A DNA stretch of 64,000 nucleotides from Escherichia phage TH12. Of this stretch, positions 1-64,000 are shown one piece after another; the first letter of the stretch is position 1, and every line of letters begins with the position of its first letter. The notes under the pieces were generated by a model. It made no database searches. It had not been told where the DNA came from and saw nothing but the letters and a program-made list of their open reading frames with translations. The stretch is taken from sequence record MT446390.1, one strand, 5' to 3'. The translations under genes and the position numbers were made by a program.

Positions 1-1
1 C

Positions 2-406
2 ATAGGCCATTTAGTAACAAAGAACCCGTCTTTAGCCGTAGCTAAAGCTGAACTTGACAGAATGATCGGTCGTAAATGCAACGGTACAATTACCCTTGAT
101 GAGGCTGAAAAGCTATTTAATGAAGACGTCGATAAAGCCGTTCGCGGAATCTTGGGTAATGCTAAACTTAAACCGGTATATGATTCTTTAGACGCGGTTC
201 GTCGATGTGCATTGGTCAATATGGTCTTCCAAATGGGTGTAGCAGGCGTTGCTGGTTTTACTAATTCTCTTCGTATGCTTCAACAGAAACGTTGGGATGA
301 AGCGGCAGTAAATCTCGCCCAATCTAAATGGTATCGTCAGACACCTAATCGCGCGAAACGCGTAATCTCAACATTTAAAACAGGAACTTGGAAAGCGTAT
401 ATATGA
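2..406 (+). CDS. e: Lysozyme (endolysin), 5'-truncated at window edge
   Basis: Open frame from window start; translation [39 protein letters not shown]...[14 protein letters not shown]...QTPNRAKRV matches T4 lysozyme core; stop TGA 404-406. Confidence 0.95.
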
Positions 407-684
407 AAACATATAGTGAATTTTTATCAGAATCTATTCTTAACGAAGCTACTGACACATTTGCAACTAAGCTAGGTGCAGCTTTGGTTGAAGCCGAAAG
501 TCTATTAGCACGTATTTCTGAACTTGCTAGTAAGATAGATACTCGCAAATTTGAACGTACCAGCGATATCGCTAAGCTTGAAGCCTTGTTACGTATGTGC
601 GATAAACCGGAAGAAATCGCTAAGAACGGCTCGCTGATGAAACAACGTCTTGAAAAATATATTTCAGGCGCTTCAGAAAAATAG
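403..684 (+). CDS. Internal head protein-like (capsid-targeting N-terminus MKTYSEF...)
   Basis: ATG 403 overlaps e stop (ATGA); N-terminus resembles T4 internal-protein capsid targeting sequence MKTYQEFIAE; ORF-track start 388 is TTG. Confidence 0.6.
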
Positions 685-685
685 T

Positions 686-740
686 GTTTACTTCCTCCAA
701 GGGTTTTGATACTATACATTCATCAACTACTTGGAGGAAA
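686..740 (+). promoter_or_regulatory. T4-type early promoter (GTTTAC -35, TAnnnT -10) embedded in 10-bp inverted repeat whose distal arm covers the denV SD
   Basis: gtttac 686-691; tactat ~710-715; arms ttcctccaag 692-701 / cttggaggaa 730-739. Confidence 0.6.
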
Positions 741-742
741 TT

Positions 743-1156
743 ATGACTCGTATCAATTTAACACTTGTTTCTGAACTGACCGATCAACATCTTATGGCTG
801 AGTATCGTGAATTACCACGCGTATTTAGTGCAGTCCGTAAACATGTCCAAAACGGTAAACGTGTAAAGGATTTTAAAATCTCTCCAACATTTATCTTAGG
901 CACAGGTCACGTAACATTCTTTTACGACAAACTTGAATTTTTACGTTTACGACAAATCGAGCTAATCGCTGAATGCTTGAAACGTGGTTTCAAAATCAAG
1001 GACACGACAGTCCAGGATATTTCCGACATCCCTGCCGAATTTCGTAATAATTATGTCCCGTCCGAAGCGTCCGTTGCGATAAGTCAAGCACGCTTAGATG
1101 AAAAAATTGCTCAACGTCCTACTTGGTACAAATACTATGGTAAATCAATTTACTAA
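743..1156 (+). CDS. denV: Endonuclease V (pyrimidine-dimer DNA glycosylase)
   Basis: [12 protein letters not shown]...[13 protein letters not shown]...[22 protein letters not shown]...[12 protein letters not shown] matches T4 DenV; 137 aa; SD GGAGG upstream; track start 731 is TTG. Confidence 0.95.
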
Positions 1157-1162
1157 GGAAAA

Positions 1163-1423
1163 ATGAAAATGTATCAAGAATTTATCATTGAAGCAGATGC
1201 CAAAGGTCCTAAATTTAAAGTTAAAGCTTTCATTGGTGATGCCGAAGACTTTGGCTCATTAAAACGTAATGGGTATTCTTTCTTAGGTGGCGATGGTAAA
1301 GAAATCAACACCTATGCAAAACGTAGTGAAATTGCTTATGTTGTAGTAAATCCTAAAGTAGATGTTGACGATATTGGATACGATTTTAACAACTTCGGAA
1401 TTATTTCTGGCGGTAAAGCTTAA
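1163..1423 (+). CDS. Internal head protein-like (CTS-like N-terminus MKMYQEFIIEA)
   Basis: ATG start; N-terminal motif shared with T4 IP capsid-targeting sequence; 86 aa. Confidence 0.6.
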   Translation: MKMYQEFIIEADAKGPKFKVKAFIGDAEDFGSLKRNGYSFLGGDGKEINTYAKRSEIAYVVVNPKVDVDDIGYDFNNFGIISGGKA

Positions 1424-1426
1424 ATT

Positions 1427-1456
1427 GTTTACGCTTAAGTATTAATATGGTATAAT
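1427..1456 (+). promoter_or_regulatory. T4-type early promoter
   Basis: gtttac 1427-1432, 18-bp spacer, tataat 1451-1456, upstream of ATG 1488. Confidence 0.65.
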
Positions 1457-1487
1457 TACTCTATCAAAACAAACAAGGAAACAAAAA

Positions 1488-1790
1488 ATGAAAACATATC
1501 AAGAATTTATTACTGAAGCGCGAGTGAGTGCAGGTAAATTAGAAGCCGCTATAAATAAAAAGGCCCATTCATTTCATGATTTGTCCGATAAAGACCGTAA
1601 GAAACTTGTAAGCCTTTATATTGACAAAGAGCGTATTCTCGCTCTTCCTGGCGCTAATGAAGGTAAACAGGCCAAGCCTTTGAATGCTGTCGAAAAGAAA
1701 ATTGATAACTTTGCTTCTAAATTCGGTATGTCTATGGATGACCTTCAGCAAGCGGCTATCGAAGCAGCTAAAGTAATTAAAGGTAAATAA
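1488..1790 (+). CDS. Internal head protein (IP family; MKTYQEFITEA N-terminus)
   Basis: 100 aa; near-consensus T4 IP capsid-targeting sequence; own early promoter. Confidence 0.7.
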   Translation: MKTYQEFITEARVSAGKLEAAINKKAHSFHDLSDKDRKKLVSLYIDKERILALPGANEGKQAKPLNAVEKKIDNFASKFGMSMDDLQQAAIEAAKVIKGK

Positions 1791-1903
1791 CAGTTTACTT
1801 TCTCCTAGAATTGTGATAGTATATTCATAATTACTTAGAGGGGTAAATACAGAAATGGACAATTCATGCGCCACGGAATGGCCCAACCTAAAAGAGAAAC
1901 TAA

Positions 1904-2443
1904 ATGAGAACATTTTTAACTGGTCCTTATCTATCCCTGATGAATGCTTTTACACACCATTCTGATGTTAGAGTAGAAGAAATTTGTAAGAACGGTTATG
2001 CCCCACCATTTGAAGACGTACTCAAGCAGTACTGTACACTTCGTTTAGACGGCGGCAGACAATCAGGTAAATCGACTGCAGTAACTAATTTTGCTGTTAA
2101 TTGGCTGTATGACGGTGGAACAGTTATTGTTCTTTCTAATACTTCAGCCTATGCTAAAATTTCTGCTGGCAACATTAAAAAAGAATTTTCTCGTTATTCT
2201 AGCGATGATATTCGATTCCGTTTATTTACCGATTCTGTCCGTAGTTTTATTGGCAATGAAGGTTCTAAATTCCGTGGATTAACGCTTTCTCGTATTCTGT
2301 ACATAATTGACGAGCCTATTAAAGCTCCTGATATGGATAAGATTTACAATGTCCATATTAAAACAGTCCAACACTGTTGCAAAAGCAAATATTGCATCGG
2401 CGGTAATGCTCGTCCTCAATTTTTTGTGATTGGAATGCAATGA
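1904..2443 (+). CDS. P-loop NTPase, unknown function
   Basis: Walker A GGRQSGKST, Walker B-like LYIIDEP; 179 aa. Confidence 0.65.
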   Translation: MRTFLTGPYLSLMNAFTHHSDVRVEEICKNGYAPPFEDVLKQYCTLRLDGGRQSGKSTAVTNFAVNWLYDGGTVIVLSNTSAYAKISAGNIKKEFSRYSSDDIRFRLFTDSVRSFIGNEGSKFRGLTLSRILYIIDEPIKAPDMDKIYNVHIKTVQHCCKSKYCIGGNARPQFFVIGMQ

Positions 2444-2748
2444 TGACCACTATTGAAGTTTTTGAATATTGTTATAACAGCCCAGTATGCAATAAAAGGG
2501 CTCTTGTAGAAAATTATGAGATTTACCATTTTAAACCTAAACGATATCGTTTGACTAAAGGCCCGTTCGCAGGGCAGCAGGTTCTTTGTACTGCTCCTAA
2601 TGCACGGTTTATGACTAGTATTCCGCATTTCAAAATGGAATTTATTGATGGGCCGTTTAAGGGATTAATCACTCAAAGTTTAATGGCGTTTAATTCTGAC
2701 CCATTTTTGATTAAAGAAAAAACTTGGATAAATTTATTTTCTAATTGA
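2440..2748 (+). CDS. Hypothetical protein (102 aa)
   Basis: ATGATG start overlapping upstream stop (translational coupling); same-strand compact packing. Confidence 0.55.
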   Translation: MMTTIEVFEYCYNSPVCNKRALVENYEIYHFKPKRYRLTKGPFAGQQVLCTAPNARFMTSIPHFKMEFIDGPFKGLITQSLMAFNSDPFLIKEKTWINLFSN

Positions 2749-2754
2749 GGTTAT

Positions 2755-3117
2755 ATGAAAGCATATCAAATTCTTGAAGGCACACACAAAGGCACTATTT
2801 ATTTTGAAGACGGTACTCAAGCCCGGATTATTGTCTCTAAGACTTTTAAAGAAGACGCTATTGTAGACCCGGAAATTTTCTACGGTTTGAATGCCCGTGA
2901 AATTGAAATTGAACATCAACCTAAAGTTAAAATTGAAGGTGGTCAACACCTGAACGTTAATGTTCTGCGTCGTGAAACTCTGGAAGATGCAGTTAAGCAT
3001 CCAGAAAAATATCCGCAGTTGACCATCCGTGTATCCGGTTATGCAGTTCGCTTTAACTCTCTGACTCCGGAACAGCAGCGTGACGTTATCGCTCGTACCT
3101 TTACTGAGAGTCTATAA
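2755..3117 (+). CDS. GrcA/YfiD-like autonomous glycyl-radical cofactor protein
   Basis: C-terminal [60 protein letters not shown] carries the RVSGY glycyl-radical motif and matches recalled E. coli GrcA/PFL C-terminus; segment is GC-richer than flanks. Confidence 0.85.
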
Positions 3118-3341
3118 TGGCTAAATTGATTATAGAAGGGTCTGAAGATGTTTTAAAATGTTTTGCCGCCTGGTTTAGTTGCTCAGGCGAGCAATCATTC
3201 ATTGAAGCATTTAGAATGGGTGATATTACTGGAAACTATCCGACAACTGATATAATTGTACGTGGATATGGCATTAATGAGCCTATCCAATTAGTCGAAT
3301 ATGACCTTGCCACTGATGAGGAAATTCCTTATGTCGATTGA
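3117..3341 (+). CDS. Hypothetical protein (74 aa)
   Basis: TAATG overlap with upstream stop; compact packing. Confidence 0.5.
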   Translation: MAKLIIEGSEDVLKCFAAWFSCSGEQSFIEAFRMGDITGNYPTTDIIVRGYGINEPIQLVEYDLATDEEIPYVD

Positions 3342-3597
3342 AGACATCAAAGGCTACAAGCCGCATACCGATGATAAAATCGGTAAAGTGAACGCTATTA
3401 AAGATGCAGAAGTCCGTCTTGGATTGTTGTTTGATGCTCTGATTGAAGAAGCATATATCTTGAAAGAAAATGAAACAGAGCAACAAACCAAAGAAGATAT
3501 GGATGCAGTACAGGCTCTTAAGTATGCTAAGCAACATCTAAAAGAAGCCAGCATGTGGGCCTGTCGTGCAGTATTTCGACCTGAGGAAAAATACTAA
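3331..3597 (+). CDS. Hypothetical protein (88 aa)
   Basis: Internal ATG (MSIEDIK) preceded by GAGGA; track start 3301 lies inside upstream gene. Confidence 0.5.
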
Positions 3598-3896
3598 TGG
3601 CTCAAATCCTATCAGGCTTTGGAACTCATTATGAAGCATCTAGACGCATAACTGAAAGCAATCCTTTTGGCCTTGTTCCGAAGCACAAGAAAATTCAAAG
3701 CCTTGATGACTTTGAGAACCGCCTATGGGCCCTCTTTAATGAGTACAAGGCATATCTGAAAGAAGACGCTGACGATTGTCTTGAAGAAGATGAGATTGCG
3801 TATTACGAACAACGCCTTGAACAGCTCAAGAACTTCCATCAGGTTCGTGACGAAGTATCTAAAGCAGTTAAAAAGTTAATTCCTTTCAAAGAGTAG
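3597..3896 (+). CDS. Hypothetical protein (99 aa)
   Basis: ATG overlapping upstream stop (TAATG); compact packing. Confidence 0.55.
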
Positions 3897-3946
3897 TTTA
3901 CTTCTCCTCTAGTTGTGTTACTATAGACTTGTCAACTAGAGGAGAA
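3896..3946 (+). promoter_or_regulatory. T4-type early promoter within 14-bp perfect inverted repeat that includes the regB SD
   Basis: gtttac 3896-3901, tactat 3919-3924; arms ttctcctctagttg 3902-3915 / caactagaggagaa 3933-3946. Confidence 0.65.
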
Positions 3947-3952
3947 ATCAAA

Positions 3953-4411
3953 ATGACTATCAATTCGGAAGTTTTTATCCGCCGTAATAAACTCCGTCGA
4001 ATCTTTGAAACGGAGTTCCGCAAAATAAATGCCGGTATAAAAGATGCTGCAAAGTCTCTTGGACTACCAGGCTTTCATATCAAGTATTCTCAACATCTCT
4101 TAGATCGTGCCATCCAGAGAGAAATAGATGAGAATTACGTTTTTGAATTATTTCATAAAGTAAAAAATCATGTTAAAGAAGTTGCAGAATTTTTATCAAT
4201 GCCGGCACGTCCAGATGTTGATGAAGATTTTGTCGAAGGTGTCGAATATCGCCCAGGCCGTTTAGAAATAACTGATGGAAATCTTTGGTTAGGTCTTACA
4301 GTTTGTCGCGAAAATCCGGCATTCAAAATGAAGACTCTTCAATGTAGAATGGCTATTATTAACAGTAAACGACTACCAGGAAAAGCTTCTAAAGCAGTGA
4401 TTAAAATCTAG
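3953..4411 (+). CDS. regB: RegB site-specific endoribonuclease
   Basis: MTINSEVFIRRNKLRR...HLLDRAIQREIDENYVFELFHK...GVEYRPGRLEITDGNLWLG...PGKASKAVIK matches recalled T4 RegB; 152 aa; track start 3929 is TTG. Confidence 0.85.
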   Translation: MTINSEVFIRRNKLRRIFETEFRKINAGIKDAAKSLGLPGFHIKYSQHLLDRAIQREIDENYVFELFHKVKNHVKEVAEFLSMPARPDVDEDFVEGVEYRPGRLEITDGNLWLGLTVCRENPAFKMKTLQCRMAIINSKRLPGKASKAVIKI

Positions 4412-4419
4412 AGGTAAAC

Positions 4420-4962
4420 ATGAGAAAAGCACTACTCGCTGGTCTATTTGCTCTTTCGTTATCAGCACATAGCTCCGAGCATACTTTTAGTAATGTCCAA
4501 CTCGATAACTTGAATTATGCTTATCAGTTTGGGGAACAGTTTTCTAAGGACGGAAAATTTAAAACGCATGAAAATATGCATAAGAAAGGACTTGGATACA
4601 TAATGGCCGCAATACTATGGCAAGAATCATCCGCAGGTATTAATCTTAAAGATAAGAAAGGTCACCATGCGTATGGAATGTTCCAAAACTATCTACCAAC
4701 AATGAGGGCAAGAATTAACCAGCTTGGTTATAATATGACTGATGCCCAAATTAAGAAAATGCTATCTAAGCGGTCTAATTCAGCAAGATGGGCTTATATC
4801 GAATTTTCTTATTGGTTAAATATACATAACGGGGATATAAGAAAAGCTATATCCTCATATAATGCGGGATGGAAGACAAGTGCTGGAAGTAAATATGCTT
4901 CTGAAGTCCTAGAAAAGGCTAATTACCTTAAATCAAATAAACTACTGGAAATAAAAGAATGA
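4420..4962 (+). CDS. Secreted SLT-domain lytic transglycosylase-like protein
   Basis: N-terminal signal peptide MRKALLAGLFALSLSAHS; SLT motifs ILWQESS...GMFQ and YNAG. Confidence 0.75.
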   Translation: MRKALLAGLFALSLSAHSSEHTFSNVQLDNLNYAYQFGEQFSKDGKFKTHENMHKKGLGYIMAAILWQESSAGINLKDKKGHHAYGMFQNYLPTMRARINQLGYNMTDAQIKKMLSKRSNSARWAYIEFSYWLNIHNGDIRKAISSYNAGWKTSAGSKYASEVLEKANYLKSNKLLEIKE

Positions 4963-5306
4963 CCAAAATGTTGGCTTTAATAGTTAGCTTGGTTTCATTT
5001 AACGCTCTTGCTAATACTACATATACTGATGTAACGGAGTATACAAACAGAACGGCGTCTGATTATTGTGGTAAAAGTCAAGAGTGTAAAGTAGATTTTT
5101 CACAAAAATTGTTATATGCGTATAAAGACGGAGAAAAAGATGGGGCGTCTAGTAGGTTCAAGGCGTCTACTTTAATTAAAAGATACTATAAAAAATGGCA
5201 AATATTAGAATGCTCGGTGGCGGAACCTAAAGATAAGGCAGCATGCAATTCTATGGTGGACCGTCTAGTTGACTCTTATACTAGAGGACTTGTAGCAAGT
5301 GATTAA
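4959..5306 (+). CDS. Small secreted protein (signal peptide, 115 aa)
   Basis: ATGA overlap with upstream stop; N-terminus MLALIVSLVSFNALANT is signal-peptide-like. Confidence 0.6.
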   Translation: MTKMLALIVSLVSFNALANTTYTDVTEYTNRTASDYCGKSQECKVDFSQKLLYAYKDGEKDGASSRFKASTLIKRYYKKWQILECSVAEPKDKAACNSMVDRLVDSYTRGLVASD

Positions 5307-5766
5307 AAACTATATCAAGGGCGATATTGTCGCCCTGTTTTCTAAAGGTAATAATATTGCTCATGGGTGCAATTGTTTTCATACAATGGGTGCCGGTGTA
5401 GCAGGTCAATTGGCAAAGGCTTATCCAAAAATTTTAGAAGCCGATAAACTTCAAACCGAATTCGGAGACGAGACTAAACTCGGGACTTATTCGGTTTATG
5501 AAAAATATTTTAAGACCCATAAAGCTTATTGCTTTAATCTTTATACACAGTTTGAGCCGGGACCTAATTTTGAGTACTCTGCTTTAATGAATTGTATAAT
5601 AGAATTAAATGAATTCGGAAAAAATAAGATAACAAAGCCTGTAATTTATATGCCAAGAATTGGTGCAGGTATTGGTGGTGGAAACTGGGATGTCATCGAA
5701 GAGATTTTAGATACGTATTCCACTAAACTAGAAATTGTGATTGTTGATTGGGAACCATTGTTATGA
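5299..5766 (+). CDS. Macro-domain (ADP-ribose-binding/hydrolase-like) protein
   Basis: GDI...IAHGCNC...MGAGVAGQLAK and C-terminal PRIGAGIGGGNW resemble macro-domain glycine-rich loops; 155 aa. Confidence 0.65.
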   Translation: MIKNYIKGDIVALFSKGNNIAHGCNCFHTMGAGVAGQLAKAYPKILEADKLQTEFGDETKLGTYSVYEKYFKTHKAYCFNLYTQFEPGPNFEYSALMNCIIELNEFGKNKITKPVIYMPRIGAGIGGGNWDVIEEILDTYSTKLEIVIVDWEPLL

Positions 5767-5969
5767 GCCAAACAAAAATTCTTACAGGTGCTAAATGCGA
5801 AAAATGCGAATGGCCTGTAGTTTTTGCTTTATGCAATGACGAAATGGCTTGTGATTTTGATTATTGGTGTTACTGTTCGAACAAAGGTTGTAGCAATCAT
5901 AAAGGTGAAGGGTTTTACTCAGGATTTTACCCTTACCCAGATTTCGTTAAAGAAGGTGAACCTAAATGA
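5763..5969 (+). CDS. Cys-rich small protein (68 aa)
   Basis: ATG 5763 overlaps upstream stop (ATGA); CEKCEW...CNDEMACDF...CYCSNKGC. Confidence 0.5.
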   Translation: MSQTKILTGAKCEKCEWPVVFALCNDEMACDFDYWCYCSNKGCSNHKGEGFYSGFYPYPDFVKEGEPK

Positions 5970-6148
5970 AATTGACTAAAGAAGAGAAAACTAAACTGTT
6001 CGAACTTATCCATGACCTATTGGATGAGCAAGCAGCCACTAATGCGTACGATGAATATGCTCCTTTAACAGACGAAGAATATCAAGCATTGATGGAATCA
6101 TTTGACAGGAAAGAACAAGAACTCATTGACTACGTGAATTCACTATAA
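5966..6148 (+). CDS. Hypothetical small acidic protein (60 aa)
   Basis: ATGA overlap; shares LIHDL motif with ORF 7954-8133. Confidence 0.5.
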   Translation: MKLTKEEKTKLFELIHDLLDEQAATNAYDEYAPLTDEEYQALMESFDRKEQELIDYVNSL

Positions 6149-6157
6149 GGGACTCTT

Positions 6158-6739
6158 ATGGCTAGTTTAATTTTTACCTATGCCGCTATGAACGCTGGTA
6201 AGTCTGCTTCATTACTTACTGCCGCACATAACTATAAAGAACGTGGCATGGGTGTATTAGTTCTTAAACCGGCTATTGATACTCGCGATTCAAAAGGTGA
6301 AATAGTCTCCCGTATTGGTATTCGTCAGGATGCCAATATAATTACAAAAGACATGGATATCTTTGAATTTTATAAATGGGCTGCAGCACAAAAGGATATT
6401 CACTGTGTATTTGTTGACGAAGCTCAGTTCTTAACTACTGAAAAGGTGTATCAACTTAGTCGTATTGTTGACGTATACAATGTGCCGGTAATGGCATACG
6501 GACTACGAACAGATTTTAAAGGTAATCTATTTGAAGGTTCTCAAGCATTAATGGCTATTGCCGATAAGCTTGTTGAACTTAAAGGTGTCTGTCATTGTGG
6601 TAAAAAGGCCACTATGGTAGCTAGAGTCACGGAAGACGGACTTCCAATTACAGATGGCAGTCAAATTGAAATTGGTGATACCGATAGATACGTGTCATTA
6701 TGCCGGAAGCATTGGAATGATTTGACAGGGTTGTTATAA
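6158..6739 (+). CDS. tk: Thymidine kinase
   Basis: MASLIFTYAAMNAGKSASLL...VFVDEAQFL...CHCGKKA...LCRKHW matches T4 Tk; 193 aa. Confidence 0.95.
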   Translation: MASLIFTYAAMNAGKSASLLTAAHNYKERGMGVLVLKPAIDTRDSKGEIVSRIGIRQDANIITKDMDIFEFYKWAAAQKDIHCVFVDEAQFLTTEKVYQLSRIVDVYNVPVMAYGLRTDFKGNLFEGSQALMAIADKLVELKGVCHCGKKATMVARVTEDGLPITDGSQIEIGDTDRYVSLCRKHWNDLTGLL

Positions 6740-6766
6740 ATACTAATATCTAACCAAGAGGTATAT

Positions 6767-6979
6767 ATGCAGCAATTAAACGAAAGACAACTTCGTAATC
6801 TTACTGTAACCCAATTGGATGAAATCCGAAGAGAATTAGGACATTCTATTTCTCATTTAAACGAGGATATCCGTCAAACTGGTTCTAAAGCTGATTATAC
6901 ACGCAAGCGCAAGCTGGAAAAATACCTCACAGATGTTAAGGCCGTCCAAAGGCGAAAAATAAATACTGGCCAAAATTAA
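6767..6979 (+). CDS. Hypothetical protein (70 aa)
   Basis: ATG with SD-like AGAGG upstream. Confidence 0.5.
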
Positions 6980-6991
6980 CAGGAGGCCTAT

Positions 6992-7294
6992 ATGGCCTTA
7001 AGAGCGATAGCTGTCATGGCGATGCTGGGGTTTTTTGCAGCAACAACTCCTATCGTTGGTACTGCACATATTGACCCATATTTTGATAACTTTATGGAAT
7101 CAGGGATTAAAAACGTATATACTTTGTTTGAAATTCAAAATGTCGAGAATTCTGAAAAATTCTATAAGTATATGGCAAAGCATTACAAAAATAGCCCCTG
7201 TGATGATGCATTTGAATGTCATGAACAAGGCATAAAAACTGCCAGACAATTTGCTGAGTTCATGAAAATAAAATTAGAGCCTACATCTATCTAA
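6992..7294 (+). CDS. Hypothetical protein with hydrophobic N-terminus (100 aa)
   Basis: SD CAGGAGG upstream; N-terminus MALRAIAVMAMLGFFAATTPIVG is signal/TM-like. Confidence 0.55.
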   Translation: MALRAIAVMAMLGFFAATTPIVGTAHIDPYFDNFMESGIKNVYTLFEIQNVENSEKFYKYMAKHYKNSPCDDAFECHEQGIKTARQFAEFMKIKLEPTSI

Positions 7295-7301
7295 TTTACT
7301 A

Positions 7302-7330
7302 GCCCCTTCCTTATGGTTGGGGCTTTTTGG
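7302..7330 (+). terminator. Putative intrinsic terminator
   Basis: agcccc...ggggct hairpin followed by ttttt. Confidence 0.5.
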
Positions 7331-7339
7331 CATTTAACA

Positions 7340-7368
7340 GTTTACTTCTCCTTGAGATGTGTTATAGT
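7340..7368 (+). promoter_or_regulatory. T4-type early promoter
   Basis: gtttac 7340-7345, 17-bp spacer, tatagt 7363-7368. Confidence 0.6.
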
Positions 7369-7395
7369 AGTCCTTACTTACTAGAGGAGAACGTT

Positions 7396-7575
7396 ATGAC
7401 ACGTAAAGAAAAGATTTCTAAGTTGATGTTTTTGATTGAAGAGTACGCTAATGCGGTATCTGATTGGGAAAATGCTCATGGTTGCGAAGATGGAGACATC
7501 GACATTAACAGGGCTATGAAAAAGATGGCCGACGCTCACACCGAATTGCAAATGTATGTTAACGAGATTATGTGA
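7396..7575 (+). CDS. Hypothetical protein (59 aa)
   Basis: Internal ATG (MTRKEK) after SD AGAGGAG; track start 7327 lies in promoter region. Confidence 0.5.
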   Translation: MTRKEKISKLMFLIEEYANAVSDWENAHGCEDGDIDINRAMKKMADAHTELQMYVNEIM

Positions 7576-7582
7576 GGATATT

Positions 7583-7789
7583 ATGCTTTACGATTATACT
7601 GGAAAATCTGAAGACGGTGTACTTGAACTTTTACCTGAAAGCGCTGAAGATGATGATATGGTGGTGATGTTTTGTAAAAATGGCCCTGGGGATAAGGGAT
7701 GGATTTATCTTCGCCAAGAAAATGACCTAATTGTTTTAGACCCTAAACAAGTTGAAGAACTTTATCAACATTTAAAACACAATCGGTAG
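7583..7789 (+). CDS. Hypothetical acidic protein (68 aa)
   Basis: ATG 7583 after GAGGA; alternative ATG 7556. Confidence 0.5.
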   Translation: MLYDYTGKSEDGVLELLPESAEDDDMVVMFCKNGPGDKGWIYLRQENDLIVLDPKQVEELYQHLKHNR

Positions 7790-7829
7790 TTTACATCTTG
7801 GTAGGACTATGTTATAGTAGTCCTACCAA
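7789..7829 (+). promoter_or_regulatory. T4-type early promoter with 11-bp inverted repeat flanking the -10
   Basis: gtttac 7789-7794, tatagt 7813-7818; arms ttggtaggact 7798-7808 / agtcctaccaa 7819-7829. Confidence 0.6.
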
Positions 7830-7846
7830 AACAAACGGAGAACAAA

Positions 7847-7957
7847 ATGAAACTTTTGCTTATCGCTTATGTTGTAGTACAATACAATTATCCGATGTTT
7901 ACTTATAACATGGTAAACGGCATAGTGAATCTTATTGAAACGAGTATGGTAAAATGA
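7847..7957 (+). CDS. Small ORF (36 aa), uncertain
   Basis: ATG after SD-like ACGGAG; below ORF-track cutoff; stop overlaps next ATG (ATGA). Confidence 0.3.
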   Translation: MKLLLIAYVVVQYNYPMFTYNMVNGIVNLIETSMVK

Positions 7958-8133
7958 CCCGTGAACAAGCTAATAAATTGATGGACCTTATCCATGACCT
8001 ACGTGAAGCCGATTCAGATTTGAATGATGTAGCTTATCACGCGGTAAATGATAACGGAGACTTTTATGAAAATCAGGTTGATGCTTGTCAGAATGATTTG
8101 GTGAATTTTGTTGAAACTTTAATTGGTGAATAA
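7954..8133 (+). CDS. Hypothetical small acidic protein (59 aa), paralog-like to 5966-6148
   Basis: MTREQANKLMDLIHDLREAD resembles KLFELIHDLLDEQ of the 5966 ORF; below track cutoff. Confidence 0.45.
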   Translation: MTREQANKLMDLIHDLREADSDLNDVAYHAVNDNGDFYENQVDACQNDLVNFVETLIGE

Positions 8134-8134
8134 T

Positions 8135-8665
8135 ATGAAAATTGTAATTGAAACAACCGAGTTGTTTGGTGATTTATGTATCGAAAAACGTGGTTATGCT
8201 TACGTTCTGACACAAGAAGATGATTCTGTTACTATTCTTCCTATGGAACTGGACAAGATTTTGAAACTCAATCCACCGGGCCATGCATCTGTAATTAACA
8301 TTGATGAAGACCTTCAAGTTCGTTTTTATCATGGACTTTATAGTGGGGTTAATATCGAAACAGAAGATGAATGCCTTTCTATTAATAATTGGAAAACATT
8401 CGTCACTAAAGTGAAAGAATTCATTGAATCTGAAACAGCCAAAAAGGCCAAACTTCAATGGGCTAAATGCCGTAATGCTTTTATTACAAATCAGGACCGC
8501 CCTGACTATACAACGGTCCTAGGCGTTAATCCTTCTTATGAAGATGGCGATGTTGTAGTTATTCGTCAAATTGATGACCTTCGTCAACATATCGTTACAT
8601 TAGACAAAGATGAAGCAGTTGCTCTTAAAGCTTATCTTGATTCTATTATCCCAACTTTGAAATAA
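8135..8665 (+). CDS. Hypothetical protein (176 aa)
   Basis: Internal ATG (MKIVIETT) directly after upstream stop; track start 8123 not ATG. Confidence 0.6.
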   Translation: MKIVIETTELFGDLCIEKRGYAYVLTQEDDSVTILPMELDKILKLNPPGHASVINIDEDLQVRFYHGLYSGVNIETEDECLSINNWKTFVTKVKEFIESETAKKAKLQWAKCRNAFITNQDRPDYTTVLGVNPSYEDGDVVVIRQIDDLRQHIVTLDKDEAVALKAYLDSIIPTLK

Positions 8666-8674
8666 GGAATTATT

Positions 8675-9148
8675 ATGATTATCAATGAAAACTCTTGGCA
8701 CTTTAAAATTTATGCCGCGTTCAATAGTACATGGAATCGTCCGAAAACGTTGTGTGCTTATTTTTGGAAAACGTTAATCCCAGTATTGTCTGTTTCAATT
8801 ATTGGATTTGCGATTTTAGCAGCAGTCGTAATCATTGGCCAGGAAATTTTAACTAGATTCTTTGTTTTTAGCAGTCTATGGACATTAGTTCCGGCCTCAA
8901 TTGGCGTAGGCATTTTAATGGTAGCAGTCATGTCTCTTATTGCTGTCGGGTTGGTAATTGGCCCGTCTTGGTTGTTAGACAAATATAACGACAGAAAATA
9001 TTATAAAGAAGTTGAGCTCATTGCACAAAACCAAGAACGAATTAAAAATGGACTTGAGCCTATTGAACGTAAGAAATCATTAATAGGTGAATACCTTAAA
9101 GCTCGTAAAGAAAAAGTCTGTCCTACTCTTGAATATAAGGCTAAATGA
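8675..9148 (+). CDS. Membrane protein (157 aa)
   Basis: Two to three hydrophobic helices (LIPVLSVSIIGFAILAAVVIIG; VPASIGVGILMVAVMSLIAVGLVIG). Confidence 0.6.
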   Translation: MIINENSWHFKIYAAFNSTWNRPKTLCAYFWKTLIPVLSVSIIGFAILAAVVIIGQEILTRFFVFSSLWTLVPASIGVGILMVAVMSLIAVGLVIGPSWLLDKYNDRKYYKEVELIAQNQERIKNGLEPIERKKSLIGEYLKARKEKVCPTLEYKAK

Positions 9149-10134
9149 TGAAAACAATTATGAAAGGCTACTTTGGTAGTCACCTTTATGGAACGTCTAC
9201 TCCTGAATCTGACGTCGATTTTAAAGAAATTTATGTCCCTCATGCTCGTGATATCTTGACCGGTAACGTTAAAGAACACATGAGCAAGAACACGAATAAC
9301 ACATCTTCTAAGAACACAAAAGACGACGTGGACCATGAGTTGTATAGTCTCAAATATTTCTTTAAACTAGCTGTGGATGGTGAAACCGTCGCATTAGATA
9401 TGCTTCACACTCCACAAAGTCTAGTAGTTAAATCTGATTTGCCTGATGTATGGAAGTATATTCAAGATAACAGATCTCGTTTCTATACCACTAACATGAA
9501 ATCTTATTTAGGGTATGTCCGTAAGCAAGCTTCTAAATATGGCGTCAAGGGTTCTCGTCTGGCTGTTCTCCGCCAAGCCCTTAAACGTTCTAATGAATGG
9601 GGACGATACTTTGATAATGGCGCAGTAATTCGTTTATCACATATGAAGAACGTTCTGCCTGTAGGTGAATTTGCTTCATGGGTTGAAACTGAAAACGAGA
9701 AAACAGGTAAGCAAACATTCTATAGTCTGTTGGACCGTAAATTCCAAGACACGTTAACCAATAAAGAGTTCAATGCCATCCTGGTTAAACTTGAAGAGAA
9801 CTACGGTGAACGTGCTCGTAAGGCAGAAGCCAATGAAGGTATTGATTGGAAAGCATTGAGTCATGCATGCCGTGGTGGACTTCAGCTCTTAGAAATTTAC
9901 AAAACCGGCGACCTGGTTTACCCGCTTCAGGATGCTCCATTTATTCTCGATGTTAAGCTTGGTAAACATACGTTTAAAACCGTACAGGAATTCTTAGAAG
10001 ATATCGTTGACCAAGTTGAACATGCGGCAGAACAAGCTGCTAAGAACGGTATGCAGCAAAAAGTAGATATGAGTTTCTGGGATGACTTCCTTGAGCAAGT
10101 CTACTTAGAAAACCACAATTCATACTATAAATGA
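9145..10134 (+). CDS. Pol-beta-superfamily nucleotidyltransferase-like protein
   Basis: N-terminal GS-x10-DVD motif (GYFGSHLYGTSTPESDVDF) typical of minimal nucleotidyltransferases; 329 aa. Confidence 0.65.
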   Translation: MMKTIMKGYFGSHLYGTSTPESDVDFKEIYVPHARDILTGNVKEHMSKNTNNTSSKNTKDDVDHELYSLKYFFKLAVDGETVALDMLHTPQSLVVKSDLPDVWKYIQDNRSRFYTTNMKSYLGYVRKQASKYGVKGSRLAVLRQALKRSNEWGRYFDNGAVIRLSHMKNVLPVGEFASWVETENEKTGKQTFYSLLDRKFQDTLTNKEFNAILVKLEENYGERARKAEANEGIDWKALSHACRGGLQLLEIYKTGDLVYPLQDAPFILDVKLGKHTFKTVQEFLEDIVDQVEHAAEQAAKNGMQQKVDMSFWDDFLEQVYLENHNSYYK

Positions 10135-10135
10135 T

Positions 10136-10153
10136 AAGGGCCTTCGGGCCCTT
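10136..10153 (+). terminator. Hairpin terminator candidate (UUCG loop)
   Basis: aagggcc-ttcg-ggccctt; weak T-tract. Confidence 0.5.
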
Positions 10154-10181
10154 TAGGGGGTCAAAATATTTTTAAAAAGTA

Positions 10182-10210
10182 GTGTACATGTTTTTAGGAT
10201 ATGTTATTAT
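10182..10210 (+). promoter_or_regulatory. T4-type early promoter
   Basis: gtgtac 10182-10187, 17-bp spacer, tattat 10205-10210, followed by tatagacctatcaa element. Confidence 0.55.
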
Positions 10211-10249
10211 AGACCTATCAAAACGAAATGAGTAAATTTGGAGAATAAA

Positions 10250-11230
10250 ATGTTCAACGTTCAAATCAAAAAAGGTATCTATCGTAATAATGAAATCTCC
10301 GGTTCTTATGTTGCCACAAAGACATGGTTCCCAGCAAAGCTTAATCCTGAATGTTCCCACTTAGGTGACGGTAAAATTTTCGTTATGATTGATGGTTCTG
10401 AACGTGGAGTATGGGTCTTCAAATCAGACATCGTAATGGAAGGAGTTGAGACGACACCAGTTGCAGTTGTTGAAAGCACTGAAGATATGAAAACTCGTAT
10501 CAACAAACGCTTTAAAGTAATGAACATGATGACGAATGGCATTATCGATGGCAAAATTCGTTCACTCATTATTTCAGGTGCAGCTGGTATTGGTAAGACG
10601 TATTCTCTGGATAAAGCGCTTAATAATGCTAATGATAATGGTTTCATCAAATACAAAAGCATTAATGGTAAAATCTCTGGTATTGGCCTTTACGAACAAC
10701 TTTGGCTCAACCGTGATGCAGACAGCGTTCTCTTAATCGACGATGTTGATGTATTCTCGGATATGGATATCTTGAACCTTCTTAAAGCAGCATTAGATAC
10801 TGGTGATAAACGCAAAGTTTGCTGGAGCACTGCATCATCTTATCTTGATGATAAGGGTATCGATAAAGAATTTGAGTTTGAAGGTACTATTGTTTTCATT
10901 ACAAACGTTGATATCGATAAAGAGTTAGAACGCGGTTCGAAACTTGCTCCGCACCTTCAAGCTTTAGTATCTCGTTCAGTGTATCTCGACCTTGGAGTAC
11001 ACTCTAATGAAGAGATTATGGTTCGAGTTGAAGATGTAATATTATCTACTGACATGATGCAGAAACGTGGTCTGACGGATGCAGAAACGTATAAAGCATT
11101 GTCCTGGATGAAGGCTAACGTATCTCGTCTTCGCAATGTATCATTACGTACGGCTCTTTATGTAGCAGATTTTATTTCAACCGATAAAGATGGTTGGGAG
11201 GAAATCTCTGAAGTAACTTTACTGAAATAA
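10250..11230 (+). CDS. AAA+ ATPase-like protein
   Basis: Walker A ISGAAGIGKT, Walker B VLLIDDVD; 326 aa; track start 10238 is TTG. Confidence 0.7.
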   Translation: MFNVQIKKGIYRNNEISGSYVATKTWFPAKLNPECSHLGDGKIFVMIDGSERGVWVFKSDIVMEGVETTPVAVVESTEDMKTRINKRFKVMNMMTNGIIDGKIRSLIISGAAGIGKTYSLDKALNNANDNGFIKYKSINGKISGIGLYEQLWLNRDADSVLLIDDVDVFSDMDILNLLKAALDTGDKRKVCWSTASSYLDDKGIDKEFEFEGTIVFITNVDIDKELERGSKLAPHLQALVSRSVYLDLGVHSNEEIMVRVEDVILSTDMMQKRGLTDAETYKALSWMKANVSRLRNVSLRTALYVADFISTDKDGWEEISEVTLLK

Positions 11231-11362
11231 GCTTATAGGAAGTTCTGAGGTAAGCCATAAAGATGAATAATCATATGGCTTACCTCAAAGAAGGACACCA
11301 GGAACCTACTGAGGGCATAGAAATATTTAAAATAATGATGTACAAATCAAAGAGGATATGTT

Positions 11363-11650
11363 ATGGATTTTATGCAAAAAAATAAAGCCGCAGTCGAACT
11401 CTATGCTCATCGTATGGTTAGTTCTACAATGCAATATAGCGAGGAAGTTCGCCAGGACTCTTCCTTGAAAGGAAAAACTAAAGCCTTAATTACCTTAGAT
11501 CGTTTGCAAAAGAATGCCATAGAGATGCTCCAGTACGACAAGAGTGTATATAAGAAAGAACAGGAAGAGAAACTTAAATCTGAAAAGTTACAGAAAACCC
11601 CGAAGTCGGTTTGGTTCAGTGGAAAAAATACTGAAAAAAGTTTCTTTTAG
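11363..11650 (+). CDS. Hypothetical protein (95 aa)
   Basis: ATG after AGAGGA. Confidence 0.55.
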   Translation: MDFMQKNKAAVELYAHRMVSSTMQYSEEVRQDSSLKGKTKALITLDRLQKNAIEMLQYDKSVYKKEQEEKLKSEKLQKTPKSVWFSGKNTEKSFF

Positions 11651-11708
11651 TTGTTTACAAGGTCTATGGTTGTGTTATTATAGACCTATCAACTACTGGA
11701 GGTAAAAC

Positions 11709-12236
11709 ATGAACGCTAAAGATATTTTCAACCTGGTAAATTATAACGACGGTAAATTTAAATCTGAAGCACAGAGCAAGTTCTTTAATGACGTTGCTTA
11801 TGGTAACGAGATTACCGTGGATGGAGGTCAGATTTTCAAATCTCGCTGGAATTGGATTGCTATCATCGATTCAGTTGGAATTGTGGAAGTCTACAAAAAC
11901 ACTAACAAAAAACGTACATTATTCTGGTCTCGTGAAACTAACGAACAGTACAAAAAGGATAAAGCATCTCGTTTATCCAAAGTAACCCAGGAAGATATCG
12001 AGTTTATCAAGAAAGATATCGAGATGTACGAAAATTTAATAGCTGAAGACCAGGCAGTACTCGATAAGTTTGATGAAATTAAAGCTTCTCGTGAAATCCC
12101 TGACTTCATGAAAGAAACAGTAAACGAACGATACGCTCTCACTTCAGAACGTATTGCAAACTATACAAAACAGAAAGCAGAACGTATTAGTACTCTTCGG
12201 AAATTTGAAGAACGTTTAAAGACGGTTCACGCATAA
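11709..12236 (+). CDS. Hypothetical protein (175 aa)
   Basis: ATG after TGGAGG; early promoter upstream. Confidence 0.6.
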   Translation: MNAKDIFNLVNYNDGKFKSEAQSKFFNDVAYGNEITVDGGQIFKSRWNWIAIIDSVGIVEVYKNTNKKRTLFWSRETNEQYKKDKASRLSKVTQEDIEFIKKDIEMYENLIAEDQAVLDKFDEIKASREIPDFMKETVNERYALTSERIANYTKQKAERISTLRKFEERLKTVHA

Positions 12237-12298
12237 ACGCTTTACCCAAGGACGGGTTATAATGGTTTTGAGTTCCAATTCAATCTGAGGAAATAGTT

Positions 12299-13294
12299 AT
12301 GAGCATTATATCTGATGCGGTAAAACATGAAATTAACGGTTTATGTGCTTCACAGATTAAAGTGTGGTTTAAAGACCATAACGATCGCAGAGCACTTAAT
12401 TATGAGCAAATTGCTATCCAAGTTCATCAATTACTGACTAGTAAATTTGATTTTCATATGCCATCTGAAATCTATACTAATCTGCCACGAGCACTTATTA
12501 AAGCGTGTAAAGGTTATGGAAAATCAATGGCTGATGGAATCTTCAGCGCGCTGAATAAACTTAACGTTCTGTCGATGATTAACTCTAACAATATCCTGCG
12601 TAATCTAGGACGTACTGATTTGTTCGGACGTGAACAGTGTAAAATGCCTTTGAAATGGATTGTTGCTCATCTTAACGAGAACCAAACACGTTTTATGGCC
12701 GTAACAGCACGTTTACAAATGGGCTTAGATCGTCAGATGAACTTTAAAACTCATCCATGTTATTCAGGTTCAACAGACTTTTATAAATGCGAGCTTCAAA
12801 AGGTCGGTGGCAAAACTGTCTTAGTAGTTCGTGTAACGTTTGAAGGACGACGTCAAGGATATTTTGACATAATCGGCTCTGGTCTTAAACATTGTGGATT
12901 TATCAACGAAGTTGATATCAAGCGAGACAGCGTTGGATACCGTATTGGGTATGTTTGTACTCTTAAAGAAGAGATTTCAGGACCAGCACCAGGACTAAAA
13001 GACGTTAGATATAAAGACGAGCTCGTTGAAGAAATAAAAGAAGTTGAATATGATATCAACCAAGAAGATGCTCTTAAAGACCTTATTGACGAACTAAACC
13101 AAGACGTTATTCCGGTTCAGAAATTTGAATCAAAACATGCTGAGCAAATCAAATACTTTGAAGCTTTGATTAACGAACTTAATGTAACTATTCAACAGAC
13201 TGACGATGAAATCTCACGATTAGCAGGCTTAAATGGTAAAAATAAAACAGAACGAGCTAATCTTATTCAAGTAGTAAAACTTCTTAAGGAATGA
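12299..13294 (+). CDS. Hypothetical protein (331 aa) with C-terminal coiled-coil-like segment
   Basis: ATG after TGAGGA; heptad-like C-terminus. Confidence 0.65.
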   Translation: MSIISDAVKHEINGLCASQIKVWFKDHNDRRALNYEQIAIQVHQLLTSKFDFHMPSEIYTNLPRALIKACKGYGKSMADGIFSALNKLNVLSMINSNNILRNLGRTDLFGREQCKMPLKWIVAHLNENQTRFMAVTARLQMGLDRQMNFKTHPCYSGSTDFYKCELQKVGGKTVLVVRVTFEGRRQGYFDIIGSGLKHCGFINEVDIKRDSVGYRIGYVCTLKEEISGPAPGLKDVRYKDELVEEIKEVEYDINQEDALKDLIDELNQDVIPVQKFESKHAEQIKYFEALINELNVTIQQTDDEISRLAGLNGKNKTERANLIQVVKLLKE

Positions 13295-13323
13295 TGTACA
13301 ACCAAGGATGGTTGGAGTATAAT
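13295..13323 (+). promoter_or_regulatory. Early promoter with spacer stem-loop (caacc-AAGGAT-ggttg) abutting TATAAT
   Basis: tgtaca 13295-13300, spacer hairpin, tataat 13318-13323. Confidence 0.6.
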
Positions 13324-13349
13324 AAATTTTTCAACATGAGGAATATAAA

Positions 13350-14309
13350 ATGGCTTTTATTACACGTAGAGAACTTATCAAAGAATTTACCTCGAACGCA
13401 TATACTCCAGGACCTAATCCTATCCGTATGCCTGTAAAGACTCCTGAAGAGATTGAGGAAATCTGTTCGTATTATGGGATTACTTCTCGTATGTTTACTC
13501 AATTTGAATGTGTTACTAACACGCCCGTTAAAGAGTTCATTAAAAATGGTGAGTTCAGCCGTTTATTAGCCAAACAGAAACTTCGTAATTTTTGTATTGG
13601 CGGTTGTGGACAATATTTCGCTAAGCAGTTCCGGAATAACCTTAACAATCTGATGGCCATTGCTTCTCGTATTCGTCCTCAAGCAATTAACATGAAACAT
13701 TTGAAATATACTTACGATAAGTTAGAAATCATGGTTATCAGTGAGAACGAGTTCACTCTTACGTATAAACCTAAGAATGATAACGTTGCTCGTGTATTCC
13801 ACCAAGCGCTAGAAGTGTTAGGCGATAATATCCATGAGATTAAAGCAATTTATTCTCGTGAGCTTAATATTATCGACCCTATCAAGAATAAGGGCCATAT
13901 CGCTATCCAGGCTCGTGTATCTATTGGTAAAAAGGTTCCTGCGCCATGGTGGCACAAAGACTCTGAATACTATCAAAATCTTAAAAAGGAAAATGCAACG
14001 TTCGAAGGCAATATCACAGCAACACCAGTCGGTAATGCAGAGGTTCTAAGCGCATATTCTCCGACACAACCCGGTATGTTTAAAGGTTTGCCAAATGTGT
14101 GCAAACTGTCGGCAGTAAAACTAAATGTTTCTAATGACCTTCTTCCGGCCGAAGATTATCATTACAACCAAATCAAGGCTACTGTAGACCAACTGTCCGT
14201 TGAACTTGACAAAGCACAAGCTAAGCTTCGTGATGCTCAAAGTGTTGTAACGAATCTCCAGTTGCAGTACTCTAAACTTTTTAATGCAATGAATGCATTA
14301 AAATCATAA
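13350..14309 (+). CDS. Hypothetical protein (319 aa) with C-terminal coiled-coil-like segment
   Basis: ATG after TGAGGA; own promoter. Confidence 0.65.
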   Translation: MAFITRRELIKEFTSNAYTPGPNPIRMPVKTPEEIEEICSYYGITSRMFTQFECVTNTPVKEFIKNGEFSRLLAKQKLRNFCIGGCGQYFAKQFRNNLNNLMAIASRIRPQAINMKHLKYTYDKLEIMVISENEFTLTYKPKNDNVARVFHQALEVLGDNIHEIKAIYSRELNIIDPIKNKGHIAIQARVSIGKKVPAPWWHKDSEYYQNLKKENATFEGNITATPVGNAEVLSAYSPTQPGMFKGLPNVCKLSAVKLNVSNDLLPAEDYHYNQIKATVDQLSVELDKAQAKLRDAQSVVTNLQLQYSKLFNAMNALKS

Positions 14310-14313
14310 AACG

Positions 14314-14343
14314 GTTTACAACCAAGGATGGTTGGAGTATAAT
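14314..14343 (+). promoter_or_regulatory. Early promoter with spacer stem-loop (caacc-AAGGAT-ggttg) abutting TATAAT
   Basis: gtttac 14314-14319, tataat 14338-14343; 26-nt identical to 13298-13323 and 56460-56485. Confidence 0.6.
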
Positions 14344-14371
14344 GAATCTATCTTAACGAGAGGAAAATATT

Positions 14372-15322
14372 ATGACACGTTCACATTACATTGAATACTT
14401 TGCCGGTCTTATCGCTAACGTTCATGCCCAGCGCGCTGTTGGTGCACTAGGATTTGATGTTCCACACCGAGATGTAGTAAGTGGTATTCTTCGCGATTTT
14501 GGTACATACACAGGTCAAGAAAATCATATCTGTAAAGATACTCAGAATGCGTATTCTCATTCATTAGGGACACTGCTTCAATGGTTCAAACGTTCTCGTT
14601 TATTATCTTCTACTGTAGCTCGCGATAACATTAAAAACTTTATGAAACCGAGCTTTATTAAATCTGTGACATCTAAAACCGATTTGGTTGAATTCACTAT
14701 TGTTAATGATGTTAAAAAGACTCATTTGGCTGATTGGTTATCTACCATTCCTGAAACTAAATTCGCTGATAAATTTGCTTGTGAATTCAATAACCAAGTG
14801 AATATGCTTTTTAAACATTCTCGTAAATTATTCACGGGCGGTGATGGTCGTACAAATAAAGTTCATGTTAAAGATTGGGTTACTGCAGTATTCAAACCGA
14901 CCGGTAATGGTAACGCATCATTATCAATTGATATCCAGGTTCCTTATTACTACTCACGTAATCTCGGTACCATGAAAGCTGAAGAAATTAATAAGCATAA
15001 CAAAACCGTTCGTTCATTGTCTTATAAACTTATTACATTGTTAGAGACTATGGATGTTGTTGAAACGTTCGACGAATCCGAAGATAACGGTTCAATGTTA
15101 TACAGTTCTCGCACCCGAATTAAGCTGAAGAACCCTAACGAGTATAAACTTAAGACTATTAAAGAACCTAAAGTAGAAAAAGTTGACAACTTGAGCGAAG
15201 AACGTGAATATCTCAAATCTCGTCTGAAAGAAGTCGAAGCCCAGATTAAAGAACAGACTAAATCATTAAAAGCTCTGAATGCAAAAGCTGATGGTTTACG
15301 AAATGCTATTGAGGTTTTATAA
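14372..15322 (+). CDS. Hypothetical protein (316 aa) with C-terminal coiled-coil-like segment
   Basis: ATG after AGAGGA; C-terminus LKSRLKEVEAQIKEQTKSLKALNAKADGLRNAIEVL. Confidence 0.65.
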   Translation: MTRSHYIEYFAGLIANVHAQRAVGALGFDVPHRDVVSGILRDFGTYTGQENHICKDTQNAYSHSLGTLLQWFKRSRLLSSTVARDNIKNFMKPSFIKSVTSKTDLVEFTIVNDVKKTHLADWLSTIPETKFADKFACEFNNQVNMLFKHSRKLFTGGDGRTNKVHVKDWVTAVFKPTGNGNASLSIDIQVPYYYSRNLGTMKAEEINKHNKTVRSLSYKLITLLETMDVVETFDESEDNGSMLYSSRTRIKLKNPNEYKLKTIKEPKVEKVDNLSEEREYLKSRLKEVEAQIKEQTKSLKALNAKADGLRNAIEVL

Positions 15323-15627
15323 TGAAACTACGTCTTTTAGAGGATATTGATATGAGCACTAATCATGGCTTGGTTAAGTTTATTGACGATAGTTCAAAGA
15401 TTGAATTTGTTCAGCGAGATAAAATCCACGGTGAAGAAGAGTTCGTTCCTCCGGCATGGAACGAAATCATGAAAATGGTTGAACGACGTGAAAATGCTGC
15501 CAAATCGGCGGCAAAACATCCATGCCCGGAATGTGGAACTATCCAAGTCCAACTGGTTAACTGGACCACTGATAACTTGAAATTGAAATGCCGTAAATGC
15601 TTCCACAAATTTGAGAGAATATTATAA
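15322..15627 (+). CDS. Zinc-ribbon protein (101 aa)
   Basis: C-terminal CPECG...CRKC motif; TAATG overlap with upstream stop. Confidence 0.6.
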   Translation: MKLRLLEDIDMSTNHGLVKFIDDSSKIEFVQRDKIHGEEEFVPPAWNEIMKMVERRENAAKSAAKHPCPECGTIQVQLVNWTTDNLKLKCRKCFHKFERIL

Positions 15628-16040
15628 TGAGATATAGCCTTCGTTGTTTTATCGCAGCTTTAGTTTTTGCCGTTATTCCATTCATTTGGAACAGTCAGAA
15701 TACTTACATGGAAACTAAAGTAATTCCTGTGGAGGTAGTGGAATTAATCTCAGGCCAATCTACAGGAAAATATTCTAAATTAGAATTTATTGCAGTCTAT
15801 AAAGATGAGCAAGGACGAGTTTTTGACAGGCGTGTATCGCCATCGTTTTATACGCTTCTGAATAAAGGTGATACGATAGCTATAGAAATTCGTGAGATGG
15901 ATATCAAACAAACTACTAAAGATAACTTGATTTGGTTCTTTGGTACAGTGTTGTTGGTTTCTATTTGTATCACAGGTTTTATTACATGTATTGTATTTGG
16001 CATTGCATATTTAATCGATGAAAGGAAAAATAATGTTTAA
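15627..16040 (+). CDS. Membrane protein (137 aa)
   Basis: N- and C-terminal hydrophobic helices. Confidence 0.6.
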   Translation: MRYSLRCFIAALVFAVIPFIWNSQNTYMETKVIPVEVVELISGQSTGKYSKLEFIAVYKDEQGRVFDRRVSPSFYTLLNKGDTIAIEIREMDIKQTTKDNLIWFFGTVLLVSICITGFITCIVFGIAYLIDERKNNV

Positions 16041-16296
16041 AGTGTACGGGTATGACTCTACTATTCATAAATGCATTTATTGCGATAATGCGAAACGACT
16101 GCTGACTGTTAAGAAACAGCCATTCGAATTCATTAACGTTATGCCAGAAAAAGGTGTATTCGATGATGAGAAAATTGCTGAGCTTCTGGTTAAGCTTGGA
16201 CGTGAATCACAAGTTGGATTGACTATGCCTCAAGTGTTTGCTCCTGACGGAAGTCACATTGGTGGATTTGACCAACTACGAGAATATTTTAAATGA
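16033..16296 (+). CDS. nrdC: Thioredoxin/glutaredoxin NrdC
   Basis: MFKVYGYDSTIHKCIYCDNAKRLL...QVFAPDGSHIGGFDQLREYFK matches T4 NrdC; 87 aa; track start 16018 lies upstream. Confidence 0.9.
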   Translation: MFKVYGYDSTIHKCIYCDNAKRLLTVKKQPFEFINVMPEKGVFDDEKIAELLVKLGRESQVGLTMPQVFAPDGSHIGGFDQLREYFK

Positions 16297-16589
16297 GTAT
16301 TGATTTAACTTTCCCTGGCCCTTATGACCAGAACGAATTAGAAACTTTGTTATATCAAGAAATGTGCTCTCGTGCTAAGAACGATATTCAGTATGCTATT
16401 GATAATCCATGGGGCGAATTTCGGGTAATGATGGGTAATAGAATCATCGGTGTCCAATGGCGATTCGTTGGCCTTGAGCCTGAGGACTATGAAGAAAACG
16501 AGCATGGTGACTGGATTCCTGTTGGTGAATACCACTGGGAATACGGTGGTCCTGACTTCGAAGTTTCCTGTGCATGGGTAGAACAATAA
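16293..16589 (+). CDS. Hypothetical protein (98 aa), bracketed by a direct repeat
   Basis: ATGA overlap with nrdC stop; flanked by repeats 16279-16296 / 16594-16611. Confidence 0.55.
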   Translation: MSIDLTFPGPYDQNELETLLYQEMCSRAKNDIQYAIDNPWGEFRVMMGNRIIGVQWRFVGLEPEDYEENEHGDWIPVGEYHWEYGGPDFEVSCAWVEQ

Positions 16590-16607
16590 ACTGCGAGAAT
16601 ATTTTAA

Positions 16608-16943
16608 ATGAACGATATTGATTTCGCCAAAGCATATAAATTTGTAGCAACTCTTCTCGGTCCTGACGCTCCTACTAAGCTTGAAGTTTTAAATTCTATT
16701 CCGACTTCATTGGTTCGAGATGCTGAAATATGGACATGGGACGACTCGGCTGTTTGTGAAGATCTGTACATTCTGATGAATGACATGATGGTTAAAAAGC
16801 CTGAAACAATGGTTACTATTACTGTTGAAGAATATAATCGCCTGCAAGCCATTGAAGAGCTTCTGTGGAACATTGAATGTGACCTGCCGTCAGGGCTAGA
16901 ATCCTGGATTGATTATGAAGAGCTCAATAAACTCCGGGGTTAA
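16608..16943 (+). CDS. Hypothetical acidic protein (111 aa)
   Basis: ATG immediately after second repeat copy. Confidence 0.55.
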   Translation: MNDIDFAKAYKFVATLLGPDAPTKLEVLNSIPTSLVRDAEIWTWDDSAVCEDLYILMNDMMVKKPETMVTITVEEYNRLQAIEELLWNIECDLPSGLESWIDYEELNKLRG

Positions 16944-17071
16944 ACCGTGGTATTCTGCTCGATGGGAGACTGTCGAGCCAGACGTCGAAACGGTTTACAA
17001 CGACGAAGAACCATGTTATGATGAACCTTCAATAAATGAATTAATTGATATGGAAATGGGAAGAGATTATT

Positions 17072-17242
17072 ATGCAAGTTAAATTATTGTACCGTTTATT
17101 AAAAAATGGCAAGCATGATTGGTATTTGCTTATTAAAACCGATCCGAATTTTTTCTCTGGACAACCATTTACAGTTCGTCCTACTAAACGTCAGCTTCGC
17201 AAAGCTAAACGTTCTCATCGTAACTTTTATAGAGAATATTGA
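17072..17242 (+). CDS. Small basic protein (56 aa), paralog-like to 45627-45839
   Basis: Internal ATG (MQVKLLY) after GGGAAGAG; C-terminal FTVRPTKRQLRKAKR matches FAVRPTKRQIRQEKR. Confidence 0.45.
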   Translation: MQVKLLYRLLKNGKHDWYLLIKTDPNFFSGQPFTVRPTKRQLRKAKRSHRNFYREY

Positions 17243-17243
17243 T

Positions 17244-17657
17244 ATGAATATTTCTGAAACTCGCGGTAAATGGTTCAAGATTGTTAAAGAAGACGAAGAA
17301 CTACAAGACAAGTTTCCTGAATTAAAGAAAGGAACAATCATCAAGGTAATTGGTACTACTACCGAAGATGGTTATGGCGACCATGGCATTATCGAAGTGA
17401 TGTTGAACACAGGTGAGAAACTTTGCATCTATGACCGTGATACTTCTCTTTGGTGCTTCTGGGAATCCCATTCAATAGATGAACTCGAAGAAATTGACCA
17501 AGTAGTTTGTGATGGTGGACTTGGTGAATTCGAAGGTGAACGTATTTCTTATGCTTTAGCTAAATTAGCTGGTCAAGAAAATAATGACGGTTATGAAGGT
17601 AATCTGATGCAAGCCGCAGCGGAATACATTGAATATTTAGAAAGACGTTTAAGTTAA
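17244..17657 (+). CDS. Hypothetical acidic protein (137 aa)
   Basis: Internal ATG (MNISETRG); track start 17106 lies inside upstream gene. Confidence 0.55.
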   Translation: MNISETRGKWFKIVKEDEELQDKFPELKKGTIIKVIGTTTEDGYGDHGIIEVMLNTGEKLCIYDRDTSLWCFWESHSIDELEEIDQVVCDGGLGEFEGERISYALAKLAGQENNDGYEGNLMQAAAEYIEYLERRLS

Positions 17658-17692
17658 TAAATACCCTTATCTATTTAAGGTAAGGGTTTATT

Positions 17693-18166
17693 ATGTTATT
17701 ATCTGGCAAATTATACAAAGAAGAAAAACAAAAATTTTATGATGCACAGAACGGTAAGTGTCCTATTTGCCACCGTGAATTAGACCCTGATGTTCAAGGT
17801 AACCATCTTGACCACGACCACGAGTTAAACGGGCCAAAAGCCGGTAGAGTTCGTGGATTACTCTGTAATCTGTGCAACGCAGCAGAAGGCCAAATGAAGC
17901 ATAAGTTCAACCGTTCTGGTCTTAAAGGTCAAAACGTTGATTACCTCGAATGGCTTGAAGCTCTTCTTGCTTATTTGAAACAAGATTATTCTGATAATAA
18001 TATCCATCCTAATTTTGTTCCAGACAAAACTAAAGAGTTCTCAAGACTAGGTAAAGAGGAAATGATGGCTGAGATGCTTCAAAGAGGATTTGAATATACT
18101 GAATCTGATACTAAAACACAATTAATAGCTTCATTCAAAAAGCAGCTTAGAAAGAGTTTAAAATGA
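17693..18166 (+). CDS. 49: Endonuclease VII (Holliday-junction resolvase)
   Basis: MLLSGKLYKEEKQKFYDAQNGKCPICHREL...HLDHDHELNGPKAG...LCNLCN matches T4 gp49; 157 aa. Confidence 0.95.
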   Translation: MLLSGKLYKEEKQKFYDAQNGKCPICHRELDPDVQGNHLDHDHELNGPKAGRVRGLLCNLCNAAEGQMKHKFNRSGLKGQNVDYLEWLEALLAYLKQDYSDNNIHPNFVPDKTKEFSRLGKEEMMAEMLQRGFEYTESDTKTQLIASFKKQLRKSLK

Positions 18167-19980
18167 AAATTGAAAAAGAAATTGAAGGATTAATTTATAA
18201 AACTAATAAAGATCTTTTGAACGAGAATGCTAATAAAGATTCTCGTGTTTTTCCAACTCAACGGGACCTTATGGCTGGTATTGTGTCTAAGCACATTGCC
18301 AAAAATATGGTCCCGTCTTTTATTATGAATGCGCATGAAAGCGGAATCATTCATATGCATGATATTGATTATTCTCCTGCTCTTCCGTTTACTAATTGTT
18401 GTTTAGTCGATTTAAAGGGGATGCTTGAGAATGGATTTAAATTAGGCAATGCTCAAATTGAAACGCCTAAATCGATTGGTGTTGCTACTGCAATTATGGC
18501 ACAAATTACTGCACAAGTTGCTTCCCATCAGTATGGCGGAACTACATTTGCGAATGTCGATAAAGTTCTTTCTCCTTATGTTAAACGTACATACGCTAAA
18601 CATGTTGAAGATGCAGAAAAATGGCAAATACCAGACATTCTGAATTATGCTCAATCTAAAACAGAAAAAGACGTATACGATGCATTCCAAGCTTATGAAT
18701 ATGAGGTAAATACTCTTTTTAGTTCAAACGGTCAAACGCCTTTTGTAACAATTACATTTGGTACTGGAACTGATTGGACCGAACGAATGATTCAGAAAGC
18801 AATTCTGAAAAATCGGATTAAAGGTCTCGGTCGTGATGGAATAACTCCTATTTTTCCTAAACTTGTTATGTTTGTTGAAGAAGGTGTTAATCTTTATAAA
18901 GATGATCCGAACTATGATATTAAACAACTTGCGTTAGAATGTGCAAGCAAAAGAATGTATCCTGACATTATTTCGGTTAAGAATAATAAAGCTATTACTG
19001 GTTCTTCAGTTCCAGTTTCTCCAATGGGTTGCCGTAGTTTCTTGAGTGTATGGAAAGATTCGACTGGTAATGAAATTCTTGATGGACGTAATAATCTCGG
19101 TGTTGTAACACTGAATCTTCCTCGCATCGCGTTAGATTCTTATATTGGAACACAGTTCAATGAACAGAAATTTGTTGAGCTATTTAATGAACGAATGGAT
19201 CTGTGCTTTGAAGCCTTGATGTGTAGAATTAGTTCCTTAAAAGGAGTTAAAGCGACTGTTGCTCCTATTCTTTACCAAGAAGGTGCATTCGGGGTTCGTC
19301 TTAAACCTGATGACGACATAATTGAGTTATTTAAAAACGGTAGAAGTTCAGTGTCTTTAGGATACATTGGTATTCACGAATTGAATATTCTTGTCGGACG
19401 TGATATTGGACAAGAAATTTTAACTAAAATGAATGCTCATCTTAAACAGTGGACCGAAAGAACTGGATTTGCTTTTAGCTTATATTCTACTCCTGCTGAA
19501 AACCTTTGTTATCGCTTCTGTAAACTTGATACAGAAAAATATGGAAGTGTAAAAGATGTCACTGATAAAGGCTGGTACACTAACAGTTTCCATGTTTCAG
19601 TAGAAGAAAATATTACTCCGTTTGAAAAGATTTCTCGTGAAGCCCCATATCATTTCATTGCGACAGGCGGTCACATTTCTTATGTTGAACTTCCTGATAT
19701 GAAAAATAACCTAAAAGGTCTTGAGGCTGTATGGGATTATGCTGCACAACATTTAGATTATTTTGGTGTTAATATGCCAGTAGATAAATGTTTTACATGT
19801 GGAAGTACTCATGAAATGACTCCTACTGAAAATGGATTTGTTTGTTCAGTTTGCGGAGAAACTGATCCTAAAAAGATGAACACTATAAGAAGGACCTGCG
19901 GTTATTTGGGAAATCCGAACGAGCGCGGATTTAATCTAGGCAAAAATAAAGAAATCATGCATAGGGTTAAACACCAATGA
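18163..19980 (+). CDS. nrdD: Anaerobic ribonucleoside-triphosphate reductase
   Basis: 605 aa; C-terminal glycyl-radical motif RRTCGYLG and zinc-ribbon CFTCGS...CSVCGE. Confidence 0.95.
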   Translation: MKIEKEIEGLIYKTNKDLLNENANKDSRVFPTQRDLMAGIVSKHIAKNMVPSFIMNAHESGIIHMHDIDYSPALPFTNCCLVDLKGMLENGFKLGNAQIETPKSIGVATAIMAQITAQVASHQYGGTTFANVDKVLSPYVKRTYAKHVEDAEKWQIPDILNYAQSKTEKDVYDAFQAYEYEVNTLFSSNGQTPFVTITFGTGTDWTERMIQKAILKNRIKGLGRDGITPIFPKLVMFVEEGVNLYKDDPNYDIKQLALECASKRMYPDIISVKNNKAITGSSVPVSPMGCRSFLSVWKDSTGNEILDGRNNLGVVTLNLPRIALDSYIGTQFNEQKFVELFNERMDLCFEALMCRISSLKGVKATVAPILYQEGAFGVRLKPDDDIIELFKNGRSSVSLGYIGIHELNILVGRDIGQEILTKMNAHLKQWTERTGFAFSLYSTPAENLCYRFCKLDTEKYGSVKDVTDKGWYTNSFHVSVEENITPFEKISREAPYHFIATGGHISYVELPDMKNNLKGLEAVWDYAAQHLDYFGVNMPVDKCFTCGSTHEMTPTENGFVCSVCGETDPKKMNTIRRTCGYLGNPNERGFNLGKNKEIMHRVKHQ

Positions 19981-20447
19981 ATTATGATAGATTTTATCCT
20001 TGCGATTTTGTGAATGGTCCTGGTTGTAGGGTCGTTCTTTTCGTTACGGGGTGTTTGCATAAATGCGAAGGGTGTTATAATAAATCAACATGGAATGCTA
20101 GAAATGGTATTCCATTCACTGGTGAAACACTAGAACAATTAATTGAATGTTTGAATAATTATTATATAGAAGGATTAACTATAACCGGAGGAGACCCTCT
20201 CTATCCTGATAACCGAGATGTTATTCATTACATTGTTCAAACAGTAAAAAATCTTTATCCCAATAAAAGCATTTGGTTGTGGACAGGATATAAGTTTGAA
20301 GATATTAAACAGCTAGAAATGCTTAAATATGTTGATGTTATTATTGATGGGAAGTATGAGAAAAATCTTCCGACCAAAAAGCTGTGGCGAGGATCAGATA
20401 ATCAGCGACTTTGGTCAAATACCGATGGGGTGTGGAAACATGATTAA
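19977..20447 (+). CDS. nrdG: Anaerobic RNR activating enzyme (radical SAM)
   Basis: ATGA overlap with nrdD; radical-SAM cysteine triad GCLHKCEGCYN; 156 aa. Confidence 0.9.
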   Translation: MNYDRFYPCDFVNGPGCRVVLFVTGCLHKCEGCYNKSTWNARNGIPFTGETLEQLIECLNNYYIEGLTITGGDPLYPDNRDVIHYIVQTVKNLYPNKSIWLWTGYKFEDIKQLEMLKYVDVIIDGKYEKNLPTKKLWRGSDNQRLWSNTDGVWKHD

Positions 20448-20550
20448 ATTGAATTACATTATGGATACTATAAATGATATGATTTTTCATTTTGGTCCAG
20501 AATTTTATTCGCAATATGGTTTGCTTATCAATGCTTGGTTAATTAATTAA
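20440..20550 (+). CDS. Small ORF (36 aa), uncertain
   Basis: ATG overlapping nrdG 3' end; below cutoff; track ORF 20329 runs through nrdG in another frame. Confidence 0.3.
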   Translation: MIKLNYIMDTINDMIFHFGPEFYSQYGLLINAWLIN

Positions 20551-20558
20551 GGGTAAAT

Positions 20559-20774
20559 ATGTATAAATTTCGTAAAGGTTTAGCTGATTTTCTTACAACT
20601 GTAACGTTCTTTTTGTTTATGGCAGTTGGAGCTATTTTTCTTATTCCTTTTACTGGTGTATTTTTCGTGATTAGTTTAATTTCTCCAGAAAAGGGCTTAT
20701 CTTCTAATGAGTTCAATGAGCGTCTGGATAAAATTACTAACAAACTGAATTCTGTTCTTGATAAAAAGGCTTAA
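20559..20774 (+). CDS. Small membrane protein (71 aa)
   Basis: Hydrophobic core FLTTVTFFLFMAVGAIFLIPFTGVFFVISLI. Confidence 0.5.
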   Translation: MYKFRKGLADFLTTVTFFLFMAVGAIFLIPFTGVFFVISLISPEKGLSSNEFNERLDKITNKLNSVLDKKA

Positions 20775-20776
20775 TT

Positions 20777-21094
20777 ATGATTAGTTTTGAGCGGTATGTA
20801 GTAGAGAGTTGGAATGGGTTTGATATGTTCGGTAATGACTATTATTTTTACGAATGTAATCTAAATCCTAGTTTTTGGGCTGGACGTGAACGAGATCTCG
20901 AAGAAATTAATGCTCGCGCCGAATTGTTAGGTGAACTGCCTACAGTTTATTTTACATTTGATGAATCTGGATTTGTTATCCAGGTTTATTTTCCTGAAGA
21001 AAACTCTGGTGAGGATTCTGTTAATCCTCCTTATTGGGCTTATCAAGGAATTATTTCTCGTGGAACAAAACTCGAACTTAAAGAACAAGATTGA
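20777..21094 (+). CDS. Hypothetical acidic protein (105 aa)
   Basis: ATG right after upstream stop; stop TGA 21092-21094. Confidence 0.55.
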   Translation: MISFERYVVESWNGFDMFGNDYYFYECNLNPSFWAGRERDLEEINARAELLGELPTVYFTFDESGFVIQVYFPEENSGEDSVNPPYWAYQGIISRGTKLELKEQD

Positions 21095-21383
21095 AATCTA
21101 TGGCATCCCTGAAGAAGTTGGACGTTGTCCAGGATGTTATACTGTTACAAAACTTTTAAAGGAGCTCAATGCTCCTTATACATTTTATAAAGTCCTCACT
21201 AATAATGGTAAGATTGAATATGACCGTCCTTTAATCGTATCTCTTGCTAAACGTGCAGGATTCACTTCACTTAATATTCGTTATCCTGTCATATTTTTAA
21301 ATGGTAAGAAACAAAAGAATATTGCAGAGTTTAAAAAGTCCTTGATTTCATTAGGATACGACTCTGATATCATAGAAGATTGA
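21090..21383 (+). CDS. Glutaredoxin/thioredoxin-like protein (NrdH-like by position), apparent non-AUG start
   Basis: IEIYGIPEEVGRCPGCYT redox-active CxxC; no in-frame ATG/GTG/TTG between upstream stop and domain; proposed ATT 21090 overlapping TGA (ATTGA). Confidence 0.5.
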   Translation: MEIYGIPEEVGRCPGCYTVTKLLKELNAPYTFYKVLTNNGKIEYDRPLIVSLAKRAGFTSLNIRYPVIFLNGKKQKNIAEFKKSLISLGYDSDIIED

Positions 21384-21385
21384 CC

Positions 21386-21412
21386 AGGTGCCGCCTGGTC
21401 TTCTTTATCCCA
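21386..21412 (+). terminator. Putative intrinsic terminator
   Basis: gaccagg-tgccg-cctggtc hairpin followed by ttcttt. Confidence 0.5.
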
Positions 21413-21548
21413 TTTCTAATATAATCTATTGGAACCCTCACTTCACTATCTCCTTGTGCCCCTCTCAAATCAAAAATATTTTCATAAAACAGTTTACATC
21501 CTCGATAGATATGTTAAGATTAAACCATCTGCTATAGAGGAAAACAAA

Positions 21549-21731
21549 ATGACAATTGAAGATAAAGAAATTAAGGTTGACCAGTACTATTCTGTCAACG
21601 GTAATGCAGTACAGATAACCAGAGTTTCAAGCCTGGATGTTTGGTACCGTTCAATCAAATATCCAGAAATTGGTGAAATGCTTTGTGACCGTAGTATCTT
21701 CTGTTCAATTGCGAAGGAAATTAAGCCATGA
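21549..21731 (+). CDS. Hypothetical protein (60 aa)
   Basis: Internal ATG (MTIEDKEIK) after AGAGGA; early-promoter-like gtttac upstream. Confidence 0.5.
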   Translation: MTIEDKEIKVDQYYSVNGNAVQITRVSSLDVWYRSIKYPEIGEMLCDRSIFCSIAKEIKP

Positions 21732-21976
21732 TTAGTTTAGATTCAAAGAAAGTTGTTCTAACCCTTAAAGTTAATGATGAGCGACCGGTATTCGTTACCA
21801 TTTCCGATTTGCATGTTGAAATTGCTAATGGCGTTCGTACTTATCAAACGTCTAAAACTCAATGGGACTATATCCCAATGTTGACGCTTACTCAGCGTTT
21901 AGAATCAATCGGACTTAAAGACCTTTCAGTAAGTGAAGTGAATTTTATCAAACGCATTGTATCAATCAACCTCTGA
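21728..21976 (+). CDS. Hypothetical protein (82 aa)
   Basis: ATGA overlap with upstream stop. Confidence 0.55.
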   Translation: MISLDSKKVVLTLKVNDERPVFVTISDLHVEIANGVRTYQTSKTQWDYIPMLTLTQRLESIGLKDLSVSEVNFIKRIVSINL

Positions 21977-21983
21977 GGTACTT

Positions 21984-22277
21984 ATGGGTAAAACATATCG
22001 TCGTAAAGATTTGAAAGTTCGCGATTACGACTATTTTGGTAAGCGTAAAGCTCCTGATGGTGTTAGCCACAAAGACATGGTTGAAAACATCTTCCGCTCA
22101 GATAAATGGAAACGTATGAAAGGCGTTGATTCTGAAGTCAAGAATGAAATGAATCGACAACTCCGCAAAGAAGTTCGTAAGTTGAAAAAAGATGTTTACA
22201 GTAAAGAAGATTATGATTATAATACTTCTCATACTGAAGCCAAACGTAAAGCTAACGAATGTTATCGTTACAGTTGA
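21984..22277 (+). CDS. Basic protein (97 aa)
   Basis: Internal ATG (MGKTYRRK) after GAGGT; Lys/Arg-rich. Confidence 0.55.
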   Translation: MGKTYRRKDLKVRDYDYFGKRKAPDGVSHKDMVENIFRSDKWKRMKGVDSEVKNEMNRQLRKEVRKLKKDVYSKEDYDYNTSHTEAKRKANECYRYS

Positions 22278-22284
22278 GGAAATT

Positions 22285-22419
22285 ATGAATATCAAACGAA
22301 TGCTTTTTAAGCAGGGATTATATACTTTAAATGTTAATCCAAAGGGTGATACAACTAAATGGTCTGTAAATGACTGGATTAAGTTCATCGATGAAAATGG
22401 GGCATGGAACACAAAATGA
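22285..22419 (+). CDS. Small ORF (44 aa), uncertain
   Basis: ATG after GAGGA; track start 22192 overlaps upstream gene. Confidence 0.35.
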   Translation: MNIKRMLFKQGLYTLNVNPKGDTTKWSVNDWIKFIDENGAWNTK

Positions 22420-22616
22420 ATCCTGAAAATATTGTGTCATGGCAACTTCGTGAAGAACGTGCAGAATTCTTTGCCAATATGAAACTCAACGGTGTTGAGG
22501 ATGAAGACTTTTTACGCTGGTTCTGGATTTACAAATACAAAGAATGCCAACATGCTGTGCTATTGACTTGCGCAATTATGTACGAAGGCTGGAAAGGCGC
22601 TAAAAAGTTCGGTTAA
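22416..22616 (+). CDS. Hypothetical protein (66 aa)
   Basis: ATGA overlap with upstream stop. Confidence 0.5.
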   Translation: MNPENIVSWQLREERAEFFANMKLNGVEDEDFLRWFWIYKYKECQHAVLLTCAIMYEGWKGAKKFG

Positions 22617-22671
22617 TAGTTTATGATGGTAGGAAGATAACACTTCTTCCTACCAATTTGAGGAGAATATC

Positions 22672-22911
22672 ATGGAACAAGAATTAGACATTATTACATC
22701 GAAAAAACGTCTTGAAGTTGTAGTGAATGGCTCAACTATTAAGTTTGTATATGACACTTTAACTGATGCTATTACCGTTAGTTGTGGTGGAAAGGCTTTT
22801 AGTCTAGATTCTACTGAAAACAAATACCCGTTCTATAAAGGTATCTTTGATATGGGTGTTGATATCAGTGTTCGTCAAGCAAACTATTTACATTATCTTA
22901 TCACTAAATAA
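22672..22911 (+). CDS. Hypothetical protein (79 aa)
   Basis: ATG after GAGGAG; upstream inverted repeat ggtaggaag...cttcctacc. Confidence 0.55.
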   Translation: MEQELDIITSKKRLEVVVNGSTIKFVYDTLTDAITVSCGGKAFSLDSTENKYPFYKGIFDMGVDISVRQANYLHYLITK

Positions 22912-22977
22912 CGCACAAACTCTTGAGAGCAGAGTATAATGTTCTCATTGGATAATAAAATAACCGAGGAAAATAAT

Positions 22978-23310
22978 ATGTCTACTAAAATCAAAAACGT
23001 GGTGAACTCTTTCGCTTTCGATAAAGTTGTTAGTCTTCTAGAAAAAGGCGGTATTGTTACTCCTCAAGTTCTTGACGCATGGGAATTCCGTCTTTATGAA
23101 ATCATGCAAAAACACGACCAGAAAATTGGACGTAATTCTATTCGCGAAATTCTAGTACAATATATTCTTTCTGAATTTGACGTTGCTGCATTTGGTGTTG
23201 AATCTAAAGCTTATCAGAAACATGAAATCTCTGAAAAGACTATCCGTCGTATGAAAAATCAACGTAAGAAAAAATTCGTTGACCTGAAAATTGTTAAGGC
23301 GGTAAAATGA
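22978..23310 (+). CDS. Hypothetical protein (110 aa)
   Basis: Internal ATG (MSTKIKN) after CGAGGA. Confidence 0.55.
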   Translation: MSTKIKNVVNSFAFDKVVSLLEKGGIVTPQVLDAWEFRLYEIMQKHDQKIGRNSIREILVQYILSEFDVAAFGVESKAYQKHEISEKTIRRMKNQRKKKFVDLKIVKAVK

Positions 23311-23534
23311 GCGTATTAACAGAAACTTTGATTAATGACCTGCGTCTAGCTGGTTACGAAGTTGGTACAAATAGTCTAGGTCTTCCTCAGATTGAAGGTC
23401 CTGGATTTATTCTAGAATATGAATTTAAACAATGGTGGCTATATGCTACGGTTGACGATGCGTTGAATATTGATTTCGTTGACCAATTTGATTCGCTGGA
23501 TGCTGCTCTTGAAGCAGCAAAGGAACTAGAATGA
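23307..23534 (+). CDS. Hypothetical acidic protein (75 aa)
   Basis: ATGA overlap. Confidence 0.55.
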   Translation: MSVLTETLINDLRLAGYEVGTNSLGLPQIEGPGFILEYEFKQWWLYATVDDALNIDFVDQFDSLDAALEAAKELE

Positions 23535-23800
23535 AACTATCTCGAATCGCTATAACTGAAGAAAAGCTGGGCGAATTTTACGTCGACAACTTTATGAAAG
23601 TTACGTATTTTCCATTTGTTAAAGGTGTCGGTTTTTGGGAAACTCATGTATCTCAATTAAATGAAGGCGACTATAACGAAACACATGAGAACTTTTTAGA
23701 TTTTCTTTATAACGCTGGTCTTACTGAGCTTTATATCGATATCCATGAGTTCAAACGTTTAATGGAAAAAGTATTCCAGGCGTATTGTTTGCTCCGATAG
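23531..23800 (+). CDS. Hypothetical protein (89 aa)
   Basis: ATGA overlap. Confidence 0.55.
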   Translation: MKLSRIAITEEKLGEFYVDNFMKVTYFPFVKGVGFWETHVSQLNEGDYNETHENFLDFLYNAGLTELYIDIHEFKRLMEKVFQAYCLLR

Positions 23801-23872
23801 TATCTCGTGCTTTAAGATAGGTCTCTAAATATTATGATATAATAGACCTATGAATTGAGCCAAGAGGTACTT

Positions 23873-24430
23873 ATGACTGAACAAAAACCTAAAAATAACT
23901 ATGTGAATAATAAAGAGCTTCTCGCCGCTATAATCGAGTGGAAAAAGGAGCTCTTAAATAATAAAGACCCAAACAAAATTATTCGTCAGAATGATACCAT
24001 CGGTTTAGCAATTATGCTTATCGCCGAAGGCCTGTCCAAACGTTTCAACTTTTCAGGATATACCCAGTCTTGGAAGCAGGAGATGATTGCAGATGGGATT
24101 GAAGCCTCTATTAAGGGACTTCATAATTTCGACGAAACTAAGTACAATAACCCACATGCATACATAACTCGAGCTTGTTTTAATGCTTTTGTCCAACGTA
24201 TCAAAAAAGAACGTAAGGAAGTTGCAAAGAAATATAGTTACTTCGTTCATAATGTCTACGACAGTCATGACGATGATATGGTAGCGTTGGTAGATGAAAC
24301 GTTTATTCAAGACATCTACGATAAAATGACGCATTATGAAGAATCCGCTTATAAAGCTCCTGGGGCTGAAAAGAAGGAAGTTGTTAGCGATTCGCCTAGT
24401 TTGGATTTTTTATATGAGGATGACAATTGA
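23873..24430 (+). CDS. 55: Late-transcription sigma factor gp55
   Basis: [27 protein letters not shown]...[38 protein letters not shown] matches T4 gp55; 185 aa; track start 23855 is non-ATG. Confidence 0.95.
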
Positions 24431-24629
24431 TATCTCTAACTACTTAGAAGAACCTTTTGACGAAGCAATCCCTTATTTGGTAAAACTGTTGGGTCGAGAA
24501 TTTAAAATTAATTTTGACATCGACCCTTTGAACCCACATGACGTGTCATTTTCGATAAATGGGACTCCAGTTGAGTACGAGTTCTGTATTGAAGAGGACG
24601 GACGTTTTTATTTTAATTTAATGAGATAA
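24414..24629 (+). CDS. Hypothetical protein (71 aa)
   Basis: Internal ATG overlapping 55 3' end; start uncertain (24414 or 24420). Confidence 0.45.
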
Positions 24630-24630
24630 T

Positions 24631-24954
24631 ATGACTACCGAGATTATTGAAAATAAAGAAGCAGAAGATGCAGTAGCTAAAATGCTACAAGAAATCCAAA
24701 AGAAAAATGAAGCTGAAGCACGTAAAAAATCCGAAAAGATTCTTAAAAAGAATCGTTTTGAACTAAACCGTCTTTATGCTCATGCTCAAGAAGCAGCAAT
24801 TCAAAACAACTTCGAAGCTTACGAATATGCTATTAAGAAATCTCGGGATATTCTACGACAACCATATAATGAAAAGTTAATTAAAATCCAATGGGTTACT
24901 ACTCGTCAGGCTATTGAGGACATCATTAATGGCACTACTTCAAACAAAGTTTAA
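24631..24954 (+). CDS. Hypothetical protein (107 aa)
   Basis: ATG right after upstream stop. Confidence 0.55.
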   Translation: MTTEIIENKEAEDAVAKMLQEIQKKNEAEARKKSEKILKKNRFELNRLYAHAQEAAIQNNFEAYEYAIKKSRDILRQPYNEKLIKIQWVTTRQAIEDIINGTTSNKV

Positions 24955-25224
24955 ACGTCTGAATTTGAACGCAGGGTTCACCCTTAAATTGGGAGGTCCT
25001 CTTTGTGTTAAAATTTCTGAAAAGGAATATCACGACGGTTCTATTACAGAAATTTGTCCGCCTATTGTAAAGGCAGACCCAAAACAACTCGTGTGGGTTG
25101 ATTCATTTCAAGTTAAGAAATGGTGGAAACGATGATAACGTGGACAGGTGGCTAATGAAAGACGAACACCCGGATTTTTAAGCTTATGAATGACAAATAC
25201 GAAAAAGTTTAAGGGGTCATATGA

Positions 25225-25398
25225 ATGACGAATTTGACGGATTTTGATAAGATTAAATCTGACAAAAATGAGATGATACTTCAATTTGAAGCCGCTCGTA
25301 TTAAAGCAGAAAATGAAGGTACTATTACCCGCAAGAAAATCAAGTTCACGTCTAGTCGCGAACCTCTGTACGGTGTGTTAATTGGAAAGGAAGCCTAG
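25225..25398 (+). CDS. Small ORF (57 aa), uncertain
   Basis: ATG after AAGGGG; below track cutoff; ends inside terminator hairpin. Confidence 0.35.
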   Translation: MTNLTDFDKIKSDKNEMILQFEAARIKAENEGTITRKKIKFTSSREPLYGVLIGKEA

Positions 25399-25412
25399 TG
25401 CTTCCTTTTTTT
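25387..25412 (+). terminator. Intrinsic terminator
   Basis: aaggaagc-ctagt-gcttcctt followed by ttttt. Confidence 0.6.
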
Positions 25413-25459
25413 GCTTTATATTCTGGATGATAAAATGAACCAACTAATGAGGAAAACAT

Positions 25460-25603
25460 ATGATTATATTTTTAGGTGTGACCATATTGATATTAGCCTT
25501 CTATCTATTCACTAGGGCGTGCTGGATAGGTTTCTTTAGTGCCCCAGATGGATTAATTTCTGTGGTTTTATTTTGCATTGCGATAACGGCGTTAGACTTA
25601 TGA
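25460..25603 (+). CDS. Small membrane peptide (47 aa), uncertain
   Basis: ATG after TGAGGA; hydrophobic; stop overlaps gene 47 start (ATGA). Confidence 0.4.
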   Translation: MIIFLGVTILILAFYLFTRACWIGFFSAPDGLISVVLFCIAITALDL

Positions 25604-26619
25604 AAATTTTACATTTAGGTGACTTCCATATCGGCGTTAAACAGGACGACCCATGGGTTCAAGATATTCAACGGGATGGTATTCGTCAAGCAATTGAATA
25701 CTCTAAGAAACACGGTATTAAAACTTGGATTCAGTACGGTGATTGGTTTGACGTCCGTAAAGCAATTACACATCGTACGATGGAATTCAATCGTGAAATA
25801 GTTGATATGATTTCTAAGGCAGGCATTCACGTTCATGTCACGATAGGAAACCATGACATGGCGTTTAAGAATACAATAACACCTAACACTGTTTCTGAAT
25901 TGTTAACTCAATTTGAAAACTTTACTATTTACGAACATCCAACTACTGTAGATTTTGACGGATGTCTGATCGATATCGTTCCGTGGATGTGTGAAGAAAA
26001 TACAGGTGAAATCTTAGAGCACATCAAGACTTCTTCCGCAGCGTACTGTGTTGGGCACTGGGAACTGAACGGCTTTTATTTCTATAAAGGAATGAAGTCT
26101 CATGGGCTTGAACCTGATTTCTTAAAGACCTATAAACAAGTCTGGTCTGGCCACTTCCACACAATCTCTGAAGCTGCTAACGTCAAATATATTGGGACAC
26201 CATGGACCCTTACTGCAGGTGATGAGAACGATCCGCGAGGATTCTGGGTATTTGACACTGTTGTTGAACGTATGGAATTTATTCCCAATGAAACGACATG
26301 GCATCGACGAATCACTTATCCATTTAAAGGCAAAATCAATTATTCTGATTATACTAATCTAGCCGTACGTGTTATAGTATCAGAAATTGATTCAGAGTTG
26401 ACTAAATTTGAATCTGAACTTGAAAAAGTAGTTCACTCTCTTCGTATGGTTTCTAAAGTTGATAACAGTGTTGAATCTGATGACGACCAGGAAATCGAGA
26501 TTAAATCACTTCAAGATATCATTAAAGAATATATTGACGCGATTCCGGATATCTCAGACGAAGACAGAGAAGCGCTGGTCAAATATTCCAACGAACTTTA
26601 TATTGAGGCAACACAATGA
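25600..26619 (+). CDS. 47: Mre11-like recombination nuclease subunit gp47
   Basis: MKILHLGDFH...GDWFDV...GNHDM phosphoesterase motifs; 339 aa as in T4. Confidence 0.95.
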   Translation: MKILHLGDFHIGVKQDDPWVQDIQRDGIRQAIEYSKKHGIKTWIQYGDWFDVRKAITHRTMEFNREIVDMISKAGIHVHVTIGNHDMAFKNTITPNTVSELLTQFENFTIYEHPTTVDFDGCLIDIVPWMCEENTGEILEHIKTSSAAYCVGHWELNGFYFYKGMKSHGLEPDFLKTYKQVWSGHFHTISEAANVKYIGTPWTLTAGDENDPRGFWVFDTVVERMEFIPNETTWHRRITYPFKGKINYSDYTNLAVRVIVSEIDSELTKFESELEKVVHSLRMVSKVDNSVESDDDQEIEIKSLQDIIKEYIDAIPDISDEDREALVKYSNELYIEATQ

Positions 26620-26873
26620 CTTTAGATGAATTTAACAATGCTGGGCTTGGGCTTGAAGTTGAAATAGACGTTAAAGATGATGATGGATTCGAGAACACTA
26701 TCAAGTATTGGATTGAGCCATTACGCGTTGAAGGCAATGAAGTTAAAGCCGTTCATGTCTGTACCGACTGGGCTATTGAATTTAGCTTTAATATAATGGA
26801 CAACGATACTCCTGGCTCTATTCTTAAAATGGCTGAAGCGTGTATTGAGGATGCGTATAATGACGAAGACTGA
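26616..26873 (+). CDS. Hypothetical acidic protein (85 aa)
   Basis: ATGA overlap with 47. Confidence 0.55.
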   Translation: MTLDEFNNAGLGLEVEIDVKDDDGFENTIKYWIEPLRVEGNEVKAVHVCTDWAIEFSFNIMDNDTPGSILKMAEACIEDAYNDED

Positions 26874-27099
26874 TTATGAAATCCATCGTCATGAATTTAG
26901 TATTGGTGATGGTTATATTGGTATCGTTGAATGGACTGAGAATTACGAGGAATCAACTCCTCGTTTCTTTGGAACAATGTATGTTACCTGTGAGTACGCA
27001 CCAGGTGTTGTTATGTATGCAGAACTAGATGAATATTTTGCTGATAGGGATGACATGTTAAAATATGTAGAGGACTTCATTCGAAGAGAATACATATGA
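26860..27099 (+). CDS. Hypothetical protein (79 aa)
   Basis: Internal ATG (MTKTDYE); start uncertain (26851 or 26860). Confidence 0.5.
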   Translation: MTKTDYEIHRHEFSIGDGYIGIVEWTENYEESTPRFFGTMYVTCEYAPGVVMYAELDEYFADRDDMLKYVEDFIRREYI

Positions 27100-28784
27100 A
27101 ATCATTTAAATTAAATCGTGTTCGTTATCAAAACATCATGTCGGTAGGTGGGAATCCTATTGATATCCAATTAGATAAAGTCCAAAAGACATTAATCACT
27201 GGTAAAAATGGTGGTGGTAAATCTACGATGTTAGAAGCCATTACTTTCGGACTTTTCGGTAAACCATTTCGTGATGTTAAGAAAGGACAAATCATTAATA
27301 GCACTAACAAGAAAGAGCTCTTAGTTGAGCTTTGGATGGAATTCGATGATAAAAAATACTTCATTAAACGTGGCCAAAAGCCCAATATTTTCGAAATCTC
27401 CGTTGACGGTGTTCGTCTTGATGAATCTGCCAGCAGTCGCGACTTCCAAGAAGAATTTGAACGTAGCATCGGAATGTCATACGCGTCTTTTAAACAGATC
27501 GTTGTGCTTGGGACGGCAGGGTATACCCCTTTCATGGCTCTTAGCACCCCTGCTCGCAGAAAACTTGTTGAAGACTTATTAGAAGTTGGAATACTTGCCG
27601 AAATGGATAAAATCAATAAGTCTCAAGTTCGAGAACTTAATTCCCAGGGACAAGTTCTCGATGCCAAGAAAGATGGTGTTATCCAACAAATTAAGATTTA
27701 TAATGAGAATATCGAACGTCAAAAGAAATTATCTGGTGATAATGTAGCGCGTCTACAGAATATGTATGACGACCTAGCCAAAGAAGCTCGTTCATTAAAA
27801 GCAGAAATTGAAGAAGCTAACGAGCGTCTACTTAATATCGTTCTTGACGAAGACCCTACTGAGGCATTCAACAAGATAGGACAAGAAGCATTCTTGATTA
27901 AATCTAAAATTGACTCATATAACAAAGTTATTAAGATGTATCATGATGGCGGTACATGTCCTACTTGCGCATCACAGTTGCACCAGGGTGACCCTATTGT
28001 CTCTAAGATTACCGATAAGCTTCATGAATGTAATCACTCATTCGAGCAACTTACCTGTCACAGAGATAACCTGAGTGTCCTAGTGGACGAATATAGAGCT
28101 AATGTTAAGACTAAACAGGACCTTGCATCTGATATTCGTACCAAGAAACAAGCAATGATTGCCACTATTGATAAAGCTAAGAAAGTTAAAGCTGCAATAG
28201 AACAAGCCTCGGCGGAATTTATCGACCATGCCGATGAGATAGCTTTGCTTCAAAAAGAACTTGATAAAATCATTAAAACAAAATCGGATATCGTTCTTGA
28301 AAAATACCATCGTGGTATTATCACAGATATGTTAAAAGATTCTGGTATTAAAGGTGCTATCATTAAAAAATATGTGCCTCTGTTCAACAAGCAGATTAAC
28401 CATTATCTTAAAATCATGGAAGCCGATTACGTGTTTTCTATTGATGAAGAATTCAATGAATCTATAAAATCACGTGGTCGTGAAGAGTTCAGTTATGCTT
28501 CATTTAGTCAAGGTGAAAAGGCACGTATCGATATCGCATTGTTGTTTACATGGCGAGATATTGCTGAAAAGGTCTCTGGTGTTAGAATCAATACATTAAT
28601 TATGGACGAAGTCATGGATTCCGCGACTGATTCTGAAGGTATTAAAGCTATTTCAACAATTCTTAACTCTCTAACCGATGCAAACGTGTTTATAATTAGT
28701 CACAGAGACCATGACCCACAAGCTTATGGACAACATCTTCAAATGAGCAAAGTTGGACGATTTACTGTAATGACTGTTTCATAA
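27096..28784 (+). CDS. 46: Rad50/SbcC-like recombination ATPase gp46
   Basis: Walker A TGKNGGGKST; coiled-coil middle with CPTC zinc hook; C-terminal LIMDEV; 562 aa. Confidence 0.95.
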   Translation: MKSFKLNRVRYQNIMSVGGNPIDIQLDKVQKTLITGKNGGGKSTMLEAITFGLFGKPFRDVKKGQIINSTNKKELLVELWMEFDDKKYFIKRGQKPNIFEISVDGVRLDESASSRDFQEEFERSIGMSYASFKQIVVLGTAGYTPFMALSTPARRKLVEDLLEVGILAEMDKINKSQVRELNSQGQVLDAKKDGVIQQIKIYNENIERQKKLSGDNVARLQNMYDDLAKEARSLKAEIEEANERLLNIVLDEDPTEAFNKIGQEAFLIKSKIDSYNKVIKMYHDGGTCPTCASQLHQGDPIVSKITDKLHECNHSFEQLTCHRDNLSVLVDEYRANVKTKQDLASDIRTKKQAMIATIDKAKKVKAAIEQASAEFIDHADEIALLQKELDKIIKTKSDIVLEKYHRGIITDMLKDSGIKGAIIKKYVPLFNKQINHYLKIMEADYVFSIDEEFNESIKSRGREEFSYASFSQGEKARIDIALLFTWRDIAEKVSGVRINTLIMDEVMDSATDSEGIKAISTILNSLTDANVFIISHRDHDPQAYGQHLQMSKVGRFTVMTVS

Positions 28785-28838
28785 ACGCTTTAACACGATG
28801 TGGTTATAATGACCACATCAAATTAAATGGAGAACAAC

Positions 28839-29027
28839 ATGGAGTATTCAACCGGACAACATCTTCTTGTTGTCCCTGAAATTAAAAAATATGTTTTGAC
28901 CAATACGTTTTCAGGTGAAGAACATATTGTTACTGAACAAATGCTCAAATCTGCTTTTAAAGATGAGTATAATAAAATAATGTCTAATCGCAATTCCGCA
29001 TGGACAGTTACTGACTTCTACGAATAA
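28839..29027 (+). CDS. Hypothetical protein (62 aa)
   Basis: Internal ATG after GGAG; upstream inverted repeat gatgtggt-tataat-gaccacatc. Confidence 0.45.
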   Translation: MEYSTGQHLLVVPEIKKYVLTNTFSGEEHIVTEQMLKSAFKDEYNKIMSNRNSAWTVTDFYE

Positions 29028-29039
29028 GAGAGAAATAAT

Positions 29040-29456
29040 ATGTTTACTACTGCTAAAGGTTTCACTGCTGCTGATCTGAAAGTTACTTCTATCCGTACTG
29101 ACGCTAACCCGCATAACCATAATCGTGTTCGTAAAGCATGGGTCCTGCATTGTGATGACGCAAGTGCTAAAAAGCTTCAATCTTTGCCACAAGAAACTCG
29201 TTTTATGATTTATGGTTTTATTGATAACGATGTATCTGATATGTGGATTCATCTGATGCGTAAGCACTATAAAGATTCTATTGAAGCTGGTGGAAAAATC
29301 GTTCTTGATAAAGATGGTTCTGAGCGTCTGGAAGATTTCTACTGTGTTGATGCCGACGAACAATTAATTGCAGCTGGCGAAATTGTTGCTTCTAAAATTC
29401 CAGAATATATTGAATCACTACCTGAAGCTATTAAAAAGCAGATGGTCGCTGCATAA
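29040..29456 (+). CDS. Hypothetical protein, RpbA-like by synteny (138 aa)
   Basis: Located between 46 and 45 where T4 carries rpbA; no motif verified. Confidence 0.5.
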   Translation: MFTTAKGFTAADLKVTSIRTDANPHNHNRVRKAWVLHCDDASAKKLQSLPQETRFMIYGFIDNDVSDMWIHLMRKHYKDSIEAGGKIVLDKDGSERLEDFYCVDADEQLIAAGEIVASKIPEYIESLPEAIKKQMVAA

Positions 29457-29498
29457 TAAATTTGTTATAAACTTTGAATTGTCTTGAAAGGAAATAAA

Positions 29499-30185
29499 AT
29501 GAAACTGTCTAAAGATACTATCGCTATTCTGAAAAACTTTGCCTCTATTAACTCCGGTATTCTGCTGAGTCAAGGTAAATTTATTATGACGCGTGCAGTT
29601 AATGGCACTACTTATGCGGAAGCAAATATCTCTGATGAAATTGATTTTGACGTAGCACTTTATGATTTGAATAGCTTCTTAAGCATTTTGAGTCTAGTGT
29701 CTGACGATGCTGAAATTTCAATGCACACTGACGGCAATATTAAAATTGCCGATACGCGTTCCACAGTTTATTGGCCTGCTGCCGACAAGAGCACCATTGT
29801 TTTTCCTAATAAGCCAATTCAATTCCCAGTGGCTTCTGTGATTACTGAAATTAAAGCTGAAGACCTTCAACAATTGCTTCGAGTTTCACGTGGTCTTCAG
29901 ATTGATACAATTGCTATTACAAATAAAGATGGTAAAATTGTTATCAATGGTTACAATAAAGTTGAAGATTCTGGCTTGACTCGTCCTAAGTATTCTTTGA
30001 CTCTTACCGATTATGATGGTTCTAACAACTTTAACTTCGTAATCAACATGGCTAATATGAAAATCCAGCCAGGTAACTATAAAGTAATGTTGTGGGGAGC
30101 TGGTGATAAAGTTGCAGCCAAGTTTGAAAGCTCTCAAGTAAGTTATGTTATTGCAATGGAAGCCGATTCTACTCACGACTTCTAA
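29499..30185 (+). CDS. 45: Sliding clamp gp45
   Basis: MKLSKDTIAILKNFASINSGILL...EADSTHDF matches T4 gp45; 228 aa; track start 29484 is TTG. Confidence 0.95.
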   Translation: MKLSKDTIAILKNFASINSGILLSQGKFIMTRAVNGTTYAEANISDEIDFDVALYDLNSFLSILSLVSDDAEISMHTDGNIKIADTRSTVYWPAADKSTIVFPNKPIQFPVASVITEIKAEDLQQLLRVSRGLQIDTIAITNKDGKIVINGYNKVEDSGLTRPKYSLTLTDYDGSNNFNFVINMANMKIQPGNYKVMLWGAGDKVAAKFESSQVSYVIAMEADSTHDF

Positions 30186-30217
30186 GTCAAAGCTTTACGT
30201 TTAATGTAGTACGATTA

Positions 30218-30235
30218 TGGAGGAGAAATCCTCCA
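30218..30235 (+). promoter_or_regulatory. Stable hairpin in gene 44 leader (possible translational operator)
   Basis: tggagga-gaaa-tcctcca, 7-bp stem with GAAA loop, 25 nt upstream of ATG 30261. Confidence 0.45.
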
Positions 30236-30260
30236 GATTAATGATAATGAGGAAAATTAC

Positions 30261-31223
30261 ATGATTACTATCAATTCCAAAGAACACATTCTAGAACAGA
30301 AATATCGTCCTTCTTCCATTGACGAATGTATTCTGCCTGCGTATGACCATGAAATATTCAAGTCTTTAGTATCTAAAGGAAAACTTCCTCATATTATTTT
30401 GCACTCTCCTTCTCCTGGTACAGGTAAAACAACCGTAGCAAAAGCATTATGTAATGATATCAATGCCGAAATGATGTTCGTCAACGGTTCTGATTGTAAG
30501 ATTGATTTTGTGCGTGGTCCGTTAACTGCATTCGCTCGTTCAGTCTCAATGGAAGGCAAGCCTAAAGTTATTGTTATTGACGAATTTGACCGTAGTGGCC
30601 TTGCCGAATCACAACGTCACCTTCGTACGTTTATGGAAGAATTCTCTAGTAACTGCTCTATTATTATCACTGCTAACAATATTGATGGAATTATTGAACC
30701 ATTACGTAGTCGTTGTCGAGTTATCGAATTCGGTCGTCCGACTGAAGAAGATAAAATCTCGATGATGAAGAAAATGATTCATCGTATGGTTGAAATCTGT
30801 AAGAACGAAAATATCGAAATCGCTGATATGAAAGTTGTTGCAGCTCTGGTTAAAAAGAACTTCCCAGACTTTCGTCGTACAATTGGCCAATTAGACCAGT
30901 ACTCGTCTAAAGGTGTTCTTGATGCAGGTATTCTGTCTATCGTAACTAATGACCGTGGCACAGTCTCCGATGTTATCGAAGCAATGAAGAACAAAGATAT
31001 CAAACAACTTCGTGCATTAGCTCCAAAATATGCTGCAGATTATTCATGGTTCATCGATAAATTAGTTTCAGAATGTTATGATCAAGTTGCACCTGGTAAA
31101 AGTATTATTTCGCTTTACGAAATTGCAGGCGAAAATAATAAGTTTCATGGACTAGCAAGTAATATTGAATTACATGTTATGTATATGCTTCTTCAACTGA
31201 CCTGCGAACTGACTTGGAAATAA
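30261..31223 (+). CDS. 44: Clamp-loader large subunit gp44 (AAA+)
   Basis: Walker [12 protein letters not shown], Walker B VIVIDEFD; 320 aa. Confidence 0.95.
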
Positions 31224-31224
31224 T

Positions 31225-31788
31225 ATGAACTTATTCGATGATGACGTCCAGCTTAACGAGCACCAAATTGCATGGAAGTCTAATGACGCTGATGCGATTC
31301 AAAAATGTGCTGATATGTTTAAAGAAAAACCTGAGAATGAATTCTTTAAAATCATTAATGCTATTAATGAAAAGAAATCTATGTCAATTGCTCAGGTCGA
31401 CTACTCAAAATTTATGGTTGAGAACTCATTATCACAGTTTCCAGAATGTATGCCAGCCGTTTACATGATGAACTTAGTCGGTTCTGAATTAAGTGATGAA
31501 GCGCACTTCAACTATATGATGGCGGCAATTCCACGTGGTCGTCGATTCTCTAAATGGGCTAAACTAGTCGAAGACACTTCAGAGTTACTAGTTATCAAAC
31601 TGTTGATGAAACATTACACAATCAACATGAATGATGCTACCGAGTATAAGCGGCTCCTTGAAAAAAATAACAAGTTGCCAATAGTCCTTAAAGAACTGAA
31701 GGCCATGGTCACTGATGAATTTCTCAAAGAAGTTACTAAAAACGTAAAAGAACAAAAACAATTTAAAAAATTAGCATTGGAATGGTAA
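31225..31788 (+). CDS. 62: Clamp-loader small subunit gp62
   Basis: Directly downstream of 44, upstream of regA as in T4; 187 aa. Confidence 0.85.
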
Positions 31789-31790
31789 AA

Positions 31791-32159
31791 ATGATTGAAA
31801 TTAAATTGAAGAACCCTGAAGATTTTCTGAAAGTCAAAGAGACTCTAACCCGTATGGGCATCGCTAATAACAAAGATAAAGTCCTTTATCAGTCCTGTCA
31901 TATCCTCCAAAAGCAAGGTAAATATTACATCGTCCACTTTAAAGAAATGCTGCGTATGGACGGACGTCAGGTTGATATTGATGGTGAAGACTATCAGCGA
32001 CGTGATTCGATTGCTCAGCTGCTTGAAGACTGGGGATTGATTGTTATTGAAGACTCTGCTCGTGAAGATCTGTTTGGCCTGACTAATAACTTCCGTGTTA
32101 TCTCTTTTAAACAGAAAGATGACTGGACTTTGAAAGCAAAATACACAATTGGTAATTAA
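31791..32159 (+). CDS. regA: Translational repressor RegA
   Basis: MIEIKLKNPEDFLKVKETLTRMGIANNKDKVLYQSCHILQK...NNFRVISFKQK matches T4 RegA; 122 aa. Confidence 0.9.
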   Translation: MIEIKLKNPEDFLKVKETLTRMGIANNKDKVLYQSCHILQKQGKYYIVHFKEMLRMDGRQVDIDGEDYQRRDSIAQLLEDWGLIVIEDSAREDLFGLTNNFRVISFKQKDDWTLKAKYTIGN

Positions 32160-32162
32160 AGC

Positions 32163-32193
32163 AATGGGACTTCGGTCCCATTTGGAGTATAAT
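32163..32193 (+). promoter_or_regulatory. UUCG hairpin followed by GGAG-TATAAT (-10-like) upstream of gene 43
   Basis: aatgggac-ttcg-gtcccatt 32163-32182; tataat 32188-32193. Confidence 0.45.
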
Positions 32194-32240
32194 AAGTTCA
32201 TCAACAAACAAAAGACAATAACTCGTCTAAAGGAAATTAA

Positions 32241-34952
32241 ATGAAAGAATTTTACTTAACGGTTGAACAGATTGGTGATTCAATTTTTGAACGTTACATC
32301 GATTCTAATGGCCGTGAACGTACTCGTGAAGTAGAATATAAACCATCGTTGTTTGCACATTGTCCAGAAAGTCAGGCTACTAAATATTTCGATATCTACG
32401 GTAAACCTTGTACTCGTAAGTTGTTCGCTAATATGCGTGATGCCTCCCAATGGATTAAACGCATGGAAGATATCGGACTTGAAGCACTTGGCATGGACGA
32501 TTTCAAATTGGCGTATTTGTCTGACACTTATAACTATGAAATCAAATACGACCATACAAAAATTCGTGTGGCTAACTTCGACATCGAAGTAACATCTCCG
32601 GATGGGTTCCCTGAGCCGTCACAAGCAAAACATCCGATTGATGCTATCACCCATTATGACTCAATTGACGACAGGTTCTACGTATTTGATCTATTGAATT
32701 CTCCGTATGGTAATGTAGAAGAATGGTCTATCGAAATTGCGGCTAAGCTTCAAGAACAAGGCGGTGATGAAGTTCCATCTGAAATTATCGATAAAATCAT
32801 TTATATGCCATTCGATAACGAAAAAGAATTGTTGATGGAATATCTCAACTTCTGGCAACAGAAAACTCCTGTCATTTTGACTGGATGGAACGTTGAGTCA
32901 TTTGATATTCCATATGTGTATAACCGAATCAAGAATATTTTTGGCGAATCTACTGCGAAACGTTTATCACCACATCGTAAAACTCGTGTTAAAGTTATCG
33001 AAAACATGTATGGTTCTCGTGAAATCATTACATTGTTCGGTATCTCTGTTCTTGATTACATTGACCTTTACAAAAAATTCTCTTTTACCAATCAACCGTC
33101 GTATTCTCTGGATTACATTTCAGAATTTGAATTGAACGTTGGTAAACTGAAATATGACGGCCCTATTTCTAAGCTTCGTGAAAGCAATCACCAACGATAT
33201 ATAAGCTATAACATCATCGACGTGTATCGTGTATTGCAAATTGATGCTAAGCGCCAGTTCATCAACTTGAGTTTGGACATGGGTTATTATGCTAAGATAC
33301 AGATTCAATCTGTGTTTAGCCCAATTAAAACATGGGATGCTATTATTTTTAATAGCCTTAAAGAGCAGAACAAGGTGATTCCACAAGGTCGTTCTCACCC
33401 GGTTCAACCTTATCCTGGCGCTTTTGTTAAGGAACCTATTCCAAATCGATACAAATATGTAATGAGTTTCGACCTTACATCTCTGTATCCAAGTATTATT
33501 CGCCAAGTGAATATTAGCCCAGAAACAATAGCAGGAACGTTTAAAGTAGCTCCATTGCATGATTATATTAACGCAATCGCTGAACGTCCTTCAGATGTGT
33601 ACAGTTGCTCCCCTAACGGCATGATGTATTATAAAGACCGTGATGGTGTAGTTCCAACTGAAATCACTAAGGTCTTTAATCAACGTAAAGAACATAAAGG
33701 TTACATGCTTGCAGCTCAACGTAATGGTGAAATAATTAAAGAGGCATTGCATAATCCTAATCTTTCTGTTGACGAACCATTAGATGTTGATTATCGTTTC
33801 GACTTCACTGATGAGATTAAAGAAAAGATTAAAAAGTTGTCTGCTAAATCTCTTAATGAAATGTTGTTTAGAGCTCAACGTACTGAAGTTGCAGGTATGA
33901 CTGCACAGATTAACCGTAAATTGCTCATCAACTCACTTTATGGTGCACTTGGCAACGTTTGGTTCCGTTATTATGATTTGCGTAATGCTACTGCAATCAC
34001 AACATTTGGTCAAATGGCTTTACAATGGATTGAACGTAAAGTTAATGAATATCTGAACGAAGTTTGTGGTACAGAAGGTGAAGCTTTCGTTCTTTATGGT
34101 GATACAGACTCTATTTACGTATCTGCAGATAAAATTATTGATAAGGTTGGTGAATCTAAATTCCGTGATACCAACCATTGGGTAGACTTCTTAGATAAGT
34201 TCGCACGTGAACGTATGGAACCAGCTATTGATAAAGGTTTCCGTGAAATGTGTGAATACATGAACAATAAACAACACTTAATGTTCATGGACCGAGAAGC
34301 TATCGCTGGTCCTCCGCTTGGTTCTAAAGGTATTGGCGGATTCTGGACTGGTAAGAAACGTTATGCATTAAACGTGTGGGATATGGAAGGAACCAGATAC
34401 GCTGAGCCTAAACTCAAAATCATGGGTCTCGAAACACAGAAATCTTCGACCCCTAAAGCAGTACAGAAAGCTCTTAAAGAATGTATTCGCCGTATGCTTC
34501 AAGAAGGTGAAGAATCATTACAAGAATATTTTAAAGAGTTTGAAAAAGAATTCCGTCAATTGAATTATATTAGCATCGCGTCGGTATCTTCTGCGAATAA
34601 CATTGCTAAATATGACGTTGGTGGATTCCCTGGTCCTAAATGTCCGTTCCATATTCGTGGAATTCTGACATATAACCGAGCTATCAAAGGTAATATTGAT
34701 GCTCCACAAGTTGTAGAAGGCGAAAAGGTATACGTTCTGCCTTTACGTGATGGAAACCCGTTCGGTGATAAATGTATCGCATGGCCTTCTGGTACTGAAA
34801 TCACAGATTTAATTAAAGACGACGTACTTCATTGGATGGACTACACTGTTCTCCTTGAGAAGACATTTATTAAACCACTTGAAGGATTCACATCAGCAGC
34901 GAAACTCGATTACGAGAAGAAAGCATCTCTGTTCGATATGTTCGATTTTTGA
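32241..34952 (+). CDS. 43: DNA polymerase (family B) gp43
   Basis: 903 aa; N-terminus MKEFYLTVEQIGDSIFERYIDSNGRERTREVEYKPSLF matches recalled RB69 gp43; exo FDIEV, pol motifs DxxSLYPS and YGDTDS. Confidence 0.98.
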   Translation: MKEFYLTVEQIGDSIFERYIDSNGRERTREVEYKPSLFAHCPESQATKYFDIYGKPCTRKLFANMRDASQWIKRMEDIGLEALGMDDFKLAYLSDTYNYEIKYDHTKIRVANFDIEVTSPDGFPEPSQAKHPIDAITHYDSIDDRFYVFDLLNSPYGNVEEWSIEIAAKLQEQGGDEVPSEIIDKIIYMPFDNEKELLMEYLNFWQQKTPVILTGWNVESFDIPYVYNRIKNIFGESTAKRLSPHRKTRVKVIENMYGSREIITLFGISVLDYIDLYKKFSFTNQPSYSLDYISEFELNVGKLKYDGPISKLRESNHQRYISYNIIDVYRVLQIDAKRQFINLSLDMGYYAKIQIQSVFSPIKTWDAIIFNSLKEQNKVIPQGRSHPVQPYPGAFVKEPIPNRYKYVMSFDLTSLYPSIIRQVNISPETIAGTFKVAPLHDYINAIAERPSDVYSCSPNGMMYYKDRDGVVPTEITKVFNQRKEHKGYMLAAQRNGEIIKEALHNPNLSVDEPLDVDYRFDFTDEIKEKIKKLSAKSLNEMLFRAQRTEVAGMTAQINRKLLINSLYGALGNVWFRYYDLRNATAITTFGQMALQWIERKVNEYLNEVCGTEGEAFVLYGDTDSIYVSADKIIDKVGESKFRDTNHWVDFLDKFARERMEPAIDKGFREMCEYMNNKQHLMFMDREAIAGPPLGSKGIGGFWTGKKRYALNVWDMEGTRYAEPKLKIMGLETQKSSTPKAVQKALKECIRRMLQEGEESLQEYFKEFEKEFRQLNYISIASVSSANNIAKYDVGGFPGPKCPFHIRGILTYNRAIKGNIDAPQVVEGEKVYVLPLRDGNPFGDKCIAWPSGTEITDLIKDDVLHWMDYTVLLEKTFIKPLEGFTSAAKLDYEKKASLFDMFDF

Positions 34953-34992
34953 TATAATGCCATGGACGGTAAACTAATTAAATGAGAGAAAT

Positions 34993-35628
34993 ATGAAAAC
35001 TACACCAATCACTATCGCTATTGACGCAATCGTAAAACAAGCTTCATCTCTTGCCACTATGGCTAAAGTAATTAGTCAAAACTCTGCCCGATATAATGCT
35101 ATTCTTGAAACTCTTCGTCGCCCTGGACTGAGTAATTATGAAAGCCGAGTAATTATTACAGGTGTTGGTAAGAACGCTAATATCGCAACTAAAGCTTCCG
35201 AGACTTTTGCTTCACTAGGTATTCCTAGCATGTATTTGAACACCGGGCATTATTCTCATGGCGACGCAGGGTTTATTGCACCTAATGATGTATTAGTTCA
35301 CATCAGTCGTTCTGGTAAGACTGAAGAAATGATAGGTGTTGCTAAACATCTTCGTATGATTCGTCCTCAGGTTAAACAGATTCTGTTACATTGTAACCCT
35401 GACATTCCGCAAGAATACGAAGCTCTTTTTGATTATACGTTCTGTACAGGCATCGCGGTAGAGGTTGATGAGAATTCTCTGGCTCCGACCATGTCCACTA
35501 CATTGTTGTTAGCGCTTATCGATACGTTTGCTATCAACCTTTCGTCTGAACGTGGATTTACCTCTAATGACTTCCTTAAGTTCCACCCTGGTGGTGCACT
35601 AGGTGCCATGTTACGAGGCGAACAATGA
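34993..35628 (+). CDS. SIS-domain sugar-phosphate isomerase (arabinose-5-phosphate isomerase-like)
   Basis: SIS motifs ITGVGKNANIATK, SRSGKTEE, HPGGALG; 211 aa. Confidence 0.8.
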   Translation: MKTTPITIAIDAIVKQASSLATMAKVISQNSARYNAILETLRRPGLSNYESRVIITGVGKNANIATKASETFASLGIPSMYLNTGHYSHGDAGFIAPNDVLVHISRSGKTEEMIGVAKHLRMIRPQVKQILLHCNPDIPQEYEALFDYTFCTGIAVEVDENSLAPTMSTTLLLALIDTFAINLSSERGFTSNDFLKFHPGGALGAMLRGEQ

Positions 35629-35768
35629 AAGCAATAACAATAGGACTTTTACTATTGATGCTTGTCATGACTATCTACTGGAGCTTAACGGCTCCAGTAA
35701 TGATTCCGACTCTTATAATCGGATGGATTATGATTGGACTACAAACAAAGTATGAATGCTTTAACTAG
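35625..35768 (+). CDS. Small membrane peptide (47 aa), uncertain
   Basis: ATGA overlap with SIS gene stop; hydrophobic; below track cutoff. Confidence 0.4.
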   Translation: MKAITIGLLLLMLVMTIYWSLTAPVMIPTLIIGWIMIGLQTKYECFN

Positions 35769-35809
35769 AATAGTGTACAATACACCTACTTACCAATGAG
35801 GACCACAAC

Positions 35810-37495
35810 ATGAAAAAAGCTGTTATTCTTGGTGCTGGACTGGCAACTCGTTTGTATCCAATAACGCACCATATTCCTAAGGTGCTTGTTAACTATAAAC
35901 AAGACACTATTCTGAGCAATTTGTATACAATTTATTCTGACCTTGGTGCAGATGAAATTATTGTAGTAGTTCATTCAAAATTTGTTGAAACTGTTCGAGC
36001 TTATTGTGAGCAAGAAGGGTTCAATGTGACTATTCGTACAGTTGATGAAGCGTATGGTTCTGCTTATGCTCTTGCTAAATTATACAAAGATTTAGATGGC
36101 CATAATGTAATTGTTAACTGGTGTGATATTATTCCTGATTTTGGTTCATGGTCTTGGAATGTTAACGCAATCTATGTTAAGGGTGACGAATGTCGATATA
36201 ATTTCGACGGTGAAAATATCACTAGCGTAGGTTCAACAGGTGGTAATGTTGTAGGAATTTATCAGTTCAAAGACTGGGAATTCTATATGGGTTCTACTGA
36301 TGAGGAAATTCATGAATACTGCAAAGGACGTGATTTCGTAGAATTCCTTTACGGCAGCGCATTCAATAAATCAGAGCTTATGAATCTAATTGATTTAGGT
36401 GATATGCCTAAACTTGAAAAAGCTCATGAAGTTCGTGAACTTAATCGTAGTTTTAATGCAGTTGAAATTGGTGAAGAAACTGTAACTAAATTCGCATTAA
36501 CCGAACAGGGCCGAGCTCTTCAGAAAGATGAGATTTCATGGTATCTTAAAGTGAAATCAGATTCAGTTCCTCAGTTAGTTTCTGTTAATGAAAATAACTT
36601 TGAAATGGAACGCATTAAAGGTAAGCCGGCATTTGAATATATTAAATCCAAATCGAGTCTTGCTCGTCCACAAATTGTTGATGCAATTTTAGATGCACTG
36701 AAATTCAGCACAGACACTTATTTTGTAAGTCCTGAAACTGTTCGTCGTGATTTCACTAAAGAATTCTATACGAAAGTTATTGATCGTTGTGAAAGCATTC
36801 AACCATTGATTGATTCATTTGGTAAAATCACACATGTGAACTACACTAAGATTGGACGTCTGAAGCCAATGCTGAAACAAGCTTTAGAACACCTTATTCG
36901 TTATCATAACCGTTCTCAGGGACAGTACTCTGTTATTCATGGTGACCCGAACTTCAGTAATACTATGATTACTGATAACGGCGAAGTCAAGTTTATCGAC
37001 CCTCGTGGATATTTTGGCGAAACCAAGATTTACGGGCCAAAATTGTACGATGAAGCTAAAGTGCTTTATGCTGTTTCAGGTTATGATGAATTCAATGCTA
37101 ATCCGACCTGGGGACAGTTTACTATTGATGAAACAACTTGTAATGTGACTATTAACATCAATCCATTAATTTACAAATATGGAAAGATGAGTTCGTTTAA
37201 CGAGTATCATCATTTGGCGGTGGCAATTATCTGGATTGCATTAGGTGGTTATTTCAAGAATAATCCACTTAAAGCGGTAGCCGCATATTATAAAGGTATG
37301 GAACTTCTGACTAAGCAATTACGCAACATGGGCCGTGTACTTCAAGACGGCTCTATTAGTTATGACGTAGCAGAACCTGTAACGGCTACTCTGATTACAA
37401 AAAATCCTGGTAAATGGGTACTAACTGATAAAGAAACTGGTGTTTCCTATCGTCCAATCGGTGGCGATATCACTCATCAATGGGAACGAATCTAA
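35810..37495 (+). CDS. Bifunctional sugar-1-phosphate nucleotidyltransferase / APH-fold sugar kinase
   Basis: N-term AVILGAGLATRLYPITHHIPKVLV (NDP-sugar pyrophosphorylase G-loop); C-term VIHGDPNFSNTMI...FIDPRG (APH/choline-kinase-type motifs); 561 aa. Confidence 0.75.
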   Translation: MKKAVILGAGLATRLYPITHHIPKVLVNYKQDTILSNLYTIYSDLGADEIIVVVHSKFVETVRAYCEQEGFNVTIRTVDEAYGSAYALAKLYKDLDGHNVIVNWCDIIPDFGSWSWNVNAIYVKGDECRYNFDGENITSVGSTGGNVVGIYQFKDWEFYMGSTDEEIHEYCKGRDFVEFLYGSAFNKSELMNLIDLGDMPKLEKAHEVRELNRSFNAVEIGEETVTKFALTEQGRALQKDEISWYLKVKSDSVPQLVSVNENNFEMERIKGKPAFEYIKSKSSLARPQIVDAILDALKFSTDTYFVSPETVRRDFTKEFYTKVIDRCESIQPLIDSFGKITHVNYTKIGRLKPMLKQALEHLIRYHNRSQGQYSVIHGDPNFSNTMITDNGEVKFIDPRGYFGETKIYGPKLYDEAKVLYAVSGYDEFNANPTWGQFTIDETTCNVTININPLIYKYGKMSSFNEYHHLAVAIIWIALGGYFKNNPLKAVAAYYKGMELLTKQLRNMGRVLQDGSISYDVAEPVTATLITKNPGKWVLTDKETGVSYRPIGGDITHQWERI

Positions 37496-37881
37496 TGCAC
37501 CGTGTAGAAAACATGCTTAATCTTTGTTTTGATGTCGATGATTGTATAACAGAGTGGAATAACAATCGTGATTACGTGAACTTCAAACCAGACGTCGAAA
37601 TGGTGTCTGCCATTAATGCCCTGTATGATGCAGGGCATACCATAACGCTTTACACTGCTCGTGGTATGAAGTCAGTAGGTCCTGGTCGTATAGCAATTGA
37701 CATTCTCCCAAGTCTGATTCAGAACTTGGCAAACATTGGCTTGAAGTACCATAATTTGCTAACACATAAACCAGTATATGATTGGATTATCGACGACAAA
37801 GCTATGCGTCCTGACGAATTCAAAGCTCTTATGAATAAAGGCGAATTCGAAACATTTAAATCGTATAAACCGAATCTATAA
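37495..37881 (+). CDS. HAD-superfamily phosphatase-like protein
   Basis: Motif I FDVDDCIT near N-terminus; TAATG overlap with upstream stop; 128 aa. Confidence 0.65.
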   Translation: MHRVENMLNLCFDVDDCITEWNNNRDYVNFKPDVEMVSAINALYDAGHTITLYTARGMKSVGPGRIAIDILPSLIQNLANIGLKYHNLLTHKPVYDWIIDDKAMRPDEFKALMNKGEFETFKSYKPNL

Positions 37882-37939
37882 TAATTTAAGTAAGACCTGC
37901 AAAAAAACCATCGCATCAATTAACGCGAGATGCAAAAAA

Positions 37940-39100
37940 ATGAATACTTTTAAAATCGGAACGAATTTTGATTTAGCTCTTCTTGATAAAATCGTAGAGC
38001 TCAATAAAACCTATCCTAATAGCTTGATAAACGAAGTATATGGCTCTACAAGAGAAATGGCTTTTGTAGCAGCCAGACCTGATTTTAGGCTTCCTGACGT
38101 TGACAAAAAGATGTTAGAAGACTACGTTAAACGTTGTAACGAATTAGGTATTTGCTTTAACTATACACTCAACACGATAAATCCTGGTTCAAAAAGAGAA
38201 CTAGTTGAGTGGAAGAAGAAAGCTATTCAGGATTATGTTCAGTATCTTTGGTCAATAGGCGTATGGCGTATTACTATCGCTAACCCTGTTGTTATGGAAA
38301 TTGTTCGTGAAGTCAATAAAGATATTGAGATTGAAGTTTCAACAATTCTACATGTCGATGCGGTAACTCAAATCAAATACTTACATGACCAATATAACAT
38401 CAAAAAGGTCTGTTGCGGAATTCATAAGAACCGTTCAGTTTCTTTCCTGAAGCGTGCAGCAGAGTTTTGCAATAAGAACAATATAATATTTGAAGTTCTT
38501 GTAAATGAGTTCTGTTCTAATGCTGGTAAAGGGTATACAACACATTGTAGTTATCGTGACTCTTGCTATATTTTCCATAGTACTGATGTTACAGCTGATG
38601 ATGCTAAATCCTTAAATGGATATCCAATGCAACACTGCATTAAAGCTCGTGATACAGACCCATTTAACTGGTTGAGAACTCGTTTTGTTCGTCCTCAAGA
38701 TTTGAAACTTTATAATGATATTGGTATCACTCAATTCAAAGTTTCAGGACGTACAGGTAGCACAGACTACATTTTGAAAGTTCTTGAAGCATACGCTTCT
38801 GAAAAGTTTGAAGGTAATTTGTTAGAACTGTGGAAGCCTTTAGAGACTATTTTCACTCTTGAAAATGAGACTGAGTTTTCACATACAGTAAATATTGAAA
38901 CCTCTTTGTTAGATGGCTTTTTAGAAAAAAGGTGGTTCAGACATCCAGATTTTGATTGTGCTAATGAAATCTGTGGGTCAACGTGTACATATTGTGAAAG
39001 GTATTATAAACGTCAATTATCTAAAAACGGGTTAGCAGAAAACTCCATATCTATTATTGATATAACTAACTCTGATGACGCTTTGAGGTACCCGGAATGA
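37940..39100 (+). CDS. Cys-rich enzyme, tentatively peptidase-U32-like (Fe-S?)
   Basis: 386 aa; Cys clusters VCCG, EFCSNAGKGYTTHCSYRDSCY, DCANEICGSTCTYC; family call is weak by-eye resemblance only. Confidence 0.6.
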   Translation: MNTFKIGTNFDLALLDKIVELNKTYPNSLINEVYGSTREMAFVAARPDFRLPDVDKKMLEDYVKRCNELGICFNYTLNTINPGSKRELVEWKKKAIQDYVQYLWSIGVWRITIANPVVMEIVREVNKDIEIEVSTILHVDAVTQIKYLHDQYNIKKVCCGIHKNRSVSFLKRAAEFCNKNNIIFEVLVNEFCSNAGKGYTTHCSYRDSCYIFHSTDVTADDAKSLNGYPMQHCIKARDTDPFNWLRTRFVRPQDLKLYNDIGITQFKVSGRTGSTDYILKVLEAYASEKFEGNLLELWKPLETIFTLENETEFSHTVNIETSLLDGFLEKRWFRHPDFDCANEICGSTCTYCERYYKRQLSKNGLAENSISIIDITNSDDALRYPE

Positions 39101-39336
39101 TTTCTAGAAAAAGTTTTAATTATAAACTTAACGAAGAGATTTTGACTATGAAACTGAACACTAACGAACAAATTCTTAAAAAGGCCCTTATGGGCCTGTT
39201 TGAAACCAAAGCGGCTAAAGTGATTAAAGAACCTGTTCAATTGGAATACTACACTGATGCATTCCTTCATAGTGTTCTTGGAAGTATAGATTCTGAAGCT
39301 TTACGTTATATCAACATTGTCAAGAAATTCAAATAA
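39097..39336 (+). CDS. Hypothetical protein (79 aa)
   Basis: ATGA overlap; GAGGT upstream. Confidence 0.5.
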   Translation: MISRKSFNYKLNEEILTMKLNTNEQILKKALMGLFETKAAKVIKEPVQLEYYTDAFLHSVLGSIDSEALRYINIVKKFK

Positions 39337-39378
39337 GCTTTATGAATTGAGTATATAATAAATTGTATTGAGGTAAAT

Positions 39379-40095
39379 ATGGGAAAACATAACACAATGA
39401 AATATATCAAAGCCGCAGATTTTCAAACCGCATTTAAAGCAGTCAATCGTGAAATTTTAGAAAACCCCGAATTCGTAACTGATTCTCGTATTGGACGTTG
39501 TAATGAAATTGGGTCTATGACAGTAGTTGTTGACACTCCATCATCATTCAAAATGACCGACCCACGTATTAACCGCATCTCTTATGAATATGCCGAAGAC
39601 TTCTGGAAGTTTATGATTTCTGGTGGTACCAACGCAGAAGAAGCGTTTAAGGCATATCCTAATGTCGCTAAATTTATTTCTAAACCAAAATCAGATGTTT
39701 TGCCGGCGAACTTCAACACTTTCTATGGTCCTCGCATTGCGGCCCAATTACCAACTCTTCTAAAAGAACTTAAAGAAAAACCTAACTCTCGAAGAGTTGT
39801 GTTCCAAATTCTAGAAAGTTCTGATCAGGCTTTGCTTGATTCGGACGAAACACTTGAATATCCATGTACTGACTCAGTAACTTATTATATTCGTGATGGT
39901 AAGCTTTATACCCACTGTCATATGCGTTCTCAGAACTGTGCTGTTGTTATGCAGTTGGATTTTTATCTCCAAGGAAAATTACTTCATTATATCGCTAACG
40001 AATGTGGTGTAGAAGTTGGTGATTATACTCATACCATGGTAAGTGCCCATGTGTTTGAACGTGATTTTGATTATGTTAAAGGATTCCTTGACTAA
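39379..40095 (+). CDS. 42: dCMP hydroxymethylase homolog (thymidylate-synthase superfamily), divergent
   Basis: KPNSRRVVFQIL vs T4 NPDSRRGIMIY; PCTDSVTYYIRDGK...HMRSQN vs T4 MCTNTVQYLIRDKK...NMRSND; SAHVFERDF vs SLHVYSRHF; 238 aa. Confidence 0.75.
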   Translation: MGKHNTMKYIKAADFQTAFKAVNREILENPEFVTDSRIGRCNEIGSMTVVVDTPSSFKMTDPRINRISYEYAEDFWKFMISGGTNAEEAFKAYPNVAKFISKPKSDVLPANFNTFYGPRIAAQLPTLLKELKEKPNSRRVVFQILESSDQALLDSDETLEYPCTDSVTYYIRDGKLYTHCHMRSQNCAVVMQLDFYLQGKLLHYIANECGVEVGDYTHTMVSAHVFERDFDYVKGFLD

Positions 40096-40994
40096 TGGCT
40101 ATTTTCCGCGTACCAATCTTGAGTATGCGGTCTTATGAAACTGGACAGTATGCTATCCTTAAGGATGGCAACTTCCAACTTCATTTGCACCGTGCTAATC
40201 CGGGTGATGTGATTACATATCCACGTAATGCATCTGATATTAAAGAATGCGAACGTCTTTTCCCAGAATTTAAGTTTGTTCCATTATGGTATAAAGATAA
40301 CGCGTATAACACTCGTAAATATTTCTGGACTGAAAATGAATTTGTGGTTGATTCATTAATTGATTATTATGATTGTGATTTTCTAATCACAGATATCACT
40401 GGTTATGGCGGCGCTTTTGATGTGGAATTCAATTTCAATATCACTGCAGACCCTAATAAACCACGTTTTTATATTGATGAATTCTTAAAAACCGACATGT
40501 TGTCTGTTAATCGTTCACTTCAAACTACTGTGTTGAATGAACGTCAAAAAGGAGTGCTGGTTAACGCAGGTGCAGATGGTAATAAGATTATCGTAACGCA
40601 GAAAGTTATACGTCCTTCCATCATGCAGCGTCTTGTAGGTGATTTGGCTCCTATTCATCTAGATGGTATTTTTCATCCATTTCGAATTAGTGACCCATGT
40701 TATCGTTTTGAACAAGTGGTTGAATGTGCAATTCAATTAGGTCAACCGCTTTATATAACCGATCCAAATAATAGCTTCGACAGAAATAAGTATCCTGAAG
40801 AAGCGCTGATTCGAATTTTTAAACCAACTAAAACTGAGTACTATCAAATTCTTAAAGGACGTCCGAAAATTCAATATTTCGAAAATCCTGAAGAAGTATT
40901 CCATCCAGGTCTTGGTGAGTTCATCTACTTTAATGCTTTAATTTCTTCGCCGTATAATATACCTAAATACGAAGATGTCGTAATCGAGGAATAA
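40095..40994 (+). CDS. Hypothetical protein (299 aa) at the T4 beta-gt position
   Basis: TAATG overlap with 42 homolog; no family recognised. Confidence 0.6.
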   Translation: MAIFRVPILSMRSYETGQYAILKDGNFQLHLHRANPGDVITYPRNASDIKECERLFPEFKFVPLWYKDNAYNTRKYFWTENEFVVDSLIDYYDCDFLITDITGYGGAFDVEFNFNITADPNKPRFYIDEFLKTDMLSVNRSLQTTVLNERQKGVLVNAGADGNKIIVTQKVIRPSIMQRLVGDLAPIHLDGIFHPFRISDPCYRFEQVVECAIQLGQPLYITDPNNSFDRNKYPEEALIRIFKPTKTEYYQILKGRPKIQYFENPEEVFHPGLGEFIYFNALISSPYNIPKYEDVVIEE

Positions 40995-40995
40995 A

Positions 40996-41544
40996 ATGGC
41001 TAAAATTATTTTAGTAGACGGCCCAGATAATGCTGGTAAAACAACTTTCATTAATGACATAATGGAAATTAGTGAAAGATATGTAAAGATTGATTTCCCT
41101 AAACGAACAGTTGATGGACGTTTCGATGTTAAGTCTCGAAATGAAGTTGGTTGTTTCGAAACGATGTTGAATTATTTAGACCCTACTAAGATTTATCTGT
41201 TAGACCGTGGATATATTAGTAACTGGGTTTATGGACGTATTCGACAAGATGCGGACTCGGTTCTTGACGTTTATGAACAGGACTATGTTCGTCTTTGCCA
41301 AAACCATGATGTGTTCACAATTATTTTAACACGTAACGAAATGACTGAAAGTTTTGAAGACGACCTTATTACTTTGTCTTCATTCGGTTTTAATACAGTC
41401 GTTTCACATTTTGAAGAGTTTGCAATTCATAACAAAATCCAAACATATCAATTACTTAATCATGATGGTGCTAACAAAGTTATAGGATTTAATGCAAGCG
41501 AACGTAATTGTTTGATTACAGAAATCATCAAATGGGCTCGTTAA
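40996..41544 (+). CDS. P-loop kinase, thymidylate/dNMP-kinase-like
   Basis: Walker A ILVDGPDNAGKTT; LLDRGYISNWVYGR resembles Tmk DR(Y/H) region; 182 aa. Confidence 0.6.
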   Translation: MAKIILVDGPDNAGKTTFINDIMEISERYVKIDFPKRTVDGRFDVKSRNEVGCFETMLNYLDPTKIYLLDRGYISNWVYGRIRQDADSVLDVYEQDYVRLCQNHDVFTIILTRNEMTESFEDDLITLSSFGFNTVVSHFEEFAIHNKIQTYQLLNHDGANKVIGFNASERNCLITEIIKWAR

Positions 41545-41562
41545 GAGCCATTTAAAGTTTTA

Positions 41563-41589
41563 AATGCTGTATAACCCTTAGTATATAAT
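41563..41589 (+). promoter_or_regulatory. Candidate MotA-dependent middle promoter for uvsX
   Basis: aaTGCTgtA MotA-box-like 41563-41571, 12-bp gap, tataat 41584-41589. Confidence 0.45.
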
Positions 41590-41642
41590 CGTCTTATCTT
41601 TTAAACATGAGTAAAATATAATGATGCCTATGGAAAAATACA

Positions 41643-42815
41643 ATGTCTGATTTAAAATCTCGTCTGATTAAAGCTTCTACTTCTAAAATGACTGCGGACT
41701 TGACTAAGTCTAAGCTGTTTAATAATCGTGATGAAGTCCCTACTCGTATTCCGATGTTGAATATCGCACTAGGTGGTGCTCTGAATGCAGGATTGCAATC
41801 AGGCTTGACTATTTTTGCTGCACCTTCTAAACACTTTAAAACGCTGTTTGGACTAACTATGGTTGCAGCGTATATGAAGAAATATAAAGATGCAATCTGT
41901 TTGTTTTATGACTCAGAATTTGGTGCTTCAGAATCTTATTTTCGTTCAATGGGTGTTGATTTAGACCGTGTAGTTCATACTCCGATTCAATCTGTCGAAC
42001 AACTTAAAGTTGATATGACTAATCAGCTTGACGCGATTGAACGCGGTGATAAAGTTATTATCTTTATCGATTCAATCGGTAATACTGCATCTAAGAAAGA
42101 AACCGAAGATGCATTGAATGAGAAAGTCGTAGGTGATATGTCTCGTGCTAAGGCACTTAAATCTCTGTTCCGTATTGTGACTCCTTATCTGACTATTAAA
42201 GATATTCCATGTGTTGCAATCAACCATACAGCAATGGAAATCGGCGGATTGTATCCTAAAGAGATTATGGGCGGTGGTACAGGTATTCTTTATTCTGCCA
42301 ACACGGTATTTTTTATCTCTAAACGTCAGGTTAAAGAAGGTACAGAATTGACCGGTTATGACTTCACGTTGAAAGCGGAAAAATCTCGTACAGTTAAAGA
42401 GAAATCTACTTTCCCGATCACGGTTAATTTTGATGGCGGTATTGACCCATTCAGTGGCTTGTTAGAAATGGCAACTGAAATTGGTTTTGTAGTTAAGCCT
42501 AAAGCCGGGTGGTATGCTCGTGAATTCCTTGACGAAGAAACAGGCGAAATGATTCGTGAAGAGAAATCATGGCGTGCTAAAGCTACTGATTGTGTAGAAT
42601 TCTGGGGACCTTTGTTTAAACATAAGCCTTTCCGAGATGCAATTGAAACTAAATATAAACTAGGTGCTATCTCTTCTATTAAAGAAGTTGATGACGCTGT
42701 TAACGACCTTATTAATTGCAAAGCAACAACTAAAGTTCCGGTTAAAGCTTCTGATGCTCCGTCTGCAGCAGATATAGAAAACGACCTTGACGAAATGGAA
42801 GATTTCGATGAATAA
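41643..42815 (+). CDS. uvsX: RecA-like recombinase UvsX
   Basis: MSDLKSRLIKASTSKMTADLT...matches T4 UvsX N-terminus; C-terminal acidic tail; 390 aa. Confidence 0.95.
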   Translation: MSDLKSRLIKASTSKMTADLTKSKLFNNRDEVPTRIPMLNIALGGALNAGLQSGLTIFAAPSKHFKTLFGLTMVAAYMKKYKDAICLFYDSEFGASESYFRSMGVDLDRVVHTPIQSVEQLKVDMTNQLDAIERGDKVIIFIDSIGNTASKKETEDALNEKVVGDMSRAKALKSLFRIVTPYLTIKDIPCVAINHTAMEIGGLYPKEIMGGGTGILYSANTVFFISKRQVKEGTELTGYDFTLKAEKSRTVKEKSTFPITVNFDGGIDPFSGLLEMATEIGFVVKPKAGWYAREFLDEETGEMIREEKSWRAKATDCVEFWGPLFKHKPFRDAIETKYKLGAISSIKEVDDAVNDLINCKATTKVPVKASDAPSAADIENDLDEMEDFDE

Positions 42816-43149
42816 TCTCGATGATTTAAATCTAGAAATCGTTGATGAATCCCCTTCTTCGGAAGGGGAAGACATTCGCAAAGAACGAGTGTTTAATGAA
42901 TCTCTTAAAATTATCCGTTCAGCAATGGAAAATGTCATTCAAGAGATTCTGATTACACTTGAAGACGGTTCTCATCATATAGTCTATATTACAAAACTAG
43001 ACTGGGTTGATGGTAAAATCGTAATGGACTTTGCAGTTCTTGACCAGGACAGAAAAGCAGAACTTGCACCACATGTTGAAAAATGTGTTACAATGCAGGT
43101 ACAACAAGCTTTTAATGAACGAACCAAGAAAAAATTTAAATTCTTTTAA
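42808..43149 (+). CDS. Hypothetical protein, gp40-like by synteny (113 aa)
   Basis: Internal ATG overlapping uvsX stop; sits between uvsX and 41 as T4 gene 40. Confidence 0.5.
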   Translation: MNNLDDLNLEIVDESPSSEGEDIRKERVFNESLKIIRSAMENVIQEILITLEDGSHHIVYITKLDWVDGKIVMDFAVLDQDRKAELAPHVEKCVTMQVQQAFNERTKKKFKFF

Positions 43150-43158
43150 GGAGTTATC

Positions 43159-44601
43159 GTGGTAGAAATTATTTTGTCTCATCTCGTATATGACCAGGCT
43201 TATTTTTCTAAGGTCTGGCCTTATATGGATTCTGATTACTTTGAGCGTGGACCGGCAAAAAATGTCTTTAAAATTATAAAGAACCACGTTAACGAATATA
43301 ACGCAATGCCATCCATTAATGCATTAAAGGTGGCTTTAGATAACAGTTCTTTAACTGAAGCCGAATATAAAGGAACTTCAGACTTAATTGAAAAATTGGC
43401 TGATACTCCTGAAGACCACGAATGGTTGGTTAAAGAAACTGAGAAATATGTCCAGCAAAAAGCGATGTATAATGCTACATCCAAAATCATTGAGATTCAG
43501 TCTAATGCTGAACTACCTCCAGAACAACGTAACAAGAAAATGCCTGATGTAGGAGCTATTCCTGATATTATGCGTCAAGCACTTTCAATTTCGTTCGATA
43601 GTTATGTTGGACATGACTGGATGGAAGACTACGAAGCACGCTGGCTTTCTTATCTAAATAAAGCACGTAAGGTCCCGTTCAAATTAAACATTTTGAATAA
43701 AATAACCAAAGGTGGTGCAGAAACAGGTACACTAAACGTTTTAATGGCCGGTGTTAACGTCGGTAAATCTTTAGGCCTTTGTTCACTTGCTGCAGATTAT
43801 CTTCAAACAGGTCATAATGTTCTTTATATTTCCATGGAAATGGCTGAAGAAGTTTGTGCTAAGCGTATAGATGCAAACATGCTTGACGTATCACTCGATG
43901 ATATCGATGATGGTAACGTATCTTATGCTGAATATAAAGCCAAGATGGAAAAATGGCGTTCAAAAACAACATTAGGACGTTTAGTAGTTAAACAGTATCC
44001 TACTGGTGGAGCTAATGCTAATACATTCCGTGCGTTGCTTAATGAGTTAAAACTTAAGAAGAACTTTGTGCCATCTGTAATCATGGTTGATTACTTAGGT
44101 ATTTGTGGGTCTTGTCGTATCAGAGTTTACACTGAAAATAGCTACACATTAGTTAAAGCTATCGCAGAAGAACTTCGTGCATTAGCAGTAGAATCTGAAA
44201 CAGTTCTATGGACTGCAGCTCAAGTAGGACGTGCAGCATGGGATGCTTCAGACATGAACATGAGTGATATCGCAGAATCAGCAGGTTTACCAGCAACGGC
44301 AGATTTCATGTTGGCCGTAATTGAAACCGAAGAACTTGCACAAGCTGAACAACAACTTATCAAACAAATCAAATCACGATACGGTGATAAGAATAAGTGG
44401 AACAAGTTCTTGATGGGTGTACGTAAAGGCAATCAGAAATGGGTTGAGATTGAGCAAGAAGGCATGAACACACCTAACACAGTAAATGAAAACGCAGGTG
44501 CTCAGATGCGTCAGGCAGAGGTGAATCGTACGGAACGCGTAGGTAAAGCCAAAGCAACACGTGCTGACCTAGATAGCTTAGCCAATGAGTTAAAATTTTA
44601 A
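43159..44601 (+). CDS. 41: Replicative DNA helicase gp41 (DnaB-like)
   Basis: GTG start after TAAGGAG; MVEIILSHLVYDQAYFSKVWPYMDS and Walker A GVNVGKS; 480 aa. Confidence 0.95.
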   Translation: MVEIILSHLVYDQAYFSKVWPYMDSDYFERGPAKNVFKIIKNHVNEYNAMPSINALKVALDNSSLTEAEYKGTSDLIEKLADTPEDHEWLVKETEKYVQQKAMYNATSKIIEIQSNAELPPEQRNKKMPDVGAIPDIMRQALSISFDSYVGHDWMEDYEARWLSYLNKARKVPFKLNILNKITKGGAETGTLNVLMAGVNVGKSLGLCSLAADYLQTGHNVLYISMEMAEEVCAKRIDANMLDVSLDDIDDGNVSYAEYKAKMEKWRSKTTLGRLVVKQYPTGGANANTFRALLNELKLKKNFVPSVIMVDYLGICGSCRIRVYTENSYTLVKAIAEELRALAVESETVLWTAAQVGRAAWDASDMNMSDIAESAGLPATADFMLAVIETEELAQAEQQLIKQIKSRYGDKNKWNKFLMGVRKGNQKWVEIEQEGMNTPNTVNENAGAQMRQAEVNRTERVGKAKATRADLDSLANELKF

Positions 44602-44605
44602 TAAA

Positions 44606-44625
44606 AAGGAGACTTCGGTCTCCTT
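44606..44625 (+). terminator. UUCG hairpin (terminator/processing candidate)
   Basis: aaggagac-ttcg-gtctcctt; short T-tract. Confidence 0.5.
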
Positions 44626-44689
44626 TCGGGGTTTACATCTTCCTCTAGGCATGATATGATGAACTTACACCAACCAAGAGGAAAACATT

Positions 44690-45064
44690 ATGAATATGTC
44701 TCAAGCAATTTTTACTGCAATCACAGAAAACACAACTGTTGAAGTAGTTTCTCCACTGGCAACCTACGTTATTCTTGCCCCTAAAACTATTGTATCTCGT
44801 ATGGAAAACATGGGCAAACGTATCGTACAAATTGTCGGAGCCGGAAATCAAAAACTTGATTATCTGCGAACCATCAAAGCTTATGAACATTTCCAACTCG
44901 AAAAAGGTTCTCCTATCCGGGTAGAACTCGTAAATGGTGATATCGTTCGAGCAATGTTCCATCATTTCTATGCATTGAATGACCCATCTAAAGCGGTTCG
45001 TTTAATTGCATACGACGCAAACCAAAACGAAATCAACGCAGATATATCTAAATTACGTTTTTAA
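44690..45064 (+). CDS. Hypothetical protein (124 aa)
   Basis: ATG after AGAGGA; early-promoter-like gtttac upstream. Confidence 0.6.
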   Translation: MNMSQAIFTAITENTTVEVVSPLATYVILAPKTIVSRMENMGKRIVQIVGAGNQKLDYLRTIKAYEHFQLEKGSPIRVELVNGDIVRAMFHHFYALNDPSKAVRLIAYDANQNEINADISKLRF

Positions 45065-45115
45065 GTTTACTTCTCCGGTAGTTGTGTTATTATAGACCTA
45101 TCAACTACTGGAGAA
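45065..45115 (+). promoter_or_regulatory. T4-type early promoter with 14-bp inverted repeat sequestering the SD
   Basis: gtttac 45065-45070, tattat 45088-45093; arms ttctccggtagttg / caactactggagaa. Confidence 0.6.
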
Positions 45116-45119
45116 CAAA

Positions 45120-45437
45120 ATGAAAACCATCGATTGTAAAGCAGAATTTAAGATTTTTTATCACGGTTCAAGTAGTTCAGCTAACATCGAAAACATGCTT
45201 TGTCCTCCTGAAGAAACAGGAGTTCTGTCTGAAACTGGACGTAAGAAAAACTTGGATCGTGTATTCTTTACTGAAGATATCGGTTTAGCAAAGATTTATG
45301 CAGGACGAGCAGCACGCTCTTATGGAGGTGAACCACGTCTCTATCGAGTAATTTCTCCGGTAGACGTAGTTCAAATGAATAATACTAAAGGTGCTACAGT
45401 TTATCACGCTGAATGGGCCTTCTGTGAGGAAATATGA
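45120..45437 (+). CDS. Hypothetical protein (105 aa)
   Basis: ATG after TGGAG. Confidence 0.6.
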   Translation: MKTIDCKAEFKIFYHGSSSSANIENMLCPPEETGVLSETGRKKNLDRVFFTEDIGLAKIYAGRAARSYGGEPRLYRVISPVDVVQMNNTKGATVYHAEWAFCEEI

Positions 45438-45625
45438 GCAAATTAACTAAAGTTACTTTTATCGGTTGGTTTAAAAGCGGCGAGATGTTCACTAAAGATA
45501 TCATGTTATCAGGTGATCGCGAAGAAATCGAGTGGGTTGCGGTACAACTTGCTGAAGTGAACAAAGCATTAGTTAAAGCATTTGTTAATGACGAGAAAGT
45601 TTTTGAAGCTGATTTCAGAGGATAA
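45434..45625 (+). CDS. dmd: Dmd (discriminator of mRNA degradation; RnlA/LsoA antitoxin)
   Basis: VTFIGWFKSGEMFTKDIML...AEVNKALVKAFVNDEKVFEADFRG matches recalled T4 Dmd; 63 aa. Confidence 0.8.
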   Translation: MSKLTKVTFIGWFKSGEMFTKDIMLSGDREEIEWVAVQLAEVNKALVKAFVNDEKVFEADFRG

Positions 45626-45626
45626 T

Positions 45627-45839
45627 ATGTATTCAACTGTGTTTAAACCATCGACATACGAATTTGCATCAACTACACAATGGAAAGCTCTTATTCTGGA
45701 AGGATGGGAACTAATGATGGACTGCGAAGCATCTGAAAAGTTTCCACACGGCAAAGTGGACTTCGTTAAATTTGCTGTACGTCCGACTAAACGACAAATT
45801 CGTCAAGAAAAACGCAAATTTCGCAAAAGTTTAAAATAG
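45627..45839 (+). CDS. Small basic protein (70 aa), paralog-like to 17072-17242
   Basis: ATG after GAGGA; C-terminal FAVRPTKRQIRQEKRKFRK. Confidence 0.5.
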   Translation: MYSTVFKPSTYEFASTTQWKALILEGWELMMDCEASEKFPHGKVDFVKFAVRPTKRQIRQEKRKFRKSLK

Positions 45840-45899
45840 CTGTTTACAAGCACTACATAATGTGTTACTATCTTTCTATCAACTACAGAGGAAATTGAA

Positions 45900-46268
45900 A
45901 TGAAAAAATTAATCACTTTAGCAATGGTATTTGGATTAACCGGATGTGGTGCCCATGGCTTTATCCCTAATAATGTTGGCCAATTGATTTATAACCCGAA
46001 TGTTAAACAGTACAACCAACCTAAAGTTGAAGTGGAAGACCCGGTTACTGTAGGTAATCGAATGATTCAAGCTGATGCCCATGCTCAACGTTATCGTGAT
46101 TCTGATACTGTAGCATTGTCAAAAGAACAACGCGTTAAAGAACATTGTCTACAGGCTACTGAAATCGCATTCATTCGCTATGTTGAAACAACTGGTAAAG
46201 AGCCTTCCCAGAAACAAATCGCGAATAACTACGTCCAGTGTATTGAACGTTTAAACAAATTTAATTAA
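45900..46268 (+). CDS. Lipoprotein (122 aa)
   Basis: Signal peptide MKKLITLAMVFGLTGC with lipobox LTGC; own early promoter. Confidence 0.65.
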   Translation: MKKLITLAMVFGLTGCGAHGFIPNNVGQLIYNPNVKQYNQPKVEVEDPVTVGNRMIQADAHAQRYRDSDTVALSKEQRVKEHCLQATEIAFIRYVETTGKEPSQKQIANNYVQCIERLNKFN

Positions 46269-46329
46269 TTGGTTTACGCCAAAGTTAAAACAAGATACTA
46301 TAAACATAACAAATCAAGAGGAAATTAAC

Positions 46330-46578
46330 ATGGAATTATTCGTAGCTAGTTCAGTAGCAGTTTTAATCGCAGGTATTGGTTCAATCATCATTTACATGTT
46401 GCCTTGGGTAATCGCACTTATTCGTGGCACAAAAAGCACAACAGCAATCTTCTTTGTATCTTTACTCTTTAACTGGACGATGATTGGTTGGATTGGAACT
46501 TTAATTTGGTCTATCGTTGCCGAAAAGAAATCTGCTCAGCAGCCTCAACAAGTAATTATTATTCGCGAAAAAGAATAA
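46330..46578 (+). CDS. Superinfection-immunity (Imm)-family membrane protein
   Basis: LPWVIALIRGTKSTTAIFFVSLLFNWTMIGWIGTLIWSI resembles Imm-family signature; 82 aa, two TM. Confidence 0.65.
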   Translation: MELFVASSVAVLIAGIGSIIIYMLPWVIALIRGTKSTTAIFFVSLLFNWTMIGWIGTLIWSIVAEKKSAQQPQQVIIIREKE

Positions 46579-46641
46579 ACTTGTTTACATTATAGATGGA
46601 CTATGGTATAGTAGTCCTATCAAATCAACTAAGGAGTTAAA

Positions 46642-46935
46642 ATGAAAAAGTTATCATTGGCAGCAATCTTACTCGCAGTATCATGTGCACCAGCTCCAGT
46701 TACAGCAGGTTATGATAAAGACCTCTGTGAGTGGTCAATGACTGCAAATCAAGAAGATGTTGAACAACAAATCTTCTCTGATATCGTGAACATCACTAAA
46801 CGAGACCGTCCTAATATGGTTAATAAAGTTGTTGAACAACTTAAGTCTGGCGGTATCATGCAGTACAACTATGTTTTGTATTGTGACCCTAATTTCGATA
46901 ACAAAGATATCGTAACCGAAATCACAGGTGAGTAA
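46642..46935 (+). CDS. sp: Spackle-like periplasmic superinfection-exclusion protein
   Basis: Signal peptide MKKLSLAAILLAVSCAPAPVTA then GYDKDLCEWSMTA...SGGIMQYNYVLYCD, as recalled for T4 Sp (61.3); 97 aa. Confidence 0.7.
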   Translation: MKKLSLAAILLAVSCAPAPVTAGYDKDLCEWSMTANQEDVEQQIFSDIVNITKRDRPNMVNKVVEQLKSGGIMQYNYVLYCDPNFDNKDIVTEITGE

Positions 46936-46936
46936 T

Positions 46937-47587
46937 ATGATTTATTATATGCACAAAAATGCACCATTTAAATATGGTAAATTTCCTAATGCACAATGTT
47001 ATAATATAACGCCGAATGAAAATAATAACGGATACCATATTGGTGTAATTTTTGTAATTGTTAAAGATAATGAAATCGTTGCCTGGGCAGATTTTAAAGG
47101 TACAACATATGATGTTAATCCTGTGCCTTTCACATATTACAATATAATGGATTTGGCATATGATTATAATTGGTTTACTCATGATACTCTGGCACATGTT
47201 GAAGGCGTAGGATTTGATATCTCTTATTCTAGTTATTCATTATGTCCTATGAGCCGAGCTCACGGTAAAGATGTATCATATCTTTCAATTCGGAAACGTG
47301 TAAACTTCAAACGTAGTACAGAGTATGTTGGTGGACTCTTTGTTAAAGATAATAAAATAACTCGTATTAGTTATCCTTTAAGTGTAGGTCAAAAAGATGT
47401 TGATGTTGATTTAGACTTAACTGAAAGTAACATTAATCGTATTGCTTCTGTATATTTTGATATCGATGAAAAAATTGTAGTGTGTGGATACGAATTACCA
47501 CCTGAAGAAAAGGTTGAAGCAATTGAAGTCGAATTAGAAATTTCTGTTGATGACCAAATATTTAATGCATTTATGAATCGAGGTTAA
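46937..47587 (+). CDS. Hypothetical protein (216 aa), AT-rich
   Basis: ATG after AGGTGAG; track start 46928 is GTG. Confidence 0.6.
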   Translation: MIYYMHKNAPFKYGKFPNAQCYNITPNENNNGYHIGVIFVIVKDNEIVAWADFKGTTYDVNPVPFTYYNIMDLAYDYNWFTHDTLAHVEGVGFDISYSSYSLCPMSRAHGKDVSYLSIRKRVNFKRSTEYVGGLFVKDNKITRISYPLSVGQKDVDVDLDLTESNINRIASVYFDIDEKIVVCGYELPPEEKVEAIEVELEISVDDQIFNAFMNRG

Positions 47588-47588
47588 A

Positions 47589-47786
47589 ATGACTACTGCA
47601 ATTTGCACTGGTTCTAAAATTAGTGTTTTTACAAGTTTTGAAGATTATGAAGTTGTTTCAAAACACCAATACAATATTAGCGTAAAAGCTAATGATGGTG
47701 TAATTTGGAATATTCCACACTATGAAGACACTACATATGAAGTCACAGATGCGAACGGTGATAAAGCGATCTTTGTGATTGATTAA
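47589..47786 (+). CDS. Hypothetical protein (65 aa)
   Basis: ATG after GAGGT. Confidence 0.5.
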   Translation: MTTAICTGSKISVFTSFEDYEVVSKHQYNISVKANDGVIWNIPHYEDTTYEVTDANGDKAIFVID

Positions 47787-47805
47787 ATATACTCAGGAGG
47801 TACCT

Positions 47806-48273
47806 ATGGGTATTATTAACACTGCAATAGATTCTGTTTACGCATATAAGTTTATTCGACTAATGCAAAAACCTTTTACCGAATGGAAAGCGTACGAAGC
47901 CAAAATAATCGACGAACGTGGAAGTGTTCTTAAACGTCCTTCTACTCCCGAAGAGAAAGCGGCTTATACACCTTTTCATGCTTCAGTTCGTTCAATGAAG
48001 CGAATGATGAGTACTGTTCCAGGTCTTAATGGAATGGCCTCAATGATGTCTGCCTGGAGTGCTGTAGCTTCACGCTATAACATTACAGAAGAACAGCAGA
48101 AAGAAATATTTAAAGAACTCCCTTTATTTGAGGATATGGTGGCTGGTGATTCAGGTGGCAGTCCTCAAGCTATTGCATCAGGAACTACTACAGGTGCAAT
48201 TGTAAATAAAGGTCCAGAACAAATTCCTTCCAAGAAAAGAAAGCGAATTAAAGTAAATATTAATAAGTTGTGA
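47806..48273 (+). CDS. Hypothetical protein (155 aa)
   Basis: Internal ATG after AGGAGG. Confidence 0.55.
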   Translation: MGIINTAIDSVYAYKFIRLMQKPFTEWKAYEAKIIDERGSVLKRPSTPEEKAAYTPFHASVRSMKRMMSTVPGLNGMASMMSAWSAVASRYNITEEQQKEIFKELPLFEDMVAGDSGGSPQAIASGTTTGAIVNKGPEQIPSKKRKRIKVNINKL

Positions 48274-48312
48274 TAAGATGGCCTTATTAATTTAAGGCCT
48301 CTGGAGAATACT

Positions 48313-49335
48313 ATGGCTGAATGGATAGATAATGAATTTGCTTATCGTGCGTTTTCTCACCTCCCTCGTTTTAGACAAATCAATAATTCAAGCACATTTA
48401 AATTAACATTTCGTTGTCCAGTTTGTGGCGACTCTCAGACAGATGCAATGAAAGCCCGCGGATGGTATTATGGCGGTACTCCAGGTAATGTGCATTGCTA
48501 TAACTGTCAATATCATAATACAATTTCTGGATACTTAAAAGAGTACGATGAAGAGCTTTATCGCGAGTATCTAATGGAAGTTCGTAAAGAAAAAGCTAGA
48601 ATGGAACCAAAGATTGAAAAGGTTCCTGAAGCTAAGCCGGAGCCAGAGAAAAAGACTATAAATTCTTTGCCGTCTTGTTCTCGTCTGGACAAGTTGCCTG
48701 AAGAGCATCCTATTGTGAAATATGTTAAGTCTCGGTGTATTCCTAAAGAATCATGGAACAGATTATGGTTCACATTAGAATGGCCCAAATTGGTCAACAA
48801 GATTCAACCTGGTACGTATAAGAAAGAGATTCCTGAACCGCGTTTAGTGATTCCTATTTTTAATAAAGATGGGAAGGCCGAGTCATTCCAAGGACGTGCA
48901 CTTCGTAAAGATGCTCCTCAGAAATATATCACTATTAAAGCGTTTGAGTCTGCAACAAAAATTTATGGTGTTGAACGTGTTAAGGAAGGAGACGTCTGGG
49001 TAATGGAAGGTCCTATTGATAGTTTATTCATACCCAATGCAATCGCTATTACAGGCGGCTCAATAGATTTAGATGTGGTACCATTTAAAGAACGTCGGGT
49101 ATGGGTAATGGATAATGAACCTAGGCATCCAGATACTATAGCTCGTATGAAGCGATTAGTTGATGCAGGCGAACGTGTCATGTTCTGGGACCGAGCTCCA
49201 TGGAGATCAAAGGATGTGAATGATATGGTAATGAAAGAAAATGCAACACCACAAGAAATTTTAGAATATATGAAACAGAATATTTCAAGTGGGTTGCATG
49301 CTAAAATGAGATTATCTCGTTATTCGAAGATTTAA
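48313..49335 (+). CDS. 61: DNA primase gp61
   Basis: N-terminal zinc ribbon CPVCGDS...CYNC and TOPRIM-like region; 340 aa; position upstream of 56. Confidence 0.9.
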   Translation: MAEWIDNEFAYRAFSHLPRFRQINNSSTFKLTFRCPVCGDSQTDAMKARGWYYGGTPGNVHCYNCQYHNTISGYLKEYDEELYREYLMEVRKEKARMEPKIEKVPEAKPEPEKKTINSLPSCSRLDKLPEEHPIVKYVKSRCIPKESWNRLWFTLEWPKLVNKIQPGTYKKEIPEPRLVIPIFNKDGKAESFQGRALRKDAPQKYITIKAFESATKIYGVERVKEGDVWVMEGPIDSLFIPNAIAITGGSIDLDVVPFKERRVWVMDNEPRHPDTIARMKRLVDAGERVMFWDRAPWRSKDVNDMVMKENATPQEILEYMKQNISSGLHAKMRLSRYSKI

Positions 49336-49529
49336 ACAAGCCCTATAATAGCAAAGGCCAAATCAACTACAGTATCCAATGGAACAGAAGGAACTATAAT
49401 ACCATTAGCAACTAACAATGGTGCAATCCCGAAGTTCCATGAAATAATGCCACCTACAACTATTGCAGCGATAGCAGTTTTCTTTTTATTGCCTTTAATA
49501 GCGTTGATTAACGATGGAAGTTTAAACAT
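49332..49529 (-). CDS. Small membrane protein (65 aa), only minus-strand gene called
   Basis: On minus strand ATG preceded by AAGGAG at 5-nt spacing; two hydrophobic helices; fills an otherwise ORF-free gap between 61 and 56. Confidence 0.6.
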   Translation of the reverse strand: MFKLPSLINAIKGNKKKTAIAAIVVGGIISWNFGIAPLLVANGIIVPSVPLDTVVDLAFAIIGLV

Positions 49530-49618
49530 AATATCTCCTTAGTTACCTATTATTTATTACGCTTTATAAAATTAATGTTAGAATTAAACTCTCTTACACT
49601 GAATTGAAAGGAAAAATA

Positions 49619-50140
49619 ATGGCGCACTTTAACGAATGTTCACAACTTATTTCTGGTGTTGATAAAGCAGAAGAAGCTTATTTTAATGCTCTGATTCACG
49701 AAGATAAAGACCCACTGCAGGTAATGCTTGATATGCAGAAATCTTTACAGGTTCGTTTGGCAAATGACAAGCCTGAACATAACAAACATCCTGATGAATT
49801 GGCTACTGCCGGTGATGTTGTTGATTGGCTGCGTAATCAGAAAGATTATATTGATGATGAATTCCGTGAACTGTTGACTTCACTTGGCGGTATGAGCAAT
49901 GGTGAAAAAGCCGCCAGCAGTGTATGGAAGCCGTGGAAAGCACAACATGCCGAATATCGTAATCGTCGTATCGATGAACTGTCTCCTGAAGACCAGCTTG
50001 AAATTAAATTCGAGATGATTGATATCCTCCACTTTGTTCTGAACATGTTCCAAGGCCTTGGACTTACTGCAGAAGAAATCTTTAAACTTTACTACTTGAA
50101 AAACCAACACAACTTTGAACGCCAGGATAATGGTTACTAA
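49619..50140 (+). CDS. 56: dCTP/dCDP pyrophosphatase gp56
   Basis: 173 aa; internal ATG (MAHFNEC); MazG-like; position between 61 and soc. Confidence 0.85.
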   Translation: MAHFNECSQLISGVDKAEEAYFNALIHEDKDPLQVMLDMQKSLQVRLANDKPEHNKHPDELATAGDVVDWLRNQKDYIDDEFRELLTSLGGMSNGEKAASSVWKPWKAQHAEYRNRRIDELSPEDQLEIKFEMIDILHFVLNMFQGLGLTAEEIFKLYYLKNQHNFERQDNGY

Positions 50141-50146
50141 TTAAGT

Positions 50147-50154
50147 TATAAATA
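50147..50154 (+). promoter_or_regulatory. T4 late promoter (TATAAATA) for soc
   Basis: Exact TATAAATA ~35 nt upstream of soc ATG. Confidence 0.65.
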
Positions 50155-50185
50155 CACCTGTAATTAAACAACAAAGGAGTTAATT

Positions 50186-50422
50186 ATGGGTGGTTACGTT
50201 AATATCAAAACCTTTACACATCCGGCTGGCGAAGGCAAAGAAGTTAAAGGTATGGAAGTTTCTGTACCGTTTGAGATTTATTCAAACGAACATCGAATTG
50301 CAGATTCCCATTACCAAATCTTTCCATCAGAAAAGGCAGCTTATTCTGATGTCGTTTCTGATGCAGCAACTTGGAAAACTAAGAACGCTGCAATGTTTAC
50401 CCCTACACCAGTAAGTGGTTAA
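50186..50422 (+). CDS. soc: Small outer capsid protein Soc
   Basis: GYVNIKTF...HYQIFPSEKAAYS...matches T4 Soc pattern; 78 aa; SD AAGGAG. Confidence 0.85.
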   Translation: MGGYVNIKTFTHPAGEGKEVKGMEVSVPFEIYSNEHRIADSHYQIFPSEKAAYSDVVSDAATWKTKNAAMFTPTPVSG

Positions 50423-50430
50423 ATAATTTA

Positions 50431-50456
50431 AGGAATCCTTCGGGATTCCTTTTTTC
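50431..50456 (+). terminator. Intrinsic terminator
   Basis: aggaatcc-ttcg-ggattcct followed by ttttt. Confidence 0.7.
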
Positions 50457-50523
50457 GTTTCTAGAGTTTACAACCACTAAAAACTGTGTTAAGATATTCT
50501 TACTTACTCAAGAGGAGAACAAT

Positions 50524-50751
50524 ATGTTAAATCGTTGGATTAAACCTAATAACACATTAGGTGCTTTGATTGCTCAAGAAGTTTCGTTGAAATACGGTCT
50601 TGGATATTACGATGATGTAGTCGTACACTCATTCATGATGGATGGTGAAGACGTCAAATTTAATGCCGAAATCCGTTGGGATGATGGTGGTGTTCGTTTT
50701 GTTCGAGGAACAATTAATGCTTACGATGCTGAAGAAGTTTTTTGCTGTTAA
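50524..50751 (+). CDS. Hypothetical protein (75 aa)
   Basis: ATG after AGAGGAG; early-promoter-like gtttac upstream. Confidence 0.55.
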   Translation: MLNRWIKPNNTLGALIAQEVSLKYGLGYYDDVVVHSFMMDGEDVKFNAEIRWDDGGVRFVRGTINAYDAEEVFCC

Positions 50752-50764
50752 ACCAGGCGAAGGT

Positions 50765-50953
50765 ATGATGCCTATTCCTGATACACACGAAAAAAGTTGG
50801 GAATACATTGGTGACGGCATGATGGAAGAAGTTGTTCGTCCTAAGTCTGCTTTAAACTCTTCAAGTTATAATCATTCATACGTATCGTCTTGGCCTGGTG
50901 ATTCCGGGTCAAGTTATTCTGATTGTGGTTCAAGCTCAGGGAGCTGCGAATGA
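50765..50953 (+). CDS. Hypothetical Ser-rich protein (62 aa)
   Basis: Internal ATGATG just after upstream stop; track start 50642 overlaps upstream gene. Confidence 0.4.
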   Translation: MMPIPDTHEKSWEYIGDGMMEEVVRPKSALNSSSYNHSYVSSWPGDSGSSYSDCGSSSGSCE

Positions 50954-51129
50954 ACAAGATAGTTAAATGGTTTAAAAGCTGGGACGATGGTGTCGGTCCA
51001 GAAGATTGGCTGGATGTTCTTGAAGAGAATATGGCTAAAGAATTCCAGAAACATGAAGAAAAGCTCGTCGAAGATGAAGGCGAACGTATTGTAAAACTTT
51101 ATATGGGTGAACCATCGAGGAAATTATAA
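50950..51129 (+). CDS. Hypothetical protein (59 aa)
   Basis: ATGA overlap. Confidence 0.45.
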   Translation: MNKIVKWFKSWDDGVGPEDWLDVLEENMAKEFQKHEEKLVEDEGERIVKLYMGEPSRKL

Positions 51130-51593
51130 TGGATGCTATGCTATTTAAAATGTATTTGCTTGAAGCCAAGTCATTTAAACATATACCGGTGGAAGATAAG
51201 ACTCCACTAGAAATAGCTATTCTCATTAACAAAAGTCTAAATAATCCGCAATATATCGTAGAAGAATTCTGTAAATTGCAGATTCCTAAAGGTTACAAAA
51301 TTCGTGTAGAGCGAGTTGGAGCTATTACTCGTTCTAAAAATTCTCCGTTTAGTCTTGAAGAAGGCATAAAGGACTTAGGTTATGAATCTACGGAAAATGC
51401 AGTTTATGTGAATCCTGAAAAGCGTTTAGACTTGTTTGAAAAGCGAGACCATAAGTATTTTGCCAAAAAATACTTTATTACATCATTAGCAGATTTAGTC
51501 CATTTGCAACGAGCTATTTGGAAATTTTTTAAGACAAAAGGTGTAGCACTAGAAACATTCTCTGAACCAGCTAGTTTTTATCTAGGTGAATAA
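51129..51593 (+). CDS. Hypothetical protein (154 aa)
   Basis: TAATG overlap; CGAGGA upstream. Confidence 0.6.
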   Translation: MDAMLFKMYLLEAKSFKHIPVEDKTPLEIAILINKSLNNPQYIVEEFCKLQIPKGYKIRVERVGAITRSKNSPFSLEEGIKDLGYESTENAVYVNPEKRLDLFEKRDHKYFAKKYFITSLADLVHLQRAIWKFFKTKGVALETFSEPASFYLGE

Positions 51594-51594
51594 T

Positions 51595-51774
51595 ATGGAC
51601 CTTATGAGTATGTTTGACGAGCCTGAAGTTGAGGCTCCTAAAGTGCATCGTAGTGAACTTGTTGATGAACTAGATAGTATTATACAACGACACGGCTTTA
51701 GTTTACCTGTTGAAGCCCTGAAAGACCTTGCATCTTATTATGACGACCCTCCACCATGGAGTCCTTGGAAATGA
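51595..51774 (+). CDS. Hypothetical acidic protein (59 aa)
   Basis: Internal ATG after AGGTGA. Confidence 0.45.
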   Translation: MDLMSMFDEPEVEAPKVHRSELVDELDSIIQRHGFSLPVEALKDLASYYDDPPPWSPWK

Positions 51775-51935
51775 AAGAGAAATTTAAAGAGAAATTCTTA
51801 CTAGAAATCAAGGAAAAAGACTTTGAGACATGGTACCGAATGGTGAAAGGGTTGACATTGCTTTTTAAAGCATCCTTATTCATGTTAGAACAACCCGGTC
51901 CTGATGGTCCTTTAGTAGGAAAGCTTAAAAAGTAG
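51771..51935 (+). CDS. Small ORF (54 aa), uncertain
   Basis: ATGA overlap; below track cutoff. Confidence 0.35.
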   Translation: MKEKFKEKFLLEIKEKDFETWYRMVKGLTLLFKASLFMLEQPGPDGPLVGKLKK

Positions 51936-51990
51936 TTTACATTCCCTCCTCTCGTGTTATGATAGGCTTATCTTTAAATGGAGGTCTATC

Positions 51991-52572
51991 ATGACATGTC
52001 AATCTGAACTTCAAGAACGCGAATACCTAACAAATCTGATTGATAGCAAATTCACCCGCCAAGAACAAAACATTCTCTGGGCTTGCACTGATTCTAAGGA
52101 AGACCCAGATTTCCACTATGAATTAGACCATCTTGTCCGTAAGCATATGACTTCTACAGTACCAGTAGAACTCTACCGTGGTGTAACTCCAGAAGAAGTA
52201 GAACGTCTTTCCCTTCTTTCTGTTGGATGCCATTGGTCTCCTGGACGCGCGACATCATTCACAACTGATTTCAGTACAGCTCGTCAATTCTCTGGGAGAT
52301 GGGAATATCAAACGTACACTATTCTTAGTCTTCGAAATGCTCCATTCATTTTTGATTACTACCAAAACATGGTTAACATTATACTCGCTGGAAAGAATCC
52401 TAAGCATGTTATGGAAGAAACGCGTGTTGACGTCCTAGATATGATTGAATCTGAACAAGAATACATGGTCTCAGGTATCTCTAGATTTGAGATTGTGGAA
52501 ATTGAAGACTTAGAATATGACCCTTTATCTCGGTTATACAAAATCATTCATTTGAAAATGTTGAATTTTTAG
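51991..52572 (+). CDS. modB: ADP-ribosyltransferase ModB-like
   Basis: R-S-ExE-type elements (LYRG; SFTTDFSTA; EQEYMV); paralog of next gene; position as T4 modB. Confidence 0.65.
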   Translation: MTCQSELQEREYLTNLIDSKFTRQEQNILWACTDSKEDPDFHYELDHLVRKHMTSTVPVELYRGVTPEEVERLSLLSVGCHWSPGRATSFTTDFSTARQFSGRWEYQTYTILSLRNAPFIFDYYQNMVNIILAGKNPKHVMEETRVDVLDMIESEQEYMVSGISRFEIVEIEDLEYDPLSRLYKIIHLKMLNF

Positions 52573-52629
52573 TGTACAAACTCTTCCGATGATGATATTA
52601 TACTTTTATCAACCACAGGAGAAACCTAA

Positions 52630-53238
52630 ATGTTTATGCCGTATAACGAGTGTGAAATTGAAGAAATGGTTCGTCGTGCTCAAAACCCCGAATATCAAGA
52701 TGTATTGCAGTACGAAATTGATAGTCAATTCAGCGACATTGAACAAAGTGTACTGTGGCAGTGTATGGAAAACAAGCCAGATAGCATCCAACAGGAGTTA
52801 AGTTCAATCGTTCGTAGAAATTGGACGTCTTCTGTTCCTGAGACAATGTATCGTGGAATCTCTAAGAAAACTATGGCCACACTTGATGATAAAGGCATTG
52901 GTAGTATTATTAAATTTGACAGAGTAATGAGCTTCAGCCCAGTGTTCGGTGTAGCACGTAACTTTGCTTCGTATAATTTTTACGGAACATTTAATATGTT
53001 CTGCATCAAAGATGCACCATTTGCTTTCAACTTCCGTGAACATATGCTTAATATGATTCTGGCTGCGCCATCTTGCGAGTTCAATGGAGCTTTCCCTGAA
53101 GCAACAAGACGGTCTAATGCTAGACTTATATCTGACGAATGCGAATTTATGCTCCCTATAGGGACTACACTGCGTGTAGATTCTATTATTCAAGATGGAC
53201 GTTATACAATCTGGAATCTGTCTATTGTCAGTTACTGA
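52630..53238 (+). CDS. modA: ADP-ribosyltransferase ModA-like
   Basis: MYRG; SFSPVFGVA; DECEFML; paralog of 51991 ORF; position as T4 modA. Confidence 0.65.
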   Translation: MFMPYNECEIEEMVRRAQNPEYQDVLQYEIDSQFSDIEQSVLWQCMENKPDSIQQELSSIVRRNWTSSVPETMYRGISKKTMATLDDKGIGSIIKFDRVMSFSPVFGVARNFASYNFYGTFNMFCIKDAPFAFNFREHMLNMILAAPSCEFNGAFPEATRRSNARLISDECEFMLPIGTTLRVDSIIQDGRYTIWNLSIVSY

Positions 53239-53392
53239 CTGAATTAGAATAACCGGATGGAACTCAGAACCATTATAACACATAAAAAATTAAAGCATTT
53301 TATGAAAAAAAGAGTGTACACTACCTGAGGGCATGATATTATAGACTTATCAGCTAAATGACCTTAACGTCCGTAAGACAGAGGAAAATATT

Positions 53393-54139
53393 ATGTTATC
53401 AAATAATAAAATTAACAAAATCAATCGTCGTCTTGACCACACCAGAGCTTCTGCGAAGAGACGCTCTAAGGATTTTAACTTAGACTTTAATTACCTTAAA
53501 AACATTCTTGATCAAAAGGTCTGCGCTTACTCAGGTGAATCTTTCAATAACTCTGTTGAAGGTGAGAAATTATCCTTAGAACGTTTTAATAACGATATCG
53601 GCTACATTAAAGGTAATGTTATCCCAGTTAAGAAAAAATATAACACGGCTCGTTCTGATTTAACATTAGAAGAACTTATTGAGAAACGTGATGCCATTGC
53701 AAGACGTATCGCTAATCCTTCTGCCCGTAAAGTAGAGAAACTTAATCTCGACGAGAAGAAATGGGCCCAAATCAAAAAGGTTTATGGTACTATTTTAAAA
53801 ATCCGAGCAAAACGTGAAAATCGTGTTAAGCATATGGCGAACATGTTGAAAAATCAACCTTTATCTAACGAATCTAAACTTAGAATTGTTGCTTTGAAAG
53901 CACGCATTAATGGCTCACATCAAGCAGAAGGCCATGAACTTACTAAACTCAACGTTCTTCTTAAAGGCTCTGACTGGAAAACTAAAACTAAATTAACCGA
54001 TGCTGAATCGCTTTTCGATACATATGATAAAGTTATCCAAGGTCTGCAACGTTTTGAAAAGATTGGTTTCATTGGTAAATTAAAATTGAAACGTGGCTTA
54101 CCACTTAGCGCATCATTATTCCAACTGATTAAAGGTTAA
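53393..54139 (+). CDS. Basic protein, Srd-like by synteny (248 aa)
   Basis: Between modA and dda as T4 srd; no motif verified. Confidence 0.5.
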   Translation: MLSNNKINKINRRLDHTRASAKRRSKDFNLDFNYLKNILDQKVCAYSGESFNNSVEGEKLSLERFNNDIGYIKGNVIPVKKKYNTARSDLTLEELIEKRDAIARRIANPSARKVEKLNLDEKKWAQIKKVYGTILKIRAKRENRVKHMANMLKNQPLSNESKLRIVALKARINGSHQAEGHELTKLNVLLKGSDWKTKTKLTDAESLFDTYDKVIQGLQRFEKIGFIGKLKLKRGLPLSASLFQLIKG

Positions 54140-54141
54140 TT

Positions 54142-54453
54142 ATGGTTTATGTATATGCAATAGTTTATCGAGATATGGAAGGATTTACTGTCCCGGTTCC
54201 ACTTGATGAGCATCGTCCTGCAGTATTTTTTAGAAAGGATATTGCAGATAAAGTTTTCGATACTTTGAAAACACAGTATAAAACAGATTTAAAAATGGGA
54301 GTTCTAAGAATGGTCGAAACTCCGCGTAAGTTCTGGTTTAATAAGCTTGAAATGAAACACGTTAAACTAGATGCGGAGACGCAAAGATTGTATCAACGAA
54401 TCCTGGACACAGGCCGTATTGTTAGTATTCCAATTGCAGGGACTTTACGATGA
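54142..54453 (+). CDS. Hypothetical protein (103 aa)
   Basis: ATG right after upstream stop. Confidence 0.55.
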   Translation: MVYVYAIVYRDMEGFTVPVPLDEHRPAVFFRKDIADKVFDTLKTQYKTDLKMGVLRMVETPRKFWFNKLEMKHVKLDAETQRLYQRILDTGRIVSIPIAGTLR

Positions 54454-55763
54454 TATTTGATGATTTGACTGAAGGCCAGAAAAACGCCTTCAACGTTGTT
54501 ATGGAAGCTATTAAAGAAAAGAAACATCACGTAACTATTAATGGGCCTGCCGGTACAGGTAAAACAACCCTTACTAGATTCATCGTTGAAGCCCTTATTT
54601 CTTCTGGAGAATCAGGTATTATTTTAGCAGCCCCTACACATGCTGCTAAAAAGGTTCTAAGCAAACTTGCAGGCCAAGAAGCATCGACTATTCATAGCAT
54701 TCTTAAAATCAACCCAACTACATACGAAGAAAACGTATTATTTGAACAGAAAAAGGTTCCAGACTTAGCCTTGTGTCGTGTACTGTTATTTGATGAAGCG
54801 TCAATGTGCGACCGTTCTCTGTTTAAAATAATGTTAGCTAGTATCCCTAAATGGTGTACAGTAATTGGAATTGGTGACCGATGTCAGATTCGACCTGTAG
54901 ACCCAGGCGAATCAACTGCGTATCTAAGTCCTTTCTTCACTCACAAAGACTTCGTGCAATGCAACCTTACAGAAGTTAAACGTAGCAATGCGCCAATTAT
55001 TGATGTTGCGACCGATATTCGTAATGGCAAATGGATTTACGATAAAGTAGTTGATGGGCACGGTGTTCATGGATATACAGACCTTAAATCGTATATGATG
55101 AACTATTTTAACGTCGTTAAAACTCCTGAAGACCTTTTCGAAAATCGAATGATGGCATTCACAAATAAGTCGGTGGATAAGTTGAATTCAATTATTCGCC
55201 GAAAACTTCTCGAAACAGAAAAGCCATTTATTAAAGATGAAGTCATTGTTCTACAAGAGCCGTTTACCAAGACGTATAAGCTAGATGGCAAAAATATGAC
55301 CGAAATGCTTTTCAATAACGGGCAATTCGTTCGTATTCGGGATGCTGTAGAAACGTCTACATTCGTTAAAGCACGTGGTGTTTCAGGCGAATATATGATA
55401 CGATACTGGAATCTTACAGTAGAAACATATGGCGACGATGATGAATACGTCCGCGAGGATATAAAGGTTATTTCTTCTGAAGAAGAGCTTTATAAATTCA
55501 ATTTGTTTTTGGCTAAGACTGCAGAAACATACAAATTCTGGAATAAAGGTGGTAAAGCTCCATGGAGTGAATTCTGGGATGCTAAACGTATGTTCACTAA
55601 GGTGAAGGCACTACCAGTATCAACCTTCCATAAGGCCCAGGGTATGTCTGTTGACACGGCCTTTGTTTATACACCGTGTATCCATTATGCCGATTCAGAA
55701 TTAGCTAAACAGTTATTGTATGTCGGCACAACTCGTGGTCGTTTTGACGTCCATTTTATTTGA
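54450..55763 (+). CDS. dda: SF1 DNA helicase Dda
   Basis: Walker A GPAGTGKTT, Walker B LLFDEASM; 437 aa. Confidence 0.95.
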   Translation: MIFDDLTEGQKNAFNVVMEAIKEKKHHVTINGPAGTGKTTLTRFIVEALISSGESGIILAAPTHAAKKVLSKLAGQEASTIHSILKINPTTYEENVLFEQKKVPDLALCRVLLFDEASMCDRSLFKIMLASIPKWCTVIGIGDRCQIRPVDPGESTAYLSPFFTHKDFVQCNLTEVKRSNAPIIDVATDIRNGKWIYDKVVDGHGVHGYTDLKSYMMNYFNVVKTPEDLFENRMMAFTNKSVDKLNSIIRRKLLETEKPFIKDEVIVLQEPFTKTYKLDGKNMTEMLFNNGQFVRIRDAVETSTFVKARGVSGEYMIRYWNLTVETYGDDDEYVREDIKVISSEEELYKFNLFLAKTAETYKFWNKGGKAPWSEFWDAKRMFTKVKALPVSTFHKAQGMSVDTAFVYTPCIHYADSELAKQLLYVGTTRGRFDVHFI

Positions 55764-55772
55764 GAGAAAATT

Positions 55773-56450
55773 ATGAGCACTGATGTTATTATAGATTTTG
55801 AAACATTCGGCAATACATCAAAAGCGGCTGTTATTGACCTTGCGGTTATTGCATATAATTCCGACCCTGAAGTTGTTGAATCATTTGAAGAACTTGTTCA
55901 ACGTGGTAAGCGAATTAAATTTAATTTAGCTTCTCAAAAAGGGAAGCGAGTTTTCGCTAAATCCACTATGAAATGGTGGAAAGAACAATCAGCAGAAGCA
56001 CGTAAAAACCTTGCTCCGTCTGAAGATGATGTCACTACGCTTGAAGGCATTAAAATCTTTTTAGACTATTGCCGAGCTAATAAAGTTGACCAATGGAAAT
56101 CACAGATGTGGTGCCGTGGTATGAGCTTTGACTTCCCGATCTTGGTCGATTTGATTCGTGACCTCTATCGTGATGAAGGTGTTCTTGAACCGGATATTGA
56201 TACTGATAAATTAGAACCGGTTAAATTCTGGGCTCAACGTGATATTCGTACGGCAATCGAAGCTTACTCGTTGACACGAGGATTAAGTATGTGTCCATTA
56301 CCGATGGGTACGCTAAAAGGATTCGTTGCCCATGATAGTGTTCATGATTGTGCTAAAGATATTTTGATGTTAAAATATGCTCAGCGTTATGCGCTTGGCC
56401 TTGAAGATGTCCCTGAGAATCCTGACCCGTTAAGTGTAAAACAGCGATAA
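55773..56450 (+). CDS. dexA: Exonuclease A (DEDD family)
   Basis: IDFETFG exo motif, FDFPILVDLIRD, HDSVHDCAKD; 225 aa. Confidence 0.85.
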   Translation: MSTDVIIDFETFGNTSKAAVIDLAVIAYNSDPEVVESFEELVQRGKRIKFNLASQKGKRVFAKSTMKWWKEQSAEARKNLAPSEDDVTTLEGIKIFLDYCRANKVDQWKSQMWCRGMSFDFPILVDLIRDLYRDEGVLEPDIDTDKLEPVKFWAQRDIRTAIEAYSLTRGLSMCPLPMGTLKGFVAHDSVHDCAKDILMLKYAQRYALGLEDVPENPDPLSVKQR

Positions 56451-56455
56451 AAACA

Positions 56456-56485
56456 GTTTACAACCAAGGATGGTTGGAGTATAAT
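56456..56485 (+). promoter_or_regulatory. Early promoter with spacer stem-loop (caacc-AAGGAT-ggttg)
   Basis: gtttac 56456-56461; tataat 56480-56485. Confidence 0.6.
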
Positions 56486-56515
56486 CTTTCTATCTTAACC
56501 AAACGGGAAAACATT

Positions 56516-57010
56516 ATGAATATCAATACCACGGCTACTTACATCCTGAAAGACGAAAAACAAATCAACTGGTACAGTGCTTCAGTGCGAGCTTATGAAA
56601 AGTTTTGTGAAATTTTAGGTGCCACTCAAGGTAATAGTTTCACTATTGTTAACTTCATCAAACAAGTTGAAGGCCCTTGGTTATTCTTAGAAATTAAAAA
56701 TTCATATGGTACAATTTCTACTACCGCCCTTCCAAGCACCGACTTTGAACTGTTGATTGAAGAAGTAGAACCCGTTAAAGATATCTGTATTGATATGGAT
56801 ATCACTTGTATGTACGGTACTCTGATTAAGCCTATTGAGCCTACTGATTTGTTGTGTAAATATGTTTCAATTCGACGCCCATTCGCTGGTCCAGTAAATG
56901 GATGGGTAACTGACCAATGGATTGAAGACGATGTTGAACTTCTGAACGTTGTTCATGCAGGTGATTTTAGTGTAGTTCCACGTAGTGCTGTGGTTAATAT
57001 CCTTAATTAA
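56516..57010 (+). CDS. Paralog family member 1 (164 aa)
   Basis: Internal ATG (MNINTT); C-terminal NGWVTDQWIEDDVELLNVVHAGDFSVV shared with next two genes. Confidence 0.6.
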   Translation: MNINTTATYILKDEKQINWYSASVRAYEKFCEILGATQGNSFTIVNFIKQVEGPWLFLEIKNSYGTISTTALPSTDFELLIEEVEPVKDICIDMDITCMYGTLIKPIEPTDLLCKYVSIRRPFAGPVNGWVTDQWIEDDVELLNVVHAGDFSVVPRSAVVNILN

Positions 57011-57013
57011 TGT

Positions 57014-57042
57014 TGTACATCCAAGGACGGATGGAGTATAAT
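57014..57042 (+). promoter_or_regulatory. Early promoter with compensated spacer stem-loop (catcc-AAGGAC-ggatg)
   Basis: tgtaca 57014-57019; tataat 57037-57042. Confidence 0.6.
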
Positions 57043-57072
57043 GAATTCAACTTAAACAAAGAGAGAGAAATT

Positions 57073-57528
57073 ATGATTACTATTGGTGAAATTAAGCGTG
57101 TATCATCTGCATCTCGTTCTAAAGCTGCAGGTCGTCTGGTTGAAGTTGTCGGACTTCGTACTAATGGTACTGGACGTGTTAAAGAAGTTAAAGTTCGAAT
57201 CATTCCTAGTTCCGGAAAAACTGAAACTCAGTACGCTTACGTAAGTCCTAAATTCTTGGAAACTCATGTGAGCGCTCATTTTGCTTCTACTGAACCTAAT
57301 GTACAGTTCAAATGGGCCTTGTGTAAAGGTGTTGAATTCCAGACTGATAAAGAATTTGACTTCATCGATGAATACGGTTATCCAAGCAAAACTGATACTA
57401 TGTGCGGCTTCATTAGTGACCAATGGGTTGAAGATGGTGAAAAGTTATACAATATCGTATTCTTAGGTGACTTCCGAGTTGTTAAAGAATCTGAAATCAC
57501 TCGCTATGTGTCTCCTCGTAAAGCTTAA
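57073..57528 (+). CDS. Paralog family member 2 (151 aa)
   Basis: Internal ATG (MITIGEIK); SRSKAAGRLVEV...GFISDQWVEDGEKLYNIVFLGDFRVV. Confidence 0.6.
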   Translation: MITIGEIKRVSSASRSKAAGRLVEVVGLRTNGTGRVKEVKVRIIPSSGKTETQYAYVSPKFLETHVSAHFASTEPNVQFKWALCKGVEFQTDKEFDFIDEYGYPSKTDTMCGFISDQWVEDGEKLYNIVFLGDFRVVKESEITRYVSPRKA

Positions 57529-57537
57529 GGAATTATT

Positions 57538-57957
57538 ATGAATATTGTAAATCTCTCTACAGGTGATTACGTATATGTATCTGTTGCTTCTCGCTCTAAA
57601 GTTGCCGGGAAGTTGGTTGAAGTTCTTTCTGTGAGTGATCCGGTTTTTGGTCGTAACCAAGTTAAAGTTCGTGATGCTAATGGTAATATTGGCTACGTCT
57701 CAAGCCAGTTCATTGAGCCAGAAGAAAAAGCGTTCAAATGGGGACTATGCAGATCAGTTTCTGTTGAAAAAGACCATGAATTCACTATTGCTGCGGCAAC
57801 TGATGGAACGCCATGGAAAACTAAGCAAATCGGCGGATTTATTAGCGACCGTTGGGTAGAAGATGGTGTTAAGCTTTATAACATCGTTTTCGCTGGTCAG
57901 TTCATGGTAGTTCCTGAATTCCAAATTAAAAAATATAGCCCAGCTGCTTTCGCATAA
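57538..57957 (+). CDS. Paralog family member 3 (139 aa)
   Basis: SRSKVAGKLVEV...GFISDRWVEDGVKLYNIVFAGQFMVV. Confidence 0.65.
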   Translation: MNIVNLSTGDYVYVSVASRSKVAGKLVEVLSVSDPVFGRNQVKVRDANGNIGYVSSQFIEPEEKAFKWGLCRSVSVEKDHEFTIAAATDGTPWKTKQIGGFISDRWVEDGVKLYNIVFAGQFMVVPEFQIKKYSPAAFA

Positions 57958-57961
57958 AGTT

Positions 57962-58012
57962 GTTTACTTCTCCTCTGGTTTTGATATTATAACCATATCA
58001 ACCAGAGGAGAA
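57962..58012 (+). promoter_or_regulatory. T4-type early promoter with 13-bp perfect inverted repeat sequestering the SD
   Basis: gtttac 57962-57967, tattat 57985-57990; arms ttctcctctggtt 57968-57980 / aaccagaggagaa 58000-58012. Confidence 0.65.
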
Positions 58013-58016
58013 TAAT

Positions 58017-58541
58017 ATGTTAGTTTACCGCGTAGAACGTAGTTTTTGTACTCAACGTGAATCATTACCAGGAATTGCTATCGAAGACGGTAAAGCCGTC
58101 AGAATTTGGGAAACCTCTTGGAATAAAGAACCTCGCTCGCCATACGGTTGGTCGGGCACCGACAACTCTGAAGAAACATGGGAGTTCCTTGATAAACATG
58201 GAATACTCTCAGGTAACTTCTACCATCACGGCGACAACTATAATGTCCCTAATCGTCCTACAGTAAATGAAGACAAACTCCTTGAACAAAATATCTTAAG
58301 ATACTATAGAATTGAGCACACATTTGAATTGAGTGAAGATTGGGCTCAAGGGTTCTATTTTGGATTTGAAAGTGTTGATGCGGTTTATGCATGGTTTGAT
58401 GACCAGGTGGATGTTGAACTCTTGAAAGCTAAAGGATACTACATCGCGGTCTATGAAGCACCTGATTTCATCCTCGGAAGTTGTCAATTAATGTTTAGAC
58501 GTTCATTGGCAGAACAAGTTGATTTTATTTTGCTAAAATGA
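58017..58541 (+). CDS. Hypothetical protein (174 aa)
   Basis: ATG after GAGGAG. Confidence 0.6.
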   Translation: MLVYRVERSFCTQRESLPGIAIEDGKAVRIWETSWNKEPRSPYGWSGTDNSEETWEFLDKHGILSGNFYHHGDNYNVPNRPTVNEDKLLEQNILRYYRIEHTFELSEDWAQGFYFGFESVDAVYAWFDDQVDVELLKAKGYYIAVYEAPDFILGSCQLMFRRSLAEQVDFILLK

Positions 58542-58598
58542 TGTACAACAACTATGGTCTATGATACTATAGACCTATCAAAACAAGAGGAGAATATT

Positions 58599-58826
58599 AT
58601 GAAACGTCAAATCATTAAAAACGTAACTACTGATTCAAATATCGATGAGTTTGAAGATGTTCTGTTTAATCCTGATTTAGTTGTTGTACAGAAAAACTGG
58701 ACTGAATTTTTATGCTACACTGAAGTGGTTTACGTTTACGAAAAACTAGGCGATGAAATGCCTATCTATGGTATCTTCCGTGAAATCACTGAAAATGGTA
58801 CAACTTATTGGAAGGAAACTTACTAA
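58599..58826 (+). CDS. Hypothetical protein (75 aa)
   Basis: Internal ATG after AGAGGAG; track start 58554 lies in promoter. Confidence 0.5.
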
Positions 58827-59236
58827 TGGCTAATAAATTCCGCGTTAACTTATGGTACCAATTTAAAGATAAACGTGCCCAAGAAGAGTTTATTAAAAAC
58901 CACACTGATAATGGGATTTATGCACGACGTCTTGGCCTGGAACCATTTAAAGTATTAGATGTTGACCATCTTGGTCGTCCTACTAAAATTGTGACATCTA
59001 CTGGCATGGTTGGATACGCAACAGGCGGTGATATTCTTGATGAAAACTTTATCTGGCTCTCTACTAGTGAAGCAGAGTTTTTTGATGAAGTGGGAAATCC
59101 GTATCAAGCGTCCGAAGAGCAAGATTCTGGTGAACTTGACGAATTGTCTGAATTTCCGGTGATGACAATTACTATCGAAAATAACGACCAGGCATGGTCT
59201 TTGTATCAAATGTTGAAAGCACATTTTAAGGAATAA
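58826..59236 (+). CDS. Hypothetical acidic protein (136 aa)
   Basis: TAATG overlap. Confidence 0.55.
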
Positions 59237-59241
59237 TAATA

Positions 59242-59421
59242 ATGCCGTTATACGACTATAAATGTCAATCTGAAGGTTGTGGCCATGAATATGAAAAAAT
59301 TAAAAGGATTTCTGAACGAGAAAACGATGTTTGCCCTGAATGTCATCGTCTGTCTACTCGTCGGGTTTCTGCTCCTAAACATGTGAACGGTGGTTTTTAC
59401 GACTTACTTAAGAAGGGTTAA
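59242..59421 (+). CDS. Zinc-ribbon small protein (59 aa)
   Basis: CQSEGCGH...CPECH two CxxC pairs; below track cutoff. Confidence 0.5.
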   Translation: MPLYDYKCQSEGCGHEYEKIKRISERENDVCPECHRLSTRRVSAPKHVNGGFYDLLKKG

Positions 59422-59423
59422 TT

Positions 59424-59849
59424 ATGGCTTTTAAAGGTTTTGAAGTTGGTAAGAAATATCGTATTATCAAAGGACAGGAAGATAATTTCTTGAGAATTCT
59501 TAATACGACTGGTAAACGTCTTAATACTAATCTGCATACTACTTTATTGTCCAAAGATTTTATTGTGGAAGAGATGATTGGTTACGGTGTTTCAATGATT
59601 GCTGTAGAAGCCGTAGGCGATTATGGCCGAACTATTCATAGTATGCAAGGTGATATTCTGCTTTATGGTGCAGAATTTAAATTCTTTGAAGAAGTTCAGG
59701 AACCAGATACAGCTGTCGATTTCAAAAAAGGCTCTATAGAATTTGTTGATGGTTCGGTGATCGTATCAGGCGATGTGGTCATTACAGTTAAAAGTGAACA
59801 AGGGCGTTTGGCTGTAATTGATGCACTTCAGAAAATTAAATTTAAATAA
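59424..59849 (+). CDS. Hypothetical protein (141 aa)
   Basis: ATG right after upstream stop. Confidence 0.6.
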   Translation: MAFKGFEVGKKYRIIKGQEDNFLRILNTTGKRLNTNLHTTLLSKDFIVEEMIGYGVSMIAVEAVGDYGRTIHSMQGDILLYGAEFKFFEEVQEPDTAVDFKKGSIEFVDGSVIVSGDVVITVKSEQGRLAVIDALQKIKFK

Positions 59850-59866
59850 GGGCTTCGGCCCTTTTT
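59848..59866 (+). terminator. Intrinsic terminator
   Basis: aagggc-ttcg-gccctt followed by ttttt. Confidence 0.65.
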
Positions 59867-59912
59867 GCTTTAGATTTCGGATGATAGAATACCTTCATAA
59901 CGAGGAGACAAT

Positions 59913-61733
59913 ATGATTAAAAATGAAATTAAGGTATTGTCAGATGTAGAACATATTAAGAAACGTAGTGGTATGTATATTGGTTCTTCTGCTAAAGAAG
60001 CCCACGAGCGTTTTTTGTTTGGTAAATATCAACAAGTTGAATATGTTCCAGGTCTGGTTAAATTAATCGATGAGATTATTGACAACTCGGTTGATGAAGC
60101 TATTCGTACATCATTTAAGTTTGCAAATAAAATTGATGTGCAAATTAAAAATAATCAAGTTTCGGTGGAAGATAATGGACGTGGTATTCCTCAAGGTTTA
60201 GTTACCGACCAAACAGGTGAACAAATTCCTGGGCCTGTAGCAGCCTGGACTATTCCAAAGGCCGGTGGTAACTTTGGCGATGACTCTGAACGCAAGACTG
60301 GTGGTATGAACGGCGTCGGGAGTAGTTTAACTAATATCTTCTCTACGTTGTTTACAGGCATTACGTCAGATGGCGAAAATGAAATCACTGTTAACTGTTC
60401 AAACGGAATGGAAAACAAATCATGGTCTTCTAAGAAATCTAAAGGTAAAGGCACTAAAGTAATCTTCACTCCTGATTTCACTTCATTTGAAGAGCATAAT
60501 TTATCTCAAATTTATTTAGATATTACTTTAGACCGACTTCAAACATTGGCAGTCGTTTATCCTGATATCAAGTTCACATTTAATGGTAAAAAGGTTGATG
60601 GTAATTTTAAACGATTTGCTAAACAATTTGGTGAAGATAACATCATTCAAGAAAATGATAAAGTCTCTATAGCATTCACAACATCACCAGATGGCTTCCG
60701 TCATTTAACTTATGTGAATAACATCCATACTAAAAACGGCGGTCATCATGTTGAATGTGTAATGGATGATATCTGTGAACATCTTTTGCCTGGTATTAAA
60801 AAGAAATATAAGGGTATTGAAGTCACTAAAGCTCGTGTTAAAGAATGTCTCACAATGTTGATGTTTATTAGAGACATGAGCAACATGCGTTTTGATTCTC
60901 AGACTAAAGAACGTTTAACGTCAACGTATGGTGATATTCGTAATCATATCCAATTAGATGCTAAGAAAATTGCTCAGGCACTTCTTAAAAATGAAGCCTT
61001 GATTATGCCTATTGTTGAAGCAGCATTAGCTCGTAAATTGGCGGCAGAAAAGGCTGCAGAAACTAAAGCGGCTAAAAAGGCAACTAAAGCTAAGGTTCAT
61101 AAGCATATTAAAGCTAACCAATGTGGTAAAGATGCAGATACGACATTGTTCTTAACAGAAGGTGATTCGGCAATTGGTTATCTCATTGATGTTCGTGACC
61201 GTGAACTACATGGTGGATTCCCATTACGTGGTAAGGTGATGAATAGCTGGGGTATGTCATATGCTGATATGATGAAGAACAAAGAGCTCTTTGATATCTG
61301 TGCTATCACAGGTCTTATTCTTGGTGAAAAGGCAGAGAATACGAACTATCGTAATATTGCAATTATGACTGATGCCGATCATGACGGCCTTGGAAGTATT
61401 TATCCGGCTTTGCTTGCTTTCTTTAGTAATTGGCCTGAATTGTTTGAACAAGGACGTATTCGCTTTGTTAAAACGCCTGTAATTATTGCACAAATTGGCA
61501 AAACTCAAAAATGGTTTTATACTGTAGCTGAGTATGAAGAAGTTAAAGATACACTGCCTAAGCATAGTATTCGATACATCAAGGGATTGGGCTCACTTCA
61601 GCGGGATGAATATAAAGAAATGATTCAAAACCCTGTGTACGACGTAGTTAAACTTCCTGAAAATTGGAAAGAACTATTTGAAATGCTCATGGGTAACGAC
61701 CCTGAACTCCGTAAAGATTGGATGCTTGGTTAA
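59913..61733 (+). CDS. 39: Topoisomerase II ATPase subunit, uninterrupted gp39/gp60 fusion form
   Basis: 606 aa; GHKL ATPase IDNSVDE...EDNGRGIP...GGMNGVGSS and TOPRIM-like TEGDSA...DADHDG in one ORF. Confidence 0.9.
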   Translation: MIKNEIKVLSDVEHIKKRSGMYIGSSAKEAHERFLFGKYQQVEYVPGLVKLIDEIIDNSVDEAIRTSFKFANKIDVQIKNNQVSVEDNGRGIPQGLVTDQTGEQIPGPVAAWTIPKAGGNFGDDSERKTGGMNGVGSSLTNIFSTLFTGITSDGENEITVNCSNGMENKSWSSKKSKGKGTKVIFTPDFTSFEEHNLSQIYLDITLDRLQTLAVVYPDIKFTFNGKKVDGNFKRFAKQFGEDNIIQENDKVSIAFTTSPDGFRHLTYVNNIHTKNGGHHVECVMDDICEHLLPGIKKKYKGIEVTKARVKECLTMLMFIRDMSNMRFDSQTKERLTSTYGDIRNHIQLDAKKIAQALLKNEALIMPIVEAALARKLAAEKAAETKAAKKATKAKVHKHIKANQCGKDADTTLFLTEGDSAIGYLIDVRDRELHGGFPLRGKVMNSWGMSYADMMKNKELFDICAITGLILGEKAENTNYRNIAIMTDADHDGLGSIYPALLAFFSNWPELFEQGRIRFVKTPVIIAQIGKTQKWFYTVAEYEEVKDTLPKHSIRYIKGLGSLQRDEYKEMIQNPVYDVVKLPENWKELFEMLMGNDPELRKDWMLG

Positions 61734-61747
61734 TTGATAGATGTCCT

Positions 61748-61775
61748 AAGCTCCTTCGGGAGCTTCATTTTAATT
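61748..61775 (+). terminator. Hairpin terminator candidate
   Basis: aagctcc-ttcg-ggagctt then cattttaatttt. Confidence 0.55.
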
Positions 61776-61791
61776 TTAATAAGGCTTAATT

Positions 61792-62892
61792 ATGAAAGTT
61801 ATGTTTATCCCATCTCGCGCAGTCCCATTTAACCCAGAACGTGTACAAGGTGGTCTTGAAGCAGTACATTTAAATGTGTTGAAATATCTTGTGTCCATCG
61901 GTGCTGATATTGATTATATCGGCTTTGATAATGACACATTTGGTGATTGGAAGGTTAATCATCATCCTGTTGGTCATCTGACTAAATTCAGTCTAGGTAT
62001 GAGTTATACTATGGCTCGTAAGATTGTTGAACTAGCCGGCATCCATGAATACGATTTCGTTGTTACTATGGAACCGACTAAACTAACCGTTCAGGCAATT
62101 AAAGACGCAGGTCTCTCTAAAGTTCATAAGAATTTTATGGCAACACCATTTGAACCGGTATCTCGTGGCATTGTTCAAATTTGGGACCAGACTATTCAAA
62201 TTCATAAGAACGGTGGTAAGAGTTATGCTCCTACTAAAGCCTTCCGTGAATTTGAACGTAAATATTGTTATATGACTTCAGGTCTGACTGACAAAATTGA
62301 TTATGATTATTGGCGAGCAAATCCGTTGTTTGAAGCCGAAGATTATCCGGTTATTTGTTTGAATGAGAAACCTGAAGTTCTTCCGGCGACTGATCTGATT
62401 ATTAGTGCACAACGTTATGACACTAAAATGCGTCGTACTGATGTTGCTCTTGAAGCGATTAAAGCACTAGGCGAAAATGGTGCAGGATACTGTCCTAGTA
62501 AATGGGCACCACCGGCTAAGTATCCTGTTATTATTGATGCTCCACACAGTGAAATCATGGAACGTCTTAAAACAGCTAAAGCACTTATTAATACGTGTCC
62601 TGACACAGGTACGGTAGAGAATAGTTCTATTGAAGCCATCTCTAAAGGTGTCCCTGTAATCCAGTTAGTTTTTAAGGATTATCCTCATGCGACATTTGAA
62701 TATGACCCAGATACTGTGCGTGTAGAAATTGATTCCTCTACTCCTAAGAAAGAAGTAGTTGCGCTTTACACAAAAGCTGTATTAGAATTCACTGACACAT
62801 ACGAAGCTCGAGTTAAACGCGCTGAAGCAGTGTGGAAGAAGTATAATCGAGATGCAGTTGTTGCGATGTGGGATAAAATCTTCACAGCGTAA
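61792..62892 (+). CDS. Candidate GT-B-fold glycosyltransferase (possible DNA glycosyltransferase)
   Basis: 366 aa; C-terminal TGTVENSSIEAISKGVPVIQ resembles GT-B nucleotide-sugar-binding E-x7-E region; fold not verified. Confidence 0.6.
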   Translation: MKVMFIPSRAVPFNPERVQGGLEAVHLNVLKYLVSIGADIDYIGFDNDTFGDWKVNHHPVGHLTKFSLGMSYTMARKIVELAGIHEYDFVVTMEPTKLTVQAIKDAGLSKVHKNFMATPFEPVSRGIVQIWDQTIQIHKNGGKSYAPTKAFREFERKYCYMTSGLTDKIDYDYWRANPLFEAEDYPVICLNEKPEVLPATDLIISAQRYDTKMRRTDVALEAIKALGENGAGYCPSKWAPPAKYPVIIDAPHSEIMERLKTAKALINTCPDTGTVENSSIEAISKGVPVIQLVFKDYPHATFEYDPDTVRVEIDSSTPKKEVVALYTKAVLEFTDTYEARVKRAEAVWKKYNRDAVVAMWDKIFTA

Positions 62893-62984
62893 ATCCTGAA
62901 TAGCCTGAGGCACTATTACACATAAGATGATAGATTATATGGTCTTTAGTAATAGTGCCCTAGGAATCTACTGAAGAGAATATT

Positions 62985-63185
62985 ATGAGAACATATAACG
63001 TGGACTTGGAACTTTTTGATAAAGCAGTGCTCCGGGAATTCCGGCTTATCCAAAGATTTTTTGATATCGAGTCAGCAGAGTCCTTTAAAGAACGCTTTAA
63101 AGAAATTCGATATAAAATACAAACCGATACAGCTACTAAAGAAGAACTTCTTGAAGTAGCAGAAATTTTTAAACGTAACTTGTGA
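62985..63185 (+). CDS. Small protein (66 aa), rIIA.1-like by position
   Basis: ATG after GAAGAG; immediately upstream of rIIA. Confidence 0.55.
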   Translation: MRTYNVDLELFDKAVLREFRLIQRFFDIESAESFKERFKEIRYKIQTDTATKEELLEVAEIFKRNL

Positions 63186-63197
63186 TGAGAGAAAAAT

Positions 63198-64000
63198 ATG
63201 ATTATTGAAACGGCTAAAGAAACGATTATTGGTTCTGGTGGTAAAAGCACAGCATTTACTATTCAAGGCAATAGCAAAGTTTATAAGATTTTGTCTAATG
63301 ACCTTTATACAAACAAAGAATTGGCTTGTGTACGTGAATTAATTACAAACTGTATCGATGGACAAATTCTTAACGGTTGCACTGATAAGTTTATTGTTCA
63401 GGCTCCAGGTCGTTTAGACCCACGTTTTGTAGTTCGTGATTTTGGACCGGGTATGAGCGATTTCACCATTCGAGGTAATGACGAAGAGCCAGGAATCTAT
63501 AACTCATATTTTGCTTCAACTAAAACATCGAGTAACGATTTCATTGGTGGATTCGGACTCGGCTCTAAAGCTCCATTAGCATATACTGATACGTTTAACC
63601 TTACGTCTTATCATAATGGTGAAGTTCGTGGTTACGTAATCTACCAAGATGACACAGGTCCACAGATTAAGCCGACCTTTGTAGATAAGATGGGTCCTGA
63701 TGACCGTACGGGTGTAGAAGTAGTTGTACCGGTTAACCCGGAAGATTTTGGAAAGTTTGCATCCGAAATTGCATATGTTATGCGTCCTCTAGGTGATATT
63801 GCAGAAGTTCGTGGTGTTAAAGATATTAAATACTTCCCAGAATTTGATGATGTATATTTGGCCAAGGAAGCTCCATGGGGTGAACGTGGTAATATCATGG
63901 CTGTTTATGGCGGTATTGTATATCCAATCGGAAGTGTTATTAAAGAACAAACATGGATGATGACACGATGCACTACAGCTTATATTAAATTCCCTATGGG
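63198..64000 (+). CDS. rIIA: rIIA protein, 3'-truncated at window edge
   Basis: [55 protein letters not shown]...DFGPGMSDF...GGIVYPIG matches T4 rIIA N-terminal region; open to window end. Confidence 0.95.

Follow-up and report, generated by a model that had tools for sequence, protein, structure and literature searches.

Of all phage proteins, the internal proteins (Ips) of T4-like phages are the earliest to encounter the host cytoplasm. In T4, Ip1, Ip2 and Ip3 are injected inhibitors that each act on a distinct GmrSD type IV enzyme, with Ip2 inhibiting GmrSD(ECOR21) (PMC12373910), and bas37_0260, which is a leader-bearing Ip of phage Bas37, inhibits McrBC (bioRxiv 10.1101/2025.11.20.689424). 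All Ips to which a function has been assigned so far are highly specific inhibitors of modification-dependent restriction enzymes. Mutagenesis of T4 IPIII linked residues 4 and 7 of the capsid-targeting sequence to targeting and residues 8 and 10 to processing, and the protease gp21 cuts after L/I-x-E (PMC9026906). T4-like genomes have two ip loci, e...vs.8 and 57B...trna.4, the first of which is arranged in T4 as e-ipIII-ipII-denV-vs.8.

A sequence-only reading of DNA from Escherichia phage TH12 (MT446390.1) had proposed that three internal-protein-like genes are interleaved with denV and that loci of this kind encode injected anti-restriction proteins. The latter claim agrees with the literature, in which T4 Ip1, Ip2 and Ip3 counter GmrSD (PMC12373910) and another Ip counters McrBC, and these published results make that interpretation the accepted one. 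Here we describe the locus and compare it with its closest known counterparts.

Three genes with T4-type leaders lie between e and vs.8

The window that we analyzed is the whole stretch of 64,000 nucleotides, which matches Shigella phage Shf125875, an RB69-like Mosigvirus, at 100% identity. It opens with the 3' part of the endolysin gene e (1..406, on the plus strand, as are all features below), which ends with a TGA stop at 404-406 and corresponds to RefSeq PI26_gp122, a glycoside hydrolase/lysozyme. Translation and a six-frame scan recovered the three ORFs that had been reported to begin with MK(T/M)Y(Q/S)EF at 403, 1163 and 1488, namely ORF1 (403..684, 93 aa, RefSeq YP_009100663), ORF2 (1163..1423, 86 aa, RefSeq YP_009100661) and ORF3 (1488..1790, 100 aa). 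The interleaved denV lies at 743..1156, between ORF1 and ORF2, and encodes a pyrimidine-dimer DNA glycosylase (endonuclease V) that matches Pfam PF03013 (Pyr_excise; 3.5e-14) and phrog_1183 (3.5e-62) and has the same name in RefSeq; denV is conserved at the ip locus but does not encode an Ip. On the right, the locus ends at a conserved boundary, a vs.8 homologue (1904..2443; phrog_1488, 6e-78), which RefSeq notes as 'similar to RB69 vs.8'.

The N-termini of the three proteins are MKTYSEF (ORF1), MKMYQEFIIE (ORF2) and MKTYQEFITE (ORF3). Tyr4 and Phe7 are present in each leader and are followed at residues 8-10 by L/I-x-E, which reads LSE, IIE and ITE, respectively, and ORF1 contains a second [LI]xE, LNE, at residues 13-15. 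The presence of Y4, F7, L/I8 and E10 in all three bears out the proposed T4 capsid-targeting signature, with which the RefSeq entry for Shf125875 agrees by listing all three genes as internal head or internal virion proteins. A search of the window in all six frames for MK.Y.E[FLIVM] returned only three sites, each of which is the start of one of these ORFs, and a much looser leader pattern found the same three sites only in the 64 kb. In 200 shuffles of the window, chance matches averaged 0.03 and never exceeded 1, compared with the 3 observed. The bodies of the proteins are mutually unrelated, as had been stated: when residues 1-10 were left out, BLASTP among the three gave a best E of about 1 (five-sequence database), and they belong to separate PHROG families (3499 for ORF1, 2667/35655 for ORF2 and 7857 for ORF3).

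All three genes sit between e and vs.8, which makes them syntenic with T4 ipIII/ipII. The same genome also encodes gp21 (head maturation protease) and gp22 (scaffold), at NC_025437.1 105573-107066 outside the window, as well as gp67 and gp68, and its second ip locus encodes Ip1 and Ip7. In other Mosigvirus/Gaprivervirus genomes, further leader-bearing cassettes occupy the same site. The description of the locus as hypervariable held in part when relatives were compared, in that the cassettes between ORF2 and vs.8 vary, IpII included, whereas ORF1 and ORF2 are conserved. These genes are already recognized and annotated as internal head proteins and are ordinary for this phage group.

Starts and early-promoter cassettes

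The start codons of the ORFs are well supported. The ATG of ORF1 (403-405) overlaps the stop of e as ATGA, which suggests that ORF1 is translationally coupled to expression of e. ORF2 begins 6 nt past the denV stop with AAGGA located 5 nt upstream of its start, and homologues from other genera also begin with MK(T/M)Y. In some GenBank records ORF2 begins at Met3 instead, probably because its start was called wrongly.

The spacer before denV (686..742) contains a T4-type early promoter (TTTACT-N17-TACTAT; consensus TTTACW-N17-TAYWAT, PMC4122927) inside a predicted hairpin, in which 692-705 pairs with 727-740 and sequesters the denV Shine-Dalgarno sequence. The predicted fold has an energy of -19.8 kcal/mol (z = -3.6, with 0/200 shuffles equally stable), and its stem shows compensatory changes relative to T4. 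Upstream of ORF3, an early-type sigma-70 promoter (1428..1456; TTTACG-17-TATAAT with a TG extension) is the top promoter-like site in the region, with 10/12 matches. A second early-promoter and hairpin cassette precedes vs.8 (1793..1848; -17.8 kcal/mol, z = -2.6) and proved almost identical to the T4 e/ipIII spacer in a side-by-side comparison, which puts the same cassette at a different junction. The late promoter TATAAATA was not found upstream of ORF1, ORF2 or ORF3. This absence does not count against packaging in our view, since the packaged T4 proteins IPII and IPIII come from genes with the same kind of early-promoter leader that likewise lack TATAAATA.

Family membership of the three proteins

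The sequence-only reading had treated two of the proteins as non-canonical, and neither turned out to be an orphan, with ORF1 falling into the Ip5 family and ORF2 into the RB69ORF125c family. The third, ORF3, matches phrog_7857 (4.5e-55), shares 93% identity with T4 IPII across the 90 residues of the mature protein (BLASTP) and is named 'internal virion protein, IpII' in RefSeq, which by homology makes it the IpII (Ip2) orthologue. Mature ORF3 is a basic protein of 90 aa (pI 9.7), and its Pfam search gave sub-threshold noise only. RB69 lacks ORF3 and has ORF124c/123c in its place. In T4, this 'canonical' IpII has itself been shown to counter restriction.

ORF2 matches phrog_2667 'internal head protein' (8.9e-21) as well as phrog_35655, and is 96% identical to RB69ORF125c, which occupies the equal position immediately after denV. 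On these matches, ORF2 is an ordinary member of the RB69ORF125c family with no difference of note. The family comprises 217 phage records in Mosigvirus, Gaprivervirus and Gelderlandvirus, and the leader is kept in all full-length homologues, even at 66-74% identity in other genera; natural isolates also carry frameshifted or internally deleted alleles. A predicted cut after E10 would yield a mature protein of 76 aa that is near neutral (pI 6.4). The family is narrow, with 12 clusters among 5.8 billion proteins and 6 matches among 1.84 billion representatives, and large protein searches with the ORF1 and ORF2 families returned T4-like phages only, apart from one weak WG-repeat match for ORF2. 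In that match, residues 20-64 align weakly with one unit of a 7-repeat WG protein (P0020; phmmer E = 4e-4, hhalign probability 82%). ORF2 had no match at E <= 1 in Pfam, including WG_beta_rep (PF14903), and none below E = 0.37 in a PDB sequence search. An AlphaFold2 model of ORF2 was unusable for fold comparison (pLDDT 39 from a 5-sequence alignment). A distant relative (P0018) has the leader MQTFHEFLVE and lies on a 521-bp contig without useful context.

ORF1 matches phrog_3499 'internal head protein' (2.1e-46) and is 89% identical to a VR20 protein annotated 'ip5, similar to T6 Ip5'. It is 48% identical over 84 aa (E 1.7e-23) to bas37_0261, the Ip5 of Bas37, which in turn is 96% identical to RB68 Ip5, and tblastn with ORF1 returned 258 Tequatrovirus-type records at about 47-49%. 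These relationships place ORF1, as judged from sequence, in the Ip5 family, which annotations name after T6 Ip5. Cleavage by gp21 is predicted after E10 (LSE) and/or E15 (LNE), the latter within an [LI]xE at 13-15 that is conserved throughout the Ip5 family. The RB69 orthologue has codons 5-12 reshaped by a compensated double frameshift, and the resulting leader, MKTYMNFYQN, retains Y4 and F7 together with the LNE site. Mature ORF1 is near neutral (pI 6.3-8.1), and mature ORF1 and ORF2 differ in this respect from Ip1, Ip2, Ip3 and Ip7, which are basic (pI 9.0-9.7). An AlphaFold2 model of ORF1 is all-helical (pLDDT 72.6); Foldseek searches with it found no match in PDB and only matches of E > 3 in BFVD, and ORF1 had no Pfam match and no PDB sequence match.

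Every Mosigvirus/Gaprivervirus locus examined contains ORF1, which is highly conserved, and relative to VR20 its identity of 89% exceeds the 75-76% of its neighbors, a pattern that a fast arms race would not be expected to leave. In Bas37 growing on K-12, transposon mapping showed bas37_0261 to be non-essential, with 18/18 TA sites hit. Insertions in bas37_0261 were four-fold depleted on UPEC CFT073 (log2FC -2.09, adj. p < 1e-5; HIDEN-SEQ supplement), a signal that comes from a homologue only 48% identical to ORF1, is accompanied by a drop in the adjacent gene (-1.56) and passes without comment by the authors, and they were not depleted on CFE299 (HIDEN-SEQ supplement).

Discussion

We propose, with a probability of about 0.72, that e-ORF1-denV-ORF2-ORF3-vs.8 is the Mosigvirus counterpart of the T4 ipIII/ipII locus and that its three internal head proteins are packaged and injected against restriction. 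Based on sequence features, homology, synteny and the genes for the protease and scaffold, we infer packaging, cleavage, injection and targets along the following route. The 10-residue leader would attach each protein to the scaffolding core of gp22 while the prohead assembles, after which the prohead protease gp21 would strip the leader after Glu10, or in ORF1 also or instead after Glu15. Once mature, the proteins (about 8-10 kDa) would remain in the DNA-filled head, and their ejection with the DNA would shield the modified genome from type IV restriction. Shf125875 has a homologue of the RB69 ORF003c arabinosyltransferase (PMC6024577), and its DNA probably carries ara-hmC rather than glucosyl-hmC. 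By analogy with T4 Ip2, ORF3 would most likely inhibit a GmrSD of the ECOR21 type, and ORF1 and ORF2 most likely each neutralize a different type IV or other early-acting nuclease defense by direct binding. In the searchable literature we found neither genetics nor virion proteomics for ORF1 or ORF2, and likewise no Mosigvirus virion proteomics and no Ip5 or Ip7 data.

If ORF1, ORF2 or both are packaged, their role could be structural or physical, as in core or head assembly, DNA condensation or ejection, rather than anti-defense. Mutants in T4 IPIII are slower at assembling heads, build up polyheads and have a burst of about 40% of normal (PMC9026906), lysines of the roughly 1000 Ip molecules in each head touch DNA (PMC3012670), and the unusual conservation of ORF1 across every locus examined resembles that of a housekeeping gene. 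However, the near-neutral charge of mature ORF1 and ORF2 suggests that they would be poor DNA counter-ions, the Ip5 orthologue is dispensable to Bas37 on K-12 by the transposon mapping above, the damaged ORF2 alleles occur in natural isolates, and the functions assigned to Ips are all anti-restriction, which together lead us to regard a structural role as improbable. We give still less credence to the idea that the leader of ORF1, ORF2 or both is left over from descent or from recombination where ip genes have conserved 5' ends, such that the proteins are unpackaged and active only once made in the infected cell. Met3 in ORF2 and Ser5 in ORF1 deviate from MKTYQEF, several annotations begin ORF2 at Met3, the late promoter is missing from all three genes and the RB69 leader of ORF1 is scrambled; against this, positions 3 and 5 are not among the critical residues, Y4, F7, L/I8 and E10 are intact, and the leader is conserved in divergent homologues from three genera. 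Even the RB69 variant keeps Y4, F7 and LNE, and the promoter argument is countered by the packaging of T4 ipII and ipIII and by the coupling of ORF1 to e.

A different possibility, which we hold tentatively and consider the less likely course, is that ORF1 and ORF2 are injected anti-defense proteins with targets beyond GmrSD, such as McrBC-like enzymes, other type IV enzymes specific for ara-hmC or non-restriction immunity. The leader-bearing inhibitor of McrBC from Bas37 is a precedent, ten ip genes tried on five extra GmrSD systems gave no hits, the weak WG-repeat likeness of ORF2 is unlike any known Ip, and DNA that is probably ara-hmC and not glucosyl-hmC would expose the phage to different restriction threats. 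In contrast, ORF1 and ORF2 are unlike bas37_0260 except in the leader, and ORF2 homologues occur in Gelderlandvirus, where S16 and STML-198 have glucosyltransferase homologues, which suggests that the ORF2 family is probably not tied to arabinosylation; we accordingly rejected as unlikely a tie between ORF2 and arabinosyl-hmC phages. One specific form of such targeting, which we rate as unlikely, has ORF1 acting against a system in UPEC such as CFT073 and ORF2 acting as a neutral, single-WG-unit-like binder of another class of early-acting immunity protein. The CFT073 idea is based on the strain-specific depletion of Ip5-orthologue mutants (HIDEN-SEQ supplement). If ORF1 and ORF2 did have targets outside GmrSD, the arsenal that T4-like phages deliver by means of the leader would reach past type IV restriction.

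Our preferred reading remains that of three packaged and injected anti-restriction proteins, and its value lies in a tidy, testable candidate list rather than in a discovery. Knowledge of the targets of Ip5, RB69ORF125c and most named Ip families would make it easier to understand and forecast which wild E. coli and Shigella the T4-like phages used in therapy can infect, with the twist that the DNA of this phage is probably arabinosylated rather than glucosylated.

Among known systems, T4 IPII shares with ORF3 its length, its leader bar one residue and its basic pI. T4 ipII lies between ipIII and denV, whereas ORF3 lies across denV and adjoins vs.8, and unlike T4, the phage with ORF3 probably has ara-hmC DNA. 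Ip5 of T6, RB68 and Bas37 has in common with ORF1 its size class, leader and [LI]xE at 13-15; its gene is located in the other ip locus (57B-trna.4) in Tequatrovirus, whereas in Mosigvirus and Gaprivervirus it directly follows e and overlaps its stop. T4 IPI*, an inhibitor of GmrSD(CT596) with an NMR structure, has the 76 aa predicted for mature ORF2 and would share its route of leader, cleavage and injection. However, hhalign of the ORF2 profile with T4 IPI covers residues 1-8 only (probability 3.7%), and IPI is basic and cut after residue 19, whereas ORF2 is near neutral with a predicted cut after E10. We rejected ORF2 as an IPI* analogue, which it equals in mature length, for want of any similarity. 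The McrBC inhibitor bas37_0260 has a leader, an ip-locus origin and a similar size (77 aa) in common with the ORFs of the window. We rejected its homology to ORF1 or ORF2, with which it shares nothing beyond the leader, and it likewise shows no similarity to ORF3 past that point. An analogous logic is found in the Dar proteins of phage P1 (DarA/DarB/Hdf), which act against restriction, are taken up by the head as it assembles and are injected along with the DNA. The Dar proteins are unrelated and much larger, enter the head through another incorporation pathway and target type I R-M.

The ORF1, ORF2 and ORF3 products share the T4 capsid-targeting leader

Over its first 2.5 kb, the window matches Shigella phage Shf125875 at 100% identity (NC_025437.1, reverse strand 62946-65445); this phage is a Mosigvirus of the RB69 group within the T4-like phages. 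On the + strand, the locus consists of the endolysin gene e (ending at 406), ORF1 (403-684), denV (743-1156), ORF2 (1163-1423), ORF3 (1488-1790) and vs.8 (1904-2443). Downstream, a vs.6 homologue (2755-3117), annotated as the autonomous glycyl radical cofactor GrcA, has a C-terminal glycyl-radical motif and, as in T4, represents a spare glycyl-radical domain on the phage. The vs.1 homologue (4420-4962, 180 aa) begins with an apparent signal peptide (MRKALLAGLFALSLSAHSS), suggesting that this protein is exported or periplasmic.

The sequence-only reading had assigned the T4 internal-protein signature to the ORFs starting at 403, 1163 and 1488. Scanning the full 64 kb in six frames bore this out, as MK.Y.E[FLIVM] matched exactly three sites, all of them these ORF starts, against a mean of 0.03 in shuffled window sequence, and a much looser leader pattern added no sites in the window. 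Mutagenesis of T4 IPIII established that the first 10 residues are enough for capsid targeting, with residues 4 and 7 important for targeting and 8 and 10 for processing by the prohead protease gp21, which cleaves after L/I-x-E (PMC9026906). Y4, F7, L/I8 and E10 are kept in all three ORFs (MKTYQEFITE in ORF3), and ORF2 homologues in other genera keep the leader despite just 66-74% identity. The bodies were also confirmed to be unrelated to one another: BLASTP without the first ten residues revealed no mutual similarity, and in the same comparison ORF3 was 93% identical to T4 IPII.

The three proteins belong to known internal head protein families

RefSeq annotates the Shf125875 copies of ORF1 and ORF2 as 'internal head protein', noting similarity to RB69ORF127c and RB69ORF125c, respectively, and that of ORF3 as 'internal virion protein, IpII', in agreement with PHROG assignments (3499 for ORF1, 2667/35655 for ORF2 and 7857 for ORF3). 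Because this exact genome is so annotated and the families are known, the identification of these genes as internal head proteins is not new. Based on sequence, ORF3 is an IpII orthologue and ORF1 is a member of the Ip5 family. The ORF1 family occurs in 496 phage records (tblastn), including a VR20 orthologue with 89% identity that is annotated 'ip5, similar to T6 Ip5', and Ip5 of RB68 and Bas37 is 48% identical to ORF1 (E 1.7e-23). ORF1 has a second predicted gp21 site, LNE at residues 13-15, which is conserved through the Ip5 family, RB69 included. Relative to ORF1 (403-450), RB69ORF127c (RB69 sequence L005, 1211-1260) contains a pair of compensating frameshifts (-1/+1) that changes residues 5-12 to MKTYMNFYQNLS and leaves Tyr4, Phe7 and LNE 13-15 intact, which suggests that Ip5 proteins are cleaved after Glu15 rather than Glu10. 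The predicted structure of ORF1 is all-helical, and no structural neighbor of the model was found.

The ORF2 family is narrow. Its 217 phage records come from Mosigvirus, Gaprivervirus and Gelderlandvirus, and protein searches yielded 12 clusters out of 5.8 billion proteins and 6 matches in a set of 1.84 billion representatives. Some isolates have frameshifted or internally deleted alleles. In PQ572755, OR352944, PP400782 and OR352940, the orthologue is annotated from Met3 (MYQEF...), which drops the first two leader residues (1163-1168); Shine-Dalgarno spacing and cross-genus conservation favor the upstream ATG as the likely start. A usable structural model of ORF2 was not obtained, and residues 20-64 are weakly similar to a single repeat from a WG beta-repeat protein. 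Residues 14-22, KGPKFKVKA (1202-1228), match KGPKFVPKA of T4 and Mosigvirus IPIII at 7/9 residues, a likeness that may be the scar of a recombination event or a coincidence; in two natural ORF2 deletion alleles (P0019 and P0011), GPK is fused straight to VDVDD. Mature ORF1 (pI 6.3-8.1) and ORF2 (pI 6.4) are near neutral, which fits less well with an internal protein role, whereas Ip1, Ip2, Ip3 and Ip7 are basic (pI 9.0-9.7).

The locus varies in gene content

We used a 2.5-kb query to compare the locus in its 40 nearest relatives, all with 96.5% identity or more. The locus matched the query length in 22 of these relatives and was longer by 160-960 bp through insertions in the other 18. In the four longer relatives sequenced through, the extra DNA consisted of leader-bearing cassettes, all between ORF2 and vs.8, that add an Ip10-like gene of 104 aa, an IpIII-like gene of 192 aa or both genes. 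In RB69, a truncated Ip10-like gene and ORF123c stand in place of IpII, which is missing. Between Shf125875 and VR20, amino-acid identity was 89% for ORF1 and 73% for ORF2, compared with 76% for e and 75% for denV, so the sequences of ORF1 and ORF2 change no faster than those of their neighbors. Taken together, these results indicate a locus with hyperplastic gene content, of which ORF1 and ORF2 are the stable members. The two genes read as 'non-canonical' from the sequence alone belong to families that RefSeq and PHROG already list as internal head proteins.

Early-type promoters and hairpins occupy the spacers

The ORF1 start codon overlaps the e stop codon (ATGA), the ORF2 start lies 6 nt downstream of the denV stop codon, and ORF3 is preceded by its own predicted early-type promoter. 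No TATAAATA late promoter was found upstream of ORF1, ORF2 or ORF3; T4 ipII and ipIII have the same arrangement, so its absence is no argument against packaging. Between ORF1 and denV (686-742), an early-type promoter (TTTACT-N17-TACTAT) lies within a stable hairpin (stem 692-705/727-740; -19.8 kcal/mol, z = -3.6), and the denV Shine-Dalgarno GGAGG falls in the 3' arm of the stem. This arrangement would mask the denV ribosome-binding site in upstream read-through transcripts and leave it free in those from the internal promoter. T4 shares this layout, and the stem differences between the two phages are compensatory (CCAAG/CTTGG versus CTGTAG/CTACAG). Furthermore, the ipII-vs.8 spacer (1790-1848) is almost identical to the T4 e-ipIII spacer (T4 sequence L003, 4503-4440, - strand), which indicates one promoter and hairpin cassette at different gene junctions. 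These cassettes resemble PeSL elements, which have been proposed to mediate such cassette shuffling (PMC4122927), and their placement is consistent with PeSL-type shuffling of ip genes.

Candidate functions in anti-restriction

Homology and the intact leader suggest that the three proteins most likely load onto the scaffolding core, undergo trimming by gp21, stay in the head and are then injected. The same genome encodes gp21 and the core proteins gp22, gp67 and gp68, and a second ip locus outside the window holds two further internal proteins, Ip1 and Ip7. A literature search found no Mosigvirus virion proteomics. The interpretation of these genes as internal proteins and candidate injected anti-defense factors matches the accepted view.

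Transposon data for Bas37 provide a lead on ORF1. In the HIDEN-SEQ supplement, insertions in its Ip5 orthologue bas37_0261 (Bas37 sequence L015, 664-921) are depleted four-fold on UPEC CFT073 (log2FC -2.09, adj. p < 1e-5) and unchanged on CFE299; as a hint for ORF1 this depletion carries the caveats that adjacent bas37_0262 also falls on CFT073 (-1.56) and that bas37_0261 is just 48% identical to ORF1. The text of the HIDEN-SEQ paper itself does not report the depletion.

Each of T4 Ip1, Ip2 and Ip3 blocks its own GmrSD type IV restriction enzyme, and none of them cross-protects (PMC12373910). A further leader-bearing protein, from Bas37, inhibits McrBC (bioRxiv 10.1101/2025.11.20.689424). Neither ORF1 nor ORF2 resembles mature T4 IPI or this McrBC inhibitor (bas37_0260) past the leader. 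As an IpII, ORF3 probably inhibits GmrSD of the ECOR21 type, and the probable targets of ORF1 and ORF2 are other modification-dependent nucleases. Shf125875 carries an RB69-type putative arabinosyltransferase (PMC6024577), which suggests that its DNA probably contains ara-hmC and that the restriction enzymes relevant to this phage may not be the ones that threaten T4.

Follow-up and report, generated by a model that had tools for sequence, protein, structure and literature searches.

Two overlapping early genes of Escherichia phage TH12 encode a pair of proteins with predicted export signals: one is, on motif and signal-peptide grounds, well supported as an exported lytic transglycosylase, while for the other a periplasmic partnership with that enzyme appears plausible, in conflict with its label as a valyl-tRNA synthetase (ValRS) modifier. 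The stretch analysed (hereafter the window; 64,000 nt of record MT446390.1) belongs to an RB69-like Mosigvirus and shares 99.3% DNA identity with Mosigvirus Shf125875. As judged from protein similarity and gene order, the pair at 4420–5306 is orthologous to vs.1 (NP_049725, UniProt P13311) and vs (NP_049724, UniProt P13310) of phage T4, lying between regB and tk.4. The 180-aa open reading frame (ORF) is 82% identical to T4 Vs.1 and the 115-aa ORF 64% identical to T4 Vs, with assignments to PHROGs 600 and 1256, respectively. Gene order is regB–vs.1–vs–tk.4 in the annotation of Shf125875 as well as in T4, where it continues to tk. The vs.1/vs junction overlaps in both phages (by 8 nt in T4 and 4 nt in TH12), the T4 proteins likewise begin with signal-peptide-like N-termini, T4 Vs having the same four cysteines, and the two pairs differ only by the sequence divergence typical of Tequatrovirus versus Mosigvirus. 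Differences in small ORFs of the tk.1/tk.3 type are lacking in the window and have no bearing on the pair.

Both ORFs and their shared ATGA are present as described in an earlier note made from the sequence alone, which had missed their identity with T4 vs.1 and vs and the ValRS modifier annotation of the 115-aa protein. With tblastn matches in 2,060 and 795 phage records, respectively, vs.1 and vs are genuine genes rather than chance ORFs; they are already known and named in T4, and the pair is not new.

Upstream, regB adjoins vs.1, its stop codon overlapping the vs.1 ribosome-binding site; downstream, the start of tk.4 overlaps the end of vs by 8 nt (Table 1). T4 Tk.4 has been reported to be the anti-DarTG2 factor AdfM (bioRxiv 10.1101/2025.11.20.689424). 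A terminator-like hairpin begins 12 nt 3′ of the vs stop, within the first codons of tk.4, and may represent a putative partial end of the regB–vs.1–vs transcript. In phage NBG1, the corresponding hairpin carries a terminator annotation; it is kept in T4, T2, VR20, CBH8 and a Dhakavirus, but is absent from two others compared; in TH12, it doubles as coding sequence for the conserved peptide KGDIVAL. A sigma-70 promoter scan returned 10 hits compared to 12.8 expected from shuffled sequence, and no promoter is claimed.

Table 1. Features of the vs.1–vs locus of phage TH12 (positions refer to the window)
Feature	Position	Strand	Basis
regB (T4-type sequence-specific endoribonuclease)	3929–4411	+	Pfam REGB_T4 E 4.9e-69; phrog_1323; regB annotated in Shf125875
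Shine-Dalgarno-like AGAGG	4410–4414	+	5 nt 5′ of vs.1 ATG, overlaps regB stop TAG (4409–4411); read from sequence
vs.1 orthologue, 180-aa precursor, predicted exported family-1 (GH23/SLT) lytic transglycosylase	4420–4962	+	
Predicted Sec signal peptide of Vs.1, residues 1–16 or 1–18, cleavage after LSA or AHS	4420–4473	+	rule-based analysis
Glu69 codon GAA, predicted catalytic acid (W-Q-E-S-S)	4624–4626	+	invariant in alignment; motif set
ATGA overlap	4959–4962	+	vs start 4959–4961, vs.1 stop 4960–4962; sequence
vs orthologue ('valyl-tRNA synthetase modifier'), 115-aa precursor, predicted exported four-helix bundle	4959–5306	+	phrog_1256 E 1.2e-34
Predicted Sec signal peptide of Vs, residues 1–18, cleavage after A-L-A	4959–5012	+	rule-based analysis
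tk.4 orthologue (macro-domain protein)	5299–5766	+	Pfam Macro E 1.3e-6; phrog_335; downstream neighbour, outside the pair
Terminator-like hairpin AGGGCGAT-ATT-GTCGCCCT then GTTTTCT	5318–5346	+	consensus scan

Family-1 lytic transglycosylases are characterized by a catalytic Glu followed by Ser (E-S), a G-L/M-x-Q element and A/S-Y-N-x-G, a motif set reportedly laid out by Blackburn and Clarke in 2001. Vs.1 contains the corresponding W-Q-E69-S-S (E69-S70-S71), G86-M-F-Q89 and S146-Y147-N148-A149-G150, so that the SLT motifs noted previously (ES…GMFQ, YNAG) are indeed there, and E69, S71, G86, Q89, Y147, N148 and G150 are invariant in an alignment of 31 Vs.1 homologues (40–83% identity). From this motif set, we infer a catalytic role of Glu69, which in the Vs.1 model sits at the C-terminal end of helix 59–70. 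The model is predicted to adopt the lysozyme-like all-helical GH23 fold, and a fold search supports the SLT assignment. A profile search, proposed earlier as a check, gave a two-sided answer: all 31 aligned homologues matched Pfam SLT at E < 0.1 (best E 1.3e-7), and PF01464 is precomputed on many Vs.1 homologues, whereas the TH12 copy itself scored 18.8 bits (E 0.0013), under the gathering score of 21.3. Direct sequence searches of the PDB with Vs.1 and Vs returned nothing significant, and a Vs.1 profile matched only a metacaspase, by chance, and goose lysozyme at an E of about 1; profiles of NCBIfam and of PADLOC, a catalogue of anti-phage defence and counter-defence, gave no match to either protein at E up to 0.1. 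A second acidic residue between E69 and G86 is not conserved among the 31 homologues, which favours transglycosylase chemistry over hydrolysis of the g-type-lysozyme kind; on this ground, a g-type lysozyme hydrolase was rejected. Taken together, these features make it very probable that the 180-aa protein is exported and cleaves murein as an enzyme of the SLT/GH23 type. Similarity of vs.1 to SLT has been in the literature since 2003–2006 and is already stated in many GenBank records.

Compared to its bacterial relatives (E. coli Slt70, MltC and MltE; P. aeruginosa MltF and Slt; EtgA), Vs.1 has the E-S, G-x-x-Q and A/S-Y-N-x-G motifs and a predicted periplasmic location in common, at an identity of only about 15–18%. 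It differs in being a single small domain of about 160 aa when mature, devoid of the superhelical, LysM and lipoprotein modules of the bacterial enzymes, and in an additional N-terminal helix and hairpin (residues 20–58) outside the Pfam domain. SLT domains of T7 gp16, phiKZ gp144, phi6 P5 and EtgA (type III secretion system) reside in virions or envelope-spanning machines and act locally at entry or assembly, while, in the infected cell, Vs.1 would be a free protein of the early or middle phase, exported via Sec. A virion or entry enzyme was rejected for Vs.1, the gene being early and non-structural.

Signal peptides had been proposed for both ORFs, and rule-based analysis (K/R in the n-region, an uncharged h-region of ~10–15 residues, small residues at –3 and –1) bears this out. 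Each N-terminus consists of K/R, an uncharged hydrophobic core of 13–15 residues and a small-x-small site (MRKALLAGLFALSLSA/HS in Vs.1 and MTKMLALIVSLVSFNALA/NT in Vs, with the slash at the cleavage site). Of the 210 ORFs in the window that reach 60 aa, this crude test flagged only 12, among which Vs.1 and Vs are adjacent. In Vs.1, the pattern recurs in 31 of 31 homologues despite variable sequence in this part, and residues 1–20 are modelled at low pLDDT, outside the fold. SAR endolysins carry a weakly hydrophobic N-terminal transmembrane domain of about 16–20 or more residues that lacks a signal-peptidase site; such a reading of Vs.1 was rejected, as its h-region is too short (~13 residues, A4–A16) and is followed by the LSA/AHS cleavage-type site. 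As to Vs, residues 1–19 (pLDDT about 50) fall outside the confident fold, Ala18 at position –1 is invariant in the alignment, and the pattern fits the N-termini of all full-length family members, including those of ZZ1, Morganella MP1 and S16, where corrected start codons restore it. One distant member has a lipobox instead (FALSG/C).

Membership of the 115-aa protein in the T4 Vs family is borne out by sequence and synteny, with PF26829 (ValRS_modifier) precomputed on Vs homologues. When used as a lone query in a word-indexed homologue search, Vs retrieved only four proteins, and an alignment was used as query instead; exhaustive profile searching then delineated a tiny, phage-restricted family, with no bacterial relatives hinting at function. 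The AF2 model of Vs (pLDDT 86.8) comprises helices 20–37, 41–64, 69–85 and 90–114, and the conserved cysteines C37/C43/C85/C96 fall into two pairs, which bracket the turns between helices 1 and 2 and between helices 3 and 4. One natural deletion variant loses exactly one Cys pair; the first Cys loop varies in sequence, and a natural variant does without it. In place of the cytoplasmic location implied by the protein's name, signal peptide, lipobox variant and paired cysteines thus predict export.

A cytoplasmic ValRS modifier competes directly with the idea of a transglycosylase modulator, and the name has a history. Genetic interactions of vs with host valS(ts) have been reported, and the factor described classically (tau) is of roughly 10 kDa, near the computed masses of Vs (11.0 kDa mature, 12.9 kDa precursor). 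Binding to and modification of cytoplasmic ValRS is the accepted function of vs according to the classical work of Muller and Marchin (1975/1977), as cited in PMC8076793, and PHROG as well as database entries name the protein accordingly. The annotation may hence be right and the adjacency to vs.1 incidental: Vs would be the cytoplasmic tau factor binding host ValRS, its hydrophobic N-terminus being unused for export, inefficient or a membrane tether only, and Vs.1 an unrelated exported transglycosylase placed upstream by chance in a tightly packed early operon. We regard this as a serious though somewhat improbable reading. A cleavable-type signal peptide in all of the about 45 divergent members, one of them with a lipobox, and two conserved Cys pairs, typical of proteins in oxidising compartments, argue against it, and the accessible literature gave no protein or mutant sequencing verifying the assignment of this ORF to tau. 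T4 Vs produced cytoplasmically under an N-terminal His tag went to inclusion bodies (PMC8076793), which would be in keeping with an exported protein.

The linkage of the two genes bears on the same question. In all 16 Vs-bearing loci, vs lies directly 3′ of vs.1, at a gap of –8 to +7 nt; the adjacency reaches Acinetobacter and Shewanella phages, with 69 Acinetobacter phage records matching each of the two genes, and is kept in Acinetobacter ZZ1 despite different flanking genes. That Vs is never found away from vs.1, even where neighbours have changed, speaks against mere coincidence, whereas overlapping stop and start codons are general in packed T4-type early genes, a point in favour of an incidental adjacency. 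Only a weak Shine-Dalgarno sequence precedes vs in the window, and translational coupling of vs to vs.1 via the ATGA is likely. Tight coupling of an export signal-bearing second ORF to the first, as suggested before, is upheld. Conversely, enzymes resembling Vs.1 occur without any Vs in Aeromonas, Vibrio, Pseudotevenvirus, Ackermannviridae and Felixounavirus phages; Vs is thus not an obligatory partner, a point in favour of the cytoplasmic reading of Vs.

Expression from the early region, the next element of the earlier note, agrees with the position in the prereplicative regB–tk block and with data on T4, in which both genes give early RNA and middle-phase protein and both proteins were detected (PMC9697503). 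Also borne out is the placement of the pair outside the canonical lysis cassette, here compared to that of T4 (endolysin e, holin t, antiholins rI/rIII, spanins pseT.3/pseT.2): within the window, neither gene coincides with e (fragment at 62–406) or rI (6992–7294). In published T4 transposon data, vs.1 and vs are classed as non-essential, with TA-site saturations of 0.88 and 0.94, respectively, while e, t and the spanin genes pseT.2 and pseT.3 are almost without insertions. The insertion data weigh against the view that Vs.1 is an auxiliary lysis enzyme, backing up or accelerating endolysin E late in infection rather than acting as an early remodelling factor. Having both a muralytic fold and an export signal of its own, Vs.1 would be independent of the holin, the region lies near rI and e, and Nolan et al. 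proposed 'some role in cell lysis'. Yet synthesis in T4 falls long before lysis, the gene is dispensable where true lysis genes barely tolerate insertions, and a lysin exported constitutively and without inhibition should bring about premature lysis, all of which renders this role very improbable.

In the T4 transposon data, disrupting either gene lowers fitness to a comparable degree. Insertions in T4 vs and vs.1 yielded reads about 10-fold below those of neighbouring genes in LB (26.6 and 22.6 vs. 179 for regB, 290 for tk.4 and 652 for vs.3) and dropped further in M9 (log2FC –2.19 for vs; –0.87, p 0.0055, for vs.1), making vs the T4 gene most depleted in minimal medium in this 2025 transposon screen, with a similar but weaker defect for vs.1 (bioRxiv 10.1101/2025.11.20.689424). 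The weaker vs.1 defect could reflect polarity of the insertions on the coupled vs. As a factor aiding aminoacylation would be needed when amino acids must be synthesised, the M9-specific defect fits the classical role in translation and amino-acid supply and, together with that role itself, counts against an envelope function of Vs.

The same data inform a further possibility, drawn by analogy with Spackle/gp5, Ivy and PliG, that the two proteins form an enzyme–antidote pair in which Vs would be a periplasmic inhibitor restraining Vs.1 until lysis. Both are predicted to be exported, coupling would give a roughly fixed stoichiometry, Vs is by prediction small, helical, disulfide-containing and periplasmic like Spackle, and loss of vs is deleterious in T4. 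However, insertions in vs.1, polar or not, should then be neutral, and instead they are depleted like those in vs, which leads us to reject a pure toxin–antidote pair; the dispensable first Cys loop and the many phages with vs.1-like genes but no Vs point in the same direction, and overall we consider an antidote quite improbable. Spackle (gene sp/61.3), a small T4 protein that is reportedly made early, carries a signal peptide and targets a lysozyme-fold protein in the periplasm, nevertheless offers, with the gp5 lysozyme domain, a precedent for a periplasmic helical protein of T4 partnering a muralytic domain. Unlike Vs, it targets the virion enzyme of a superinfecting phage and is encoded apart from its target, and it is for Vs that the T4 transposon data oppose a pure inhibitor role. 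No sequence or fold relationship between Spackle and Vs was detected, nor did Vs resemble other known lysozyme or transglycosylase inhibitors (Ivy, MliC/PliC, PliG). The notion of the 115-aa protein as a modulator is hence strengthened by its invariant adjacency and by export features conserved across distant phages, but fits the T4 data poorly in its simple inhibitor or antidote version. For superinfection exclusion, also suggested for the enzyme, the analysis provided nothing in favour.

Our preferred model, to which we assign an even chance, is that of an exported pair in which the transglycosylase Vs.1 and its envelope partner Vs remodel the sacculus of the infected cell. In the well-supported part of this model, Vs.1, made from the early transcript, would be exported via Sec and, upon removal of its signal peptide of roughly 16–18 residues, become a soluble periplasmic protein of about 18.7 kDa with a GH23/family-1 fold and Glu69 as its single catalytic acid, cutting MurNAc–GlcNAc bonds of host peptidoglycan to leave 1,6-anhydro-MurNAc ends. 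Ribosomes ending on vs.1 would translate vs across the ATGA, and its product would in turn be exported, with processing yielding a four-helix bundle of 11 kDa held by disulfides C37–C43 and C85–C96. In the cell envelope, Vs may serve as an accessory or regulatory subunit together with Vs.1 rather than acting solely on cytoplasmic ValRS, and the remodelling might add to the yield of phage, above all where hosts grow slowly on minimal medium.

In its boldest form, which we put forward tentatively and consider rather doubtful, the ValRS-labelled Vs would really be a periplasmic (in some phages lipid-anchored), disulfide-stapled four-helix protein and the dedicated partner of Vs.1, and the two an envelope module extending from T-even to Acinetobacter and Shewanella phages that aids yield in nutrient-poor hosts. 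If so, the link to ValRS would trace back to wrong assignment of the ORF, to a small share of Vs in the cytoplasm or to a complex formed after cell breakage. What the analysis exposes is a contradiction between a 50-year-old cytoplasmic label on the one hand and export signals, paired cysteines and constant linkage to vs.1 on the other. Resolving it would lead either to a corrected textbook annotation and a newly defined phage envelope module or to an explanation of how a protein with a signal peptide reaches a cytoplasmic target.

The two ORFs are, to near certainty, the orthologues of T4 vs.1 and vs. Their 1.9-kb surroundings match 656 T-even-type phage records and share 99.3% identity with the RB69-like Mosigvirus Shf125875, a Shigella phage whose gene order is regB - vs.1 - vs - tk.4 - ... 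- tk - rI. Profile scans identified the upstream gene as RegB (Pfam, 4.9e-69) and the downstream one as encoding a macro-domain protein, and assigned Vs.1 to PHROG 600 ('unknown function', 3.7e-67) and Vs to PHROG 1256 ('valyl tRNA synthetase modifier', 1.2e-34). Identity to the T4 proteins is 82% for Vs.1 and 64% for Vs; it is gene order, profile matches and this identity that equate the pair with T4 vs.1/vs. The pair is therefore already known, as named genes with a published domain similarity: Nolan et al. 2006, citing the 2003 T4 genome review, reported SLT similarity of vs.1 for six T4-like phages, and several GenBank records label vs.1 homologues 'transglycosylase SLT domain-containing protein'. 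Many records misname Vs as the enzyme itself ('valyl-tRNA synthetase') or give vs.1 a name inherited from regB, 'site-specific RNA endonuclease' or 'endoribonuclease'.

Coordinates of the vs.1/vs pair, neighbouring elements and compared loci (L-numbers)
Feature	Sequence	Position	Strand	Remark
vs.6 orthologue	window	2755-3117	+	
vs.1 orthologue	window	4420-4962	+	180 aa
Vs.1 E128 codon	window	4801-4803		
ATGA overlap	window	4959-4962		vs.1 TGA stop/vs ATG
vs orthologue	window	4959-5306	+	115 aa
tk.4 orthologue	window	5299-5766	+	macro domain
Hairpin and T-tract	window	5318-5346	+	
rI homologue	window	6992-7294	+	
Lipobox-like ORF 1	window	45900-46268	+	MKKLITLAMVFGLTG↓C
Lipobox-like ORF 2	window	46642-46935	+	MKKLSLAAILLAVS↓C
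T4 vs.1	NC_000866	61726-62271		
T4 vs	NC_000866	61386-61733		
Vs-like gene, start called too far downstream	L008, ZZ1	1950-2279		
Vs-like gene, start called too far downstream	L010, MP1	2010-2309		
Vs-like gene, start called too far downstream	L020, S16	1301-1621		
Truncated Vs	L006, Dhakavirus ecom005	1393-1650		
Third secreted-protein gene	L013, KPN6 Jiaodavirus	2309-2701		KPN6_212
Third secreted-protein gene	L008, ZZ1	2276-2707		ZZ1p0139
Third secreted-protein gene	L016, metagenomic contig	3324-3743		
Third secreted-protein gene, probable	L020	1618-2019		

A Shine-Dalgarno sequence, AGAGG, precedes the vs.1 ATG by 5 nt and overlaps the stop of the gene before it. As the vs start overlaps the vs.1 stop and is preceded by a weak purine-rich stretch only, vs translation is likely coupled to termination on vs.1 and dependent on the ribosomes ending there. 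A strong hairpin with T-tract, 12 nt past the vs stop and within the first tk.4 codons, may stop or attenuate transcription of regB-vs.1-vs ahead of tk.4; it is kept in T4, T2, VR20, CBH8 and a Dhakavirus, is absent in Kanagawavirus and in a Klebsiella phage, and its counterpart in phage NBG1 is annotated as a terminator. tk.4 itself shares 8 nt with the end of vs; its T4 product is AdfM, an anti-DarTG2 counter-defence factor, according to a 2025 preprint (bioRxiv 10.1101/2025.11.20.689424). The same early block holds a vs.6 orthologue, whose annotation in the closest relative reads autonomous glycyl-radical cofactor (GrcA-like).

Alignment of 31 Vs.1 homologues (40–83% identity), drawn from Enterobacterales, Pseudomonas, Acinetobacter and Aeromonas phages, revealed invariant residues including E69, S71, G86, Q89, N90, Y147, N148 and G150 (numbering of the window's Vs.1), which we take to match the motif set of family-1 lytic transglycosylases (E-S, G-L-M-Q and A-Y-N-x-G). 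The SLT catalytic motifs that the earlier note had read in the 180-aa ORF are real, and are those conserved across the homologues. The corresponding Pfam match held for the family (31/31 homologues, best E 1.3e-7) and fell short for the window's Vs.1 itself (18.8 bits, just under the curated threshold of 21.3). A confident AlphaFold2 (AF2) model built from the alignment (pLDDT 88.6) structurally matched MltF (12.4), P. aeruginosa Slt (12.1), a GH23 chitinase (12.0), Slt70 (11.4), MltC (11.3), g-type lysozyme (11.1), EtgA (10.3) and MltE (10.2); Foldseek returned the same families with weaker E-values. Between E69 and G86 the 31 homologues have no conserved acidic residue, which would favour transglycosylase over g-type-lysozyme chemistry, as judged from the alignment. 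A second glutamate, E128, lies outside the canonical SLT motif set, in A-Y-I-E-F/L-S-Y-W, and is invariant in 31/31.

Rule-based analysis predicted cleavable signal peptides on both Vs.1 (MRKALLAGLFALSLSA↓HSSEH; arrow, predicted cleavage site) and Vs (MTKMLALIVSLVSFNALA↓NTTY), bearing out what had been proposed for the two ORFs: a basic n-region, a 13-15-residue uncharged hydrophobic core and a small-x-small site are present in each. Cores of this length fall short of what a transmembrane or SAR anchor needs. The pattern is retained in all Vs.1 and Vs homologues despite varying residues, and the first ~19 residues are low-confidence and outside the fold in both AF2 models. Vs entries from Acinetobacter ZZ1, Morganella MP1 and Salmonella S16, apparently signal-less, turned out to be mis-called starts, with an upstream in-frame ATG providing signals (ZZ1, MKLINIIAVFCMIISMPVYA↓QN; MP1, MRLLALLFVPFLCFA↓NP; S16, MQKIALVLSLLLISGANA↓SG). 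In P0165, a distant Vs-family member, a lipoprotein signal (MKKLFVLLIVFALSG↓C) replaces the signal-peptidase-I site. We regard Sec export of Vs.1, as a lytic-transglycosylase-type enzyme of GH23 family 1, as quite probable, and export of Vs likewise. A crude rule-based signal test flagged 12 of the 210 window ORFs of at least 60 aa, the vs.1/vs pair included. The others include the homologue of rI (the lysis-inhibition antiholin), whose N-terminus is hydrophobic and signal-like, and two nearby ORFs with lipoprotein-type N-termini, which may encode envelope or spanin-like proteins.

Exhaustive profile searching of 1.84 billion representative proteins recovered only 8 Vs clusters, and tblastn two sequence types, that of the window (795 phage records) and a divergent one (407). 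C85 and C96 are invariant, C37 and C43 nearly so, as is, within the first type, the C-terminal motif C-x-S-M-V-D-R-L-V-D-S-Y-x-R-G-L. The AF2 model of Vs (pLDDT 86.8) is a four-helix bundle (helices 20-37, 41-64, 69-85 and 90-114) with the cysteines beside the helix 1/2 and helix 3/4 turns, the geometry expected of two hairpin-stapling disulfides. A natural Dhakavirus variant has exactly the first pair deleted and the second retained; in ecom005 the internal deletion also takes helix 2 and leaves the signal peptide and C-terminal motif. In Edwardsiella phage PEi20 (P0161), Vs is reduced to a 54-aa C-terminal fragment. N-terminally tagged T4 Vs was insoluble when made in the E. coli cytoplasm (PMC8076793), unsurprisingly for a predicted exported disulfide protein.

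In 16 of 16 distinct Vs-bearing loci (the window, T4, T2, Gaprivervirus, Winklervirus, Kanagawavirus, Klebsiella phage, Dhakavirus, Jiaodavirus, Morganella MP1, Acinetobacter ZZ1, a metagenomic contig, Shewanella Thanatos-2, Proteus phiP4-3, Krischvirus and Salmonella S16), vs lies directly 3′ of a clear vs.1 homologue, with junctions of -8 to +7 nt after start correction. The pair is intact in ZZ1 even though the genes on either side are different, with a Seg-like endonuclease upstream and the macro-domain gene missing downstream, and Acinetobacter phages hold 69 records for each gene. vs.1-like genes are far commoner than vs (2,060 records), and no Vs-like gene follows them in Aeromonas Aes508, a Pseudotevenvirus or Ackermannviridae phage PhiSH19. 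Vs is thus always found with Vs.1, whereas Vs.1 does not need Vs, and the partnership is not obligatory for the enzyme. In Jiaodavirus, ZZ1 and the metagenomic T4-like contig, the Vs-like gene is followed by one for a third predicted exported protein (~130-143 aa; signal peptide ending ...A↓WE(K/Q)L; conserved G-T-K and C-G pattern); these loci thus hold three predicted secreted proteins in a row, and the window is without the third gene.

In the accepted view, Vs binds cytoplasmic valyl-tRNA synthetase (ValRS; Muller and Marchin, cited in PMC8076793). Such a role needs a cytoplasmic protein, whereas the Vs family looks exported from its sequences, a clash of which we found no report in the literature searched. 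Predicted masses are 11.0 kDa for mature Vs and 12.9 kDa for the precursor; the ValRS-binding phage factor is reportedly of roughly 10 kDa, which the mature form fits at least as well, leaving the models undiscriminated. vs is also reported to interact genetically with host valS in vivo.

In T4, time-resolved omics classed vs and vs.1 alike (RNA early, protein in the middle phase) and detected both proteins (PMC9697503). By HIDEN-SEQ transposon analysis, vs and vs.1 are non-essential (TA-site saturation 0.94 and 0.88), and in liquid LB competition their insertions gave ~10-fold fewer reads than neighbouring non-essential genes (means of 26.6 for vs and 22.6 for vs.1 vs. 178.6 for regB, 289.6 for tk.4 and 652 for vs.3; bioRxiv 10.1101/2025.11.20.689424). 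In M9-glucose, vs was the most depleted T4 gene (log2FC -2.19) and vs.1 was down (log2FC -0.87, p 0.0055, adjusted p 0.155), a plaque defect in M9 was confirmed for a vs deletion, and the same authors call the biological role of ValRS modification unknown (ibid.). regB insertions were enriched in M9 vs. LB (log2FC +1.17, p 0.049; Extended Data Table 6, sheet S8, ibid.), opposite in direction to vs and vs.1; in that table a-gt and b-gt were depleted, and dda, nrdA/B and td enriched.

The common phenotype is compatible with a shared function; it could equally arise if vs.1 insertions were polar on the coupled vs gene. A minimal-medium phenotype is also that expected of an aminoacylation aid, so the classical view, with Vs a cytoplasmic ValRS modifier adjacent to vs.1 through operon packing, keeps substantial weight; as the main rival it is possible yet rather doubtful, export features being conserved across the Vs family. 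Vs restraining Vs.1 as inhibitor or antidote is improbable: were Vs merely an antidote, insertions in a toxic vs.1 would be neutral, yet they are depleted. Use of Vs.1 as an auxiliary lysis enzyme appears more improbable still, and nothing in the analysis favoured the superinfection exclusion that the earlier note had suggested. The best explanation, an exported Vs.1 enzyme with Vs exported and working with it, is one we hold with about as much belief as doubt; a partnership in the envelope is, taken singly, plausible and tentative.

The remaining interest lies in the clash of the Vs label with conserved export features, which is directly testable and bears on the unexplained conditional-essentiality result of 2025, and in the invariant coupling of vs to a predicted exported muralytic enzyme.

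Follow-up and report, generated by a model that had tools for sequence, protein, structure and literature searches.

We conclude that the protein encoded at positions 5299–5766 of the window (the whole stretch of 64,000 nucleotides analyzed here, from Escherichia phage TH12, MT446390.1) is, with near certainty, a macrodomain, and that it is probably the functional equivalent of T4 AdfM, which would make it an enzyme that hydrolyzes thymidine-linked ADP-ribose. Alignment and gene order identify the gene as the ortholog of T4 tk.4 (adfM), in a syntenic position. An anti-DarTG2 role has already been published for the T4 ortholog, and near-identical proteins have been deposited as macro-domain proteins.

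Organization of the tk.4 region

Megablast placed the window in the genus Mosigvirus (RB69-like) of the Straboviridae. Positions 4400–6800 were 99.0–99.3% identical to the phages PECP20, CCU7, CAU_ECP01 and Shigella phage Shf125875, and the first 25 kb of the window was about 97% identical to other members of the Mosigvirus group. The following features define the region.

4959–5306, + strand: vs, valyl-tRNA synthetase modifier (ORF list, Shf125875 annotation and T4 gene order)
5284–5288, + strand: Shine-Dalgarno-like GAGGA, 10 nt upstream of the tk.4 GTG and within the end of vs (read from the sequence)
5299–5766, + strand: tk.4/adfM ortholog, a stand-alone macrodomain protein of 155 aa (155 codons, GTG start, TGA stop; ORF list, Pfam Macro and 85% identity to T4 Tk.4)
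5763–5969, + strand: small ORF at the tk.3 position, directly downstream of tk.4

Shf125875 carries tk.4 annotated at matching coordinates, 99.4% identical to its counterpart in the window, within the gene order regB, vs.1, vs, tk.4, two small ORFs and tk. The order from vs to tk.4 is identical in the window and in T4. The GTG start codon of the window gene occupies the position of the ATG in the T4 homolog, and T4 also has a GAGGA at the equivalent site ahead of that ATG. Because vs and tk.4 overlap by 8 nt, and the tk.4 stop codon overlaps the ATG of the downstream small ORF (ATGA), tk.4 is part of a tightly packed same-strand cluster. The gene would presumably be co-transcribed with the vs–tk cluster. 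A scan for sigma-70 promoters found 13 sites versus 15.5 expected and hence no excess, a result that is uninformative on T4-type early or middle promoters.

Three further observations were made in this region. A GC-rich hairpin with an 8-bp stem and a T-run after it (AGGGCGATATTGTCGCCCT GTTTTCT), at 5318–5336 on the + strand and within the first 40 nt of tk.4, was flagged as terminator-like. Its stem is identical in T4 tk.4, and the 81 nt around it had a folding z-score of only −1.8. Given this weak z-score and the conserved peptide KGDIVAL, the hairpin may be a by-product of coding. Most close relatives contain an extra 213-bp ORF just 3′ of tk.4 (e.g. L009:1364-1576, PQ572755.1) that is absent from the window (at about 5766) and from Shf125875, so that relatives are polymorphic for the presence of this ORF at the macro gene's 3′ end. 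Upstream, the vs.1 homolog (4420–4962, + strand) begins with a signal-peptide-like N-terminal segment (MRKALLAGLFALSLSAHS) and is an SLT transglycosylase according to the annotation of one related record.

The tk.4 product has an ALC1/TARG1-like macrodomain fold

The sequence-only reading had identified a macro domain from an N-terminal GDI and NC and from two glycine-rich loops. These motifs were found as quoted, with GDI at residues 8–10, NC at 25–26, MGAGVAGQ at 30–37 and PRIGAGIGGG at 119–128, and the call itself was right in that HMM searches, profile-profile comparison and the predicted fold all agree. Pfam Macro (PF01661) matched residues 22–136, corresponding to profile positions 2–117 of 118, with a score of 28.7 bits versus a gathering cut-off of 22 (E=1.3e-6), and PHROG 335 matched with E=8e-67. 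When PDB sequences were searched with phmmer, the matches included Bt_1257 (6e-11), yeast Poa1p (1e-8), SCO6735 (7e-5) and TARG1 (1e-3); the DarG macrodomains were weak matches at the sequence level (E=5e-4 and 2.5e-3).

An AlphaFold model built from the single sequence (pLDDT 37.7) was discarded, and a run with an alignment of 91 family sequences was used instead. The AF2 model from this alignment had a pLDDT of 95.7 and a pTM of 0.91, and the three-layer alpha/beta/alpha macro fold was present in the prediction. A Foldseek search of the PDB with this model was led by TARG1, Poa1p, DarG and Bt_1257, with TARG1 on top (E=2.3e-10). Since these proteins were the first structural matches, we assigned the tk.4 product to the ALC1/TARG1-like macrodomain class; its nearest structural relatives are TARG1, DarG, SCO6735/Bt_1257 and Poa1p, not MacroD or PARG. 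The conserved glycine-rich loops suggest that the protein binds ADP-ribose.

The family is widespread and is named inconsistently. A tblastn survey recovered members of the tk.4 family from 2795 phage records, among which were phages of Pseudomonas, Vibrio, Acinetobacter and Aeromonas, and macro domains have been reported in about 40% of myoviruses (PMC9503650). The Shf125875 gene is labeled ‘phosphatase; similar to RB69 tk.4’ in RefSeq, while GenBank names for the same gene elsewhere include ‘macro domain protein’, ‘Poa1p-like family protein’, ‘ADP-ribose binding module’ and ‘hypothetical protein’. We also observed a BFVD match to A0A481YV05 of Marseillevirus LCMAC103, annotated ‘SNF2 subfamily protein’, whose macro domain shares 34% identity with the phage protein (TM 0.85). 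This eukaryotic giant virus protein has an ALC1-like arrangement of macro and SNF2 domains.

Active-site residues of the tk.4 family

Thirteen positions were invariant in the alignment of 91 sequences (G23, N25, G33, A35, D49, G62, N80, Y82, Q84, P119, I121, G122 and G124), and three segments of the putative active site were delimited.

5362–5409, + strand: putative first ADP-ribose-binding loop, H22–Q37 (HGCNCFHTMGAGVAGQ; family conservation)
5536–5550, + strand: end of the central strand, N80–Q84 (NLYTQ; hhalign and family conservation)
5653–5688, + strand: second, putative diphosphate-binding glycine-rich loop, P119–W130 (PRIGAGIGGGNW; family conservation and alignment to TARG1 PRIGCGLDRLQW)

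In the first loop, N25, G33 and A35 are invariant and H22, C24, C26, M30 and G31 are nearly so. N25 aligns with N23 of PhiKZ AdfM, while H22 and T29 align in the phmmer alignment with H23 and S30 of Poa1p, residues that were mutated in PDB entries 6LFS and 6LFT. N80, Y82 and Q84 of the NLYTQ segment are invariant, as are P119, I121, G122 and G124 of the second loop.

We compared the family profile with a second alignment consisting of the Taq, Mtb and Thermosipho DarG proteins and PhiKZ gp104. The hhalign match had a probability of 98.8% and placed NLYTQ (residues 80–84) opposite NFPTK, in which the Lys is the catalytic Lys80 of DarG and the equivalent of TARG1 Lys84 (PMC9411070). A comparison with human TARG1 (OARD1), whose sequence as used here was self-consistent in its numbering, gave a probability of 98.3% and aligned Q84 with K84 and G126 with D125. 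Thus, where TARG1 has a K84/D125 dyad the window protein has Q84 and G126, and with Gln opposite the Lys and Gly opposite the Asp the tk.4 family lacks both known catalytic residues of the class.

The invariant Gln at the catalytic-Lys site appears to make the family SCO6735-like rather than DarG-like. SCO6735 of Streptomyces coelicolor (PDB 5E3B) and Bt_1257 (PDB 2FG1/2AFC), which are 54% identical to each other, are ALC1-like macrodomains of the Gln type that contain Gln for Lys as in the window protein. When the family profile was aligned to Bt_1257 with hhalign, NLYTQ matched NMIGQ and Q84 matched Gln. A pairwise HMMER alignment was ungapped at about residues 75–95 and instead placed Q84 opposite Asp; the profile-profile alignment, which contains a 6-residue gap, was preferred because both N80 and Q84 are then matched by identical residues. 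The equivalence of Q84 and SCO6735 Gln85 was drawn via Bt_1257 and a published statement, and a direct alignment to SCO6735 (5E3B) reached the C-terminal loop only.

In SCO6735, Gln85 is the equivalent of the DarG/TARG1 Lys and a Q85A substitution is inactive. SCO6735 outpaces both DarG and TARG1 in cleaving thymidine-linked ADP-ribose off DNA and relieves the toxicity of DarT; according to the proposed mechanism, the distal ribose is held in position by the Gln and the reaction is initiated by a water molecule (PMC9411070). As the phage family has an invariant Gln84 and no DarG/TARG1 catalytic Lys, its chemistry is probably of the SCO6735 type, with Gln84 presumably serving the same positioning role. 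One feature of the phage family would count against SCO6735-like DNA hydrolysis. SCO6735 and Bt_1257 have a mobile loop that exceeds its DarG/TARG1 counterpart by about 5 residues and has been proposed to act as a DNA clamp. In Bt_1257, taken as the best structural match to the window protein, the loop after the Gln is 6 residues longer than in the phage family, from which the mobile-loop extension is missing.

Orthology to T4 Tk.4 and the DarTG2 defense

Toxin-antitoxin modules of the DarTG type are a common defense against phages. T4 Tk.4 (NP_049723, ‘phosphatase; contains A1pp phosphatase motif’) and the window protein align gap-free over 155/155 residues with 85% identity, and none of the 23 substitutions affects any of the 13 invariant family positions. 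The two genes differ in their start codons (ATG in T4, GTG in the window), and T4 Tk.4 has K127 in the second glycine loop where the window protein has G127. T4 tk.4 lies between vs and tk.3/tk.2/tk.1/tk, and the arrangement regB-vs.1-vs-tk.4-...-tk seen in Shf125875 is shared with T4.

DarT2 ADP-ribosylates thymidine in single-stranded DNA (PMC11825919). T4 without adfA and adfN remained resistant to DarTG2 (PMC11825919), which predicted that T4 has a further anti-DarTG2 factor; AdfN itself is a NADAR enzyme that counters DarT1 (PMC11825919). In a November 2025 preprint, a T4 transposon library was grown on E. coli expressing DarTG2 and tk.4 was the sole significant hit; a clean tk.4 knockout rendered T4 sensitive to DarTG2 (bioRxiv 10.1101/2025.11.20.689424). 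The gene was renamed adfM (anti-DarT factor, macrodomain), and its structure was likened to the M. tuberculosis DarG macrodomain. The authors state that enzymatic removal of ADP-ribose from DNA by T4 AdfM ‘seems likely’, with support that is genetic (bioRxiv 10.1101/2025.11.20.689424).

The earlier suggestion that the macro protein could reverse DarT-type DNA ADP-ribosylation therefore matches the published phenotype of the T4 ortholog, and it applies to the window protein by orthology only (85% identity, synteny and 13/13 invariant positions). By extension from that genetic phenotype, the window allele would also be expected to act against DarTG2. According to this model, the host DarTG2 system would release DarT2, which would transfer ADP-ribose onto thymidines of single-stranded phage DNA and thereby block replication. 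The phage protein would most likely grip the ADP-ribose via both glycine-rich loops and cleave the bond between thymidine and ribose, thus restoring normal DNA.

The window also contains a homolog of T4 gp61.2/AdfA (46937–47587, + strand; 216 aa from the first ATG), in which the His of T4 (INHIASVY) is matched by an Arg (INRIASVY). With numbering begun at Met5, this Arg corresponds to R164 of the RB69 protein, an allele reported to be unable to neutralize DarT1 (PMC11825919). The Shf125875 homolog is annotated as 189 aa and differs at its C-terminus, suggesting that one or other genome carries a frameshift.

Comparison with DarG and PhiKZ AdfM

DarG (PDB 5M31/5M3E, 5M3I and 7OMU) and PhiKZ AdfM carry the FPTK Lys, whereas the window protein has Gln84. 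Against the DarG equivalog NF048014, the window protein scored 33 bits versus a cut-off of 250 and covered only positions 4–146 of 338; the C-terminal DarT-binding domain of DarG is absent from the 155-aa protein, and no darT is found next to tk.4, the neighbors of which are vs and the ORF at the tk.3 position.

PhiKZ gp104, a chimallivirus macrodomain that was independently named AdfM, strips DarT2-made ADP-ribose from an oligonucleotide, rescues DarT2 toxicity and is needed for growth of PhiKZ on DarTG2 strains; its N23A variant has reduced activity (PMC13309987). This protein is clearly DarG-like, with the FPTK Lys, a match to M. tuberculosis DarG at E=9e-25 and a score of 132.9 bits with the PADLOC DarG profile, versus 34.1 for the window protein. 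A BLAST match between the window protein and PhiKZ gp104 was limited to 23 residues. Judged from these comparisons, two macrodomain lineages share the name AdfM, which is a functional label and does not denote one family. An origin of the window protein as a DarG-derived ‘orphan antitoxin’ was considered and not adopted, as it lacks the catalytic Lys and the second domain and is not strongly similar to the DarG profiles.

The published mutants raise the possibility that the window protein counters DarT2 without catalysis, either as an inhibitor that binds the toxin or as a shield on ADP-ribosylated DNA. The dead variants SCO6735 Q85A, DarG K80A and TARG1 K84A each inhibit DarT in vitro by interaction (PMC9411070), and the T4 deletion phenotype fits hydrolysis and inhibition alike. 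We nevertheless consider a non-catalytic mode of action decidedly improbable. N25, G33, N80, Y82, Q84, G122 and G124 are invariant among family members down to 37% identity, and since these residues belong to the ADP-ribose site, their invariance is more in keeping with a conserved small-molecule site than with a rapidly evolving surface for toxin binding. In addition, the part of DarG known to bind DarT is the very domain that the phage protein lacks.

Relationship to Adpp and the phosphatase annotation

Homologs of the window protein also occur in phage operons that rebuild NAD+. NARP1 consists of Adps and Namat, which regenerate NAD+ from ADP-ribose and nicotinamide, and some operons add a macro protein called Adpp (10.64898/2026.01.28.702374, a January 2026 preprint). 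Purified Adpp of phage Gary (KNV71_gp137) dephosphorylates ADPR-1″-phosphate, the product of the aRES RES-domain NADase defense; Adps, Adpp and Namat are all needed against aRES, and Poa1p is the nearest known Adpp homolog by HHpred (10.64898/2026.01.28.702374). Gary Adpp and the window protein share 36% identity over 136 aa (E=5.7e-19); Adpp keeps the HxCNC, NxYxQ and GxGxxGG glycine-loop motifs and has 7 additional residues inserted behind the Gln. In Vibrio phage VF16, a macro homolog of 39% identity has as its neighbors genes labeled ‘ribose-phosphate pyrophosphokinase’ and ‘nicotinamide phosphoribosyltransferase’. T4-type AdfM and Adpp are members of a single phage macrodomain family and share their active-site residues. 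In the NARP1-AP operons of VF16 (L004:3132-6149) and Gary (L006:2129-5159), the macro homolog, 36–39% identical, is flanked by Adps and Namat. We also noted RNA ligase and phosphoesterase genes nearby.

This relationship bears on whether the window protein is mainly an ADP-ribose-1″-phosphate phosphatase of the Poa1p/Adpp type, converting ADPR-1″P to ADP-ribose, with the DarTG2 effect being secondary. Database names for the family (‘phosphatase’, ‘A1pp phosphatase motif’) point in this direction, as do the presence of Poa1p among the best structural and sequence matches, the alignment of H22 and T29 with Poa1p H23 and S30, and the finding that the 36%-identical Gary Adpp dephosphorylates ADPR-1P by LC-MS and lets NARP1 beat aRES. 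We still regard this reading as unlikely. Adpp acts within an Adps-Adpp-Namat operon, whereas Adps and Namat are absent here: tblastn with the Gary proteins gave best E values above 1 in the window and in Shf125875 positions 1–25000 and 65000–164999, a search that, window included, covered all but about 4 kb (about 97%) of Shf125875, and neither gene is annotated in the Shf125875 regions examined. ADP-ribose made in this phage would consequently have no known route back to NAD+, such that a phosphatase role without NARP1 would offer no obvious payoff. Moreover, the sole reported conditional phenotype of the T4 ortholog is with DarTG2, and the substrate shown for Gary Adpp is the small molecule ADPR-1″P, not DNA.

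Because their motifs are common to Adpp and the T4-type family, sequence motifs cannot separate a DNA ADP-ribosyl hydrolase from an ADPR-1″P phosphatase, whereas the genomic context can. The two activities are not mutually exclusive, and the window protein may have phosphatase activity alongside the DNA hydrolase activity that we favor. A single bifunctional enzyme that serves as an anti-DarTG2 DNA eraser and as an ADPR-1″P phosphatase (anti-aRES when combined with NARP1), using a Gln-based SCO6735-like mechanism rather than the Lys chemistry of DarG, is a tentative proposal that we hold to be somewhat less than an even prospect.

The phage ADP-ribosyltransferases

The sequence-only reading had also noted that the phage encodes ADP-ribosyltransferases of its own, which is borne out by the presence of modA and modB in the window and of alt in the closest genome.

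51991–52569, + strand: modB ADP-ribosyltransferase (tblastn, 99% identity to Shf125875 ModB)
52630–53235, + strand: modA ADP-ribosyltransferase (tblastn, 99.5% identity to Shf125875 ModA)

The further suggestion that the macro protein tunes ModA/ModB activity found no support, as no evidence was found that ties the macro gene to modA or modB. Macrodomains generally erase ADP-ribose marks, and a phage with these transferases could in principle use one to reverse or tune its own Alt, ModA or ModB marks on host proteins or RNA. We judge this most improbable for several reasons. The macro gene is about 46 kb from modA/modB, and the phylogenetic ranges of the genes differ, with 2795 phage records for the macro family versus 1051 for ModB-like ARTs, nearly all of the latter from enterobacterial T4-like phages. 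The Alt/Mod enzymes are arginine-specific, and the annotation ‘NAD:arginine ADP-ribosyltransferase’ occurs among the ModB-like records. For ALC1-class macrodomains, in contrast, activity is documented on Asp/Glu- and thymidine-linked ADP-ribose but is not known for the Arg linkage; TARG1, for example, also removes thymidine-linked ADP-ribose (PMC9411070). Finally, CmdTAC, an mRNA ADP-ribosyltransferase, defends strongly against T4 despite Tk.4. Since T4 is restricted in this way, Tk.4 is not a general eraser of nucleic-acid ADP-ribosylation, and a role against CmdTAC or as a general RNA ADP-ribose eraser was rejected on the same grounds.

Implications for phage counter-defense

T-even phages appear to stack anti-DarTG measures, namely AdfA, the NADAR protein AdfN acting against the guanine modification made by DarT1, and the macrodomain AdfM acting against the thymidine modification made by DarT2. 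As the window shows, an intact adfM ortholog has been retained in the RB69-like lineage. If the bifunctional reading were true, two macrodomain lineages would have been recruited for the same counter-defense, one of the Gln type (Tk.4) and the other of the Lys type (PhiKZ gp104). The presence of Gln instead of Lys in T4-type AdfM and its kinship to Adpp are apparently not yet in the literature. Both bear on the substrate specificity and on the annotation of phage macrodomains, which are currently labeled mostly ‘phosphatase’ or ‘hypothetical’.
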